Shown: one piece after another, positions 1 to 60,992 of the stretch
Position numbering within the stretch: position 1 is the first letter of the stretch
Layout: the number at the start of each line of letters is the position of its first letter
DNA from: Neophaeotheca triangularis
Lineage: Eukaryota
Direction of reading: 5' to 3'
DNA: 60,992 nucleotides
NCBI GenBank assembly: GCA_054600435.1
Contig: BAAIJX010000035.1
Location: 186,001-246,992, forward strand
Program-made: the position numbers and the translations under genes
Notes under the pieces: generated by a model
Databases searched by the model: none
Told to the model about the DNA's origin: nothing
What the model saw: the letters and a program-made list of their open reading frames with translations, nothing else

Positions 1-3000
1 AACGAGGTCAACCCTGCACAGCGCAACTTCGAGTTCAAGTTCACTGTCGACAAATTGCAAGGCTCACTGTACCGTTCGGACCCCGACGGCAAAAAGGGGG
101 ACAAGCTGCTAGTGGACTTGATTGCTGAGTCGTTTTACCTGGAGTTCTATCAGCGTGCATTCGACATGGTCGCAGACGTCAAGCTACAGCAGTTGGTCGT
201 CGAAGACCACGTCGAGGAGTCACCTGCTTCAGAGTTCAAGAATCTGATCTCGAGCGAGGACATCTATTCGGGCAAGAAGGAAGACTTGCTCACGATACAT
301 TTCCAAATGGTGAACAAGGACCACCCAGAGTTCGAGACGAAGTTCGAGGGTATCAAGACGAACCTTGACGTGCAGCTCAGTACCATCAATTTGATGGTCA
401 CTCGGCGAACGCTCCTAACTCTGCTCGACTTCGTCATGGTCACTTTCGCCAGTGGTGACGACACATCCAAGGAGGTGGAACCTGCGCAGATTGAGGATGC
501 AGGCGAAGAAGAGGAACAGAAGCCCCAGGAGCAAGACAAGATCCGCATCAAGGCCGAGTTGAAGCGGGTTGCGGTCATACTGAATAACGATGGCATTCGC
601 CTTGCGACTCTGAGTTTGACCTCTGCATCGGTCAATTTGTTCCTTCACGGCAAGGCTATGAACGTTGCCGCCAAACTCGGAAATCTCGGCCTCGTCGACG
701 ACATCAACCAAGGTGTTGCCGAAGAGTCTGCTTTGAGGCAGCTTGTCTCAATCCAAGGCGACGAGCTCGCCGACTTCCGCTACCAAACGTTCGACGCGGA
801 AGCCGACAACTATCCTGGGTACGACACCTCAATCTTCTTGCGCGCAGGCTCCCTCAAGGTCAGCTTCGTCACCGAGCCCTTCCGCAAGATCATGGAGTTT
901 GGCGTCAAATTCGGCAAAATGCAAGCCCTCTTCAACGCAGCCCGTCAAGCCGCTGCAAATCAAGCTACCAAGGTGCAAGAGAGTGCCAGCAAGATGCACT
1001 TTGATGTCAAGGTCAAAACCCCCATCGTAGCATTCCCGCGCATGATTGTCACCGACCAGCCAGAGCGCGATCTGATGACGGCATACTTGGGCGAAATCTA
1101 CGCAAGCAATAAGTTTGTTCCGCTCACGGATGAGGATGATTCCAAGTCGGCAAATAAGCTTTCCGCTGGCATACACAACATCCGACTGACGTCGAGCTTC
1201 CATTATAATGACAGCAAGACTGAGGAGCTGGAACTCATCGACAAGGTGGACCTTGACTTTAACATCACTCAAGCTGACCATCAACCCGGGCTTGAACGCC
1301 CGGACACTGAGATTGAAGGCTCGATGAGTAACATCAACCTCAGGGTGACGGAAGCTCAGCTGAAATTCATTCTTGAGCTGAGCAGGACCATTCCCAGTGC
1401 TTTCGCCATAGAATCTGACGAGGTGGTGGAGGAGAAGGTCGAACGAGAGATGCCTTCCAGCGTCGTCGAGCCTGCCAAAGCGGCGCAGCCCTCGAGTAAC
1501 GAACAAGCCCTCGCCCGCAACGGCGGCCAGCAAGCCTCCCACCTCGGTCCAGAGCTGGGTGGCGAAGAGGAGAAATGGGCCAAGCTTGACCTTGTTTTCA
1601 AGATCGGGGCCATTGGCCTCGAACTCCTGCAGGGTCCCGCCGATGAGCCTGTTGGCGATCTGGATGCTGCCAGTCTGTCCAAGTTTGCTCTCAACGAGAC
1701 TAGCGTAAAGCTGAAGATGCTGAGCGATGGGGCTCTCGAGAGCGAGTTGCTGGTGCAGTCCTTCACAATCGCCGACACCAGGACGCGCGAGAAGAACAAG
1801 TTCCGCAAAATCATGTCGCTCATCAACAACGATGTCAAACAGCAATTCATGGCTTCGGTATCCATCTCGGGCGGTGAAGACAAGAACCTGGTCGCGCTGT
1901 TGACTATCGACAGCCCCAGGGTCATTCTAGCGCTCGATTACCTCTTTGCAGTCTCAAACTTCGCCAATAGAGCCCTCGCCGTTGACAAACCTCTTATCGT
2001 TGATGAGGAAACACCAGAGGAGTCTGAGGCACCGACACCCAACGATGACGATGCCGCCAGTGTCGCTACCGACGAGTTGGTCGAGCGTCAAAACGCTGCC
2101 GCGGAAAGCAAAGAAGATAAGCCAGCAGAAGAAGGGATGAAGATCTCCTACCGCGTCAACTTAGTCGATGCTCAGATCGTGCTTATTGCCAACCCTACCA
2201 TCAGCAATTCAGAGGCCATTGTGCTTGGCACAAAGCAAGTGTTGGTCTCGCAGCAGCACGCCATGACGCTGCAGGTCGAGAAGGTCGGCATGTTTCTTTG
2301 TCGCATGGACAAGTTCGAGACCACACAGCTGCGTATCCTGGACGACTTCAGCGTGCAGACGTCTCTTGACATGCGTTCGCAAGGCAAGGAGTCTTCGCTT
2401 ATGAACATCGAAGTCAACATCGAACCCTTGGTGCTGCGTCTGTCGTTGCGCGATATCTTGCTCGCGATGCAGATCGTGAATAGAGCTTCGGCCATGTCAT
2501 CGGAGCAAGATCAGAAAATGGCAGAGGAGGGACCAAAGAAAATCTCGCAAGCAAAAGGCTCGTCTGTCAAACCTCAAGGGGCAAAGTCCGCGGGCAAAAC
2601 ACTCGCCGGCAAGTCGGACGCTCAGAAACCCCAGGCCAAAACTATCGCGACCAAGACTCAGGCCGCGAAGCCACAGGAGCAAAAGCCAGTACAGGGCTCG
2701 GCTGTCCTCAAGCGTGAAGAAATGAAAGTGGTTATGGATGGCATCCGCGTCGTCCTTATTGGCGACCTGCACGAGCTTCCCATCCTTGACTGGAGCGTCA
2801 AGGGTTTCGAAGTGGATGTGAGAGACTGGACCGGCAACATGACTGCCGACACAAGCATCGACATGTTCTTCAACGTCCACAACTTCTCGAAATCCGCATG
2901 GGAACCCTTGATTGAACCCTGGCAGTTGGGCTTCCACTTGGCCAAGGCAACGCATCCGGACAGGCTGAGCGTCGAGCTCTTCTCCAGGAAGTCGCTAGAG

Positions 3001-6000
3001 CTCACAGTCACATCCGCCACTATTGCTTTGGCTTCCAAGTCTGCCGATTTCTTGTCGCAAGATGAGGATGTGCTTTCCAAGCCTAGGGGTAACGATGCTC
3101 CGTACCGCATTCGTAACTACACTGGCTTCGACATGAATGTCTGGACCATCACCGGTAACGACGATGATGGCCAAGCTGCCAAATTGACCGATGGCGAGGA
3201 GCAGCCGTGGCGATTCGAAGACCCGATCACTGCGCGTGAGACCCTTTCTCCAGAAGGCCAGACGGGTATGCTTGGCGTAAAGCTCGAGAGCAGTGGCTTC
3301 GATAGCATCGACCGTATCCCTGTCAACCGCGAAGGCGAGGCGCTCTTCAACCTCAAACCCCGGAAGGACAAGGTGCAACATCGCCTTCTTGTTGATGTGA
3401 AGCTTGGCACGGACAACGTCAAATACATCACGTTCCGCTCACCTCTGCTTGTCGAGAACAACACGCAGATACCCGTCGAGCTTGGCGTCTACAGCCCCGA
3501 CGAAGGCCATCTGCTCAAGATCGAGAAGATTGCTCCCGGCGAGGCGCGCCCTGCGCCAGTGGGGGCGGCATTCATGCACTCGCTGGTCGTCAGACCTGAC
3601 CAGGGCTTTGGTTACACCTGGTCGAGCGAGCGCTTATTCTGGAAGGATCTGCTCAAGCGTCCGGTGAGGACAATGACCTGTCAAGCTGAACAGGGCGGAA
3701 GCGCGCCGCCGTTCTACTTCCAAATGCAGAGCATTTTCGACAAGAACGATCCGCTCACCAAGTAAGTTGCTTCAGGATTCAACCTATGAGATGATGTTAC
3801 TAACTCTCACCCAGCGTATACCCCTATCAGCGGATCAGGCTTTCTGCGCCTGTTGAAGTCCAGAATCTGCTACCCTTCGACTTCAAGTACCGCATCTACG
3901 ACAAGAACACCAAGAAAGACTGGACGAACTTCTTGCGGAAGGGCGGCGTCAGCCCGGTGCATGTCGTCGAACTCTCGCATCTGCTCTTGATGAGCATCGA
4001 CATGCAGGACACGCCTTACAAGGCCAGCGAGTTTGCTATCATCAACTCGAGCGATCGCGAGGACTTCCGCAGAGAAAAGACATTGCTCGTCAAAGACAGC
4101 AACAACCTGGAGCTTCGCCTGAAACTGCACTATTACAACGTTCCTGACAGTGGAGGCGCGTTCAAGATCACCATCTATAGTCCCTATGTTATCCTCAACA
4201 GGACTGGTTTGGAACTGGACGTCCGAAGCAAGGCGTACTTTGGCTCTGCCAAGTCTGCAGCCGGCAGTCAAATCAAGGTCGACACGGATTCTCGCAAGCC
4301 AGTGCCTTTCATGTTCTCGTACCCCACCGATGACAGGAAGAACCGTGCTATGATCAAGGTCGGGCAGTCGGCTTGGAGTCAAGCTGTCAGTTTCGACGCA
4401 ATCGGCGCTACGATTGATGTCAAACTGCCCGCCGAGTCTGGTCGTATGGAAATGCACGCTGGCCTGCACGTTGAAGAGGGCGAAGGCAAATACAAACTCA
4501 CCAAGGTCGTCACCATTTCGCCGAGGTTTGTCGTCAAGAACCGTCTCTCAGAAGAGATACAAATTCGCGAACCAGGCTCTTCAGAGTCGGCGACGTTGAA
4601 GCCAAGCGACCTGCACCCGTTGCGATTCATGAAGCAGGCCACGGGTCAACAACTCTGTCTCTGCTTCCCGGGCATCAACAACTCTTGGTCATCGCCTTTC
4701 AACATCGCCGATATGGGAAGCGTGCACGTCAAGCTGGCCAAGTCTGGCGAGAGACAGAAGCTCATTCGGGTTGAGATTCTCATGGAAGGCGCAACAATAT
4801 TCTTGCATCTGAGCAACGAGACCAAGCACTGGCCTTTCTCTATGCGCAACGAAAGCGACGAGACTTTCCTCTTCTGGCAGGCAAACCCGAATATCGATGA
4901 AGAGGAAGAGGACTGTGGCTCGGGCTGGAAGCCCATTAGGTACCGGCTGCCGGCTCGCAGCATCATGCCCTATGCCTGGGACTACCCTGCTACCAAGAAC
5001 AAGAACCTCATCATCAGCGCTAACGGCAAGGAGCGGCACGTCAAGCTCGCTGAAATCGGCAACCTCATCCCCATGAGGCTTCCGGCGCAGCAGGGCGGAC
5101 GACAGAAGATCATTGACCTGAACGTCGTTGCAGACGGTCCGACACAAACGTTGGTCCTGTCCAACTACAAGCCCTCCAAGAGCTTGTACAAACAGAAGTC
5201 GGCGTCCGCCAGTGCTTCGACAACGGCTGGCTTCGAGGTCAAGGAGCAAGATATGGATGTGACTATGAGAGCGACTCTCCGCCTTGCTGGTTTCGGCATT
5301 TCTTTGATCAACTCACAGCTGCGAGAACTGGTCTACGTCACTTTCCGAGACATCGAGCTCAAGTACACCGATTCGCAACTCTACCAAACCGTGGCGACCA
5401 CTATCAAGTGGATCCAGATCGACAATCAGCTCTACGGCGGTATCTTCCCACTTCTGCTGTACCCGTCTGTCGTACCCAAGACCGGCAAGGAGATGGAAGC
5501 ACATCCTATTTTCCGCACGACCATCACCCGCGTCAAGGACGACTCGTACGGAGTCCTGTATATCAAGTACTTCACCTTCTTGATGCAGCAGATGACCATT
5601 GAGATTGACGAAGACTTCATCTTCGCACTGCTCGACTTTACAAAGGTGCCCGGTGCTTCGTGGTCCGAGGTGGAGAAAGAAGGCAAGTTGGCGCCGGATG
5701 AGCTCGACATACCAGAGCCTCAGCAGGAACAATCTGGGCAGGACATCTACTTTGAGCTTCTCCACCTCCAGCCGATGCAATTTGATCTGTCGTTCGTTCG
5801 AACGGAACGTATCAATGCCGAGGACACGGGCAGCTCGTCGAGCAACCCTTTCATGTTCGCCGTCAACGTGTTGACCATGTCTATTGGCAACGTCAACGAT
5901 GCGCCCATCAGATACAACGCCCTGATGCTTGAGAACGCCCGCGTTTCCGTCAATGCGCTGATCAATAACATCAGGAGCCACTACGTTCAGGAGTCGCTCC

Positions 6001-7004
6001 GCCAGGTCCATATCGTCATTGGGTCTGCTGACTTCCTGGGTAACCCGGTTGGTCTCTTCAACAATATCAGTTCGGGTGTTGCAGACATCTTCTACGAGCC
6101 ATACCAAGGTCTGGTCACGGACCGCCCACAAGATTTGGGTGTCGGTATCGCCAAGGGAGCCAGCAGCTTTGTCAAGAAGAGCGTCTTCGGCTTGTCTGAC
6201 AGCGTTTCGAAGTTCACCGGCAGCATCAGCAAGGGTCTCGCCGCGGCAAGCATGGACAAAGAGTTCCAGGATCAGCGCCGCATGTCGCGTTCCCGCAACA
6301 GGCCAAAGCATGCTCTTTACGGCATTACGTCGGGCGGCAACGCCTTCGCCAATAGCGTTGCCAGCGGCATCGGCGGCCTCGCGCGACACCCACTGCAAGG
6401 CGCGGAAAAAGAAGGCGCGGCTGGCTTCGTGAAAGGCGTTGGCAAAGGTCTCCTGGGCATGGCGACGAAGCCCGCAATCGGCGCTTTCGACCTCGCCTCC
6501 AACATGGCCGAAGGGGTGCGCAACACCACCACCGTCTTCGACCAAGAAGGCCTCGATCGCGTTCGCCTGACGCGCTTCATCGGCATGGACGGCATCGTGC
6601 GGCCGTACAGCCAACGCGAAGCGCTTGGCCAATTCTGGCTCAAGACGCTCGACAACGGCAAATACTTCAACGAAGCCTACATCGCGCACCTGGAGCTCAA
6701 TCCAGGTAGCGCGGGCGACAAGCAGCCGTCGCGCAACCACAACGCTGAATCCAGTATGCTGGTCATGCTGACGTACAACCAGATCATGCTGGTGCGGGCT
6801 AAAAAGCTGACGACGGAGTGGGAGGTGCCGCTCAAGGACGTGCAGACCATTAGCAAGGAGCGTACGGGCATGAGTATTGTGTTGAAGGGGGGGAGCAATG
6901 GGCCTTTCATCCCGATCGCTGATGAGGTCAGTCGGAATTGGTTGTATAGGCAGGTCGCTGTTGCTGTCAATGCGTACAATGATAAGTGGAATGCCAAGGG
7001 ATAG
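1..7004 (+). CDS. VPS13: Vacuolar protein sorting-associated protein 13 (lipid transfer protein), 5'-truncated by the window; exons <1-3761 and 3815-7004
   Basis: Two long ORFs are joined by intron 3762-3814 (GTAAGT, TACTAAC branch, CAG), giving ...NDPLTN-VYPYQRIRLSAPVEVQNLLPF. Vps13 hallmarks: KSAWEPLIEPW, APYRIRNYTG, WIQIDNQL, ILGSADFLGNPVGLF-like (VIGSADFLGNPVGLF), the ATG_C-like GFVKGVGKGLLG helix region and a C-terminal PH-like end. Confidence 0.96.
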
Positions 7005-7842
7005 ATTGGGTTTGAGGTGGGAGACCTAAGAAAGACTGAGATTGGGGGAAATGGGGCATGATGGTACGGCGTTGGTGGGATCACTCTGGACTTGGGAAAA
7101 TTGCATAGCGGTATTGTAGCCTATGAGTTGTATTCTTTACGTTTTGCGTCCCTCATGTCGCTGCCCATTATGTTCTGGTTTGTTGCCCGGGGCCCTCGTT
7201 CCCGACAGGTGATTTGCTCGAGAACGACACCGCGAAAAAGAAAGGACCACCACCTACCTGCTCTTCAGGTTTACCTTCAATCTAGCTTCCAGAAGAGGCA
7301 TCTGTCTCCTGCAATGTCCAAGTGCCAGATTCGATGCCACTCGCTACGCATACGCTGGCCGATCTCCGATGGCACCCCTCACGACCTTGAGGTTGGAAAC
7401 ATGAAGAGACGAAAAACGTACGTTGGTTAACGGAGGGGGTGAGTGGCCCATTGGCAGGCAAAGCAGGTGATATAATAATAAGACCACCCAACTGATCGAG
7501 TGGTCTTCGAAAGCTTCTGCTCACGTCTATTCTCTTACCTCCTACATTGAGACAAAGGACTACCACAACGCTGACCCTAGCCACCCAAGAAATGTAATAA
7601 AAACAGCTACAGCCAGCTGAGTCGCCTCTATGCGGTGAGAAGTTCCACTGCTTGCTCAGCACAGCAAAAGGAAGGGAAATTGAGAGAAAAAAATTGTAAA
7701 GATACAACAGGTGGGATTCCCACGTGGTCACCCACCGTAGTACTAATCACCCGCTTCAGTGCTTGAATATGGCAGAGCGGACTATATTGCGGATGCCTAG
7801 TTCTCCTAGCTTATTCCTCGAAAAGATCCTAGAAATTCGCCC

Positions 7843-9223
7843 CTAGGCGGGCCCCAATCTGCTGAATCTCTCCCGTAACATTTCCAACACTCCCCTTCCG
7901 GAGTCAGATACCGTTGCCGGATTGGGTGCAGGCCCGGCCGGCGGTGGTGGTCTTCGAGATGCCCTTGGACGTGTACCGGCAGGTGATGAATACACTTGCC
8001 TTGGGATCTTTGGCCGCTGGTTAGAGCTTCTAGGTGTCGCTACCGGACTTGCCTCGCTGGTCGTCGCTATATAGTCGTCTGATCTAGTGTGTCGTTGCAC
8101 CTGCAGTGATTGCGTGCGCTCGGATTCTCTAGGTACTGTCGGTACTGTCGGTCCTAGTCCGTCTTCCGGCACTAGCGCTATCTGCAATTGCTGATTTCGC
8201 CTTTGCGCCGCCTCCTGCGCCGCTCTCGCCTAATCCGTTCTCGCCCGGTCCTCTGCTACTCTATCTTGCCGTCGAGCTTCATTCTCGATCTCTGTGTACT
8301 CCGGATCCTCTATCCGAGGCGTTAGCGAGTGTAAGACTGAGAGCAGTGACTAACATACTTTTGAGAATATTCGACTTTAAGAAAAAAGCTGATCTCGCGC
8401 GGTTGGCAGCCAACAAGTTGTACTCTATGATGTGATCACTCCCGACCAGCATGTCGACAGGAAGATCTGGCATCACGTAACACAAGGTGGTGCGTGTTAT
8501 AGCCTGGTCGATCGCATACCACTCAACCCATACCTGTTGTCGCACTGTAATGGGGTTGTTGTTGATGGTCATGAATATTTCGTCTTTTTCGTCCGAAAGC
8601 AGCACTAAACTTGCTTTGTGGATAAGCTTCTAGGAGACAAAGCTAGCCGTGCTTCCTATGTCAAGCTGGATTCGAGTGCTCGTGTAGTTTCCATTTGGCT
8701 TCTCGATATGTACGCTCCATATAAAGTCGTTCACGTGAACCGTGCCTAGACCACTTTGTCGATCGGTCGGATGTTTCAATTCCTCAGTCTCTCGCTCGAG
8801 CTTCTCTACAGTTTCCTTTATTTTTTCTAGATCGATGTCTGTTCGATGAAGGGAACTCATTAGGTAGTCTGGCGAGCTGAGGAACGTGGTGGCTGATTCT
8901 GGAGCGTCTTCCACGTTCGCGATTCTGCGTGATAAGCGCTTTCCCCTGTGGTGGTTTAGAGTATAGTCTTGAGTATGCGTGGTGGTGTGGACAGGTGTGC
9001 TTACTCCAGAGTAATTCCCTAGAATCTGGTGGGTATGCGGACGAACTCCATCGCTAGATCTATCGTCTGTCTGATACAATGGATCATTCCCATCGTCACT
9101 TCTTGCCCTACTTTGATCTTGGTGTAGTGGACGGCGGCCATCGTGTTCAGATATGCTAGAGAAGCGAAAGTATGGGTTGTTCGGTGAGCGTGCGGCGGCG
9201 GGAAAGGTGTAGTTTGGGACCAT
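7843..9223 (-). pseudogene. Disrupted gene encoding a retropepsin-like (clan AA) aspartic-protease-fold domain flanked by low-complexity/coiled-coil regions; exons 9223-8359 and 8309-7843
   Basis: ORFs 8630-9223 and 8279-8605 share a frame separated only by TAG at 8632-8630. Read through they give TRIQLDIGSTASFVS*KLIHKA...LCYVMPDLPVDMLVGSDHI, matching retropepsin LD(T/S)GA/S..SFIS and D(hydrophobic)2G.D motifs. A canonical intron 8358-8310 (GTATGT/GCTAAC/TAG) joins in frame to the 7843-8187 ORF through a second TAG at 8232-8230. Total 444 codons. Confidence 0.65.
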
Positions 9224-9477
9224 GCAAGTCTATATTGCAAAGCCCTCAGCCAGATGTTGCGCCCCAACCTGCAAATCTGCTGCACCCCATCACGCGCTCG
9301 CTTAAAAGAGGCCGCCTCGTCACGCAGTGGCAAATCGTCATGGCGCACATCACCAAGCTGCAGCTTTGGGGCACTGCTCAGCTCGCTTGAACAGCCTCAT
9401 CGCATTGCATTACATTAGGGAGACCCCCAGTATTGCACGTACTGAGAATACTCACCTCACCTCACTTCACCAAAGTT

Positions 9478-10613
9478 ATGTCGTCGCTACAAAGCAGCGG
9501 TATGCCCAGCGCAAGTGTACCGTCCAATATTGTAAAGCCAGATGCCCCAGCCGCAGGGTATCCGCGTCTTGCGGACTTCATGTCCAAATGGCCCGAGACA
9601 CAGATATTTCGATCGTTCCACCAGCTCAACATCCTGAATATTCTTCGACTTCAAGCAGAACTACACGATTTGGACAGACGACTTACTGAGACCCAACGAC
9701 TTGATGAGATCCAAAACTCTGATGCCGAGATCAGTAACAACAAGAGTTTTTCGGCCATGCGTAGTGACGAGACCAGTGATGAAGAGTCGCAAGCATCTCT
9801 GCTCGAGGAGATCGACCGGAAGCTCGAAAGATACAGTTAGTCTCATCGGAGTTTACGGCCAACGAATAGTTGCTAACATGTCTCCGGACACTGCTATCTT
9901 GCAGCTGTTCCAGCTCCGCAGCGTCCAATCCCCGAGAAAGCAAGACATGGACAGCTTGCTGGAGTACTTACGCGGACGCGTTGACATAAATAGCGAAGAC
10001 TTCCTGAGGTACCCAGAACGAGACACTTGGCCAAACCAGTATTCTGTGGAGTATCGTGACCGCATTTTAGATGAGTACGTTACGGCTGACCCGCGGGCAT
10101 CGAAGCGCGACTACTTCAGCATCCTCCTGGAAGGAGCGTTACTGTACATACATCATCGCATTTGGCTGTACTTGCAACGCAAAAACCGCAAGTCAGGCGA
10201 GGTAAGCTTTCGCGGGCGGCGAATCTAGAGTGTTCAGTGGTTCCTCAGAGGTGAACTAACAGTATCGCTCAGGCACTTTGGACAGAACGTCCCACGATTT
10301 ACAAGACCCGTCATTCGGAAATCATTGGTACCTCCATTGCAGTGGCGTTAGCGGCCCTGCTTCCTGGTGTCGCGATGCTTGTGTTATATCACGTGAATCA
10401 CATGATATGGCGGATTGTGTTTGCCATCATCTTCACCACAGTGTTCACTGCCTTTCTGAAGATCTTTACGGCTGCGCAAACAGCTGAGATCTACGCAGCC
10501 ACAGCAGCGTACGTCGTCAAGTGCGCCAAAGTCTTGATCGCCATTACTAACAAGCCAGATTTGCCGCTGTCGTGGTCGTCTTTATCGGGAGTGACACTCT
10601 TAGGAAACCCTAA
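9478..10613 (+). CDS. DUF6594-type fungal protein with C-terminal transmembrane helices (possibly defective); exons 9478-9835, 9888-10201, 10273-10508, 10559-10613 (320 aa)
   Basis: N-terminal motif GYPRLADFMSKWPETQIFRSFHQLNILNILRLQAELHDLDRRL and C-terminal TM block ALLPGVAMLVLYHV...IVFAIIFTTVFTAFL...EIYAATAAFAAVVVVFIG, which I recognise as the DUF6594 pattern. Introns 2 and 3 are canonical. Intron 1 has a GTTAGT donor and GCTAAC branch, but the in-frame acceptor reads GG (9886-9887). Confidence 0.8.
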
Positions 10614-11948
10614 GGAGTCTGGCCGGTCACTTCGATATGCATCTCGAGGAAGGCGAAGAGAAACTCTTCGAATTGGCGGATGAACTATTCGCTTCTAGGG
10701 CAGCCGTGGGTTTCCGATGAAGTGCAGGTCATTCGGATTGACGGCCTTGGCAGTGGTCAAGTGTTTTGGGAGGCTCTTTATTTCACGGGAACTGGACGAG
10801 GTGCAGCATCTCCGGGCGTTTCCTTCTTGACACGGTGTTCCAGGAATCGTCAGAAGGTTTTGTGGAGCTCACCCCCAATGGTTGCGTGATACTCCGACAG
10901 GGTGCTTGGATGGGCGGTTCGCAGGCATGGCGCCTGCAAGCCGCATGCAAGACAAGCATGCATACTATTGGCTGAAGACGGAGCTAGCAAGTATGCCGTC
11001 TTGTGCTTCATTAACCACTGTATGGATCAGTATTGCAATGAAAAACCACCTGATGTTGTACTTTTGCAAGTGACGTGTCTAGTAGGTAGTACCTGTAGTA
11101 GGAACCTATCCCGAAGATGTTCCATCTACCGATGTTCCGAGCTTACGGTCCGTGCAAATCCAATGCAAAATGACGGGGAGACGACGGCGCATGCGGATGC
11201 CTTAGATTCACTGAGCTCTGGTCGTATCTGAAAGTCATAACTGCGTTTATGTATATAATTATCAACAAAAAGAAGGCGTTAACGAACAAAGGTAGCCAAC
11301 TTGGACAAGACAGCTTCGCCGGCTGGATGCTATGATAGGCAGCGAGAGCTTCACAAGAGCGTTTAACCGCCGCATGTACAAAACTTCGACTCGGACGTCT
11401 TCCCCCAATGCCCTATGACTAGTAGAGAGCAGGGTAGGATAGCTCGAATTGGAGTTGAGGAACTATACTCTGAACACCACTCGCCTCGAGCCGACTCTGA
11501 TGAACTCTTCTTGATTCGATCCGACTCCGCTCCGACTTTAGCCTGGGGATTGAGTAGCCGGTTGGAAGGCGAAGCTGGTTGATCGTATCCCCCTCCCTGG
11601 CAGCCATACTTGTCGTGATGTCGATTTCCCGAAAGCTAGAGGTGAGGGAAGGTATCAATGTCGTGGATCAGGAGGGTGAGAATGAAGTCGGCAAAGTTTG
11701 AGAGCACAAATTTTGGAAAGCTGAATTCTGAGAAATAAGGGCAAAGCCGATAGATTGAACAGACTTGTGCCATTGGTGACTTGATCTACTCATACAGTCC
11801 ATCGTTGCGTATTCGAAAGACTGAAAATTCGCACTCAACGCCTACCAAAAAGAAAAAAAAAAGAAAGAAACAACACCTTCTCTTCAGACCCCTTTCCCTT
11901 CACCACTGACCTCTCAAATCTTCTCGTACCCGGCATACAGACTCTACT

Positions 11949-13599
11949 CTAGTGGGACTTGATCCACTTAGCAGCCTCGCCGTAAGTACCGCCGTAGCTC
12001 AAGTGGCTGCCGGAAGGCTGAATGTCACCACCAGCACGGCTGCACAAGAAGTCGCCCTTGGCGCAGACCTCGAGCGACTTCTCCTTGGGAACGCCCTTGA
12101 AAGACATGCCGTTCATGGGGTCGCCGAAGCCAACGGCCAGATCGGCTGGCGCGCCCTTGCCCAGAGCGTTGTGCACGACCATGGCGCCTTGCGAGTAGCC
12201 CGCGAGCACGAGCTTGGTGTTGGGGCACTTGGAGCGGGCGGCTTTGGCCATCGAAGCCATGGTACCGCCACCGGCACCGCCTTGGGATGCATTGCCCGCG
12301 GCGGACGCGGGGTATTTCACGCCTTGGAAGTCGGTTCCGCTACCCATGGCGCGCTTGAGGCCAGGTCCAACAGTGTTGCCGATGTCTCCCATTTCACCAG
12401 TTCCACGGGCGCTGTATTGCACAGGTTAGTAAGCTGTGTGGGACAACATGCTGAGGAGTTGTACTCACTAGATGATGGTTGTGCCAGCGCAGCCTGGGCT
12501 GCTGGCGCCAGAGCCACCGGAAGAGGCACCGGCGTCAGCGTCAGCGCTGGCGTCGGCGTCGTCAGAGCCGCCTCCCATCAGGCTGGCCAGGCCACCAGAG
12601 CCACCTCCGAGCGAACCGAAGTCTGGGATACCTCCACCTCCACCAAGCAGACTGCCGATTCCGCTGCCCTCAGAGTCGTCAGCTGCCGTGTCGTCGGCGG
12701 CACCAGCATCCGCTGTGGCGTCAGTGTCGGCTCCAGCAGCAGCAGTAGTGGTGTCGCCGCCTCCACCCATCAGCGAAGAGAGGTCTGGCATGCCACCGCC
12801 ACCACCGATCAAGTCAGAGAGGCCACGCTTTGCCATTTCATCAGCCGCAGTGCCGGTAGGAGCCGCTCCAGACGGGGGGAGGACGCCAGCAGATGCTGTG
12901 GGAGCGTCTCAAGGCAAGTTAGCTTGCCCGGTTCCGCTATTAATATCGAGAAGAATAATCACTCACCATCGTCATCGCCGCCCAGCGAGCCCAGCTTGTC
13001 TCCAAAGCTGCCAGCCGATGGCGCGGAAGCGTCTAAATCCAGGTCAGCTTGCGTGATCGCATAATCATATAAGTTCAGCACTCACCATCATCGCCACTAC
13101 CCAGGGATCCAGGAAGGCTACCTCCAAGGCCGCCTTCAGGCTTGGGCATATCCTTCATAAGCTCGGGCAGCTTGGCAAGCAATTCCTTGATCTTCTCGCG
13201 CAAGTCTTCGTGGTCGCCGCCGGCGCCGGGGAGCGCTCCCTCGAGACCGCTGTCGCCGCCCAGGGAGGGAATGCCGGTCGGAGCCGCGCCAGCTGGGGGA
13301 AAGACACCAGCGGGTGCGCCATCACTGTCGTCTCCAGAGCTGGTGAGAGAAGGGACGGCGTCGTCGCCAGCGTCGGCGCTGTCCCCGCCTAGCACGCTGC
13401 CCAGGCCGCCAGGTGCGGCGGAGCCGCTCGCGCCGGCATCGTCGCCACCCAGGCTAGAGAGACCGCTCATGCCGGATGAGCTGTCGTCGCCGGTGGTGGA
13501 GAGGTCTCCGAGGGGGATGTCGCGCTTGGCATTCTTGACGGGAGCCGCGTTGACGGAGAGCGCGAGGGCGATGAACGCGACGTTGGAAGAGAACTTCAT
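11949..13599 (-). CDS. Secreted cutinase (CE5) with long Gly/Ser/Asp/Ala-rich N-terminal pro-region; exons 13599-13086, 13032-12967, 12907-12469, 12411-11949 (493 aa)
   Basis: Signal peptide MKFSSNVAFIALALSVNA. Spliced C..TTIIYARGTGEMG, C-PNTKLVLAGYSQGAMV (catalytic Ser), GFGDP, C...GDFLC and HLSYG (catalytic His) are the cutinase motifs. Three introns with GTGAGT donors keep the frame (1482 nt). Confidence 0.9.
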
Positions 13600-15069
13600 T
13601 GTTTCGAGAAAGGTGGGGGGTTCGGGATTTGATTCAAAGAGTGGAAAGTCCGGTCAACGGACAGAAAGGAATGGCAACGAAAGTGGTGGGTATGAAAGAA
13701 GGTGGAAGTGAATTGGTTGCTGGAGAGAAAGTTTGAGGAGACAGCTACCTGGATCTGTCCTTTTATGTGTTAAGAGGTGGATGGAGGACGGGGTTGAGGC
13801 AAGGTATGCCGAGGAAGCTTCGAAACGCGGCTTTGCTGGCTGATACATCGACAAGGCGAGGGCTCAACGGTTGTGGCTCGTGCTTGATCGGACATCAGGC
13901 TGCAGAGCTCGTTCAACCTCTTGAGTAACGAATATGATTCGCCGAGCCGAGGTAGCGTCACGCAAGTCTCCTGACTTCGAGTGGTAGATCCCGTAGTGAG
14001 GGTTGGGTTGAACATGAAAGTGCGGCAGGACGCACCCGGTTAGCGATGTGAACAGCGGGCTTGCCAGGCCGACCATTTCGCTAAGACTTGTTGCTGTTTG
14101 TACAATGGTACCGGAGGCCAAGCTTCACAGAAGGCTGTAGCGTGTAATCTTGTCTTTGCTTTGAGTTCGCCTTGGCCGGGGAAAGATTATACGAAGACGC
14201 TGGCTGCTAGGCACATGCTTCCACGAGGCTACGATACGGCACAGTCTGAGACCAAACGTAGGGCCTGGGTTGCTTGACGCGTAGTTCCTCCCGCCTTCCT
14301 GCATCATTTGTAGGGCAACTGCGTGCAATGCCTGTATAATCTTACCCCTTAGTCTGCGTTGCAAGCTATGGGTGTACGTCCTAACAGGCTAGATGGGTCA
14401 TTTGAGATTGCGTTGGACCTGAATTGAATGGCGGAAAGACCTGCTAGACCAAGTCCGACCGCGTCGCCTCGTGAGGTGGCAAGCTGTCAAGTCTCAGCAT
14501 GGGAGAGGTGAAGCAGTCGATATGAGTAGAGTAAAGTCAAAAGGTCTAAGCAAAGGGGATGCCCTGTGGTGATGTTCAAGCTGGGACGTCTCGGGCCGAG
14601 CCACTGTGCACCCGAAACAAGGGCCGTTTCGGAAACACAGATCTGCTGATGAAACATGGCAACTGTGCCATTCTCCCGGTTTGCATCATTTCGCTTTCTG
14701 AAGGCGTACATCCTCCCTCGTGAGCGTTGTCTTGCCTTGCGAATTCATGATCTCGACGTATCTTCGTTGCCCGTCAGAATCTCGTTCACAGATATTCCAA
14801 AGTCAGCGCACAAGACGCTCGAGAACATCCTGGACCGTTTCAGTACTTCCCGTTAAAACGTCGACATATGTCGTTGACGTGTTCTTGGGTTTCGTGAGGC
14901 AGTCCAAACGAGGGCTCCACTCTGCTCCTGAGAGCCGGCTGCCATCGAAGGTGTTATTGTGCAATCTGCACGCATCCCCGTCCCAACTTTCCAGAAGGCT
15001 GCATGCGCCTAGATGCCTTGCATCTTCCAGTGGCGACTTCCTCAGATGCATCAGTCGTAGACTCAATCC

Positions 15070-16522
15070 TCACCGTCCAACAAAGTCATCACGGATCAAC
15101 CCAACTTCAGCCAATGGCCATTGAATCCATTCAACATGCTCTGCATCCAACTCGCCGAGAATTCCCTCCATAATATGCCGCGGCCAACCCTTCACATACC
15201 AACGATGCTCAATCGCCTTCATCAACACAGCAAAATGGGCGAAAATGGCGAGCGCAACTTGGTCCTTGGCGTGTATGCTCGCCACATAGTCGTCGGACGC
15301 GCGGTATAACCAAGCGAAGATTATGTCGTTGGCCTTCTCGCACTGCATGAAGAAGCAGTCTTCGAGACTGTCCAGTTCTGCGAGCTGGAAATGCTGGCGG
15401 TGAGGATTGCTCTCGACTCTCTTGCGGAGTCGCGACAGGGGCTTCTCGTAGCTGTACTCGTACTCGCGGCTTGCTGCGCGGGGAGTGGCTTGCTTGATTC
15501 CTTGTTCTTGTCGAGGGCCCAAAGGCGCGAGTTTGCCGATGAACAGGTTGTCGTTTGCGATGGCTCGGATCGATCGGACGCCGCGGAGAAGGTGCAGCCA
15601 GGTTGTCGCGCCCTCGTTGCCGAAGGCGAGGTATTCGCCGAGTTTCGGTCCTGCTCCTAGATGCCCGAGAGCGATCATTTGGGCGGCGATGTAAAGGGGT
15701 TGGCAGTTGCTTCCGTCTATGTTGGGAACAATGGCGCGCACGTCTTCCAGGGCTGCAGTAGCGTGAGTCTCGCCTTCACGTTCGATTGCTCGACTGCGTT
15801 CTGAGGAACACTCGGAAAGCCTTGCCATGTGGAACGCTGCAAAGGCTAATAACAGACGCAGGACGAAGGGATGCTCGAATGCAAGCTCGACGGCTCCTTC
15901 GCGCCAAAACCTCGCTATAGGTTCATCGTCAGAAAGCGTCGCACTCGTCACGGTGAGGTAGTGATGTATCAGCTTCATATCGGGAAGTTGCTGTACAAAC
16001 GTCTGCGTCGGGCTCTCCAGTAGCGATGTCACAGGGGGAAGCCCTGTGGGTGGTGATCCGTGGGGGGTGGGACCAACGTGACCAGCGCTGACGCCCGTTG
16101 ATGAAGATGAGTACGGAGTGGACTCTGTAGTCTGGGTGCTATCATTTGTTTCTCGATCGAGTAAGTGGCGATTGGTACGAGGCCGGCCTCTTCGGCGAGG
16201 CTGAGATGCATCCCCCGTGGACTTCGCAGCAGCTTCCGGGTGAGGTGTGTCGGGAAGATAATCGCAGTGGATTGCAAAGGTCGTGCATTTCTTGCAGGCA
16301 GGTTTCGCTTCATCGCACTTAATCCCATATCAGCACTGACAGCAGGTGAGGTGACATGGCTCGGGATGAATTTACCTTTACTCGGCGTCTTTTGCAGTTA
16401 CCGCAACCTCGACGACTCTTGCGATGAGTCTTCCTCAGCCTCTGCTTTGTCGCAGCGTTTTGATCCTTGTCATCACTACTACCATCGGCAGACCTATGCT
16501 CAGCATTGTTTTGTTGGGCCAT
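15070..16522 (-). CDS. Zn2Cys6 binuclear cluster transcription factor, Upc2/sterol-uptake-regulator-like; exons 16522-16376 and 16317-15070 (464 aa)
   Basis: Spliced RKTHRKSRRGCGNCKRRRVK|CDEAKPACKKCTTFAIHCDY across intron 16375-16318. The C-terminal region (LIHHYLT...AFEHPFVLRLLLAFAAFH...WLHLLRGV...ALAIFAHFAV...WIQWP) resembles the Upc2-type fungal domain. Confidence 0.9.
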
Positions 16523-16954
16523 GTTGCTCAGAGCGGGCGAACCTAAGCCAAGGTAAGTTGACGGGGGGGAGAACGAAAATGCAGAATTTGTCGTATTCTG
16601 TTCGCCCTCTTGGCAGCAAAGTGGAGTCGCTCATGCCCAATCAAAGGGAACTTCAGGCTTTTGGAACAGTCAAACCCGAGCCGCGCAATGCGCAGCTTCT
16701 GAATACGAAAAACCCATCGCGAAAGGCCCGCCAGTAGTAGTATTGGGTGATGCAACAGTTGGGATGGCCAAAAGCATGACAGTAATATAAGTAGTCAAGA
16801 CCGCACGAGGTAAGTGTGAGCAATCCTCTCCTTCTCTCCCCATTAAACCATTTCCTCGCCAATCTCGACCGGCTACCACGCCTCCAATCAAGCCTCAGCA
16901 ACAAACAAAGAACCCGAAGGAGTCAAGAACAAAAGGACAAAAGAAGCAAGAGAA

Positions 16955-17680
16955 ATGGTCAACAAATACCAATCCGCCGGTGGTCTCAGCGGCAACCTCG
17001 TCCGCGGCACCCTCCGCACCCTGCAATGCCTGCTGGCCGCCGTGACCGCGGGGCTCTACGGCCAGGACCTCGCCAACGCCTCGTCGAATGGCGAAACAGC
17101 CGCCTCGCAGTGGGTCTATGCCGAAATCGTCGCGGGCCTCTCGATCCTCACCTGTCTGGCGCACACTTTCGGCGCCAATCAGAAAATCTGGTGGGTGGTT
17201 TGCGTTGGCTGGGACGGGGTGGTTTGCGTGCTTTGGGTAGCGCTTTTTGGAGTTTTTGGGAGTATTTTCTTGGGAGATGGGAAAGCGGAGGAGAGGGACT
17301 TTGCGGGGAGTCGGGGTAGGATGAGGGCGGGGGTGTGGGTTGCGTTGGTTTGTGCGGTTTTGTGGGCTTGGATTGCTGTGCAGGGGGTTGGGTGGTGTTG
17401 TGTGGCGTGGAGGAGGGCATGGAGGGAGAGGAAGGCGAGGAAGATGAGGCAGAGGCGGGCTAGGGATGTGGAGGAGGGGGGAAGGGGCGTTGGGGGAATG
17501 ATGGAGGCCGGGACAGCGAGCCGCGGTGAAGAGTCGAGGTCAGAGGGGCCCAGTTGTCAGGCGGAGACAGCGAGGCCAAAGAGGTCTTCGGTGGAGTTGA
17601 TGAAGAGTGGTTTGATGGGGGGAACGCGCAATGACTTTGTGGCGCCTCCGCCGCCTACCTACCAGGCAGCGACGCAGTAG
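16955..17680 (+). CDS. MARVEL-domain four-transmembrane protein
   Basis: Four hydrophobic segments with the fungal MARVEL pattern LRTLQCLLAAVTAGLYG...WVYAEIVAGLS...WDGVVCVLWVALFGVFG...RMRAGVWVALVCAVLW. A C-terminal PPPPTY motif resembles a PY motif. Confidence 0.8.
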   Translation: MVNKYQSAGGLSGNLVRGTLRTLQCLLAAVTAGLYGQDLANASSNGETAASQWVYAEIVAGLSILTCLAHTFGANQKIWWVVCVGWDGVVCVLWVALFGVFGSIFLGDGKAEERDFAGSRGRMRAGVWVALVCAVLWAWIAVQGVGWCCVAWRRAWRERKARKMRQRRARDVEEGGRGVGGMMEAGTASRGEESRSEGPSCQAETARPKRSSVELMKSGLMGGTRNDFVAPPPPTYQAATQ

Positions 17681-18324
17681 GCTTGAAGAGCGCCGCGGGT
17701 GCGAAGGAGAAAATGGCTGCTGGTAATCATGCTCGAAGACAGTAAAGTACATATGTAGCCGGTCTAATAGAGGATTCGCCATAGAAACATTCCGAGCCAA
17801 CCAGCTTCCCCTCGATCGAAAGTCAACACCAGTCAAGCTATCGTAAACGAGCTTGGCCACCAGTTTGCGCTGCTTTGAGCACGTTTCCTCGACACGATTT
17901 GCGTATCTTTGAGCGCGTTTTCTGGAGCTTATAACAGAAGTGCAGTCGCTCTTGTTTCTTGGAGGTAGCTAGCTTTTTTTTCTATTCTTGCTTTGCACTG
18001 CCCATGAAGACGACGCATGGCAACTTCGGTCGATCGTTCTCCCTATCGGCACTCACAGCGCAGACGGCAGCTACACTGACGAGCAAGTAGCAGTCGGTAA
18101 GTCACGCGCTCGAGTATGGCACCAGATCGACAGCGCATGCAACGAAGGTAACGTTCAGAAAGGAGTTTGTCGACAGTGATGGCATTATTGATTTCTATTC
18201 ATCTATACACTGCCCTTTTTTCATGTCAAACCACCTTTAAGCCGGGTGAGGCAAAAATATATGCAATCGAAACTTTTCCCCCTACTTTCTTTCTTTCCTC
18301 CCTCGTGCATGGTTACCCGCTAAT

Positions 18325-19503
18325 TTACTCGTAGCGGTAGCAGAAGGGACCGGCGAAGGTGTCCATGAGGTCGCCGAATCTGACGTCGTCACCGGCAAGA
18401 CCGAACGAGATCATCTCGTCGAGGTTCATGGGGTCGCTGGGAGGGTTGTTGGCGAGGGTGTGAGTGCCGGAGATGACGTCCTGGCGGCGGTAGATGTCCT
18501 GGCCTTGCCAGACGTACCAGACGCGGTCGATCATAGCGTGGTGAAGGAAGAAGACGGGGTCGGAGGGAGAGGCGTGGAAGTCACCCATTTCAGTGCCGGC
18601 GCCGAGAGCCCAGTGACCGCCACCGTGGCAGCCCATGGGGTTGTCGTTGCCGCCGTAGCCTTGCATGACGTCCTGGAAGTCCTCAAGGTAGATGTTGTCG
18701 TTGATGAGGGTGGTGACGTTGGTCCAGCTGAGGAAGCGCGAGCTGAAGAAGCTGTTGAGGTCGCGGGTCATGCAGCGCGGGTTGTAGTCCTGGTCGTTCT
18801 GGACGTTGTCACCGAAGGGCGAGTCGAGCGGACCCAAGTTCACGGTGACGTCGGAGAAGGGGCCGCGCTCAATGCAGCCACCTCCAGAGCCTGGCGGAGC
18901 GGTGAGGCCGAACAGGCCGAGGTAGACGTCTTGACGGTCCTGAATGGGGAAGCCGTTGCTGCCCAAGCTGAATTCGTCGCCGTTGAACATGGGGTTCTGC
19001 TCGGGGGCGTCGGCGTTGATGGCCCAGTTCCAGTACGGCATGTAGCTAACGTAGCCGCAAAGGTTACGCAGGTCCTCCTCCAAGAGGTGGACGAAGTTAC
19101 GGTGCCAGGCGAGGAAGTCGGCAGTGACGTGGATGTTCATGGTCATGTCGATGTGGGTAGCGACGAACTCGTCCCACCTAGACCTAACGCCGGGGTATTG
19201 GTTGCGCATCTCGTCGGTGGTGACGCGAAGAGGCTCGTGGTTCATGAGGCACGTGGCAGCGTCGGTGAAGGACTTGCGGTCACGCTGGCTCATCTCGTTC
19301 CATTCCCTGCGCACAATGGCATCGTCGAACTGGCATTGCTGGTCGGGCCTGTTGGTGATGTTCCACCTGATGTTGTCGTTGGCAATGTCGACGAGGTCGG
19401 CGAAGGCGGCGCCGTTGCCCAATTGTTCGGCCGAGTAGTCGTTCTGGGCCAAGGCAACCGAGGCAGTTGCGGCCAAAGAGGCGGCGGCGGCGGTGAAGCG
19501 CAT
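18325..19503 (-). CDS. Secreted tyrosinase / type-3 dicopper polyphenol oxidase, single exon (392 aa)
   Basis: Signal peptide; VRREW; CuA H...IHVTADFLAWHR; PYWNW; CuB HGGGH...SPSDPVFFLHHAMIDRVW; terminal CYRY tyrosine motif. No C-terminal shielding domain. Confidence 0.95.
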   Translation of the reverse strand: MRFTAAAASLAATASVALAQNDYSAEQLGNGAAFADLVDIANDNIRWNITNRPDQQCQFDDAIVRREWNEMSQRDRKSFTDAATCLMNHEPLRVTTDEMRNQYPGVRSRWDEFVATHIDMTMNIHVTADFLAWHRNFVHLLEEDLRNLCGYVSYMPYWNWAINADAPEQNPMFNGDEFSLGSNGFPIQDRQDVYLGLFGLTAPPGSGGGCIERGPFSDVTVNLGPLDSPFGDNVQNDQDYNPRCMTRDLNSFFSSRFLSWTNVTTLINDNIYLEDFQDVMQGYGGNDNPMGCHGGGHWALGAGTEMGDFHASPSDPVFFLHHAMIDRVWYVWQGQDIYRRQDVISGTHTLANNPPSDPMNLDEMISFGLAGDDVRFGDLMDTFAGPFCYRYE

Positions 19504-22500
19504 TATTATGGTATTGGTATAGTAGTAGAAGTAACGTTTAAAAAAAGGAGAAGAAGTCGAAACGGCAAGTGTTTGAGCGGGTAGCTGAAATTAGGAACGA
19601 ATGTGGTGGTGAGGTAGAAGGGTAGGTGGTGAAGGGAGGTAGGAGATGCAGAGGATGGAAGAAGTTGAAACACTCACGGCTTCGTCGTGGTGTTATAATA
19701 CCTTGGCCAGGCGAGCGACTCAACTTTCAAGGGAGGTAAAGGATTAAGTTTCTGCTGCTATTCTCGTAAATTAGGATCGCTTTGACCGCGTAGTCAGGGC
19801 AAAAAGGGCCTACCTACCCCAGCCCGAACGTGCATTGAAGCAGGGGGAGGAGCCTAGGAGGAGGAGGACAGAAACGTCGACGGCGCCTTTTCGACCAGCC
19901 CCCCTGAAGCTCCACCAACCTACCTATAGTACTAGTAATAATAATCGCTCGCTCGCCAATGCCCCGTCGCGCTGGCTCGGTAACCGTCGGAGCTTGGCAT
20001 TAGGGCGGAGCTTAATTCTCAAACGGCTGCCGCCCCGCCCGTCGCCTTTTCTCAACTTTCTTCCGTCGCGCGAAAAGGGGGTACCTACCGTACCTACCTA
20101 CACTTACCCTATGTACTTAGTACCTACATCAGGCTCTAGGGCAACGACGTTGAATCGGGAAACATCAGCATGGATGCCATCAGTAGCATCGTCCACCGGT
20201 AGCATCGTAGCATCGTATCATCATTTCAAAAGATCATCAGGTGACCCATGGTCCGCCTAGCCTTAGCCTTAGCCTTTAGCCTTACTACTTATTACTAGCC
20301 TTGTGCCAATCCGCCCGGACGAGTCACGACATATCACAAGCCTAGGTACCTAAACCTAGGTGTTGGACAGGCCGAGAAGGAGGCGTCCGCTTCGTAAATT
20401 CCAACGGTGCCTGACGGTACCTGACTAGTAGAGGTAAAATACTACAAATGACATGTGCTGTTGACCAACCATACCACGTGATGCCATCTTAACCCTCCCC
20501 TCCCTTTCTCGTGTTTGTGGATTCCACGATTCACAAGCGCCTCGTGATGGTTGACCTGTAAATCACATGAATCACATGATTGCCCTCAAGCAATTGCAAA
20601 GCCTCACACACAGACCGCTGAAATACCTGGCCGACCAGCTCAAGACTCGCGATCCGCTCCGTCATCACCACCAACACCATAGCGGGACTCGCCTTAGACC
20701 ACGCAATCGCCCCTAAAACACCATGGGCCATGTATAATGAGTATTCGCGAACACGAGCAACGGCTTCCATTCCATCCTCGCCAGACAACCTACTGTATGC
20801 ATCTATTTCACTCCCAAAAATCTTTAATTCCGCCTTTGGTGATCGCGGCTGCCGGGCAAGCTTCGGCGGTTGGAATGCCGCCGCGATTGGGCTTACTGCA
20901 GCAACATCCCAGGAGAGGTGCGGTTGCTGTGGCGGGGGGGGCTGGACTGCTAGCATTAGGGCTGCAGGACGTTTCCACCGCTTCAAGCCACCTCTACAAC
21001 CATTGCCATCGCCATGGAGACTCGGGATGAGTGAGCTCGTACCTACCTTACCGGTGCGTTGCTAGGAAGCAGCCGCAGCCTTGACGGACGCCCCGTCGCG
21101 TCTTTCACGCATGTCTCTCCTGAGGTGAGGTACCTTACTAGTGAGGGATCTGGTCATCAGCCGCCGAACTAGTATGGCATCAGGCTACGAAGCAGAGCTA
21201 GGAGAAACCGTATCTGTACCCCGAACGCTCAACGTCTACCAAACGGTTCTCTCTTTCTTCTAAATTTCTACGAGCAATTCCACTAGGTAAATGACATGAT
21301 GCCAGGTCTTGCAACTCGCCACCACACCCGTCACTACTAGACAGGCAACCTACGAACCTGCAAGCCTGCAAAAGGACCATCTTGGCCAGCCAGCCTCTAC
21401 GCCGACGTTCTCCGGAAAGCTCCAAGTCGGCTGCGAAGCGGAAAGCTCACCCTTTGCTAAATACAGACGCGGTAGTTTCAGAGCTACAAGGCGGCTTCTT
21501 GCTATAGTGCCAATAGCCCGGCGACTAAATCGTATGAACGCAACACGTTAGGGGGAGTCGGAGCCGCGACGGTGATGACATCTCCCGGTATCTCGTATTC
21601 GTTAAAGGGGATTTTGTATGTACCCCGGGCGTTCATTAGAGGTACGGCCACCCTTCTGCTTACATGACGCGACAAGAGGATTTGAACCGAGGAAGTACTG
21701 TATGCCCTCGGTGGAAGTAACCGGTGCCGTGATATCCTAGTCAGCGAGCCAGTTGTCAGGCGTAAGGAGTAATGTCTTCGGCAATGCTCTGGCAGGTTTC
21801 GAGCGCCCTCGGTAGATTGTTCGACCATATTGTGCCTTTCGTTAGTTGAAATTGATACGGGGCAATCGGGGAAAGCAGCTACAGGTAGTCGATGCTAGGG
21901 AGTGACGGAGCTAGCCACTGACTAGGGAAGCAACGGGAGAGCACCTACGACTGTCCTAGACGCTCTGCTGTGGTTTTGAGGTGAAGATACTAGCTGATAC
22001 CTTCGAAATACTTCCCACGGCGGCGACCTGAACACCGACTACCCCGTCCGCCTCGGCAGCACGAGCACAGTCTCCCTAGCACGAAGCTGCTGTCTCGCTC
22101 CCGCCCAAGACAAGCAAAGGTAGCCACTGGCGAATGGAAGCCACATAGAGCGACCTTTAGCCTTTGGCCCGCGAGCAAGGGGGAAGTGCTCGCGCCAGAC
22201 ATGAACGTCAGATGTAGCAACTTCCACGACGTTTCAACACCGACAGCGCTGGGAGGAGAGAAATGCTTGCCAAAGGCGGATTTTCCCGCTGCTACCAGCT
22301 TCCACGGCTCATCACCTCCCCGACAACCCATCCGCGCAACAAACTCGCCCTTGTCCCACCCAGGCATCTCTAGACCTTCGGCCCGGACTCCCAAGCCTCT
22401 TCCCTCAGCGCCTTATACGTGCCCAGACCGCAGTTATACGAGGATGCAGGTTCCATAGCGAGCATCAACAGCCGGGTCTTCGGAACAATCAAGAAAACCG

Positions 22501-24079
22501 GGACGCTTTCGGTGTAGACGACGAGTACACGGCTGGACTCCTTGTAGCCATACCTTGACGAGCTTTCTCGCAAAGCTTTTCGAGTAGTCACCAGAGTTGG
22601 TAGTTCTCGAACCGTGCAAAGCAACCTTTCGCGACCCGCAGTGCCAGAGCCCTTGGTAGAAGCCACGAACGTTCTCAAAAGTGAAAACAGCGACTGCATG
22701 TCGGGAGGCTCCTCGTTGGTGAAGATTGGTAGAAGATCGTGGATTGTAGGCCATGCCGACATCCCGTTCGAGTTCCGCGAGATCCTCTGCTGACTGGAAG
22801 GGCAATCTTGAAGCGGGGAGCTTGACGAGCGTCTGCAGTGTGCGTGATGCAGGGCCAGGTAGTCTGCGCTGCGAGCTGGGAGGTGGTCCGACTGGTCGGC
22901 CATTGGAGGCGTGGTAGAGCTTGGTCGGGTGTGGGACGATGTGCTCAAGAGCTCGTAGCGGGTAGGTACGTCTCGAGGGTTGGGTTTGATTTGGTTTGAA
23001 CGTGTTTCAAGGCACGAAAATTGCAGCGGGCCGTTCTTCTCGTCACTGGGTCGTCTGGCATCTCGGATCCGTCGCCGGGATGTCCAGGGCCCTGGCGATT
23101 GCTGGGGACTCCTAAGGTGATTCTACGAGAGCCGGATCGCTGGTGAGCGCGTGCTCCGGGTTCGTCGTGCGAGAGCAGCCCTTGGAGAAGATCGAGGTCA
23201 TAGAGGCAGGCAGCCAGGCGGGGATAAGGTTGATTCGTTACTGCTCGTCAGTACGGCCGACATTTACCAACTGTACCGTAGTCAGGGATTGAAGGTGAAA
23301 GATACTGGGAGAGTAGTAGAGACAACTTGCCGCTCCCAGCGACGACAGTGAAACTGCCAGCACCAACCCCAATCGTAGTCAGCTCGCTGTGAAAGTGCCT
23401 ACGGCGCTTACATACTGTGTACCCATGTAACCATGTACCTGGGCAAAGAGAGGTACAAAGGTACGCCCGGAATCGACGAGCCGCGGCGCGCCGAGAGGAT
23501 GCGCGGCTGAGAAGCGAGCTGGACTCGACTTCAGCTTTCGATGCCACGTCGCTTTGGTTCTTGAATCTTGTAGCTGGTTTTGTTCTTCTCTTTTGCTAGA
23601 CTCGTGCTGCTGGGTATTTCATCATCTTTTCTATTCCAGTGACGGTTGTTTCGTCGGGCGGTCGAGCGGTCGAGCATCCTAGCGTGTTTTCCGTTGGTGC
23701 GATGGGGGAATTCGTCGACGGGGTTACTTGGTCCTCCTTACGTCTGTCGGAAGCAGCAGCGCGATGAGTGCCATCAAAAGTCGAGACGCAAGACCGGGCC
23801 GGGAGAAGTCAATAGAGCGTCAACAAGAGCACGGAACTCACAAACACTTGTCATCATCGAGAGACGGAGAAAAGAGGAATAGCGGTTGACGAGAGCAATA
23901 TGTACACGACGGTTCTCTATGCTCTCCCTGGGACGAAAAAGTAGCGGAGAGGTCCGACTCGATCTATGCCTAATCCCAATGCGTCTATGAACTCTGCTCT
24001 TCTGTGCGGCGCTAGTGGTACACGGCACGACCTCCTCGAAAGTCGAACTCCAGGACTGCGGGTGGTTGAAAATGTTCGC

Positions 24080-24754
24080 TTAAACGTACTTGCACTGTAG
24101 GTGGGAAGGGTGTTAGTTGGTATTGCTCGCGGGTTTGCGAGGTAGGTCCGGGTGGTGGTGGGAGTGCTTCTTACCATCATGGCAACCATCAGGTCGAACA
24201 GACCAATGGCTTCGACGAAAGCGAAACCCAAAATGGCGTAAGAGAAGAGCTGGCCACGGAGAGAGGGGTTACGGGCGACAGCGGTGAGGAGAGAAGCGAA
24301 GACCAATCCGATACCGATACCAGCTGGCCTCTGTTTTAGTACAACTGACACTCGTAACAGTTCGATCCATATCATAAACCTACCACCACCAAGACCAATG
24401 GCGGCCTGACCCATACCAAGGTTCTGGGAGACCTGGACCATGGCGTTGGCCATCTCAGAAGAGTAGGCACGGCTGGCCTGGGCACCGATGGGGGAGGCCT
24501 TGTTCATCATGTTGGAGGTACGCTTCATGGTGTTGAAAGCGGTGTTCTGGCGGGCGGCGGCTGCAAGCAGAGAAAGAGCTGTTAGAACAACGGACACCCT
24601 ACGAGTTTCAGAGCCTTTTCGCGAGCTCGAGAGCTTCCGTACCAGAGTATGCGCGGGTGAACTTCTGCACGTTCATGGGGCGAGCGACCTTGGTGGTGCT
24701 CTGGGCGGCCATGGAGGCCATCTTGGGCATGGAGGTACGGAGGGAAGAGGCCAT
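24080..24754 (-). CDS. ATP9: Nuclear-encoded mitochondrial ATP synthase subunit 9 (c) precursor; exons 24754-24643, 24560-24384, 24323-24175, 24094-24080 (150 aa)
   Basis: Mature part [81 protein letters not shown] contains the GxGxGxG motif, the RNP loop and the proton-carrying Glu. It has a basic presequence, and three GT-AG introns preserve the frame. Confidence 0.96.
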
Positions 24755-26927
24755 TGCGACGGTGTTTGTGATGGAAGAGAGGTATTGGTGATGGGAGTGG
24801 AGAGGTTGTTGTTGATGATTGGTATGATGGACTGGATAGGTAGGAAGAGTAGAAGTCTGGAGAGAGCTGTTACGGGGAAAGTCAAGGTGGGTGTGGAACA
24901 GGAGCAAGGACAGCGAGCCGGCCGAGAAAATTTCAGGCTGGTCAGAGCGATGTACCAACCTCAAGGGGGTGTCATCCGGTTCCACTTGGTCTCATGGCGG
25001 GAGGTGATTGGGTGTACCGGTATCTTTCGTAACCTTTTGGACTGTGCTCAAGTCTGAGATATCCACTCTCCGGCCCTGCCCGGATCATTGACCGATAGCC
25101 ATATATCAATCACCATCTCGCTCTTCGAATGCATCGGTTTGAGGACGGTTTGGGCGTTCCTATTTGCCATCTTTGATGCTATGGTGAAAGGCCTGTTGGG
25201 TTTCTTTCCTTTACTTTGTCTCCCTTCATTGAAATGCGACGAGTACTCCTCGACGGCGCATGTTGGCACCCGTCGTCGTTGACAGTCAAAGCGTCGCCGC
25301 GCACCCCGAAATTGCCCGACAATATCAAAGCCATCCGTGAAACCGGTGTTTGCGAGCACGCGATACATTCTTTTTCCACACAAAAGCGACGAAAGCGACG
25401 GTATGACCGTTCGGAGTCATGATGGCTGCGAATGCGAGCATGTATACCCCGACGAACTACGTTTCGCTGTTCGATGCGCTTCACGACGACGACGACAGTG
25501 GGTGTTTTCGTTTTGGTGGTCCATGCCTTGCCGTCGTGGCGACAGTGGATCTGATGGTCAAGGTGTAGTCTGGGAGTGTGGGTCTCTTCGGCCTGATAGA
25601 TTTGCGCAAACGCGAGATTGGACCGAGCAGGGGGCGTAATGCGATTGGCTGGGAAACCTTCTACCGCTTCCATCCTCCCAACTCTCTCCCGCTGACCTCA
25701 TGCGGCTGACAAGGCGACGACCTCGACCACGTGCCGTTCTGGAAAGAATCTGTAGGTACCTTACATTACCTACATACCTTCTCAGAAAAAGAGGATTCGG
25801 TACGTATCTCGCTGTGAGCGTTGACCTTGTCTCATGATCAAAATCAATTTTTTCTCTTTCTTTGTGTTTTTCTTGTAGAGTTTCATCAACGTGAGATAAG
25901 AAAAAAAGACCCAGGGAACGTGACCGCGCGTGGCATCATCATCGTCGTCGTCGTCGAATCGGCCTGATCAACGGGACGAGCGAAAAACTTGACTGGCTTT
26001 TGACCCACCTATCCCTGTGTCCGAAGCGATACCGGACCGCGCTTCAGCCGCAATGAAGCCGTCATGGCATTATTAAGTTCCCGTTCGCGGATTGCCAGGT
26101 AGTCGTCGGCTTGAAGGGGTTCGAGTCGTTATAGTAATAATGTACATGACAATTCTCGCGTTTACTAGAGGTAGAAGGAAGCAAACATGTAGTCGTTACA
26201 AGCTTCGGGCATCTGCAAGCAGTTCTTTCAACTTGAGCTCGAGGGAGCTTCCCCTCTCCAGTGTCACCTACTTCCGAGGGCCGAAGAATTGCCGCGCTCA
26301 ATCTACCTCAGGCGTGCTTAGGGCGAGTGTTTGTGTAAACCCCTGAGCGAACGCTCAACAGCGCATTTGCTCTTTTACTACATCAACACCTCAGCTAGCA
26401 TTTGGTGTTGTTCATTGACTGTATTTGCAGAGGGCCAGGAGCATGCCAATTGTTCGACGGCCCTCAAAATACTGTATATATGTATGTAACCGGTGGGAAT
26501 GAATGCTAATGAATGTGTAAACATTATGGCAGTCCCATGACGCCCATCACCTCTGCGGTTGAGAACACCCTTCTTGTCATTCTAGACCATACTCGTCCCA
26601 AGCTGTTGAAAGCCTCTTCCTCTCACTCCGACGAACCTTGCTTGGTGTTGAACCGCAGGTGTCAGGGACCCACGATAGACGACGTTTGTGGGCTGTAAAT
26701 AGCTCCTTCGAAAAACGTCCCCCCTCACCTCTCCCAGAGTCAAATCTCTTGTTGAAGACTTGTATGCACTCCAGCTAGACCCCATCAGCTGCTAAAGGCC
26801 CGCTCACATTCTCTGCCCTCGTCCAACAGGCACCCTCATCTCCGACACACATTGCTCCGAAGCCACCCAAGCACACCGCTTCTCTCATCCTCACGAGATT
26901 CTCCCCAACACACACTGCCCTCTTACC

Positions 26928-28787
26928 CTAGATAGCATCAATCCCTAACCCCAACAACACCAACAACGCAACATTCAGCACAGCAATAAACAACCAAATC
27001 ACCACAGCCAACCCAGCGGTAACCCAATTATTCCGCATCTTGACGACGCCGCCATCCCCAGCAAAAACAGTCATGTAACGGTTCAGACAAGTGAACCAAA
27101 TCAACGGCGCTGTGACAAAAGGTAAAATGACACTCAAAGCCACCTGGCTGCCCTGCAAAGCCGCGCTGAGCCCATCCCTCCCCACAGCGCCCGCAATAAC
27201 AATGCTAGGGATGATGCTGATGGAGCGGGTCACGAGCCTGCGCACCCAGGGCCGCACTCGCCATGTCAGCTGGCCCTCGCTGACCATTTGGCCGGCTATG
27301 GTGCAGACGATGCCGGCGCTGACGCCGGAGAAGAGGAGCGCGAGGGCGTAGACGGTGCCGGCGGCGGGCGCGAGGCTCGAGGCTAGGAGGTTGTAGATGC
27401 CGAAGAGGTCGGCCGAGGTCGCCGAGTCGTTGCCATAGAGGCTGGCGCCTGCGACGATGAGGATGGCGCTGTTGACGAAGAGGGCGAAGGTGAAGAGCGA
27501 GATGGTTAATTCGGCGATGGAGTAGGACATGCAGCTGCGGATTGCCGCGATGCTGGGGCGGTATTTGGTTGCTTCGATTGAGGAAGCGGACGGGGCAGCG
27601 GGGTCATTGGTGTAAGCGGGAGTCTCGAGAGTGGAGTTGCCGGCTAGGTGGTTTGATTTGACGTCGAAGTCGTGAAGGCGGGATTGGATGATTCCGGAGC
27701 CTAGGTAGAGTGAGTGTGGCATTACGGTCGCTCCAAGAATACCACAGGCTTGATAGAGTCCCTGGCTTTCTACGAGAGCAGACGAAGGGGCGTAGCCGCG
27801 GAAGACCTCTCGGACACTGACATCCTCGATCAAGCTGAGCTGGAAACAAAAGCAGATGACTACGCCTAGCACCAAGAGCATCACGAAAAACTCGAAGATA
27901 CGCAGCCCTCGCATGCTGCCGCTGTTGGGGTTGTAGAAAATTAGGGTAAATAGAACATCCACGATTGAAATTGCCACGCCGGCTACCAGGGGTATGCTGA
28001 GCAGGAGATTCAGCGCGATCGCTGTGCCGATGACCTCTGCGATGTCAGTAGCTATGATAGCTGCTTCCGCGAAAACATAAAGCGTGTAGTTAGTCCACGG
28101 AGGCAAATGCTCTTTACACATCTCGGCGAGGTTGCGCCCCGTGACCGAACCTAGCTTGGTGCAAAGAGCCTGTAGAAAGATGGCGAAGAGATTAGAGAGC
28201 AAGACCATGAAAAGCAGACGAAAACGGTACTCGGCTCCCGCAGAGACACCAGTAGCATAGTTTCCTGGGTCAATGTAGGCCACGGAGATCATGAAACCGG
28301 GTCCCACGAACTGGGCGTACTTTGCAAGTACTCGCGCGGTTTTGACGATTGGTCTTTTCCACATCGGCAAAGCTGTCGAGCCATCTTCACAATCTGCACG
28401 GCGACCTCCACCGCCACTACCACCTTCCCTTGACGCACCGGAGCCTGGGTGCTCAGAAGGTAGGTGCAAGGTCCCCATGGTTTCGTCAAGCATGGCTCCA
28501 CTGCTCGTTTGCGCATGCTTCGAATGCCCATGATGTTGGCTTTTGGACCCGTCCCCGCTCCTCGTTTCCAGCTTGAATCCTGGTTTCTGATCAATGGCCG
28601 GTTGCTGCAGAGTCACGAGTTCGACTGAGTTATCGGCTCCGTCGTCGTCCAAGCGATGTCCTCGATGGTGGCGTGCATTGGCCATGCGAGACATGTCGCT
28701 CCTGGTGGTCATGTCCCCGTTTAGGGCATTGGGGTTTTGGTTCCATTCGGATTCCATCTCTGGGTCAGTCTTGGAAGGGCAGTTCAT
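26928..28787 (-). CDS. SMF1: NRAMP-family Mn2+/divalent metal transporter (Smf1/Smf2-like)
   Basis: GPGFMISVAYIDPGNYAT (DPGN signature), AIIATDIAEVIG, GATVMPHSLYLGS, CTIAGQMVSEG and about 11 TM segments in a single 619-aa ORF. The Smf1 versus Smf2 assignment is uncertain. Confidence 0.93.
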   Translation of the reverse strand: MNCPSKTDPEMESEWNQNPNALNGDMTTRSDMSRMANARHHRGHRLDDDGADNSVELVTLQQPAIDQKPGFKLETRSGDGSKSQHHGHSKHAQTSSGAMLDETMGTLHLPSEHPGSGASREGGSGGGGRRADCEDGSTALPMWKRPIVKTARVLAKYAQFVGPGFMISVAYIDPGNYATGVSAGAEYRFRLLFMVLLSNLFAIFLQALCTKLGSVTGRNLAEMCKEHLPPWTNYTLYVFAEAAIIATDIAEVIGTAIALNLLLSIPLVAGVAISIVDVLFTLIFYNPNSGSMRGLRIFEFFVMLLVLGVVICFCFQLSLIEDVSVREVFRGYAPSSALVESQGLYQACGILGATVMPHSLYLGSGIIQSRLHDFDVKSNHLAGNSTLETPAYTNDPAAPSASSIEATKYRPSIAAIRSCMSYSIAELTISLFTFALFVNSAILIVAGASLYGNDSATSADLFGIYNLLASSLAPAAGTVYALALLFSGVSAGIVCTIAGQMVSEGQLTWRVRPWVRRLVTRSISIIPSIVIAGAVGRDGLSAALQGSQVALSVILPFVTAPLIWFTCLNRYMTVFAGDGGVVKMRNNWVTAGLAVVIWLFIAVLNVALLVLLGLGIDAI

Positions 28788-29007
28788 CGTCCTTGCGAGT
28801 TCAATGTAGCAGTCAGAGGGTAGTCAGAGATCAACAAGTAGAGTTTGCTTTCAGCAGCTATGAGTGGAGTGAAAATACGATATGAGAAGCTGCTTGGCCT
28901 ACCGAGGTGACTTTATTCGAGATATACTAGACGGACTTTAGCTTTTAAGGACTGCTTTGTCAATCATGATGTGTCCCCTTTGCCCTCGGTGGGGCGCGAG
29001 GAGAATA

Positions 29008-29031
29008 CAGCAGCAGCAGCAGCAGCAGCAG
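29008..29031. repeat. (CAG)8 microsatellite in the SMF/RSM7 divergent intergenic region
   Basis: Eight perfect CAG units read directly. Confidence 0.9.
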
Positions 29032-29414
29032 CGATGGAGACAATATAGCAGCGTCCTTTACACGTTGAATACGCTTCGTCCTGACCTCATTTCTGTGCCG
29101 ATTCCCGGTCTCGCCCGAGCTACTTCTTCGTCCTGATGTCCGAAAAGCTAGCTGACGTGCGGGCATGGTGATTACCACAGAGGGAGAAAATCACAGTGCA
29201 ATGTCAAGAAGACAGCGGACGAGGACCTTGAATGTCGATTGGATATTCTTGGCAGAGTAGTTGGTAGTAAAGTCTTGGTATAGGAAAGGTAGCGATTGCA
29301 GCCTGAGGCCATCAACGTATAATCATCTCGACTCCGCTTTCGGCGTGAGTACAACCTCTTGCTTGTGAGAGGGACAGTCCCTCACTCACTGCTACAAGAT
29401 CGCCAACCCACATC

Positions 29415-30542
29415 ATGCCTCCCATCAACCCATTCCCTGCGTTCCGTACGCTGGCCTTCCGCCCACGACAGTCTTGTTTACCCAGGCCGAGCAGCAATGC
29501 AGTCATCGGGGCCAAGCGGCCAGCGACTCAATGCCGCTTCTACGCTGATGAAAAGACACTCAACAACCATGATGAGCTCCCAACAGCAGAGGGAAAGAAT
29601 GCCAAGGGGCCGAACATGCAACAGCAGGAACACGTGAGCGAGGAGGCGGCTAAAATGGCTCAAATGACAGGAGGGACAGGCCCAGACATTGAAGGCCAGG
29701 GAACACCGGTACAGGAGATACTTCAACAGGATAAGGACGCGCAAAAGACCGCGCCCAAAGTGATGAAGGATTCGATCAAGTCTGGAGAAGGCGCGCAGAA
29801 CGCAAAGCCCAGCACTGGCTCGAGGAGCTTCTCTACCTTCGCTAGGCAACGTATGGAGATGACTCCTCAGGAAGGCCCTCCAGGCTCTATTGACCCCTCC
29901 ATGATCCCGACATCTGAGCAGCGCTCAGCCTACGCCGCGGATGAAGCCTCTACAGACATCCAAGAAACAACTCCAGGGCACAAGTTCCCTCTCCCTGAGC
30001 TCCCGCTCCCCGCGAACCTGGGAAAAGACTACCGCTACGATCCGATCGTCAGCCAAGTCACCAACCTCCTTATGCGCGATGGGAAATTGGCCGCCGCCCA
30101 GCGCAACATGGCTGATGTTCTCAACTACCTGCGCACCGCCTCTCCGCCAACCTACAGCCCGACTCGACCTCTGCTCCCAGGTGCGCCGCCGGCTTCGCAC
30201 CTTCCGCTGAACCCAGTTCTGTACCTTACCCTGGCAATCGATAGCGTAGCCCCTCTGCTGCGAATTAGATCCCAACGTGGTGCAGCGGGCGGTGGTGTCG
30301 CTTTGCAGATCCCTGTGCCTCTTGGTCTGAGGCAAAGGCGACGAACAGCTGTGCAATGGATTTTGGACGCTGCTTCCAAGAAGAAGAGCAGAGCCAGTGG
30401 ACGCGGGCAGTTTGCTCAGAAGTTTGCCGAGGAGCTTGTCGCGGTTGTTGAAGGCAGGAGTGGAGTGTGGGAGAAGAGGGGTGGAGTGCATAGGATGGGA
30501 ACCACGGCGAGAAGCAACTTGAACTTCGGGAAGAGGAGATGA
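29415..30542 (+). CDS. RSM7: Mitochondrial small-subunit ribosomal protein uS7m
   Basis: Arg-rich mitochondrial presequence; S7 domain TNLLMRDGKLAAAQR...AIDSVAPLLRIR...IPVPLGLRQRRRTAVQWILDAA...FAEELVAVVEGRSGVWEKR..VHRMG..ARSN. Confidence 0.9.
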   Translation: MPPINPFPAFRTLAFRPRQSCLPRPSSNAVIGAKRPATQCRFYADEKTLNNHDELPTAEGKNAKGPNMQQQEHVSEEAAKMAQMTGGTGPDIEGQGTPVQEILQQDKDAQKTAPKVMKDSIKSGEGAQNAKPSTGSRSFSTFARQRMEMTPQEGPPGSIDPSMIPTSEQRSAYAADEASTDIQETTPGHKFPLPELPLPANLGKDYRYDPIVSQVTNLLMRDGKLAAAQRNMADVLNYLRTASPPTYSPTRPLLPGAPPASHLPLNPVLYLTLAIDSVAPLLRIRSQRGAAGGGVALQIPVPLGLRQRRRTAVQWILDAASKKKSRASGRGQFAQKFAEELVAVVEGRSGVWEKRGGVHRMGTTARSNLNFGKRR

Positions 30543-32393
30543 GCAGGGTACGTGGAAGTTGGACTTGCTCTGCTGTGTTTATGTATCAGTACCATGACTT
30601 TTTTTGCTGTTGAAGCGAGCAAAAAGTTGAAGCATGCGGCCTCCAGACGTGGCACAACCCGAAAGAATAGTTTCGTGAGCTACCTTACCGCGTCGCTTCA
30701 TCAGACACCAGGGAAAGCACTAGCGAGGACGAATGTATCTATTTCAAAGCTGGCTCACGTCGGCGACCAATTACGACAAGACCAGTGCATGTCCACGTAT
30801 CAAGTGACTGGGAACTATTGACCCCCATGAAACTCTTCACCTGGTTGGCCAAATCCGACTTAATCTACCTATCTAGAACCTAGATTGCAGGCTGCAGCTG
30901 AGCTCTATACTTATGGACAAAGCGCACAGACTTTTGAAGGTAGAAATACGCACTGTATCCACAGTACGACATCACGAACGAAGCCGTTTGGACAATAGTA
31001 ATGCAAACAGTCTGTAGTTCAACCGCGTAATTGGGAGACACGAGGCGAGGTAGTACGGTAGCACAGCGTCGTGGTAGTGCATGCTGGAAATTGACCTTGG
31101 GCGACTGTAGACTGCGGTCTGTTGGCTCAAGTATCACGTTTTCCTCGAAAATTGACAGGTCACAAGGAGACAAGACTCCCATCCTCCTCCCCGGTGCGTA
31201 ATGCATCTTCTGTAACAACGAATGCAGGGCTGATATTGAGGCAAACGGCTCTCTACTTGTCTGCATCATCATCAATCTTATCATCCTCATCCAATGTTCT
31301 TACGGTTGACCTACCTGGGTAGGTACCGAGGTCATTGCTCACCTGGGCAAACCTTGTGCCCTCGCGAGAAGCCGTGCGTGCACTCGCCAAATGTGCGTCA
31401 ACAAAATGCACGCCGTGTAACATTTGCAACCCACAGCGGTATGCACCTGTCTCGAACGAGGAACAAGGAGCACCTTTTGCCAACATTATTGCTCGCTGAG
31501 TGTCGGCCGGTCGTCGCCGGTCATTGATGGAAAACAATGGCTTTGGCTTCCCAAAGTTAGCTTTCTGCTCGCATGCGCCCATGTGCTCCGGCGCTCGGGC
31601 GAAGCGGGCGAAAAGAACATCATCACCCTTTCCCACTTGCCAAACGTGTCGATTTCTGCAGCATCTGACGATTACAGTAGTAGGTATGGAGGTATGTACT
31701 GTAGGTAGGAGGTGGTGGCGAGGGCTAAGGTACCGTTGCTAGGGACCTGCTGTATCCCCCCCGCGCAATAATGCCTTTCTTCGTTTGGTGTTGAGGCCTC
31801 CAGCTTGCTCCCATGGCCATGGCCGTGAGGAAGCTTAGTCCAAGCAAACCGGGTGCGACCTCACAGTCGACGCCATCTCTCATATCATCCATTGCTACGG
31901 TAAGGTAGGTACAGCAAGGTGGCTTCGTCTGATTTCCTTCATTCCCGTCTTCCTTTCCCCAAAAAAAGAATTCGCAAATGCCCATTGTCCCTGCCTTGGC
32001 CGGCTTGTCGTTTGCTCACCATCCCCACCCCCTCACGCGCGCCTTCCCCTGCCCTGCTTCTCCTGGAATCTGAACCCTGCAATCACATGGTGACACAGCC
32101 GACCGCGAGGAACACCGCTGCACCCACGGTGCTGGGTAACGCATGACAAGCAAAGGCCAGACGGAGCTTTACTTTCATCTTTCCCTTGCTACCCGCATCG
32201 AGAGAGTAGGTTGCCATGTAATCAATCACTCACTCATCCATACTAGTACAAGAGCCCCTCTTGCGGCGGAAGGCCACAGCCTCGACTTTTGTTCCGGCGG
32301 CCTCGAGGGAGGGAAAGAGCAAACATCTAATAACTCGTCTTCGTTACCAGCAACGTCACCGGCCACAGCTCCAACATCACCACTCTACTCACA

Positions 32394-34085
32394 ATGGCTC
32401 CAGCAAAGGCGACTACCATATCGTTGGAGGACTATGCGGCGCTGCCTCCATCCATCCAGTAAGTCTCGCCGCGATACACTCTCTCATCAAACCTGCTGTG
32501 TGAGATGTTCGCCGCCAAGGGTTAAGCCTTTTGAGTTTGACATGAAAAGAGCGGTGAAGAGTGAACACACTGCGGCCCATGGCAGCAGCGTTAAAACGTC
32601 AGAGATTTGTTGAAACGACGCATGGTTGCATTTGACAGCTACCTACAGTTGCACTGTCTACGTTGAGGAATGGGAGCTAATCATGACTTCAGACGGAAGT
32701 ACTTTTCCTCTACAGAAAGGCTCAGGATATTCCAACAAGCGGCCGCTGAGAAACGCAAAAAGTTCCCTCGGTCGAACACATCATGGCTTGCCTCAGCTTC
32801 GACTACTACCCTCGGTAGCGTCCATTCGACGTCGACGCAAAAGAAACTGCAGAAGAGGCGGACGCTTTCTAACGTCCGACCTACCAGCACTTCCACTGTG
32901 AATGAACCGTTCATTTCGACTGACCAGACGGATTGGTTCCTCAACCTGCCCGAAAAGGTTAAGAAGCAGCACCTTAGTCAAGAAGAGCAAGCTCAGCTGG
33001 CTACAAGGAGCGAACGAATAGTGCCAGGCATTTCCTCGGGCTATTCGTCCGAGGCTGGCGAAGGCTCGAGTTGTGTTCCGTCGAGCTCAAGCACGTCGCG
33101 AAGGAGCTCAATAGACTCCCTCGACAGCCTCGATATTCTGGGCAACGTCGAGGAAGACGGCTCCACTGTCGCTTCCACTGCCACCGAAATGGAGATATTC
33201 CGCTTGTATAACCGGCGGCAGAGTAAGATGCTCGAGAGCTCTTCCCAGCCGCACGAACCAAAGACTCTGATCAAACCGCCGGCCGCCCGTAAGACGCTTC
33301 GACATCGCCTCTCCTTGGTGCCTCTGCCTCTACCACCCCCTGTGCTCGCACCGCGGCCAGGCGCGCAGTCACCACGCAACTTTTCCCGCCCTGGCATCCA
33401 ACGCGAATTCTCAGCCTCGCAGTCACCCTTCCTCTCCCCTGACACGAGTTACTATCAAGACCCAACCACTCGCCATCGGCTCAAACATTGCACCGCCTCT
33501 CCAGAACGGTTCGACGAAGCCATCGAGTTCGGATTTCCCACCGCAATCCGGCCTGTCGAACTCCCCGCCAACGAATACCCAGTTCGAACGACCTCTACCT
33601 CCTGGTACACGGAGAAGAAAGACTACGACACGGATTCCTTCGAGTCCAGCGGCCCAGCAACACCAACAGCGGCGACAAGCGACTGCTCGCCGACCGTCGA
33701 CCGCTTAAGCTCCTTCTCCGACGACGACAGCCACAACACCAGAGACCGCCGCTGTACCAACGACAACTCGGACATGCCATCCGGCCCCTCGACACCTTCA
33801 GCCTGCTGGGCAGAAAAGCGCGAAATGACGCTCCGCATGACCCTGACCAAGTCGGGCCTCCTGCGCTCCCCCGACGAGGATGTGTGCGCTTGGCAGACTG
33901 AAATGCATGCAGTAGGTGGCGATGATGAAGACCGTGACTCGTCGCAGGCTGTCCAAGCGGATCCTCTAGCGCTGGAGCGACTTCCTGTCGTTTCTGAGGA
34001 TGCGACAGGGGCGGGTGGCGCTTTTGCTCTGCAGCAGAGGAGGGACAAGAGGTTGGGGAGGATGTTTAAGGGATTGAAAGTTTAG
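32394..34085 (+). CDS. Conserved Ser/Pro-rich hypothetical protein of filamentous ascomycetes; exons 32394-32458 and 32693-34085 (485 aa)
   Basis: Upstream exon MAPAKATTISLEDYAALPPSIQ splices (GTAAGT at 32459, GCTAAT branch, CAG at 32692) in frame to RKYFSSTERLR. Conserved-looking blocks WFLNLPEKVKKQHLS, YYQDP...ASPERFDEAIEFGFP and REMTLRMTLT sit in disordered sequence. Confidence 0.75.
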
Positions 34086-35126
34086 GGGGTGTAACGGGGG
34101 CAGGATGAGAGTGATTGTAGCTACGGCGAGTTTTGGTGAGCAGAGCAGGGCGAAGGGCTCTCGATTTGTCGGCGTTGAAGAGGGCTCTTAGGATTGCTGC
34201 ATTGTCGGCCATTGCGGAGCATACAGTTCGCTCAATATACCAAGGGAGGCGTTGCATGGATTAGACACCTTGGAAGCTTCGAGATTGTACTTTATAGCCA
34301 GCACGGTGGATTTTCCGCTAGACAGCTTTACCACGAGTAGACGATTTTACACCCTCAGTCTCTTCAACAACGTCCCATAGAACCTTGGAAGAATAATGTA
34401 CCTAGGTGCAGGAAATCCCCAACTCTGACCCTGCCTCCAAAGCTTGAAGGAAGCGACGGGAGACTGTTACAAGTACCGGGTAGCCACTAGCACGAATTCG
34501 GCTAAAGATGCCGGTTCTGAAATGCGGGGCAAGTACACGCCAGCCCTCAGAGCACCTGCAGCAGGCAGAGCAGACCTGAGCATCAAGTCAAGTCAAGAGC
34601 CATCTGAGATCCCGTCCTGACTGCAGCTACAAGGCAAAACTTCACCGCCGGGCCTGACCGAACCACGTCAACGACAGCGACAAGAAGAAGAAGATAATCC
34701 CATTACCTTGACTGCCAGCCCGTCCAGCTTCCACCTCACCTGCTAGCTACCTATATCCTCCCTGCTTACTACTCCTCACTGGTGAATGCGAGGATCCTGA
34801 CAAGGAGGGAAGCCGGCCACGAGCCCATGCCACAATAAAAAGCGACACCTCCGCCTTTTTGCCTTGTGCAAGCACCACCCACGCAACCGCTTGCTCCCAC
34901 ATTGCCGCAATCCACCACGTGAGACGCGGCACCCACACCGCCCACTCGAGCTTCTCCCACACACACACCTACACCAGGCCACCCACCTCATCTTCCATCC
35001 TGATCTCACATCACGATGGGCCCGCACACCAAATTGGCTTGACTGCCTAATTCGGGGGGATGCCATTGAGCTTTACAACTCGCACTTTTACGGCGACACC
35101 TCGCCCCATCGGGCGCTGCGGACACC

Positions 35127-38100
35127 ATGGCCGAAGACGCTTCGCCCAAGCAGCAGCAGCCAATGCTGGCGCCGCCGGCTGTGACGGCACTGAAGAGCGA
35201 GGCTGCGAAGTCTGATCCCAAGCGGGGTAATATGGAGCGCACCAGCAGTATGGATTTCCGCGAGGAGAGGGAGGATTTGAAAAAGGCGGCCGAAGAGTCT
35301 ATGAATGCCATTCTCGAGTTGGATTTGGACGGTAAAGTGCGATGGGTCAGCCCTTCGTGGCAGCAATTGACGGGCCATGATGCCGGAGAGCTTCGTGGTC
35401 ACCCCATGGCGGATTTGGTGGCTGATCACAAGACGGTTTTTGCCGAGAGGTTGGAGAGTATGAGGCGGGATGATTCGAAGAGTCAGATTATTCGCTTTGC
35501 CGTGTGGGCTCCACAGGCTGCTAGTCCGCCGCAAGAGGATGCATCCGAGGATCAACAGGAGACACCCAAGATCGAGGAGCCCGACCCAGCAACGCTAGCG
35601 GAAAGTAGCCAGCTTTCTGATTCGGAGCCGACACCCTCTGAGCCGCAGCAGAGTGTGGATGAGGTGGTGGGACCGAAGCCGGAGAGTGCAGAGGACGAAG
35701 AGACGCCATGCCCTGAAAAGCCTGGGCAGCAGGAAGCAGCGATTCCGCTTGAAGCTCAGGGTATCATGGTTTACGATCGCTCTACTGGCGAGGAGAGTCA
35801 TACGATGTGGATGGTGAAGCCTGCAGTACACAGAGAGATCACCATTGACCTTCCGCCAGTTTTGGTGGAGTCTCTTGGCATTGGGGCAGAAATGCTGGCG
35901 AACTACCTTACATTACTCGCCGATGTTGGTGTGCACGACCCGCAGAACCACCCACCTCCGTTGCCCGTTCTTTGTCGCATCTGCGAGAGGCAGATTACAC
36001 CTTGGTGGTTTGAGAAGCACACGGAGCTTTGTTCGCAAGAGCACCGGGCCGAAATGGAAGTTCAAATGGCACAAGAGACCTTGAACGAACACCGTTCTTC
36101 GTTGGTAAAGGTGCTAGACGCGCTTGAAGCGCAGGCACGTTCTATGCGGCCTCAGCCTGCAGAAGCAAGCTCGCCCTCACCTGCTCCTAAGCCCGAATAT
36201 AAAGGCCTGCCCATTGGCGCCCAGTCAAACCCATCCTCTGGACCTTCCTCTGGACGCGCTTCGCCGGCTGCACATCAGCCTCGTTCTCGTGAATCTTCAA
36301 GCAGTGGACTGAGCCACACGAGGGCACGATCTTTTGCTGTCCGTCGTCCACTCGCACGCATCGTCGAGCTCGTGCTTGACCTTTGCGATACCGCGATGGA
36401 GATCAACACGCCTGCTATTAAGGATACGCGAGGCCAGTCGACGATGGATCTGCGCACCTTGTCTCCGCAATCCGAGGGTCGCATTCAGCAGGTTATGCAA
36501 TGGCAGTCACCCAGCTCGACATCGCTTGAAAACGAGCAAGGCCTGTCGCTGCTTTGCGATGACACTTCCCACCTGTCGAAAGCCAAAGTCGAAGCTGTGT
36601 TCCGTCACCGTAGGATCTTGGAGTATGCCGAAAGAATTCGTGTGGAATACGACTATTTGGTTCAAGAATGCATCGAGGCCGCTCTTCGCAAGGCTGCCCG
36701 CATCGCCAACGGAGAGCTGAGTGACTCTAGTGAGTCGACCGTTGACTCGGCAAAGTACGAAACGCCCGAGCAGGCAGGTGCCTCCTCGGACGAGATGGAG
36801 GACGCTCAGGAACATATTACTTTAGAAAACCCTTCGATAGCAGAGGTTTCCAGGTCGCTCCCTTCAGGCCCGACTGCCATGGCCATGGCCCTTCGCGAAC
36901 CGTCGGACGCTGGATTCAGTCGGCGCACTTCGTCCATTAGCTCCTCTCGAGCCAGCAGTCCGCGTGGAGGAAATACCACACCCAAGTCTTACGGTGGACA
37001 GTCAGAGCAATTCAATCTTCAGAAGCGTGGTTCTATTGCATTCGAAAGCGACACCGGCGCAGAGAGTGATACGAGCATGCGTTCTTCAGTGGCTTCTGCC
37101 TCTGGAAGCCATACAAGGAGGTCGCACTCCCCTGGTGCTGAACTCAGCTTGAGCCGGATGGCAAGCTCTCGCGAGCGTAAACGGAAGAGCTTGATTCTGC
37201 CCAGTCTGTCTGCAACCAGCAGGCATCAGTCTCCTGCCAGAGGACCTCCGCCTCCCTCGTCACCATTGAGGATGGCTAAGCCTCGTCTTCCAAGTGGCGC
37301 CGATAGCATCCCATCGCCAATTACGTCGCCTGTGCTTTCCACAAGCGAGTTCAACTCACCTGTAATTCGAGCACAGCACCAACATCATCATCACCGCCGA
37401 CAATCTTCCGCCGCAATGTCTGAAGCAATGGGCAGGCCAGCTTCTCCAAGACTTAGCGGCATCGTTAGCAACCCGCAACCCCGTGCCATACAAACCTCGA
37501 TCAAGGATTTTGAGATCATTAAACCCATCAGCAAGGGCGCTTTTGGGAGTGTATACCTCTCGAAGAAGAAGTCTACCGGCGACTACTACGCCATCAAAGT
37601 GCTCAAGAAGGCGGACATGGTCGCCAAAAACCAAGTCACCAATGTCAAAGCCGAACGTGCTATTATGATGTGGCAAGGCGAAAGTGACTTCGTCGCGAAG
37701 CTGTACTGGACGTTTTCAAGCAAGGACTACCTCTATCTAGTTATGGAGTACCTCAACGGTGGAGATTGCGCTTCGTTGATCAAAGTGCTGGGCAATTTGC
37801 CCGAAGACTGGACGAAGAAGTATATCGCGGAAGTAGTGCTGGGAGTACAGCATTTGCATGGCCGCCAGATTGTACACCGCGACTTGAAGCCAGACAATCT
37901 ACTCATCGACGCCAAGGGTCATCTCAAGCTTACTGATTTCGGTCTATCGCGAATGGGTCTCATCGGTCGTCAGAAGAGGGTGCTCAATAGCAAGACTGCG
38001 GATGGTCCACCGGATCTGCTTAAGCAGGGTCCTTTCCGTCGAGCGCCTTCGATGACCTCTTCTCGCGCGAGCTCTTTTGACTACCATGGTGCTGGCTCGT

Positions 38101-41100
38101 CGCCTGCGAATACGCCCAACATGACGCCAGCCTTCGGCAATGACCTAAGCCAGCCTTCGTACTTCAGCTTGAACAGAGAGCCTTCGCGCGAGCCATCTCG
38201 CAGGGCCTCGGGGCAACGCAGCGACAGTGGCGATAGCGACGCTCTCTCAGCAATGTTCAGGCGTTTCTCTGTCGCGGATAACCGCACCCCGATCGAGGAG
38301 GAAACGGTCGACCAGAATGGTGCTGAGTCGCCAGATCCTTATGCTCTGTCCCAGGTACCGAGCAATTCCAGCCAACATCCAAGGATTGGAACTCCGCCAC
38401 AGACAGCGATGCCTCCCCCACCCATGGCTCTGTTTGATCCCGAAGACAGCAACAGACGGTTCGTTGGTACACCAGACTACCTCGCGCCCGAGACCATCAA
38501 CGGCGCAGGCCAGGACGAGATGAGCGATTGGTGGTCTCTAGGCTGCATTCTGTTCGAGTGTCTCTATGGATGCCCGCCTTTCAACGCAGATACTCCAGAG
38601 GAGGTCTTCCAGAATATTTTGGCTCGTGCAATCCAGTGGCCACCGTTGGATGACGACGACGACCCGGCATCAGACGAAGCGAAAGATCTCATGAACAAGC
38701 TAATGTGCTTGGATCCTCGTGAACGCCTCGGCTCTAACAAACAAGGCAAGTTCGCTGATGGGGGCGAGGAGATTAGAGCCCATCCCTGGTTCTCGGACAT
38801 CAATTGGGAGACTATGCGGGACGACGAGGCCTCCTTTATTCCCAACAGCGAGAATCCTGAGGACACGGAGTACTTTGACGCCCGAGGGGCAACCATGCAG
38901 AACTTTGCCCATGAGTTCGACGATCAGGCGCCTTCGCCTTCTCACACGCCTGGCGGGGAGTACCCTGAGAGGCCGCATGATGCGCTGTCTCGCGTTAGAA
39001 GCCAGGTCAATGCCGTGAAGCGCAACCTCATGCCTCTTCATATACCCCCTCATGTCCGAGACGCTCGGTCCCGCCGACTCAGTGAGCCGGTTGTTGCCGA
39101 CGACTTTGGCAGCTTCCAGTTCAAGAACTTGCCTGTCCTAGAGAAGGCGAATAAAGATGTTATCCAGAAGCTTAGGAACGATGCGATGCAAGCTCAGGCT
39201 AAGACGGCGAATGGAACGTCGACACCAGCGACGACCTCAAATGCTGTCTCGCCGTCGCCCGCGCCGTCTCTCGATTCTAGTCCAGTGTTACCCATGCCGT
39301 TGAAGCGACAGCTTTCGGCCAACAAAGGCCATGGACATAACAGACCGCAATCCCCGTCGCTTCTGAAACACGACAATTCCTCGCCGAGCAGGGCATCGCA
39401 GCCGTCATCGCCGCTACTGGTCTCTTTCAGCGCTGGACAAAACCACGAGCGTCGCAAAACTTCCAGCGGATCCTCCAGTCTATCACAACAGACGAGTAAC
39501 AATTCTCTACAGCCCGGAAGCTTCTTTGAACAGGCGCCCCGCCTGCCCGTCTCTATGAAAGCAAATTCCACGGCACCGTCACCGGTCAAGAGTTCCAAGT
39601 CAGGATCAGTAAATTTCCCGCTGTCTCAGGGGCAGTCGAACGCGTCTCAACACCAGGGTAGCAATCTATCCTCTCCTCGGCAAAGGTCTCATACGGTCGG
39701 GTCTCAGGAAGGCGACCTCATGCCAAACCTAATGCCAAGCCACCACAAACGAAGGAGCCAGGTCTTTGATGTGTCGCCCTCGTCTTCGGACAATGAAGAG
39801 ACGCGACAGAAGGCGCTATTGCGCGTGCAAAGACGACGTCAAAGCTCTCGCAGGATGTCGCAGATTAGTCTCGCCGACGGGCCAAGCTTCCGAACGCTCG
39901 ACGTGCTAGTTTGCGAGGACCATCCAGTGTCTCGCTTGGTCATGGAGCGGTTATTGGAGAAGTTGCGCTGCCGCACCATTGCCGTTCAGAATGGAAGCGA
40001 GGCGATGCGCTACGCCATGACGGAGGTCAAATTTGATATCATCATGATGGAGTACAAGCTTCCACAGGTCAACGGGGCCGATGTGGCGCGCATGATACGC
40101 GACACCAAGAATGCCAACTCGCACACTCCGCTCGTTGCTGTCACTGGTTACCTCAAAGAGCTGCAGGCGCCACATCACTTCGACGCCCTGGTTGAAAAGC
40201 CGCCAACAAAGGAGAAACTGGAGGATGTCATGGGACGTCTATGCCAGTGGAAAGCGCGACCCGAGGGTTGGAAACCGATGAGTGCTCCTCAGCCTATACC
40301 AGGATCGGGTTTGAGACAAAACACCATGACTTCGGATGAGAGTCCTACTACGACCGCCTCGTCGGGCTTTGGTGGGTTCGGCCAAGTTCTGTCAAGCAGC
40401 TACCGTGGTTCGAGTCGTGAGCAATCCATCGGATCCAGCTCACTAGGCGAGACTGAGAGCCATTTCGACAGCATTCCGGTCATCATCAGCCGGCAAGCGA
40501 CCAACGAATGGCACGACTCGGACCTCGAGCGGAACTTCGGCGGTCTAGGCATATCGAATTCCAACATCGTCTCCAATACCACCACCGCCGAGCCCGAGCA
40601 AAAAACCACTCTCCCACCACACCCGGCTCTCTCCGAGCAACAAAGCGCGCCCGGTAACCTCGAGACCCCCGTCGCAACCCCCGTTGTCCGCAAACAGCCG
40701 TCCACCGAAGCCATCCAAGCCAAACGCATCTCGCAAGAAAAAACGCGCCATGAATCGGCCGCCGAATCCGGCGACGACGAAGACGAAGAGCTAGGCATGA
40801 GCGGCAACGTGCAAGTCCACCGCTCGCGCTCCCCCAAACGCACCCAGAAGCGAACTTCTAAGCTCGCCACCGAGATGATGCGCACCAACAGCCAAGGCAG
40901 CGTCATCTCTAGCGAAGACCTGATGGCGACGGTGCAGAGCAAAAACGCCGCGGCCGGGGACGACGGCGGCGGCGCGTCGAACAGTCTCGCTGAAGAAGCT
41001 ATAGCCGAAGAACCCGCTTCTGCGCCTACTTCGTCGATTTGTGGCGGCGAAGACGCCAAGACCGTTGCGGAAACCGGACACTTGACGCCACCTGTGATAT

Positions 41101-41360
41101 TCCCCCAGGACGCCGGTGGCCATCATCAGACGAATTTCATACCTCTGCAAGACTCTGCGCCACCGCAGCAGCCTGCGACTACAGTTCATACCGAGAACCA
41201 CCCTGGCGCCATCGCTTCCCCACCCCTTCCCAAGTCCGACGAGCTAATCGACCACCCCGACGCCGACGCCACTCCCAAAATCCAGCATGCCATCGACCCC
41301 GACCCGGATCCCACTCCTCGCGCTAGTAGCTCGCCTAGTCGACAGTCCGGGAATACGTGA
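35127..41360 (+). CDS. RIM15: Rim15/Cek1-type AGC Ser/Thr kinase with PAS domain, Zn-finger, split kinase domain and receiver domain (2077 aa, intronless)
   Basis: N-terminal PAS (ILELDLDGKVRWVSPSW); CRICERQITPWWFEKHTELC; kinase IKPISKGAFGSV...HRDLKPDN...LTDFGLS, long insert, then FVGTPDYLAPE; C-terminal receiver VLVCEDHPV...FDIIMME. Confidence 0.95.
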   Translation: MAEDASPKQQQPMLAPPAVTALKSEAAKSDPKRGNMERTSSMDFREEREDLKKAAEESMNAILELDLDGKVRWVSPSWQQLTGHDAGELRGHPMADLVADHKTVFAERLESMRRDDSKSQIIRFAVWAPQAASPPQEDASEDQQETPKIEEPDPATLAESSQLSDSEPTPSEPQQSVDEVVGPKPESAEDEETPCPEKPGQQEAAIPLEAQGIMVYDRSTGEESHTMWMVKPAVHREITIDLPPVLVESLGIGAEMLANYLTLLADVGVHDPQNHPPPLPVLCRICERQITPWWFEKHTELCSQEHRAEMEVQMAQETLNEHRSSLVKVLDALEAQARSMRPQPAEASSPSPAPKPEYKGLPIGAQSNPSSGPSSGRASPAAHQPRSRESSSSGLSHTRARSFAVRRPLARIVELVLDLCDTAMEINTPAIKDTRGQSTMDLRTLSPQSEGRIQQVMQWQSPSSTSLENEQGLSLLCDDTSHLSKAKVEAVFRHRRILEYAERIRVEYDYLVQECIEAALRKAARIANGELSDSSESTVDSAKYETPEQAGASSDEMEDAQEHITLENPSIAEVSRSLPSGPTAMAMALREPSDAGFSRRTSSISSSRASSPRGGNTTPKSYGGQSEQFNLQKRGSIAFESDTGAESDTSMRSSVASASGSHTRRSHSPGAELSLSRMASSRERKRKSLILPSLSATSRHQSPARGPPPPSSPLRMAKPRLPSGADSIPSPITSPVLSTSEFNSPVIRAQHQHHHHRRQSSAAMSEAMGRPASPRLSGIVSNPQPRAIQTSIKDFEIIKPISKGAFGSVYLSKKKSTGDYYAIKVLKKADMVAKNQVTNVKAERAIMMWQGESDFVAKLYWTFSSKDYLYLVMEYLNGGDCASLIKVLGNLPEDWTKKYIAEVVLGVQHLHGRQIVHRDLKPDNLLIDAKGHLKLTDFGLSRMGLIGRQKRVLNSKTADGPPDLLKQGPFRRAPSMTSSRASSFDYHGAGSSPANTPNMTPAFGNDLSQPSYFSLNREPSREPSRRASGQRSDSGDSDALSAMFRRFSVADNRTPIEEETVDQNGAESPDPYALSQVPSNSSQHPRIGTPPQTAMPPPPMALFDPEDSNRRFVGTPDYLAPETINGAGQDEMSDWWSLGCILFECLYGCPPFNADTPEEVFQNILARAIQWPPLDDDDDPASDEAKDLMNKLMCLDPRERLGSNKQGKFADGGEEIRAHPWFSDINWETMRDDEASFIPNSENPEDTEYFDARGATMQNFAHEFDDQAPSPSHTPGGEYPERPHDALSRVRSQVNAVKRNLMPLHIPPHVRDARSRRLSEPVVADDFGSFQFKNLPVLEKANKDVIQKLRNDAMQAQAKTANGTSTPATTSNAVSPSPAPSLDSSPVLPMPLKRQLSANKGHGHNRPQSPSLLKHDNSSPSRASQPSSPLLVSFSAGQNHERRKTSSGSSSLSQQTSNNSLQPGSFFEQAPRLPVSMKANSTAPSPVKSSKSGSVNFPLSQGQSNASQHQGSNLSSPRQRSHTVGSQEGDLMPNLMPSHHKRRSQVFDVSPSSSDNEETRQKALLRVQRRRQSSRRMSQISLADGPSFRTLDVLVCEDHPVSRLVMERLLEKLRCRTIAVQNGSEAMRYAMTEVKFDIIMMEYKLPQVNGADVARMIRDTKNANSHTPLVAVTGYLKELQAPHHFDALVEKPPTKEKLEDVMGRLCQWKARPEGWKPMSAPQPIPGSGLRQNTMTSDESPTTTASSGFGGFGQVLSSSYRGSSREQSIGSSSLGETESHFDSIPVIISRQATNEWHDSDLERNFGGLGISNSNIVSNTTTAEPEQKTTLPPHPALSEQQSAPGNLETPVATPVVRKQPSTEAIQAKRISQEKTRHESAAESGDDEDEELGMSGNVQVHRSRSPKRTQKRTSKLATEMMRTNSQGSVISSEDLMATVQSKNAAAGDDGGGASNSLAEEAIAEEPASAPTSSICGGEDAKTVAETGHLTPPVIFPQDAGGHHQTNFIPLQDSAPPQQPATTVHTENHPGAIASPPLPKSDELIDHPDADATPKIQHAIDPDPDPTPRASSSPSRQSGNT

Positions 41361-42763
41361 ACAAGGAAGAACGACAAAAGGAGGGGGCTGGGAAGCGAGT
41401 TGCCTTTCACTGCACAAGCATCCGTCTCTAGGGGATTTTAGTCTTTCCTATGTATCTGCTTTTAGGCTTTTGGCTTTCCAATGAGGTACGGGTATCTAGC
41501 ATGGTGTTGGAGGCGCCTTTTTTTTCCTAGCTTGGGATCCTTTTTCTGCCTTGTTGTTGTTGTAGTAGTTGGAAGAAAGAAGTATCTTTTCTGATATAAC
41601 ATCTTGGGATTTGTTTACTAAGGGTTTTACTAAGGGAGAGGGGTTGTCTTATTCGTGGAGTCAATGCTTACTGGGAATTTCGGGGGGGTAAGACGCTCGT
41701 TCTGTCCTTTCTAAAGCTGAAGGGGAAGGGTGTGGGGTTGGTATGGTTTGAAACTGCTGGGCAGAATTCGTCGGAGGGATGGCAATGGAGCAGGGCGCCC
41801 AGATGGTGACAGCAGAATGCCTAAGAAATTGGTCCGAGCTATTTCTCATCAGCCTCGCGGCCACTATTGTGCCTTCTCACCTCTCGACAACCACCTATAG
41901 CAAGTCTTAAGGCCTCCTCCCCCACGGCTATAGCAAGGTCTCGAGAGGAGGCATTGTGAAATTCGCCGGAGACGCGTACACTCGATCACCCTAAGTGAGC
42001 ACTGTGTTCTCCCCCGGCGGTAGCTACCTGTCTTGCGTTTGATACTGCAGCTCCCGAGTAGGTGAGCGATAGGTCTTGTCTCTTCCTTAACCGCTTTATA
42101 CGCTGCTATAAACAAAGGGTAGCGGCGTACTATGCATCCGCCCGGAAGATGACAAGTACGCTCCACACCCGACTTGTTGCGCATTTTGCTGTCATGGCTT
42201 CTGCGGAGGTGGGTGTGGTGCAGACCCAGCGCCTTTTTTTCTTTCTTTAATCTTGCAAGTCCGCTTCTCCGTGCTCTGCTGTCTACTGCGTGTATTGTCT
42301 ATGTTAATTTAGGGATGGTTGATTGGAACAGGAGGTAGTGCAAAGTGCGCTTCCTGTTGAGGGTAAATTCTCCTAAAGAGGTTTGTTTGGTGGACGACAA
42401 GAGCTACAAAAGTCTCGCGCACATTGTTTGATGGGATGTGGTGTAATGTTTGCAAATTCCCCCCCCCAGCGCCTCGCTTACCCAGGAAAAGCAATGATGG
42501 GGCCTCCTCTTTTTCTCTTCTTCGCTCTCGAGGTTGTAGACTCCCGAGCACGTGAAGGCTTAGGAAGCGTGCTTGGCGATATACCGGCTTCCGACTAAAC
42601 CTTCCCTCCTTCTGGTCGTTTATCTGTACGCTGTTTCTCATCAAAAGGTCTGTAGCAGGCTCTGCAGATATGTATCCGAAGCCGCCGCAGCAGCTTAAGG
42701 GTGCCAAGTTCCCTTCCTCTCGAACGATCATCACACCCAACTTCCCAAACCCGCATCACCGCT

Positions 42764-43401
42764 TCAAGAGAAATTCCTCAGCGTAGAGATGTCATTGAGA
42801 GCGCGCGCCAAGTCGTCATCGCTAATCTTGCCCTCGAGCGAGGGGATGAGTGTGCGCGCTTCCTCAGGCGTGTCGCAGCAGAGGGTAGCTAGACGAAAAG
42901 AACACAAGTCAGCGCCACAACGTCACTTGAGACCGAAAGTCCAGGGAAAAAGCGTGAAAGAAACTCACCCAACTGCGCCCTCTCAAACCCCTTCAAACCC
43001 CTCCCCTCATCCCCCTGATAAGCGCCCTCAGCCAACTCATTCGAAATCCGCTCAACCTGGCTCACAGTCTCCCGATCTCCAAAGCGCCCAAACTCCTTGC
43101 AATACTCGCGCGCTTTGATGTAGATATCGTTGTTGCTGACAGGTCGGTTCTTGTTGACTTGCTGGTTTTCGAGCACGGTCATCAATTCGCGCGTTTCGGC
43201 GATGCTGAGGCAGGGGATGTTGGAGAATTCGCCCAGGCGCAGGGTTGTGGTCGCTTCTTCGTCGCCGGTGAGAGGGGGGCGGCGCCGGGATTGGGAGGAG
43301 GGTATGTGGGGGGCTAAGGGGTTCGTGGTTGTCGGCGGCGCGTTTTGGTGGGTTGGGTTGCCGCTAGTGGTGGTGCCGTTGGTTGTTGGGGCGTCCTCCA
43401 T
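42764..43401 (-). CDS. RPB4: RNA polymerase II subunit Rpb4; exons 43401-42969 and 42888-42764 (185 aa)
   Basis: DEEATTTLRLGEFSNIPCLSIAE...YCKEFGRF...FERAQL|ATLCCDTPEEARTLIPSLEGKISDDDL...ISTLR matches the Rpb4 HRDC-like domain. Intron 42968-42889 (GTGAGT...TAG). Confidence 0.92.
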
Positions 43402-44114
43402 GGTGTGCTTCTTTGGGAGACGGGATGGTGTTGAGCAGGTGGGTCGAAGGTGAGTGTGTAGGTGAGTAAGGTACTGAGTACTTTTAGGCAGTGGTTATAG
43501 GTGAAGGCGGAGTGGAGATGGCGCTGGCTGGCTGCGGTACCTGCATGTGAAAGCTGTATATGCATGTATGCCTGATGAAAGCCTGCCCCGACGGGAGTGT
43601 CCGCTTAGTTCTGTGCATGTGCCGGCTAGTAGTAGTGTTGGCAACGAGACGGGAATCTGCTAAAACGGATCCACGTTTAAACGCTACTAAGGTATGGAAG
43701 GTACTGTAAATTAGGTACCTACCTTACCTACCTTACGTTTTACTTTTAATACATCTAATTAAGGTTTGATGGCTCAACTCTTCCTTTCTGACCGCGCTAT
43801 TTGATTGAGCTTTATTGGGAAATTCATTGGAGCGAGGGACTTGGGTTGTTTCTCTACCTAGGTAAGCCGCCGAAGAGGTGGGAATTCCATGCAAATCTAA
43901 ACATCTAGGAAAAGAACAATATTGCGTGACTTATGGCTATGAGGAGACGACTCCACATGGCACGCAGACTTCAGTACTCTACTCTGGTAGTAGTCAATAT
44001 CATCGAATTATTCTTGTCTCGTCCGCGTCATGTTTCTGCAAAATAAAACGTGTAAACGAAGTATTCGAAACACTCTCGAGATCTCGAGTATGGAGAATAA
44101 AATGCATAACTACA

Positions 44115-44146
<32 letters not shown>
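44115..44146. repeat. (TAT)10 microsatellite
   Basis: Read directly; it produces the spurious poly-Tyr ORF 43878-44333. Confidence 0.9.
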
Positions 44147-44147
<1 letters not shown>

Positions 44148-44552
44148 ACATCACATATTTCTCTTGTTCCACCGTTACAGACGTCCAATTTTAAAGTGAC
44201 TCGGCAGGCGCCGTTTCCAAAAGCCAGTAGTGGCAGCAGCGCACAGGCTGCACCCGCGCATCTAACTACAACAGTAGTTACACCCCAGACTGCTACTCGG
44301 AAGTGCTTCTGCAACATCCAGCAGCACCGTTAGCACCACCACCACCACCACCACTGCCATCGCTCGTCTACACGCCCTCCCCCATTCCCCCACCTACAAC
44401 ACGGGTCGCATCCTGTTGTTGCGCCCACCGAATCCGCCACTGTTCTCCGCCACACGTTGACGAGGACTGCAGACACAATAAACCCCCGTGAAGCGCAGAC
44501 CCTCGGCGGAGCGATCCACTCTCCGCAGTCCATGTTTCATTAGCACCCGCAT

Positions 44553-44591
44553 CACCACCACCACCACCACCACCACCACCACCACCACCAC
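44553..44591. repeat. (CAC)13 microsatellite upstream of the LIM-RhoGAP gene
   Basis: Perfect CAC run read directly; a shorter CAC run lies near 44334-44354. Confidence 0.9.
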
Positions 44592-44818
44592 CGCTACACT
44601 TTCCCTACCACGTCGCCTTCCTCCATCTTTCCAAGGCCAGTCAATCCAGCCACTGCATACGGTCGAAGCTGGCGTCGTCGCTGCCGACTCGCGCCCTCCA
44701 TCACAAGACTCGTCCGGCATAACAACAAACATCCGCTTGCTTCAAGCACACTGCCATCTTTGAAGCAAACCACTCATAGCACGCGCCAAGCATCCAGGGA
44801 GACCCAGCATTGTCTGGG

Positions 44819-47800
44819 ATGGGTCTCCCCTCGGGTGATGAGAGGCCACCGGGGCCAATCAACGGCTCCTCTTTCTACGATGACACCCCGGATACATACG
44901 AGGCGCAAGAGCCGCAACAACCTCCCGATGGTCAGGACATGACCGTGACACACCGACAACAGCGTAGTATCGACAACGCACAGTCGAAGGAAGGCAGGAC
45001 TGATGAGGATGTAACAACACCCTCGACGAGAGAGCGGTCACGGCCCGATGGAAAGAGGAAGCACAGCGACAAACAACGTTTGTGTGGAAAGTGCAAGAGA
45101 AATCTAGCCGGGCAATTTGTGCGAGCGCTGGGCGACACATATCATCTAGAGTGCTTCACGTGTCATGTGCGTAGTCGACACCCACCCAAACAACGCATCC
45201 TTTCCAGCTAACACACTACATCCTCAGGACTGTGACAAGATTGTCGCTTCCAAATTCTTTCCGGTGCCCGATAGTCCTCCAAACCAATACCCCCTCTGCG
45301 AGACCGACTACTTCCGCCGCCTCGACCTCCTATGCTTCGCTTGCGGAGGGGCACTACGAGGCTCCTACATTACAGCTTTAGATCGAAAGTACCACGTCGA
45401 GCACTTTACGTGTAGTGTCTGCCCGACTGTATTTGGCGCGCAAGACTCGTACTACGAGCACGATGGCTCCGTCTACTGCCACTACCACTACTCGACAAAG
45501 TTCGCGCAAAAATGCAACGGCTGCCAGACGGCGATCCTCAAACAATTTGTGCAGATTTTCAGAAATGGCGTCGATCAACATTGGCACCCTGAGTGCTATA
45601 TGATTCACAAGTACTGGAATGTGAGGTTGCACGCTGCGCCGTCGAAGAGTGCAGAGGCGCATGAGCAGAGGCTTGTGGAGCAGGAGGCGGTCAGCACGGA
45701 GCTGGGTGAGCAGGATGCGAGCGAGGAGATGAGACGTGTTGTTCGAAACGAAGAGGAAGCGGTCGAGTACAAAGTGCACTGGATTTGGCAGACGTTGTCC
45801 ACTTTCGAGGAACGCAGCGCGACGTGCATTTCGGATATGTTGCTTCACGTGAGCAATGGCGCGTACATGGAGGGCGTTAATGCGGCTAAGAAGTTCATTA
45901 CGCATGTTGATTTGCTGTTCACGGCTGCCGACGATTTGGACCACAGATTACAAACAAGGCCGGGTAGAGGACAAGAAAAGAGCGTACGGACTTTTGAGAC
46001 GATTGTGCATCCTGGGTTGAGTTATAGTAGAGAGGCCAAGCTTCTCTGCAAAAAGGTCGTGGCTTTTTTCCAATTGCTTGCTGAAAGTCAGGATACCGGT
46101 GTGAGGCGATTGGGCGTTACGCAGGAGCTCTTGAGTTTGGTTACTGGGCTGGCGCATTACCTCAAATTGATGATCAGGATATGCCTTTCTGGTGCTCTGA
46201 AGCTTGAGCGCGAGACCGGTAGTGCCGAGGGCTTGGAGATCTTCCTCGAGGACATCAGCAAACTGGACGAACGACTGGACACTGAGAGCAAACGCGACTC
46301 GAGGGCAGACGCGGAGGCTTACGTGGACAAGACGGCAGACAGCTGTTTGGTCTGCTCGAAGCCAGTCGAGGATCGATGTTTGCGGTGCGCCGACAGGGTA
46401 CTGCACGTCCCGTGTCTGGCATGCGCCAAGTGTGGCAAGGAGCTCAGCAGCAACCCAGACGCTGCCAGATGGAGCGATCAGAGAGGCGCCATCTATTGCG
46501 AAGCACACGCCCCGTCAGAAGGCAGGCCGACGACTTTCACATCAGTTTCGAGGCTACAACAGTATGTGCATCTCCTACGAGTAGCGCACGCTCGCCTTCT
46601 TGCGACCCTTCGGACGAGTGGCGCTCTACCACATACCAGCGATGACCCCAACCTGGCCGACTACGATTCGACCGAGGGCCACAGGGTCGCTGGCAGTGGA
46701 CGCTCTGACGAGCCGCCTCTGCTCAGATCAAACACCAGGTCACGATCGTATGCTGGAAGATCCGAAAACCAAAGAGAGCAGGAGAGCTACGAAGATACCA
46801 TGGGAGATATTCGCCGTCTGCGCTCAACACGCATGGAAAAGGAAATCTCCAACGCCGGTCGTAAAGCCCGCAGTTCCCGAATAATAGACGGGCCTGAAGG
46901 TATGCGTCCTGGCTCAGCAGAAGGTGGGAAGGGCCCCCCTGAAAGGCGGAGGACCGGTAATTTTCAAATCGTCGATGACCGCGACGCCAATGGCGAGCCC
47001 ATTTCCCAACTCGGATTCAACAGCGATGCAATAACACTAGACGACATACCTCGGATGGTGCAGGCACAGCAGACGCGCGAGCAACGGCCCAATGCCGCCA
47101 AATACGCCAAAACCATGATACCGCAAGAACCACGGGCGCGACTCGTCGATGGCCATGTCCGGGACGGTTCCGACGCGCAGGAGAGAGGAGGGTTGGCGAA
47201 CATGAGTGACGGCCGCCCTTTAGGGACTAAACGCTACTTCTCCGAGCTCACGGCGCTGGAGTACTTCATCGTACGGCATGTTGCGGTATTGTCCATGGAA
47301 CCCCTGCTAGAAGGCCACTTCAATCAAGAAGAGCTCCTAGACCTGATCGAAACCAAACGTGGCGGTGGCGGCGGAGGCACCTTCTGGTCGAAGTTTGGCC
47401 TCAAAGCATTCCAACCAAAGACGTCCAAGAACCCCAAAGGCTCGGCAAAATACAAAGACACGGCCATCTTCGGCGTACCCCTCGAAACACTCCTCGAGCG
47501 CGACTACGAAGAATCCACCGATGGTGTTGGGCCCGGAAGTCTCAAAATCCCCAGTCTGGTGCAAGAGTCCGTCTCAGCGATGAAAACAATGGACATGTCA
47601 GTCGAAGGTGTCTTCCGCAAAAACGGCAACATCAAACGCCTCAACGATGTCAAAGAAACCATCGATACGGCCGGCATTGGCGAAGTCGACCTCACAAAGG
47701 AAAACCCCGTGCAAGTCGCCGCGCTCCTGAAGAAATTCCTCCGTGAACTTCCCGACCCCCTGCTCACCCACAAACTCCACAAGCTGTGGATAACATCCCA

Positions 47801-48668
47801 GAAAATTGAGGATCCGGAACGCAGGCGTCGCGTGCTGCACCTGACGTGCTGCTTGCTGCCCAAGGCGCACAGGGATACCATGGAGGTGCTCTTCACTTTT
47901 ATGAATTGGGTTTCCTCTTTCAGCCACGTCGACGAGGAGAGCGGGAGCAAAATGGATACGCACAACTTGGCCACCGTCATCTGTCCCAATGTGCTGCATA
48001 GAGGTAAAGAGTCGACGCCGGTGGACGACAACTTCCTGGCCATTGAGGCAATACATTCGCTCATCGAGTGCAACGAGAGCATGTGCGAGGTAAGTCTTAC
48101 CAAACTCCAACCCCTCTTCCACCCTCCTCTACACCGCTTCCCACCCACCTACTCTCAAAAGAACCACCCACTAACCCTCTCCCTCCTTACCACCCCATAG
48201 GTCCCAGAAGACCTCCAACTGATCCTCAACGATTCGCACCTCTTCAGCAGCAGCGCGGACATCACGACAAAGGAAATCCTCAAACGCTACGGCGACCGCG
48301 CCAAAGCTCCCGTCGTCAACTCGCCGCCGCCAGCTCTCCAATCCCCGCCCACCACTACTACGAATCAAACCCCAACAACAACCGCTTCCCCGGGCCCCAG
48401 CGGCAACGGCATTGGCGTTGATGCCACGCCCCCCAAAAGTCGCGAGGGCGCTCACGCCACCCGTGTCGATCGTGACCCCAGCCAAGCGAGCGCTTGGCGG
48501 AATGAGAGCAGTGTTAGGCATGTTGCTGGCGGTGGGGGAAATTTGGGGGATGGTAGTAGAGGAGGAGATGGTGGTGGTACGGGGAGCGGGGTCGAGAGTG
48601 GTGGCGAGGGTGGCGCGTCCGGCGGTTTGGAGAGGAATCGGGGCGTTAGGGCTGTGGGCGTCGTTTGA
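44819..48668 (+). CDS. LRG1: LIM-domain Rho GTPase-activating protein (Lrg1-like); exons 44819-45166, 45228-48089, 48201-48668 (~1225 aa; start codon uncertain)
   Basis: LIM domains CGKC...GQFVRALGDTYHLECFTC|DC, CFACGGALRGSYITALDRKYHVEHFTC and CNGC...HWHPEC. RhoGAP domain MSVEGVFRKNGNIKRL...LLKKFLRELPDPLLT...KMDTHNLATVI. Two canonical introns keep the frame. Confidence 0.92.
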
Positions 48669-49205
48669 GACTTTTGAGTGCTGTTGTGTGTTGGGGTTTT
48701 GCACACCTCGAGGTTTTTCATCTTGTTCTATTCTGGGTGTTGGGGCAGGATGGGAGGGTTTGGGAAGGGTTAGGTTAGGTTAGCGCTTGAATGCGAGGTC
48801 CTCGGTTGGTCGGCGGGTTGTCCGAGTCGGAAGTGGAAGTCGGGCGATTGAGAATCTTTCAAACCCACTCGATGGCTGCTCCTTTTTCCCTTTTAACCTT
48901 CCGTCCTCTTGCCTCACTACTCATTCCAATCGTGCTGACCCTACACTGGCTCCAAGAATCACGCTGCGGCTACATGCCATCCCGCCATCTGCCTCAGACG
49001 CGCACGTGGACGCTGTCTCGTGCTTGTAGGGTGCGTGTGGATGGGCGTCTGGAGTGGTCGGGGTACTGTACCGTCCCGGCTACCTAGCTAGCTAAAGTAC
49101 ATCGTCACCTCATCGTCACCACATTGCCCAGGGTCGTGAAAAAAGAAAAGAAAGATTCACAGACCCACGGCGCCTGATACCACCGTACAAATCACCCTAC
49201 CACCC

Positions 49206-51464
49206 TCAACTCTCCCCCATCTGAAACCAAAACCCCTGCCCAACAACCCCATCCTCCCACAACCCATCCCTCGCGGGAACCTCCCTGCCCAGAACCCTCG
49301 AGTCCAAACCCTCAAACCCCTTTCCAACCTCGTCCTCACCCTCACCCTCACCTTTGCCCCTCGCCCTCATCCCGGCCTCCAAAACAGCCCAATCCACGTC
49401 CTCCCACCTCAGATTCAGCATCCGTAACCGCACGCCCCAGTCCACCATCATGCTCACCAGCCTATTGGTATCGGCAGTAATGGGTTGTTGGTGCAGCAGC
49501 ATGAGGAGGCCATCGAGCCATTCGGACGCCAGAGCTGGGGTTGCGGGGTGGAGGGTTAAAAGGGGGAATTCTTCGGGTTCGGAGAGGGGGTCGGCGCATG
49601 GGGTGGGGGAGGTTGCTATGGGCTTGGAAGCGCCGAGGATGGTGATTTTGGTCTGCGGTTGAGGGAGGCGGAGGGTTTCGGTGCTTGCGTTGGGAGGGAG
49701 GTTGTGGCCGTGGCCGTTGGAGAGGGTGTCGGGGTTGAGGGTTGAGACGTTGCTGTCGACTGAGGTGACGGTGGAGAGGTCGAGTTTTTCGGTGAGTTCG
49801 GTAAGTGGGGGGTCGATGCTGCCTTTACTTTGGTAATTTTGGTATTCGAGGTGTCGCCGGTTGGGGCTAAGGCGAACGAAGCGCCAGCTCGCTACCGCGC
49901 CTCGAAAGGGATTGCTGCCTTCGAGACCTGCGGCCGTGGGGAACCAGCACCCTTGAAGCATGCAGCGGATGCGTTGCTCGCGCATGAATTGCAGGCTTTC
50001 GTATTGGAGTTGCTCGCGGACTTGTACTAGGTGCGGGCCCCAAGCGTCCTCGTACACTTCTTCCAAACCTTCCATCTGCCACTCTCGCGCCTTTTCGAGT
50101 GGGACATTTCGAAGTTCTTCTTCGACTTTGGCGATTTCTGTTTTGCGGGATGCGGCGCCGACGATGCGTTCGACTGTGACTCGTATTACGTCTTCAACTT
50201 TGTAGAAGTCGCTCTGCTGCGCACCGCTGGCTTTCCAGAGACGAAAGAATGCATGCAAGGCGGCGGTGTGGAGGCGTCCCCACTGCAGTAGTAGAGGACG
50301 GTAAAGTTGGTCGACTGTAGCATTGGGCGGGAAGGGGCGTTGCTCCCGGTCGTTTCGGCTCGACATGTCAAAGTCGGCCGACTCATCAATTTCAAAATGC
50401 TCGTACAGTATTAGAGTGACGCTGAGAGAGGCTCTGGCGATTGGACATCGTTGTTCAGGTGGCTGTACGGCTTGCTCCATGATGCTCTTCTGATACGTGT
50501 CTTCGTTGCGTCGCGCATAGTCGACAAGGTCCATCATACCCAGGTAACCAGTCTCGTCAAACTCCCAGGCTGGACTCTCCGTCTCGAACCCTAATCGACG
50601 CCACTTCTGAGGATGGTGCCTGCGACTTCGAGACTTGCCTTCGACGGTCGTGCTCGCATTGGTGTCCGCACTGATCCCATGCGGTTCGGGTTTGCTGAGT
50701 AGATTGATCGTCTTCAGAGCCCTCTTATGCTCTGGCAACTCGACATTAACGGCAACTTCCTTCCACTTCCTCAACAGCACTTTTGTCAACCCCTGAAACT
50801 CCATTATTGCAGCAGCAAGCTTGCTCGCTGGATCCGTAGCAGCGTCCCCTCGCATAAGCATCCCTACACCCCCAATAACACCCAAATCCTGCAGCCTCTT
50901 GATGAAGCGTGGCCACTCGTTTTCTCCCCCATTGGCAACCGCATCCCGCATCAAAGCATTCACCAGCAGCAGCGCATTCGCGCACAGAGTATGGTCCGAA
51001 GCGCTAAGCCTTTGCACCAAACTTTCCAAGAATGAAGGGTAATTGTCCAGTGCAGGCTTAAGTGCTCTGAACCCGAAGTCGTTGCCCATCTCTTCCTCTT
51101 TCCGTGTCGGCGGCCGACTAACCACCAGAGCGAGAAAGCTAAGCGCATTCCTCACTATGTTAACAAGGGGATGCGCCACAGCCAGCCCTACGGCCTTTTC
51201 GAAAATGGGACCATCAACAACATCCCAGCCTAAGCCCCCCTCTAGCAGTGTCCCTAGGCTGCCGAGAGCGTACGCTTGAGTGTTTCCCGTGCTGTCTAGA
51301 ACAACCCCCGCGAGAGCGTTGAGGCCCGTGGTTTCTACAAAGGTTGCGGCAAAGTCGGGGTCGGATAGGAGGTTTTGGAGGCGAAACACGGCGTACTTGC
51401 GGGCGCTCTCATGTTCGCTGTGGAGACCTTCGATGAGCGACGAGATGTCCGATGAGGGATCCAT
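49206..51464 (-). CDS. ELMO/CED-12 family protein with armadillo-like N-terminus, ELMO domain and PH domain
   Basis: KWRRLGFETESP..EF...GYLGMMDL...CPIARAS (ELMO domain), then EQRIRCMLQGCWF...WRFVRLSPNRRHLEY...EWLDGLLML (ELMO-type PH domain). Confidence 0.88.
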   Translation of the reverse strand: MDPSSDISSLIEGLHSEHESARKYAVFRLQNLLSDPDFAATFVETTGLNALAGVVLDSTGNTQAYALGSLGTLLEGGLGWDVVDGPIFEKAVGLAVAHPLVNIVRNALSFLALVVSRPPTRKEEEMGNDFGFRALKPALDNYPSFLESLVQRLSASDHTLCANALLLVNALMRDAVANGGENEWPRFIKRLQDLGVIGGVGMLMRGDAATDPASKLAAAIMEFQGLTKVLLRKWKEVAVNVELPEHKRALKTINLLSKPEPHGISADTNASTTVEGKSRSRRHHPQKWRRLGFETESPAWEFDETGYLGMMDLVDYARRNEDTYQKSIMEQAVQPPEQRCPIARASLSVTLILYEHFEIDESADFDMSSRNDREQRPFPPNATVDQLYRPLLLQWGRLHTAALHAFFRLWKASGAQQSDFYKVEDVIRVTVERIVGAASRKTEIAKVEEELRNVPLEKAREWQMEGLEEVYEDAWGPHLVQVREQLQYESLQFMREQRIRCMLQGCWFPTAAGLEGSNPFRGAVASWRFVRLSPNRRHLEYQNYQSKGSIDPPLTELTEKLDLSTVTSVDSNVSTLNPDTLSNGHGHNLPPNASTETLRLPQPQTKITILGASKPIATSPTPCADPLSEPEEFPLLTLHPATPALASEWLDGLLMLLHQQPITADTNRLVSMMVDWGVRLRMLNLRWEDVDWAVLEAGMRARGKGEGEGEDEVGKGFEGLDSRVLGREVPARDGLWEDGVVGQGFWFQMGES

Positions 51465-51840
51465 GGTCAGTCTAGCGTCACATAGGACATGCGCGTTGCG
51501 GGAAGGGAAGCTGTTGGGAGCTCGATTGCGAGGTGTTGTAGATGATGGGAGTGTCGATATTATGTATTACAACAGTATTCAATTAGGCGTAGCGAATTAG
51601 AACATTTGACCCTTCCCGAATTTAGCAGTATGTTACAAGTCGTGGTGGTGGTGAAGTGAGTTGAATGTACAGTTGACATCTTGGCCCAAGCTCGAGCTTG
51701 ATGTCTCGCGACATGCCTTCTAAAGACGGCTCCGTGATGATATAGCAACAACAACCTCACTGCCCGCCTCACTCGACAGTGCAATGATCTCGACCATTCC
51801 CTAACACATCCAACTACTTTCCGGGCCCGGATCTCTCACC

Positions 51841-54492
51841 ATGCCCGGCCCCAACCCGGAAACGGCCTCGATCCTCTCCCATCAGTCTTCCGCCTTCTCA
51901 CGCGCCAGCACCCTCAACAACATGCGCAATGCCCCCACCTTCAACCTCGAGACTTTCAGCAGCAAAGACTTCATCGTCAAGGACTTGATCGAATCACTCT
52001 CCGACAGCGCCGGCGCGACGCGTAGATCTGGACCCCAGACCAACCTCAACGCAAATGCCCCGGGCCAGCCCTTTGATCCGAAACCCTTGATTCGGACCTT
52101 TGAGCATGCTCTGGGTCGATTGAAGACACTCAGCGAGGACCTGGAGGAGAGGGAAAATGAGCTTAGCGGGAGTGTTAGACGGGCTGAGGGGCAGCACAAT
52201 GCCAATATCAAGTCGAGGGAGCAGGAACTCGAGCGGGCTATGAGTAATTTCCAGCAGCTGGAGAGGACGTTGGACGGTGATGGCGATGTTGGTGGCAATG
52301 CTGCTGTAAGGATTGGCGAGGCGTTGGAGGATCTTGACCGGCAGCGGCAGAGGGCGCAGGATGCGAAGTTCATCTTGCAATGCTGGTCGGAGGTCTGTGA
52401 GAAGGGGGATTTGAGCAGCCTTGAAGAGGTGAGGAGACGGGGTGGAAATGAGGGCAAAGTCAGGTGTGCTCATATTGCGAGGCAATTGTTGAAGATTGCA
52501 CAGAGACTTGAGGGTGGTGGAGAGAGCAAAGGGCATACGACCGGCGTACATGTCGCCAATGGCATCAACGGCGACGACAATGGACATTCCCCCAATGGGA
52601 GCTTCAGGGGAAAGAAGCAAGCTGGCCAAGAGCCGAGGGAGATAATAGAGAAGTTTCTTGAGATGCTGGAGAAGGACTTGCTAAAGTCATTCGACGACTT
52701 CTACCGACGACAAAACTTCGATGGCATGAGAGAGTGCGCGACGGTACTGCGCGACTTCTCGGATGGCAACTCGGTCATCTCGCTCTTCGTCAACCAACAT
52801 CAACTTTTCATTGATCGTTCTCAACTCGTCACCGAGGAATTGACTACTGACACTGAAACTTGGGATCGACTCGCGGATCCCGACACCGAGCCTCCCGGGG
52901 TGGAACCCAGTCTGCAGAATCTGCTAGATGAGGTGAAAGTGGTTGTTCAAGAGGAGAGCTTCATCATCAAGCGAGCATTTCCCTACTACGAGGAAGTGCT
53001 ATCTCGCTTCCTGCAAAGAGTGTTCCAACAGTCTGTGCAGCAGCGCCTGGAAATGGTGCTGGACAAGGCCGACACCATTTCATCGCTCGCATTCCTCCGA
53101 TCACTCCAAGCATCGCGCTCATACGTCAACACCTTGATTGAAGACTTGAAATCTCATGGCTTGACAGAGCACCCCGAGCCTGCTTCGCCTGTCATTTCGT
53201 CGCAGCTGGATCAACAACTCGACGTGCTTTTTGTACCATACTTTACGGGATCCTCCTACATTGAACGTGAGAAACGTAACCTCGGCGAGCTTTTCGAAGG
53301 TTTGTTGTTCAAGTTTACCATCTATCACGCCAACCGCCGAAAACTCTCGCAGCAATCGTCTACATACCTCGGGTCCCTTTCCGCCAGATCCAAGGAGTGG
53401 GTATCCAACGCCAGAGAAACATACATAGACCGCCTCGACCGCGCCGATTTGCCTGCAAGCCAACGTAAGATGCTCCTACGTATTGCTGGCTTGAACAGTG
53501 ACAAAGACCATGCCGGAAACAACAGCGCTGGCGTTGAAGTGACCGACGAAGACGGCCAGCTGAGTCTTGCCTACACGAAGCGGATGCTAAAATGGCTTGC
53601 CGAGGGAGTTGGTCGAGGACTGGAACTCGCCAGCGGGAATGAGACGCCGAAAGAAGTACGAGAACTCTTACAACTCCTGCTCGCAAACATGGGAGAAGCC
53701 TACCTCGAGCCTGCCTTGGACGCCGCCAGCGACCTCGCCGCAGCAGCAGAAAACCACGCGCGCACCGAGCCAGATCTCTCCTACGTCACGGACCTGCGCT
53801 CTGCAATCAGCGTCCTGCACCTCATGCTCACAACCATCGAGCTCCTCCTCCTTCCCCTCGCGGCGCCCAACGTAACCGTGAAACGCGACCTAGACAAACA
53901 AACTGCCGCCTTCGTCGACCGCGCCGAAGGCAAAATCGACACGATCCTCCAACGCACCCTCGACACCTCCCTATCATGGACAGCGCGCCTACTAAGCGGC
54001 CAGAAAAAGACCGACTTCAAACCCCGCGACGACACCAACCTCCAGCTCGACCAGCTCCAAACCCCCACCTGCCAAGCCGTCTTCGCCTTCCTTTCACGCC
54101 TGCACAGCCGCGCTTCCACCGCCCTCTCCGGCCGCGTGCTCGCCTCCTTCAGCCTGGAACTCGCCATCGGGCTGCGCGGCCTCCTCCTCTCGCACTTCAA
54201 AAGCTACCAGGTCTCCCTCACCGGCGCCCTCGTCGTTAGCAAAGACATTACAAAGTACATCGAACTGTTGCGGTCGTGGGGGCTACCCCAGAGTTTCGAC
54301 CCGAGCTTGGAAGTGTTGACGGAGATTGCGAATTTGTTTGTTATTGGGCCCGAGGCGCTGAGGGATCGTTTGAGGAATTTTGGTGGTGCTGGGGGGCTGG
54401 TGGGCGTCGAGAAGAGTGATCTTAGGCCTTTTGTGCTCAGAAGGGAGGATAGTGGGAGTGTTGCTGTTGCCGCTGTTTTAAATAGTTTGTAG
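51841..54492 (+). CDS. SEC10: Exocyst complex component Sec10
   Basis: FSSKDFIVKDLIESL, FDPKPLIRTFE, AVRIGEALEDLDRQRQRA, FLQRVFQQSVQQRLE, QKKTDFKPRDD, GALVVSKDITKY, LFVIGPEAL; single 883-aa ORF. Confidence 0.93.
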   Translation: MPGPNPETASILSHQSSAFSRASTLNNMRNAPTFNLETFSSKDFIVKDLIESLSDSAGATRRSGPQTNLNANAPGQPFDPKPLIRTFEHALGRLKTLSEDLEERENELSGSVRRAEGQHNANIKSREQELERAMSNFQQLERTLDGDGDVGGNAAVRIGEALEDLDRQRQRAQDAKFILQCWSEVCEKGDLSSLEEVRRRGGNEGKVRCAHIARQLLKIAQRLEGGGESKGHTTGVHVANGINGDDNGHSPNGSFRGKKQAGQEPREIIEKFLEMLEKDLLKSFDDFYRRQNFDGMRECATVLRDFSDGNSVISLFVNQHQLFIDRSQLVTEELTTDTETWDRLADPDTEPPGVEPSLQNLLDEVKVVVQEESFIIKRAFPYYEEVLSRFLQRVFQQSVQQRLEMVLDKADTISSLAFLRSLQASRSYVNTLIEDLKSHGLTEHPEPASPVISSQLDQQLDVLFVPYFTGSSYIEREKRNLGELFEGLLFKFTIYHANRRKLSQQSSTYLGSLSARSKEWVSNARETYIDRLDRADLPASQRKMLLRIAGLNSDKDHAGNNSAGVEVTDEDGQLSLAYTKRMLKWLAEGVGRGLELASGNETPKEVRELLQLLLANMGEAYLEPALDAASDLAAAAENHARTEPDLSYVTDLRSAISVLHLMLTTIELLLLPLAAPNVTVKRDLDKQTAAFVDRAEGKIDTILQRTLDTSLSWTARLLSGQKKTDFKPRDDTNLQLDQLQTPTCQAVFAFLSRLHSRASTALSGRVLASFSLELAIGLRGLLLSHFKSYQVSLTGALVVSKDITKYIELLRSWGLPQSFDPSLEVLTEIANLFVIGPEALRDRLRNFGGAGGLVGVEKSDLRPFVLRREDSGSVAVAAVLNSL

Positions 54493-54901
54493 GTGGGCGG
54501 GGATAGGAGAGGGGTTGAGGGCGGTGGACGCACGGGTGTTTCAAGTCCATAAACCCCGAGTCTCAGCTGGAGAAGCGAGGTTGGGTTTTGGCACAAGGAC
54601 CTGGACGAAACTCGTTCCCGTGCTGGAAGCGATAGTTGAATGTCGATGGACAAGTACGATTCGCCTTGAGAGCCACTCCCGGTATGTATGACGGTTTTAA
54701 TACTCTAGAATGTTCCCAGCGCGTTTTGCTGATTCTCTACTAAAGCAGTTGCGGACGTCCAGCAGCAGCGCGGGGTGTCTGCCTGCTTCGCCAAGAGCTT
54801 GAAGCTGCCCTATACTTCCACGCGCTGCGATACAGTAACGCAACCTCAGCTTCCATCGATCGCAACGACGAACACCAAAACCATCGACTCGAAACGTGGC
54901 C

Positions 54902-55798
54902 ATGACCAACGATCAACTTACTGTACGGGTGCAGCAACTAGAAACCAAGGTTGGTCGCATCCCCGACACGAACGCAGATGGCGGCGAGAACAGCATTGGC
55001 GCTCTTATGTCCACATGGGGAAGCGAGTTCAATTCCCTCGAAGACCGTATTCATGAACTTGAATCGACCATGGAACGGCAGCAACAAGTTCTGCGAGAGG
55101 TACAGCTCAAGACGACTAATGAACGCTTCCAAAATGTTTGGGAAGCTATCGCCTAAATGCAAGAGCAACTAAAGACGAGCACCGCCACTCTAGTGAAGGA
55201 AAACTCTCCTGGACAGGCGTCAGCTAGGAGTGCGCATCCGCGGCCCTCGACTTCTGTCGCGAGCTCTTTCCCAGAGAGCGACGCAGGCCCTTAGACACAA
55301 ATTACTGTGGCAACGGCAACGAACGGTGGCAGCATGTCAACCGAGCATTACGCACAGCAGCTGCTACTGAGATTGGAGCTAGGAGACGAGATCAACCCAT
55401 ACCTAGTCCGCTAGTTACAAAACCGGCTTGCCTAACTCGAAAGCAAATCAGACACACTGCAAGGAACAGATCTCTCACACCGCTCACTTAAAGCAGGAAG
55501 AATCAATTCGCAAGCCATGCTTTTAGAGGGAACATTACTTAAGACAGCGGAACACACACAGCCCCTAATCAGAGGCGACGACCAAAATTCCTCTACGCTA
55601 GAAGAACGCTCTTCAGCTAAGAAACGTCGACTTGCTGATGCTAGCTTGCTCCCGATAGAATCGCCCCGCCGCACGGGTCGCGAACACAAACAGCCTGCAC
55701 GTCGTGAGGGCATGCTCAGTTGGCGGGAGGCGAAGAATCAAGGGTATCGAACAGGACGAGGTACGGCCCTATGGACGCCGCCCAAGGGTAAACAGTGA
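54902..55798 (+). pseudogene. Disrupted gene for a ~298-aa coiled-coil protein of unknown function
   Basis: One frame from ATG 54902 to TGA 55798 is interrupted only by TAA 55154, TAG 55292, TAG 55412 and TAA 55433, with no frameshift. Heptad-like segments LEDRIHELESTMERQ and L*NRLA*LES-like (VR*LQNRLA*LESK). Confidence 0.6.
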
Positions 55799-56738
55799 AG
55801 GGAATCTACAGTCGCATCGTGATGTTGCAAGCTCTGAGCTGAGTAGTAGGCTTCTACTGTGATTCTAAGTGAGAATCTTTGAACTCCTGGTAGGCGACTC
55901 TGCGATTCGATGATATGAAGCTCCGTCACAATGAGCGCAGTTATGTCGGTGAGATTAGCACCGGAAATGCTCGCAGCGGCCACGGTACACAAAGGAAAGC
56001 AACCGTTTGCCTTTTTCAACTCTGGAACGACTAGTACTTTAGATAGAGACAAACACGCTTCGCGGGATGCGAACGGGAGCCCGTCACGCCACCCGTTGGA
56101 CGGACCGGTGCACCTAAGAGCTTCTCGGCAGGGCAGGCTTCTCGGTCGTTCAGCCGGTTCGAAAGTTGGGAGTTTGGTAACAAGTGCGCACTCATAGCGG
56201 TTGACATGTTGTTGGTAGATGATTGTTGCCAGTGTAGGTAGTTAAGTTAATACAAGTCATGCTCAAGATAGCAACCTCGGAACGCTTCTAGAACGGATGG
56301 AGGATTCGTGAAGGATGGATGGATGACAGGGTCTTGTCGAGGCTTGGCCGTGTGTCTCTAACGATTGGTTGGATGGATCGGCTCACACACTACTTGCATC
56401 GAGCTAGTACCCGCGTAGATAGGCTGTGCGCCTATGGCCTTTAGGGGTAACGATTGGCACCACCCGCACTTTTCGCTTGTGGAGGGTGGAGGCCAAATGC
56501 GGGCTAGGCCAAGGTGCTTGAAATGAAAAGGGCTGCGCATTCCACATCATCTCAATCCTACTCTTTTGCAAACACACCTCGTTAATCAGTACAGTACCGT
56601 CTCTTCCTGCAGCTCTTCCTTTTGACCGTCGTCGCTACCCAACGTTTTCACACTCGCTTCTCGCCCTCAAAAGCCTCACAATCACCGCGACGTTAACACC
56701 TCCTACCTTCATCGACCCACTTTCCGTGTTAGGCAACC

Positions 56739-57606
56739 ATGTTTTTCTCCAAAGCTCTCCTCGCTGGTGCTTTCGCGGCCGTCGCGTACGCTCAGTCAGA
56801 CATCCTCACCTTCACCAGCGCCCCCGACTCTGTCACTGCTGGCGAGCCTCGTGAGTATCCCTCGCTACACGTGCATACAGAGAGAGCATCGAAACTGACC
56901 TACCCGCAGAAACCCTCGAATACACCACCGACAACCTTGACGCGCCCGTGACCATCACCCTGAGGCAAGGAGAGGCGGACAACCTCCAGGATGTCACCAC
57001 TCTTACTGGTATGTGGCACAACAGAATTGGCGCTCAATAGCATGGCGCTCTAACACCACCACCACAGACAGCGCAACCGGCGGCTCCTTCACCTGGACCC
57101 CTTCCAACGACCTGACTGACGGTAGCAACTACGCTCTCCAAATCACCCAGGGTAGCGAGGTCAACTACTTCGGTCCCTTCAGCGTGTCGGGCGGCAGCGA
57201 AGTCGTGACCTCGATCCCGGCCTCCCTCTCCACCGTCACCGGCTCCATGAGCATCATGCCCGTGCCCTACCCGATCCCCACGACCGACGCCGCCGGCTCG
57301 GTCAGCTTGGACGTGTCCACCACCGCCGTCGCCATCTCGTCCGCCAACAGCACCACCTACGTCTCTCCCATCGGCCTCGGCACCGTCGGCACCGTCAGCT
57401 CATATATGCCCCGCAACACCACCATGAGCAGGGCGACTCTGACTCCCGCGACCACCACTCAGACGACTGCCGTCGCCACCGAGACTGACCTTCAGGCCAC
57501 CGCCCCTCCCACCGACGAGCCAGAGGCATCTGAGGGCGGTGCTGCTGCTCTCTCCGCCAAGGGTGCTTTGGCTCTCCTGATCGGCGCCGCTGCTTTCTTC
57601 CTGTAA
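56739..57606 (+). CDS. Secreted Ser/Thr-rich GPI-anchored cell-wall protein with Kre9/Knh1 N-terminal-like Ig domain; exons 56739-56850, 56910-57008, 57068-57606 (249 aa)
   Basis: Signal peptide; VTITLRQG..DNL...GGSFTWTPSNDLTDGSNYALQITQGSEVNYFGPF; Ser/Thr stalk; C-terminal hydrophobic GPI signal; two canonical introns. Confidence 0.88.
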
Positions 57607-57716
57607 AACTCTCACTCTCATTGACCAACTAAGCTGATGGAGTGTTTTGAGTGGCTGTATGCGCTCGACGACGGCGTTGGTATGGACCGGGCATTTGCAC
57701 TTGGGTTTTTAATGGG

Positions 57717-57761
57717 TAGTAGTAGTAGTAGTAGTAGTAGTGATAGTAGTAGTAGTAGTAG
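57717..57761. repeat. Imperfect (TAG)n microsatellite downstream of the first GPI gene
   Basis: TAG/AGT run with one internal interruption (tgatag), read directly. Confidence 0.85.
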
Positions 57762-59761
57762 TTGCTAGTGTTTAACGCTTGCTTTTGCTTGGATTGGATC
57801 CAACGCCAGCCGCCTAATAGCTCGTGTACAAAAGTGCTTGTCTTTCAAGCTGACGCTGCGCTCGCTCGCTTGTTTTCGGCTCCCCTCTCCTGATGTGGAG
57901 TCTACCTAGTACGAAGAAAGGTGGAAGGTGAATTGACATAGTGGCTTCAGTAGCAGCTCGTGTCAGCACTCTAATAAAGCGTCTTTAATAGACGAGGGTT
58001 CGTTCGATTGTGAAGGAATAATCATCTAGGTACAAAGCGCTTCATCAATCATCAGCTGCAGGTGGCCTCGACGGCGTCGCGCGACCTAGCCACTGAGGTG
58101 TAGCTATGTACCTTGTCCCCACGCAGATGTCCCGTCACTTATTATCAACAGTCTCAGTTGACGACGACTTGAAGGTACCAAGTAATACCAAGCTCGCAAT
58201 TCCAGCACAGCTCCATCAACCCATCCTAGTAGTACCTACTCTCAAAAGATCCCCCATCAGCCAACTCAGCGCAACGAATCCCAATCGACTTTGATCCTGG
58301 AAAGCGGGGGACGTTGCGAAATTGCGCGCGGCAAGCAACGGGATTCTCAAGAACTCAAAAAACGTCAAGGGGGTTGATAAACCTCAAGGTTCCCCCCTTT
58401 GTTCCTTCCTTTTCAGCCAGCCAGCCACAAGCGCAAGCCCGTCTCTGTGCTGGGCTGGGCTGGGCTGGGCTCGGCTCACGGCTTGCGCGAAATGCTGAGT
58501 TCCAACGGGTTCCTGCATCTTCACCCCGCATGCGCGCGACCTTTGACGAAACCTACCTTTTCATTATTGTTGTGCACAGCTGTCAGCAGGCAGTAGGTAC
58601 TAGTAGTAAAAGTAAGGCTACCTTGTATGCAGTAGGTACATACATACATTACCTAGGCACGGCACGGTTGCATTGTTTGGACGATGCAGGAGATTGTTTT
58701 CCGGCTTCGTCCACGTGACACTGCGCTTGCGCATTCTTGGACTTGTCATCGTCGTCTTCATTCCCCCCGAGCCCGGCCGTCCGATCTGCATTCCTCGAGT
58801 TTTCTCGTCGCGCGCGCGCTCAGTGGGTGGAAGCCTAGTTCTTGGAAGGGTTCGAGACGGGGGGTCTGAAGCGAGGCGCAGCGGCTTTGTTTAATCATAG
58901 GTAAAAGGCATTATTAGATTATTATCATCTCCATCGGCGTCTAGGCCCGGGCAGGCCGTTGTCGGGAAGGTCGGCGAATGAAAGGCCGAGATTTACAGCA
59001 CTAGGTACTGGCCTAGCTAGGTACTACTAGTACTGTACTGTACTAGGTGCCCTCACGTCAGGCTACGAGCAATTCCGCTTGCCATCTACCTACCTATTGC
59101 CTACTTGCCTACCTATACCCAGGTAGTAGGTACTTCCTACTAGTCGCAATCTCTCTACATCTCTAGCTATACCTAGCTAAGGTGCTCTGGAGTCTACAGC
59201 CCTCGATAGACAACACACGCACTGTATTTGTTATGACAATAATAATTGCAGATTACCTAGCGCAAATCATCCGACGACAAGGGAATCTTATTATTATTAT
59301 TATTAATGGGGAGTGAGACATGTCCTTTACCCCTTTTGGAGAGCGGACAGAGCGGCGACGGGCGTTGGTCGGTTGTCATTGGAAGCTAAGCTAAGCCAGA
59401 CCCTTAACTTATTCTCTTACCCTCTTATTAGACTCTTCACCTCTTTCTCCTAGTGCCCTCGCGTGGTTGGGAGGCGGGAGGCGTCTGTCATAGGGGTAAA
59501 ACCGTAAAAGTATATGGGGGAGAGGTTGGTGGAGAGTTACCCCTTCTACCTGCTATAACTGTTTTCATTGTTCTACCTCCTATTGTTATTCGCCTTCGCC
59601 GACCCTTTCCATCTCGAACCCGCTCTTCCGTTTTCGTTGCAACATTCCTTTGCGACAACTTACAAAACCCAACCTACGTCCTTTGCGCGACAATCGCATT
59701 CGCTACCACACGACACCTCTAATACATTACCACACTGCCTTTCCAAGTAAACTTCCCAAAC

Positions 59762-60547
59762 ATGCGCATCACCAGCACCACCGCGCTCGCGCTCCTCGCG
59801 CCCCTCCTCAGCGTCGCCCAAGACCAGCAAGGCCCCAACGCCTTCATCATCCCGGACCCCGGCCTCTCCTTCGTCGCAGGCGAATCCACCACGGTAGAAT
59901 GGGACCCCACAACCGACGGGACCGTGACACTGATCCTGCGCTCGGGCTCCAGCAACAACCTGGCCGAAGGCAGCGTCATCGCGAGCGAAATCGACAACTC
60001 GGGCTCCTACACCTGGACCCCCGACCAAGACATCACGCGCGGCAGCGACTACACGCTCCAAATCGTCTCCGACGACAACCCGGACGAGACAAACTACACG
60101 CCCTACTTCGTCGTCGACTCGGACAACACGGTGGCCAGCGTGACGGGCGACGCCACTCTCGGCGCCCCGACCCAGAGCGCCGCCCTACCACCCACTAGCA
60201 CCGCGCAGCCCACGGGCTCCCTGACCGATTTCCTGTCCACGGCCACCACAACCAACATGGCCGAGTCGACCATGTCGGACGAGGATATGACCTCGGAAGC
60301 TGCCGTCGCCACGACCACCACCGCGACCACGACGGATGCTGACGGCAGCTCCGTCACTTCCACCGTCACCACTACGGCTACCGAGGACGTAAGTGCCACC
60401 GGCGCCGATGCCGAGGAGACTACGGGCGCGGGTTTCCAGGGCCAGGAGGATGAGGACGGCGCCGATGCGGACGAGAGCGCTGCTACTAGGCTTTCCGCCG
60501 TCGTTGGGCTGCTGGGGCTCGTGGCGTTGGGGGCTTTTGCTTTGTAG
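59762..60547 (+). CDS. Second Ser/Thr-rich GPI-anchored protein with Kre9/Knh1 N-terminal-like domain, intronless (261 aa)
   Basis: Signal peptide; AGESTTVEWDPTTDGTVTLILRSGSSNNL...IDNSGSYTWTP...GSDYTLQI...NYTPYF; Thr/Ser/Asp stalk; hydrophobic GPI signal at the C-terminus. Confidence 0.9.
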   Translation: MRITSTTALALLAPLLSVAQDQQGPNAFIIPDPGLSFVAGESTTVEWDPTTDGTVTLILRSGSSNNLAEGSVIASEIDNSGSYTWTPDQDITRGSDYTLQIVSDDNPDETNYTPYFVVDSDNTVASVTGDATLGAPTQSAALPPTSTAQPTGSLTDFLSTATTTNMAESTMSDEDMTSEAAVATTTTATTTDADGSSVTSTVTTTATEDVSATGADAEETTGAGFQGQEDEDGADADESAATRLSAVVGLLGLVALGAFAL

Positions 60548-60992
60548 GTAAAGGTTTGCGGTTTTTTCCAGTCCGGGCTTATGGATGGGCCTTGTTCAGT
60601 TTATGTCCGCAACACGCCCCTGGGACGGGGTTTTTTTTTAGCGTGCGCGCTTTGTTGTTGTACAGTACGGTAATACCCCCTCCCCGCCAACATAGCGGGA
60701 AGGAAATCGCCAAGAGGGGCTCAAACACGGTTGCGAGTGGGCTTGTCGGCTAGCGAAGGAGGGAAAGAGGGAGGTCCACGGTAAAAACGTTCAGCACACG
60801 AAAAATATTAATCTCCCAAGACGCTTTTTTTTTGTGCTGGCACTTCTCCCGACCTTTTCAAACCGCTCTTCCCATCGACTCTCTTGGTTGCCGCAGGAGG
60901 GGGGGGGGGGGGGGGGTTTTTTTTACCATAGCATTTTATTATTTAAATTTAAATTATAGGGGCACCACAAACACAAAGAGCAAAAAAGGGGG

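Follow-up and report, generated by a model that had tools for sequence, protein, structure and literature searches.

Two divergent genes within a split 5S rRNA gene

The window analyzed here, 60,992 nucleotides of the Neophaeotheca triangularis genome (GenBank GCA_054600435.1, contig BAAIJX010000035.1, positions 186,001 to 246,992), contains two divergent genes between VPS13 (Pfam match ending at 7004) and a cutinase gene. One encodes a retropepsin-like protease and the other a DUF6594-type membrane protein. A sequence-only reading of the window had described this pair, and the two start codons that it named, ATG 9223 on the minus strand and ATG 9478 on the plus strand, are both present. That first reading overlooked a split 5S rRNA gene that encloses both genes, which is a new observation. 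The features of the locus are as follows.

7699..7782, minus strand: 3' part of the 5S rRNA gene, positions 37-120 (Rfam RF00001 E 5e-4, below the gathering score; 97.6% to an intact copy)
7783..11194: insertion carrying both genes (3,412 bp, single copy in the genome, without a recombinase gene)
7783..7797, minus strand: junction, 7 bp that repeat the 5S sequence before the break, then 8 extra bases
7843..9141, minus strand: broken stand-alone retropepsin gene, 396 codons (exons 9141-9005, 8945-8359, 8309-7843)
9142..9477: divergent intergenic region, a candidate shared promoter (336 bp)
9478..10613, plus strand: DUF6594 gene, 320 codons (exons 9478-9835, 9888-10201, 10273-10508, 10559-10613)
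11070..11194: insertion end, common to a 261-bp insertion in 5S copy G000:C45 (93% over 119 nt, plus a 27-nt inverted arm)
11195..11227, minus strand: 5' part of the same 5S gene, positions 3-35 (97% to an intact copy)

The 5S gene is broken after position 35, inside a CCCG motif (positions 34-37), and the junction is possibly a direct repeat plus a small footprint. At least nine 5S copies in the source genome, this one included, have insertions at one site; in the eight others the 5' half likewise ends at position 35. Hairpins of -16.9 to -25.6 kcal/mol occur at the 5S-proximal end in six of the eight other inserts, while the window retains one arm only. Outside the two genes the insertion amounts to 580 bp with no ATG-initiated ORF longer than 70 amino acids. 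Whole-genome searches for the Starship captain (PF11917) and for DUF3723 (PF12520), both run without a positive control, were blank. The 10-20 kb beside lone 5S halves on C80, C33, C62, C5, C4, C7, and C21 contained no second half, and the long ORFs nearby, read by eye, gave no sign of a large element. We nevertheless consider it likely that the insertion is a derelict Starship-type element.

In run X2, from a second strain, the module lies on one contig, at half depth (which is not a copy number), and its joints comprise fewer than 30 letters on one side and possibly derive from other 5S copies. Because coverage of the stretch is very low in runs X3 and X4, absence is not inferable from them.

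Structure and decay of the two genes

The following features define the coding content and the damage of the pair.

9019..9021, minus strand: in-frame TAG, codon 41 (relatives have K)
8946..9004, minus strand: protease intron 1, 59 nt, GTAAGC..CAG (joins the frame that matches P0006 residues 1-43)
8654..8662, minus strand: catalytic motif, here DIG (DTG in P0002-P0007 and P0023)
8630..8632, minus strand: in-frame TAG, codon 151 (close relatives have Q, P, or E, never W)
8310..8358, minus strand: protease intron 2 of the gene model, 49 nt, directly after the protease domain
8230..8232, minus strand: in-frame TAG of the gene model, codon 268
9836..9887, plus strand: DUF6594 intron 1 with acceptor GG (P0047 is spliced exactly there)

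The protease is laid out as a short helical N-terminus, a coiled coil, the retropepsin domain, a charged helix, and a Pro-rich tail. Because residues 1-43 of the relative P0006 match positions 9150-9022 at 42%, translation probably begins at ATG 9141, in a frame other than that of ATG 9223; the latter was rejected as the protease start since the P0006 N-terminus matches a different frame. The spacing of 254 bp first given between the starts thus probably widens to 336 bp. The gene was correctly said to be spliced, but it has two introns (9004-8946 and 8358-8310) rather than one, and the donor of the second occupies an identical place and phase in all four distant partners (described below). 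A scan of 8 + 32 window ORFs gave no gag, reverse transcriptase (RT), or integrase match, in keeping with the stand-alone nature proposed for the protease.

The sequence-only reading had named the lack of a retropepsin fold as a possible refutation. The fold is found in the closest intact relative, P0002, whose structural model has a pLDDT of 79-95 over residues 51-140. Foldseek places Ddi1 RVP domains and retroviral proteases at the top of its matches (probability 1.0, E 4e-4, 12-20% identity), and P0002 matches PF13650 above the cut-off; the Pfam families of the protease are PF13650/PF13975. All 14 aligned relatives keep the catalytic Asp and Thr and ten keep the Gly, the motif being DTG in those ten and DTA or DTQ in the four distant partners, and the hydrophobic-hydrophobic-Gly motif downstream of the catalytic site is retained. 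With DTA or DTQ in place of DTG, the clade of the distant partners may have weak catalytic activity or none. The window's own copy does not fit the D[TS]G pattern, having DIG and three stops. Repair of DIG to DTG, as initially suggested, agrees with all three closest relatives, and repair of the stops to Gln agrees at the 8632 stop with two of the three.

No Pfam match to UBL/UBA or UIM domains was seen in nine relatives and four distant partners, several of which are single exons. With the close protease alignment, a PDB sequence search gave no significant match, and a metagenome scan gave 14 pattern matches, none of which was confirmed. For a distant partner, PigL_N/SesA-type fungal N-terminal domains are the named feature clusters that lie closest (scores 0.76-0.79), which we note as a lead only.

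The second gene is a DUF6594 gene, as first proposed: PF20237 profile matches fall on three exons, with window exons above the cut-off at 61.6 and 48.1 bits, and the product consists of a soluble helical N-terminal part followed by three hydrophobic helices (residues 244-262, 272-290, and 295-313). The spliced relative P0047, 70% identical to this product over 319 columns, matches PF20237 at positions 1-238 (E 1e-42), and its existence indicates that relatives of the gene are probably transcribed. A mixed-exon DUF6594 alignment was mis-aligned and was dropped, and a PDB sequence search with P0047 gave no significant match. The model of a paralogue is all-helical at low confidence (pTM 0.39); a fold search with it returned generic helical hairpins only (best Z 8.8), with no gasdermin among the 50 matches listed, a result that excludes nothing. 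The gasdermin fold is beta-rich. A gasdermin identity for the effector was rejected on the grounds that PF20237 covers the whole protein, that three hydrophobic helices are present, and that the paralogue model is all-helical. A complex predicted without alignments from the protease dimer and the DUF6594 N-terminal part scored 0.11, which is not evidence either way.

The window copy is a pseudogene pair. Lesions had been noted in both partners, and both are indeed damaged, but the reading frame of the DUF6594 gene is free of internal stops and frameshifts, and the sole lesion of that gene is GG for AG at the first acceptor (9886-9887). Retention of this intron leads to a stop at codon 121, and use of any of the next five AGs as acceptor leads to early stops. 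Damage to both genes is consistent with the suggested co-decay of a functional unit, but as evidence it is weak, since four lesions stand against one and the divergence of the insertion from the second strain is similar to that of intergenic DNA. The locus was described as TpA-rich, which holds only mildly, with TpA/ApT ratios of 0.88 and 0.78 where VPS13 has 0.52 and intact relatives have 0.51-0.66; neither of two direct tests gave a significant RIP bias (16:9, p 0.23; TpA-forming 8/16, p 0.12).

Conservation and possible function of the pair

The principal evidence that these genes belong together comes from other genomes. Every one of the six DUF6594 loci with upstream flank has a head-to-head retropepsin (four distinct sequences, about 40% identity), and the linkage whose absence was to refute the proposal is therefore present. 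These loci were fetched with DUF6594 patterns alone, the protease profile having excluded their proteases; the count leaves out L093 (bacterial, a shadow-frame match) and L086 and L091 (less than 20 bases upstream). Retropepsins at the six loci match the family profile at E 1e-18 to 1e-21, whereas the transposon proteases of the source genome reach only 1e-3 to 5e-5, and the background in that genome is low, at 18 PF13650 matches in 25.4 Mb. Indirect evidence comes from the close proteases, of which four of seven have a DUF6594 record from the same source on a contig of exactly equal size (rough chance probability of three such matches, 2e-6) and three have none.

The pairing spans divergence to about 20-25% identity in the protease and 40% in the DUF6594 protein, with no other shared neighbor seen at the distant loci. 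Identities of the two genes correlate over eight pairs (rho 0.85, Mantel p 0.0008), a correlation that kinship alone could give. Three of the distant loci share 74-82% nucleotide identity, and from their sequences the four distant partners may all come from one fungal clade, so that independent lineages would number about three or four, not eight. None of the five DUF6594 paralogues of the source genome has a protease neighbor, and thus the family does not always need one. Because the genes stay head-to-head in distantly related fungi, they probably work together, and we hold with high confidence that the retropepsin and the DUF6594 protein form a functional unit.

How such a unit would operate is a matter of graded conjecture. 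We propose that the short divergent spacer drives co-expression of both genes, and that the retropepsin would dimerize through its helical N-terminal part, or be controlled by it, to form a two-aspartate active site. By cleaving the membrane-anchored DUF6594 protein in its cytosolic part, the retropepsin would then switch that protein. We lean slightly toward such direct control of the DUF6594 protein by the retropepsin. The output, by analogy to protease-gated fungal gasdermins, would most likely be a membrane or cell-death response to stress or non-self; this is the least supported step, and a role in cell death or defense is possible but doubtful.

An unlikely alternative is that the retropepsin domain acts as a binding or scaffolding partner (a pseudo-protease or receptor) that does not cut, within a complex that signals or traffics at the membrane. 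The DTA/DTQ motifs fit this, as they occur in all four distant partners although pairing is kept, as do the long helical and coiled-coil regions that flank the domain; the retention of Asp and Thr in every aligned relative, of Gly in most, and of the downstream motif argues against it. We think it quite unlikely that the pair is a toxin-antidote or selfish cassette that stabilizes the mobile element carrying both genes, with the protease destroying or holding in check an otherwise harmful DUF6594 protein. The pair is the only cargo of the insertion in 5S, and one splice lesion in the membrane gene beside four in the protease is compatible with loss of the toxin first, but a single allele cannot give the order of lesions, and in the DNA examined none of the four distinct distant loci lies within a split 5S gene (one has an intact 5S gene about 0.4 kb downstream).

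A release mechanism resembling that of Ddi1/DDI2, in which the soluble helical domain, once cut away from its membrane anchor by the protease, serves as a signal and no cell death follows, is very unlikely in our estimation. DDI2 is reported to cleave ER-bound NRF1 (PMC7369636, PMC10502413), Ddi1 RVP domains are the best fold matches, and the soluble part and C-terminal anchor of the DUF6594 protein would suit such a substrate; against this, neither protein has a UBL/UBA or DNA-binding domain by Pfam. Linkage of unrelated accessory genes that hitch-hike through a common promoter or mobile element is highly improbable: the pair here does lie within a mobile-looking insertion, and the spacer is conserved among close relatives (read-through frames 5' of the DUF6594 relatives P0035, P0034, P0047, and P0048 still match 9203-9466), but the arrangement persists at the lowest protease identities with no common neighbor to explain it. 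Some ascomycetes correct stop codons by A-to-I editing. We give practically no credence to an active locus whose TAG codons are corrected by such editing or by read-through, and rejected editing because, while all three stops are TAG, it would yield Trp where relatives have other residues at codons 41 and 151, the DIG change and lost acceptor would persist, and TAG/TAA damage of like kind is found in the transposon proteases of this genome.

Returning to the functional unit, the chances seem to us evenly balanced that an old unit of two genes, brought as cargo into the 5S rRNA gene, persists in the window as a dead copy. A broader proposal, which we consider rather unlikely, is that DUF6594 proteins of filamentous fungi make up an unrecognized class of membrane executioners gated by proteases. 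In one clade a dedicated retropepsin bearing a cell-death-type helical N-terminus would act as the switch, and 5S-targeting elements that become reduced to captain-less minis would transfer the module between genomes as cargo. If true, it would represent the first fungal death or immunity module under aspartic-protease control.

In the literature searched, which comprised main texts outside subscription journals, neither DUF6594 nor PF20237 is named in any paper found, and work on fungal cell death, retroviral-like proteases, or allorecognition gave no description of a retropepsin/DUF6594 pair; a 2025 review of fungal cell death contains no occurrence of 'aspartic', 'aspartyl', or 'DUF' (PMC12881547). 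A fixed protease partner makes the unstudied DUF6594 family directly testable, and the split 5S gene suggests a route for the arrival and decay of such cassettes. The window copy is of lower value as study material because it is a pseudogene pair.

Comparison with known systems

The protease shares its fold and Pfam families with the aspartic proteases of Ty3/Ty1 LTR retrotransposons. Unlike these, it is encoded with two spliceosomal introns, one of which the distant partners share, is present as a single copy, and belongs to a family against whose profile transposon proteases score weakly. A retrotransposon pol gene was ruled out by the introns, the single copy, and the lack of nearby gag, RT, integrase, and LTRs. 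Like Ddi1/DDI2, it represents a cellular stand-alone retropepsin fold, and for DDI2 a membrane-tethered substrate is known. It differs in lacking UBL/UBA domains and in being a patchy accessory gene with a fixed neighbor instead of a universal single gene.

The insertion resembles the 5S-targeting Starships (Arwing, Enterprise, and Voyager) in that its cargo lies within a split 5S gene at a fixed site. The break falls within CCCG, the core target reported for the Arwing family (PMC11162782), and 7 bp of repeated target sequence stand at the far end. Voyager inserts 20 bp from the 5' end, unlike the insertion at 35 seen here. Starships measure 27-393 kb in PMC9156397; the present insertion is only 3.4 kb, has no captain tyrosine recombinase (DUF3435) as first gene, and lacks a clean direct repeat. 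Captain-less 'derelicts' have been described for Starships (PMC11162782, PMC9156397, bioRxiv 2024.06.28.601215).

A further parallel lies with the fungal gasdermin/HET-Q2-like clusters, where a protease gene is also kept beside the gene of a membrane-associated protein, within 10 kb. According to PMC8851545, about 80% of gasdermin genes have a protease gene neighbor, each clade keeps one protease type, and cleavage and cell death have been demonstrated for het-Q1/het-Q2 of Podospora anserina. Unlike in those clusters, the protease here is a clan AA retropepsin, not S8 or CHAT, and its partner, the putative substrate, is a helical three-TM DUF6594 protein and no gasdermin. Published fungal protease-effector clusters combine S8 or caspase-like enzymes with gasdermins; in a module of a retropepsin and a three-TM protein, both the enzyme and the effector would be of a class new to them.

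The divergent genes and their lesions

Between VPS13, which ends at 7004, and a cutinase, the window annotation places two divergent genes.

Features of the gene models (window positions)
9478-9835, 9888-10201, 10273-10508 and 10559-10613, plus strand: four exons of the DUF6594 gene, 320 codons, no internal stops
9004-8946 and 8358-8310, minus strand: introns 1 and 2 of the protease gene, 396-codon model
9021, 8632 and 8232, minus strand: in-frame TAG codons of the protease model

The minus-strand gene has three close relatives with 63-64% identity. All three carry DTG where the window protease reads DIG, the repair proposed by the sequence-only reading, while its repair of the stops to Gln agrees with two of the three at 8632 and not with the third. 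That reading also gave the gene one spliceosomal intron and a start at ATG 9223; introns are present, but there are two, and the start is probably ATG 9141, because residues 1-43 of the protease relative P0006 align to 9150-9022 (42% identity) in a frame that has this ATG as its first. For the relative P0002, AlphaFold2 (21-row alignment) modelled a beta domain confidently, whose best Foldseek matches are Ddi1 RVP domains and retroviral proteases, confirming the expected retropepsin fold. The gene is single copy and, as had been claimed, stands alone, with no reverse transcriptase or integrase matched among the window ORFs scanned; given this, its introns and its copy number, it is not a transposon pol fragment. 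Among cluster representatives, 19 matched at E up to 0.001, the named ones being Aureobasidium hypothetical proteins. A further stand-alone retropepsin-like family (P0008, P0010-P0013, P0018, P0019), which includes Aureobasidium records, has a similar charged tail.

Pfam matched DUF6594 on three exons of the plus-strand gene, and hydropathy places three hydrophobic helices at residues 244-313, in line with the earlier description, a DUF6594-type protein with a helical N-domain and C-terminal membrane helices. The spliced relative P0047 (70% identity over 319 columns) joins its exons at the window positions and covers the full Pfam profile. The first acceptor of the window gene reads GG; retention of intron 1 ends the frame at codon 121, and using any of the next five AGs brings early stops. 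Loss of function is, judged from sequence, likely but not certain, since there are also two AGs in frame, the first lying before the branch site and the second 57 nt beyond the normal acceptor.

Linkage of the pair in other genomes

The retropepsin/DUF6594 pair is a real, conserved and well-supported unit, present in the window as a pseudogene pair. A metagenome scan restricted to DUF6594 patterns gave 73 matching stretches and nine confirmed loci, from which one bacterial locus and two without upstream DNA were excluded. All six remaining loci carry a divergent gene matching the retropepsin family profile, built without the metagenome loci, at E 1e-18 to 1e-21, versus only 1e-3 to 5e-5 for transposon proteases of this genome. 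Three of the six are 99.8% identical, leaving a divergent retropepsin at 4/4 distinct loci. The intron after the protease domain has the same place and phase in the distant partners as in the window gene. Counting against a conserved pair, the distant partners' catalytic motif is DTA or DTQ, and they may come from one clade.

Among closer relatives, four of the seven closest protease records sit on contigs of exactly the same size (6426, 6315, 5113 and 5015 bases) as DUF6594 records from the same source, the rough chance of three such matches being 2e-6. On the 6426-base contig, the read-through frame of the DUF6594 relative P0035 matches 9203-9466, on the side of the protease gene that faces the spacer. 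These sizes point indirectly to linkage; three close proteases have no DUF6594 match. Identities of the two genes are correlated over eight pairs (rho 0.85, Mantel p 0.0008), which shows that the two descended as a unit, not that they interact.

The earlier suggestion of recurrent divergent protease partners of DUF6594 genes is borne out at the metagenome loci. As a control, the family profile found a retropepsin within 10 kb of 0/5 other DUF6594 genes of this genome. Pfam likewise found no protease near these paralogues among 62 of 81 ORFs of at least 120 aa, the other 19 overlapping or being antisense to other ORFs. One paralogue (L010:4430-6574, contig C63) is intron-less with a long low-complexity N-terminal extension; the other four, on C28, C11, C56 and C12, have no protease neighbours.

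A split 5S rRNA gene around the pair

Comparison with contigs of public runs showed that both ends of the pair are high-copy sequence. They belong to a single 5S rRNA gene that is split in two.

The split 5S gene (window positions)
11227-11195, minus strand: 5S positions 3-35
7782-7699, minus strand: 5S positions 37-120, with 3,412 bp between the parts

The 5S model has 38 matches in the genome, 27 above the gathering score. Eight other copies are split, their 5' part ending at position 35, with inserts of 45-261 bp; a strong hairpin starts six of eight insert ends folded at other loci. The insert on C45 is 93% identical to the terminal 119 nt in the window, and the end of the window insertion is the exact reverse complement of the first 27-nt arm of the C45 insert.

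The 5S break lies within CCCG, which PMC11162782 states as the core for Arwing-family Starships, large fungal mobile elements; in that study 5S accounts for 23% of the Starship sites. In contrast to Starships, the window insert has no captain recombinase, for which the two genes leave no room and which a genome search run without a positive control did not find, and its direct repeat is not clean, because 8 extra bases follow the 7-bp target copy at the far junction. Derelict Starships without a captain are on record (PMC9156397). Rather than a Starship member, the insert is probably a derelict 5S-targeting element.

A second public run under the same organism label (X2) differs from the window module by 146 differences plus 38 gap letters in ~3,350 bases (4.4%). 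By comparison, divergence is 1-2% for neighbouring coding contigs and ~5-6% for short intergenic ones, which fits an old insertion under relaxed selection. At 11068 the X2 contig jumps back to sequence resembling that from 7636 on (short side 93 letters), which suggests that this strain carries the 5S 3' part and its flank a second time, right of the module; C15 (L080) shows a comparable doubling of the 3' part. Within the sequence available, 0/4 distinct distant loci have a split 5S around the pair. An intact 5S gene (L087:11344-11463) lies ~0.4 kb downstream of one distant DUF6594 gene.

Near-identical 155-213 bp inserts at 5S position 35 on C60, C5, C66, C27 and C9 (L016, L020, L030, L031, L033), hairpin first and with TACC-rich repeats inside, form a small family of dispersed minis inserted in 5S. 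A second insert or half-site family with a different common end occurs at C1:844 kb, C80:36 kb, C33:248 kb and C62:58 kb (L034, L023, L036, L026); three have a double hairpin, and for three the 10-20 kb examined contains no 5S 3' part.

RIP at the pair is plausible, not shown. The claim of a TpA-rich stretch holds mildly by ratio (TpA/ApT 0.88 versus 0.51-0.64 in intact partners), and TAG or TAA stops interrupt 13 of the genome's 18 PF13650 matches, but tests for RIP bias do not bear it out: changes relative to relatives number 16 C>T/G>A and nine reverse (p 0.23), TpA is formed by 8/16 (p 0.12), and the lesion in the DUF6594 acceptor is not a RIP-type change. The window's highest TpA/ApT (up to 1.5) is at 19000-22500 and 57000-60000; the ORFs scanned in 20534-23122 have no Pfam match, and two Kre9/KNH-like matches lie at 56941 and 59723. 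In the cutinase region (11949-13653), the N-terminal region of the cutinase is long and rich in Gly/Ala/Asp, and the ORF that follows (13078-13653) encodes a similar low-complexity, probably secreted protein without Pfam match.

Proposed mechanism and known systems

Clan AA single-lobe enzymes are established dimers. We hypothesize that the short divergent spacer would co-express both genes, and that the retropepsin would dimerise and cut the cytosolic part of the membrane-anchored DUF6594 protein, a plausible mechanism. By analogy to gasdermin/HET-Q2 clusters, the output could be a membrane or cell-death response. In the distant partners a longer helical domain comes first; among named feature clusters, PigL_N/SesA-type fungal N-terminal domains are closest to it, a lead only, given scores of 0.76-0.79 and no Pfam match for the domain.

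Of the alternative readings, a retropepsin serving as a non-cutting scaffold for the DUF6594 protein is unlikely, although it fares best; a toxin-antidote pair is less probable, and DDI2-NRF1-like release of a soluble domain slightly less so again. Mere hitch-hiking of two genes is improbable, and edited stops can be dismissed almost entirely.

DUF6594 or PF20237 is named in no paper found, and no description of such a pair was found, in literature outside subscription journals and supplements; the pair is apparently undescribed. In gasdermin clusters, an S8 or CHAT protease adjoins ~80% of gasdermin genes and cleavage has been shown, according to PMC8851545. If the proposed cleavage holds, the retropepsin/DUF6594 pair would share the working mode of these protease-gated effector clusters; it is nevertheless not a member of them, because DUF6594 is not a gasdermin and the retropepsin is neither an S8 nor a CHAT protease.
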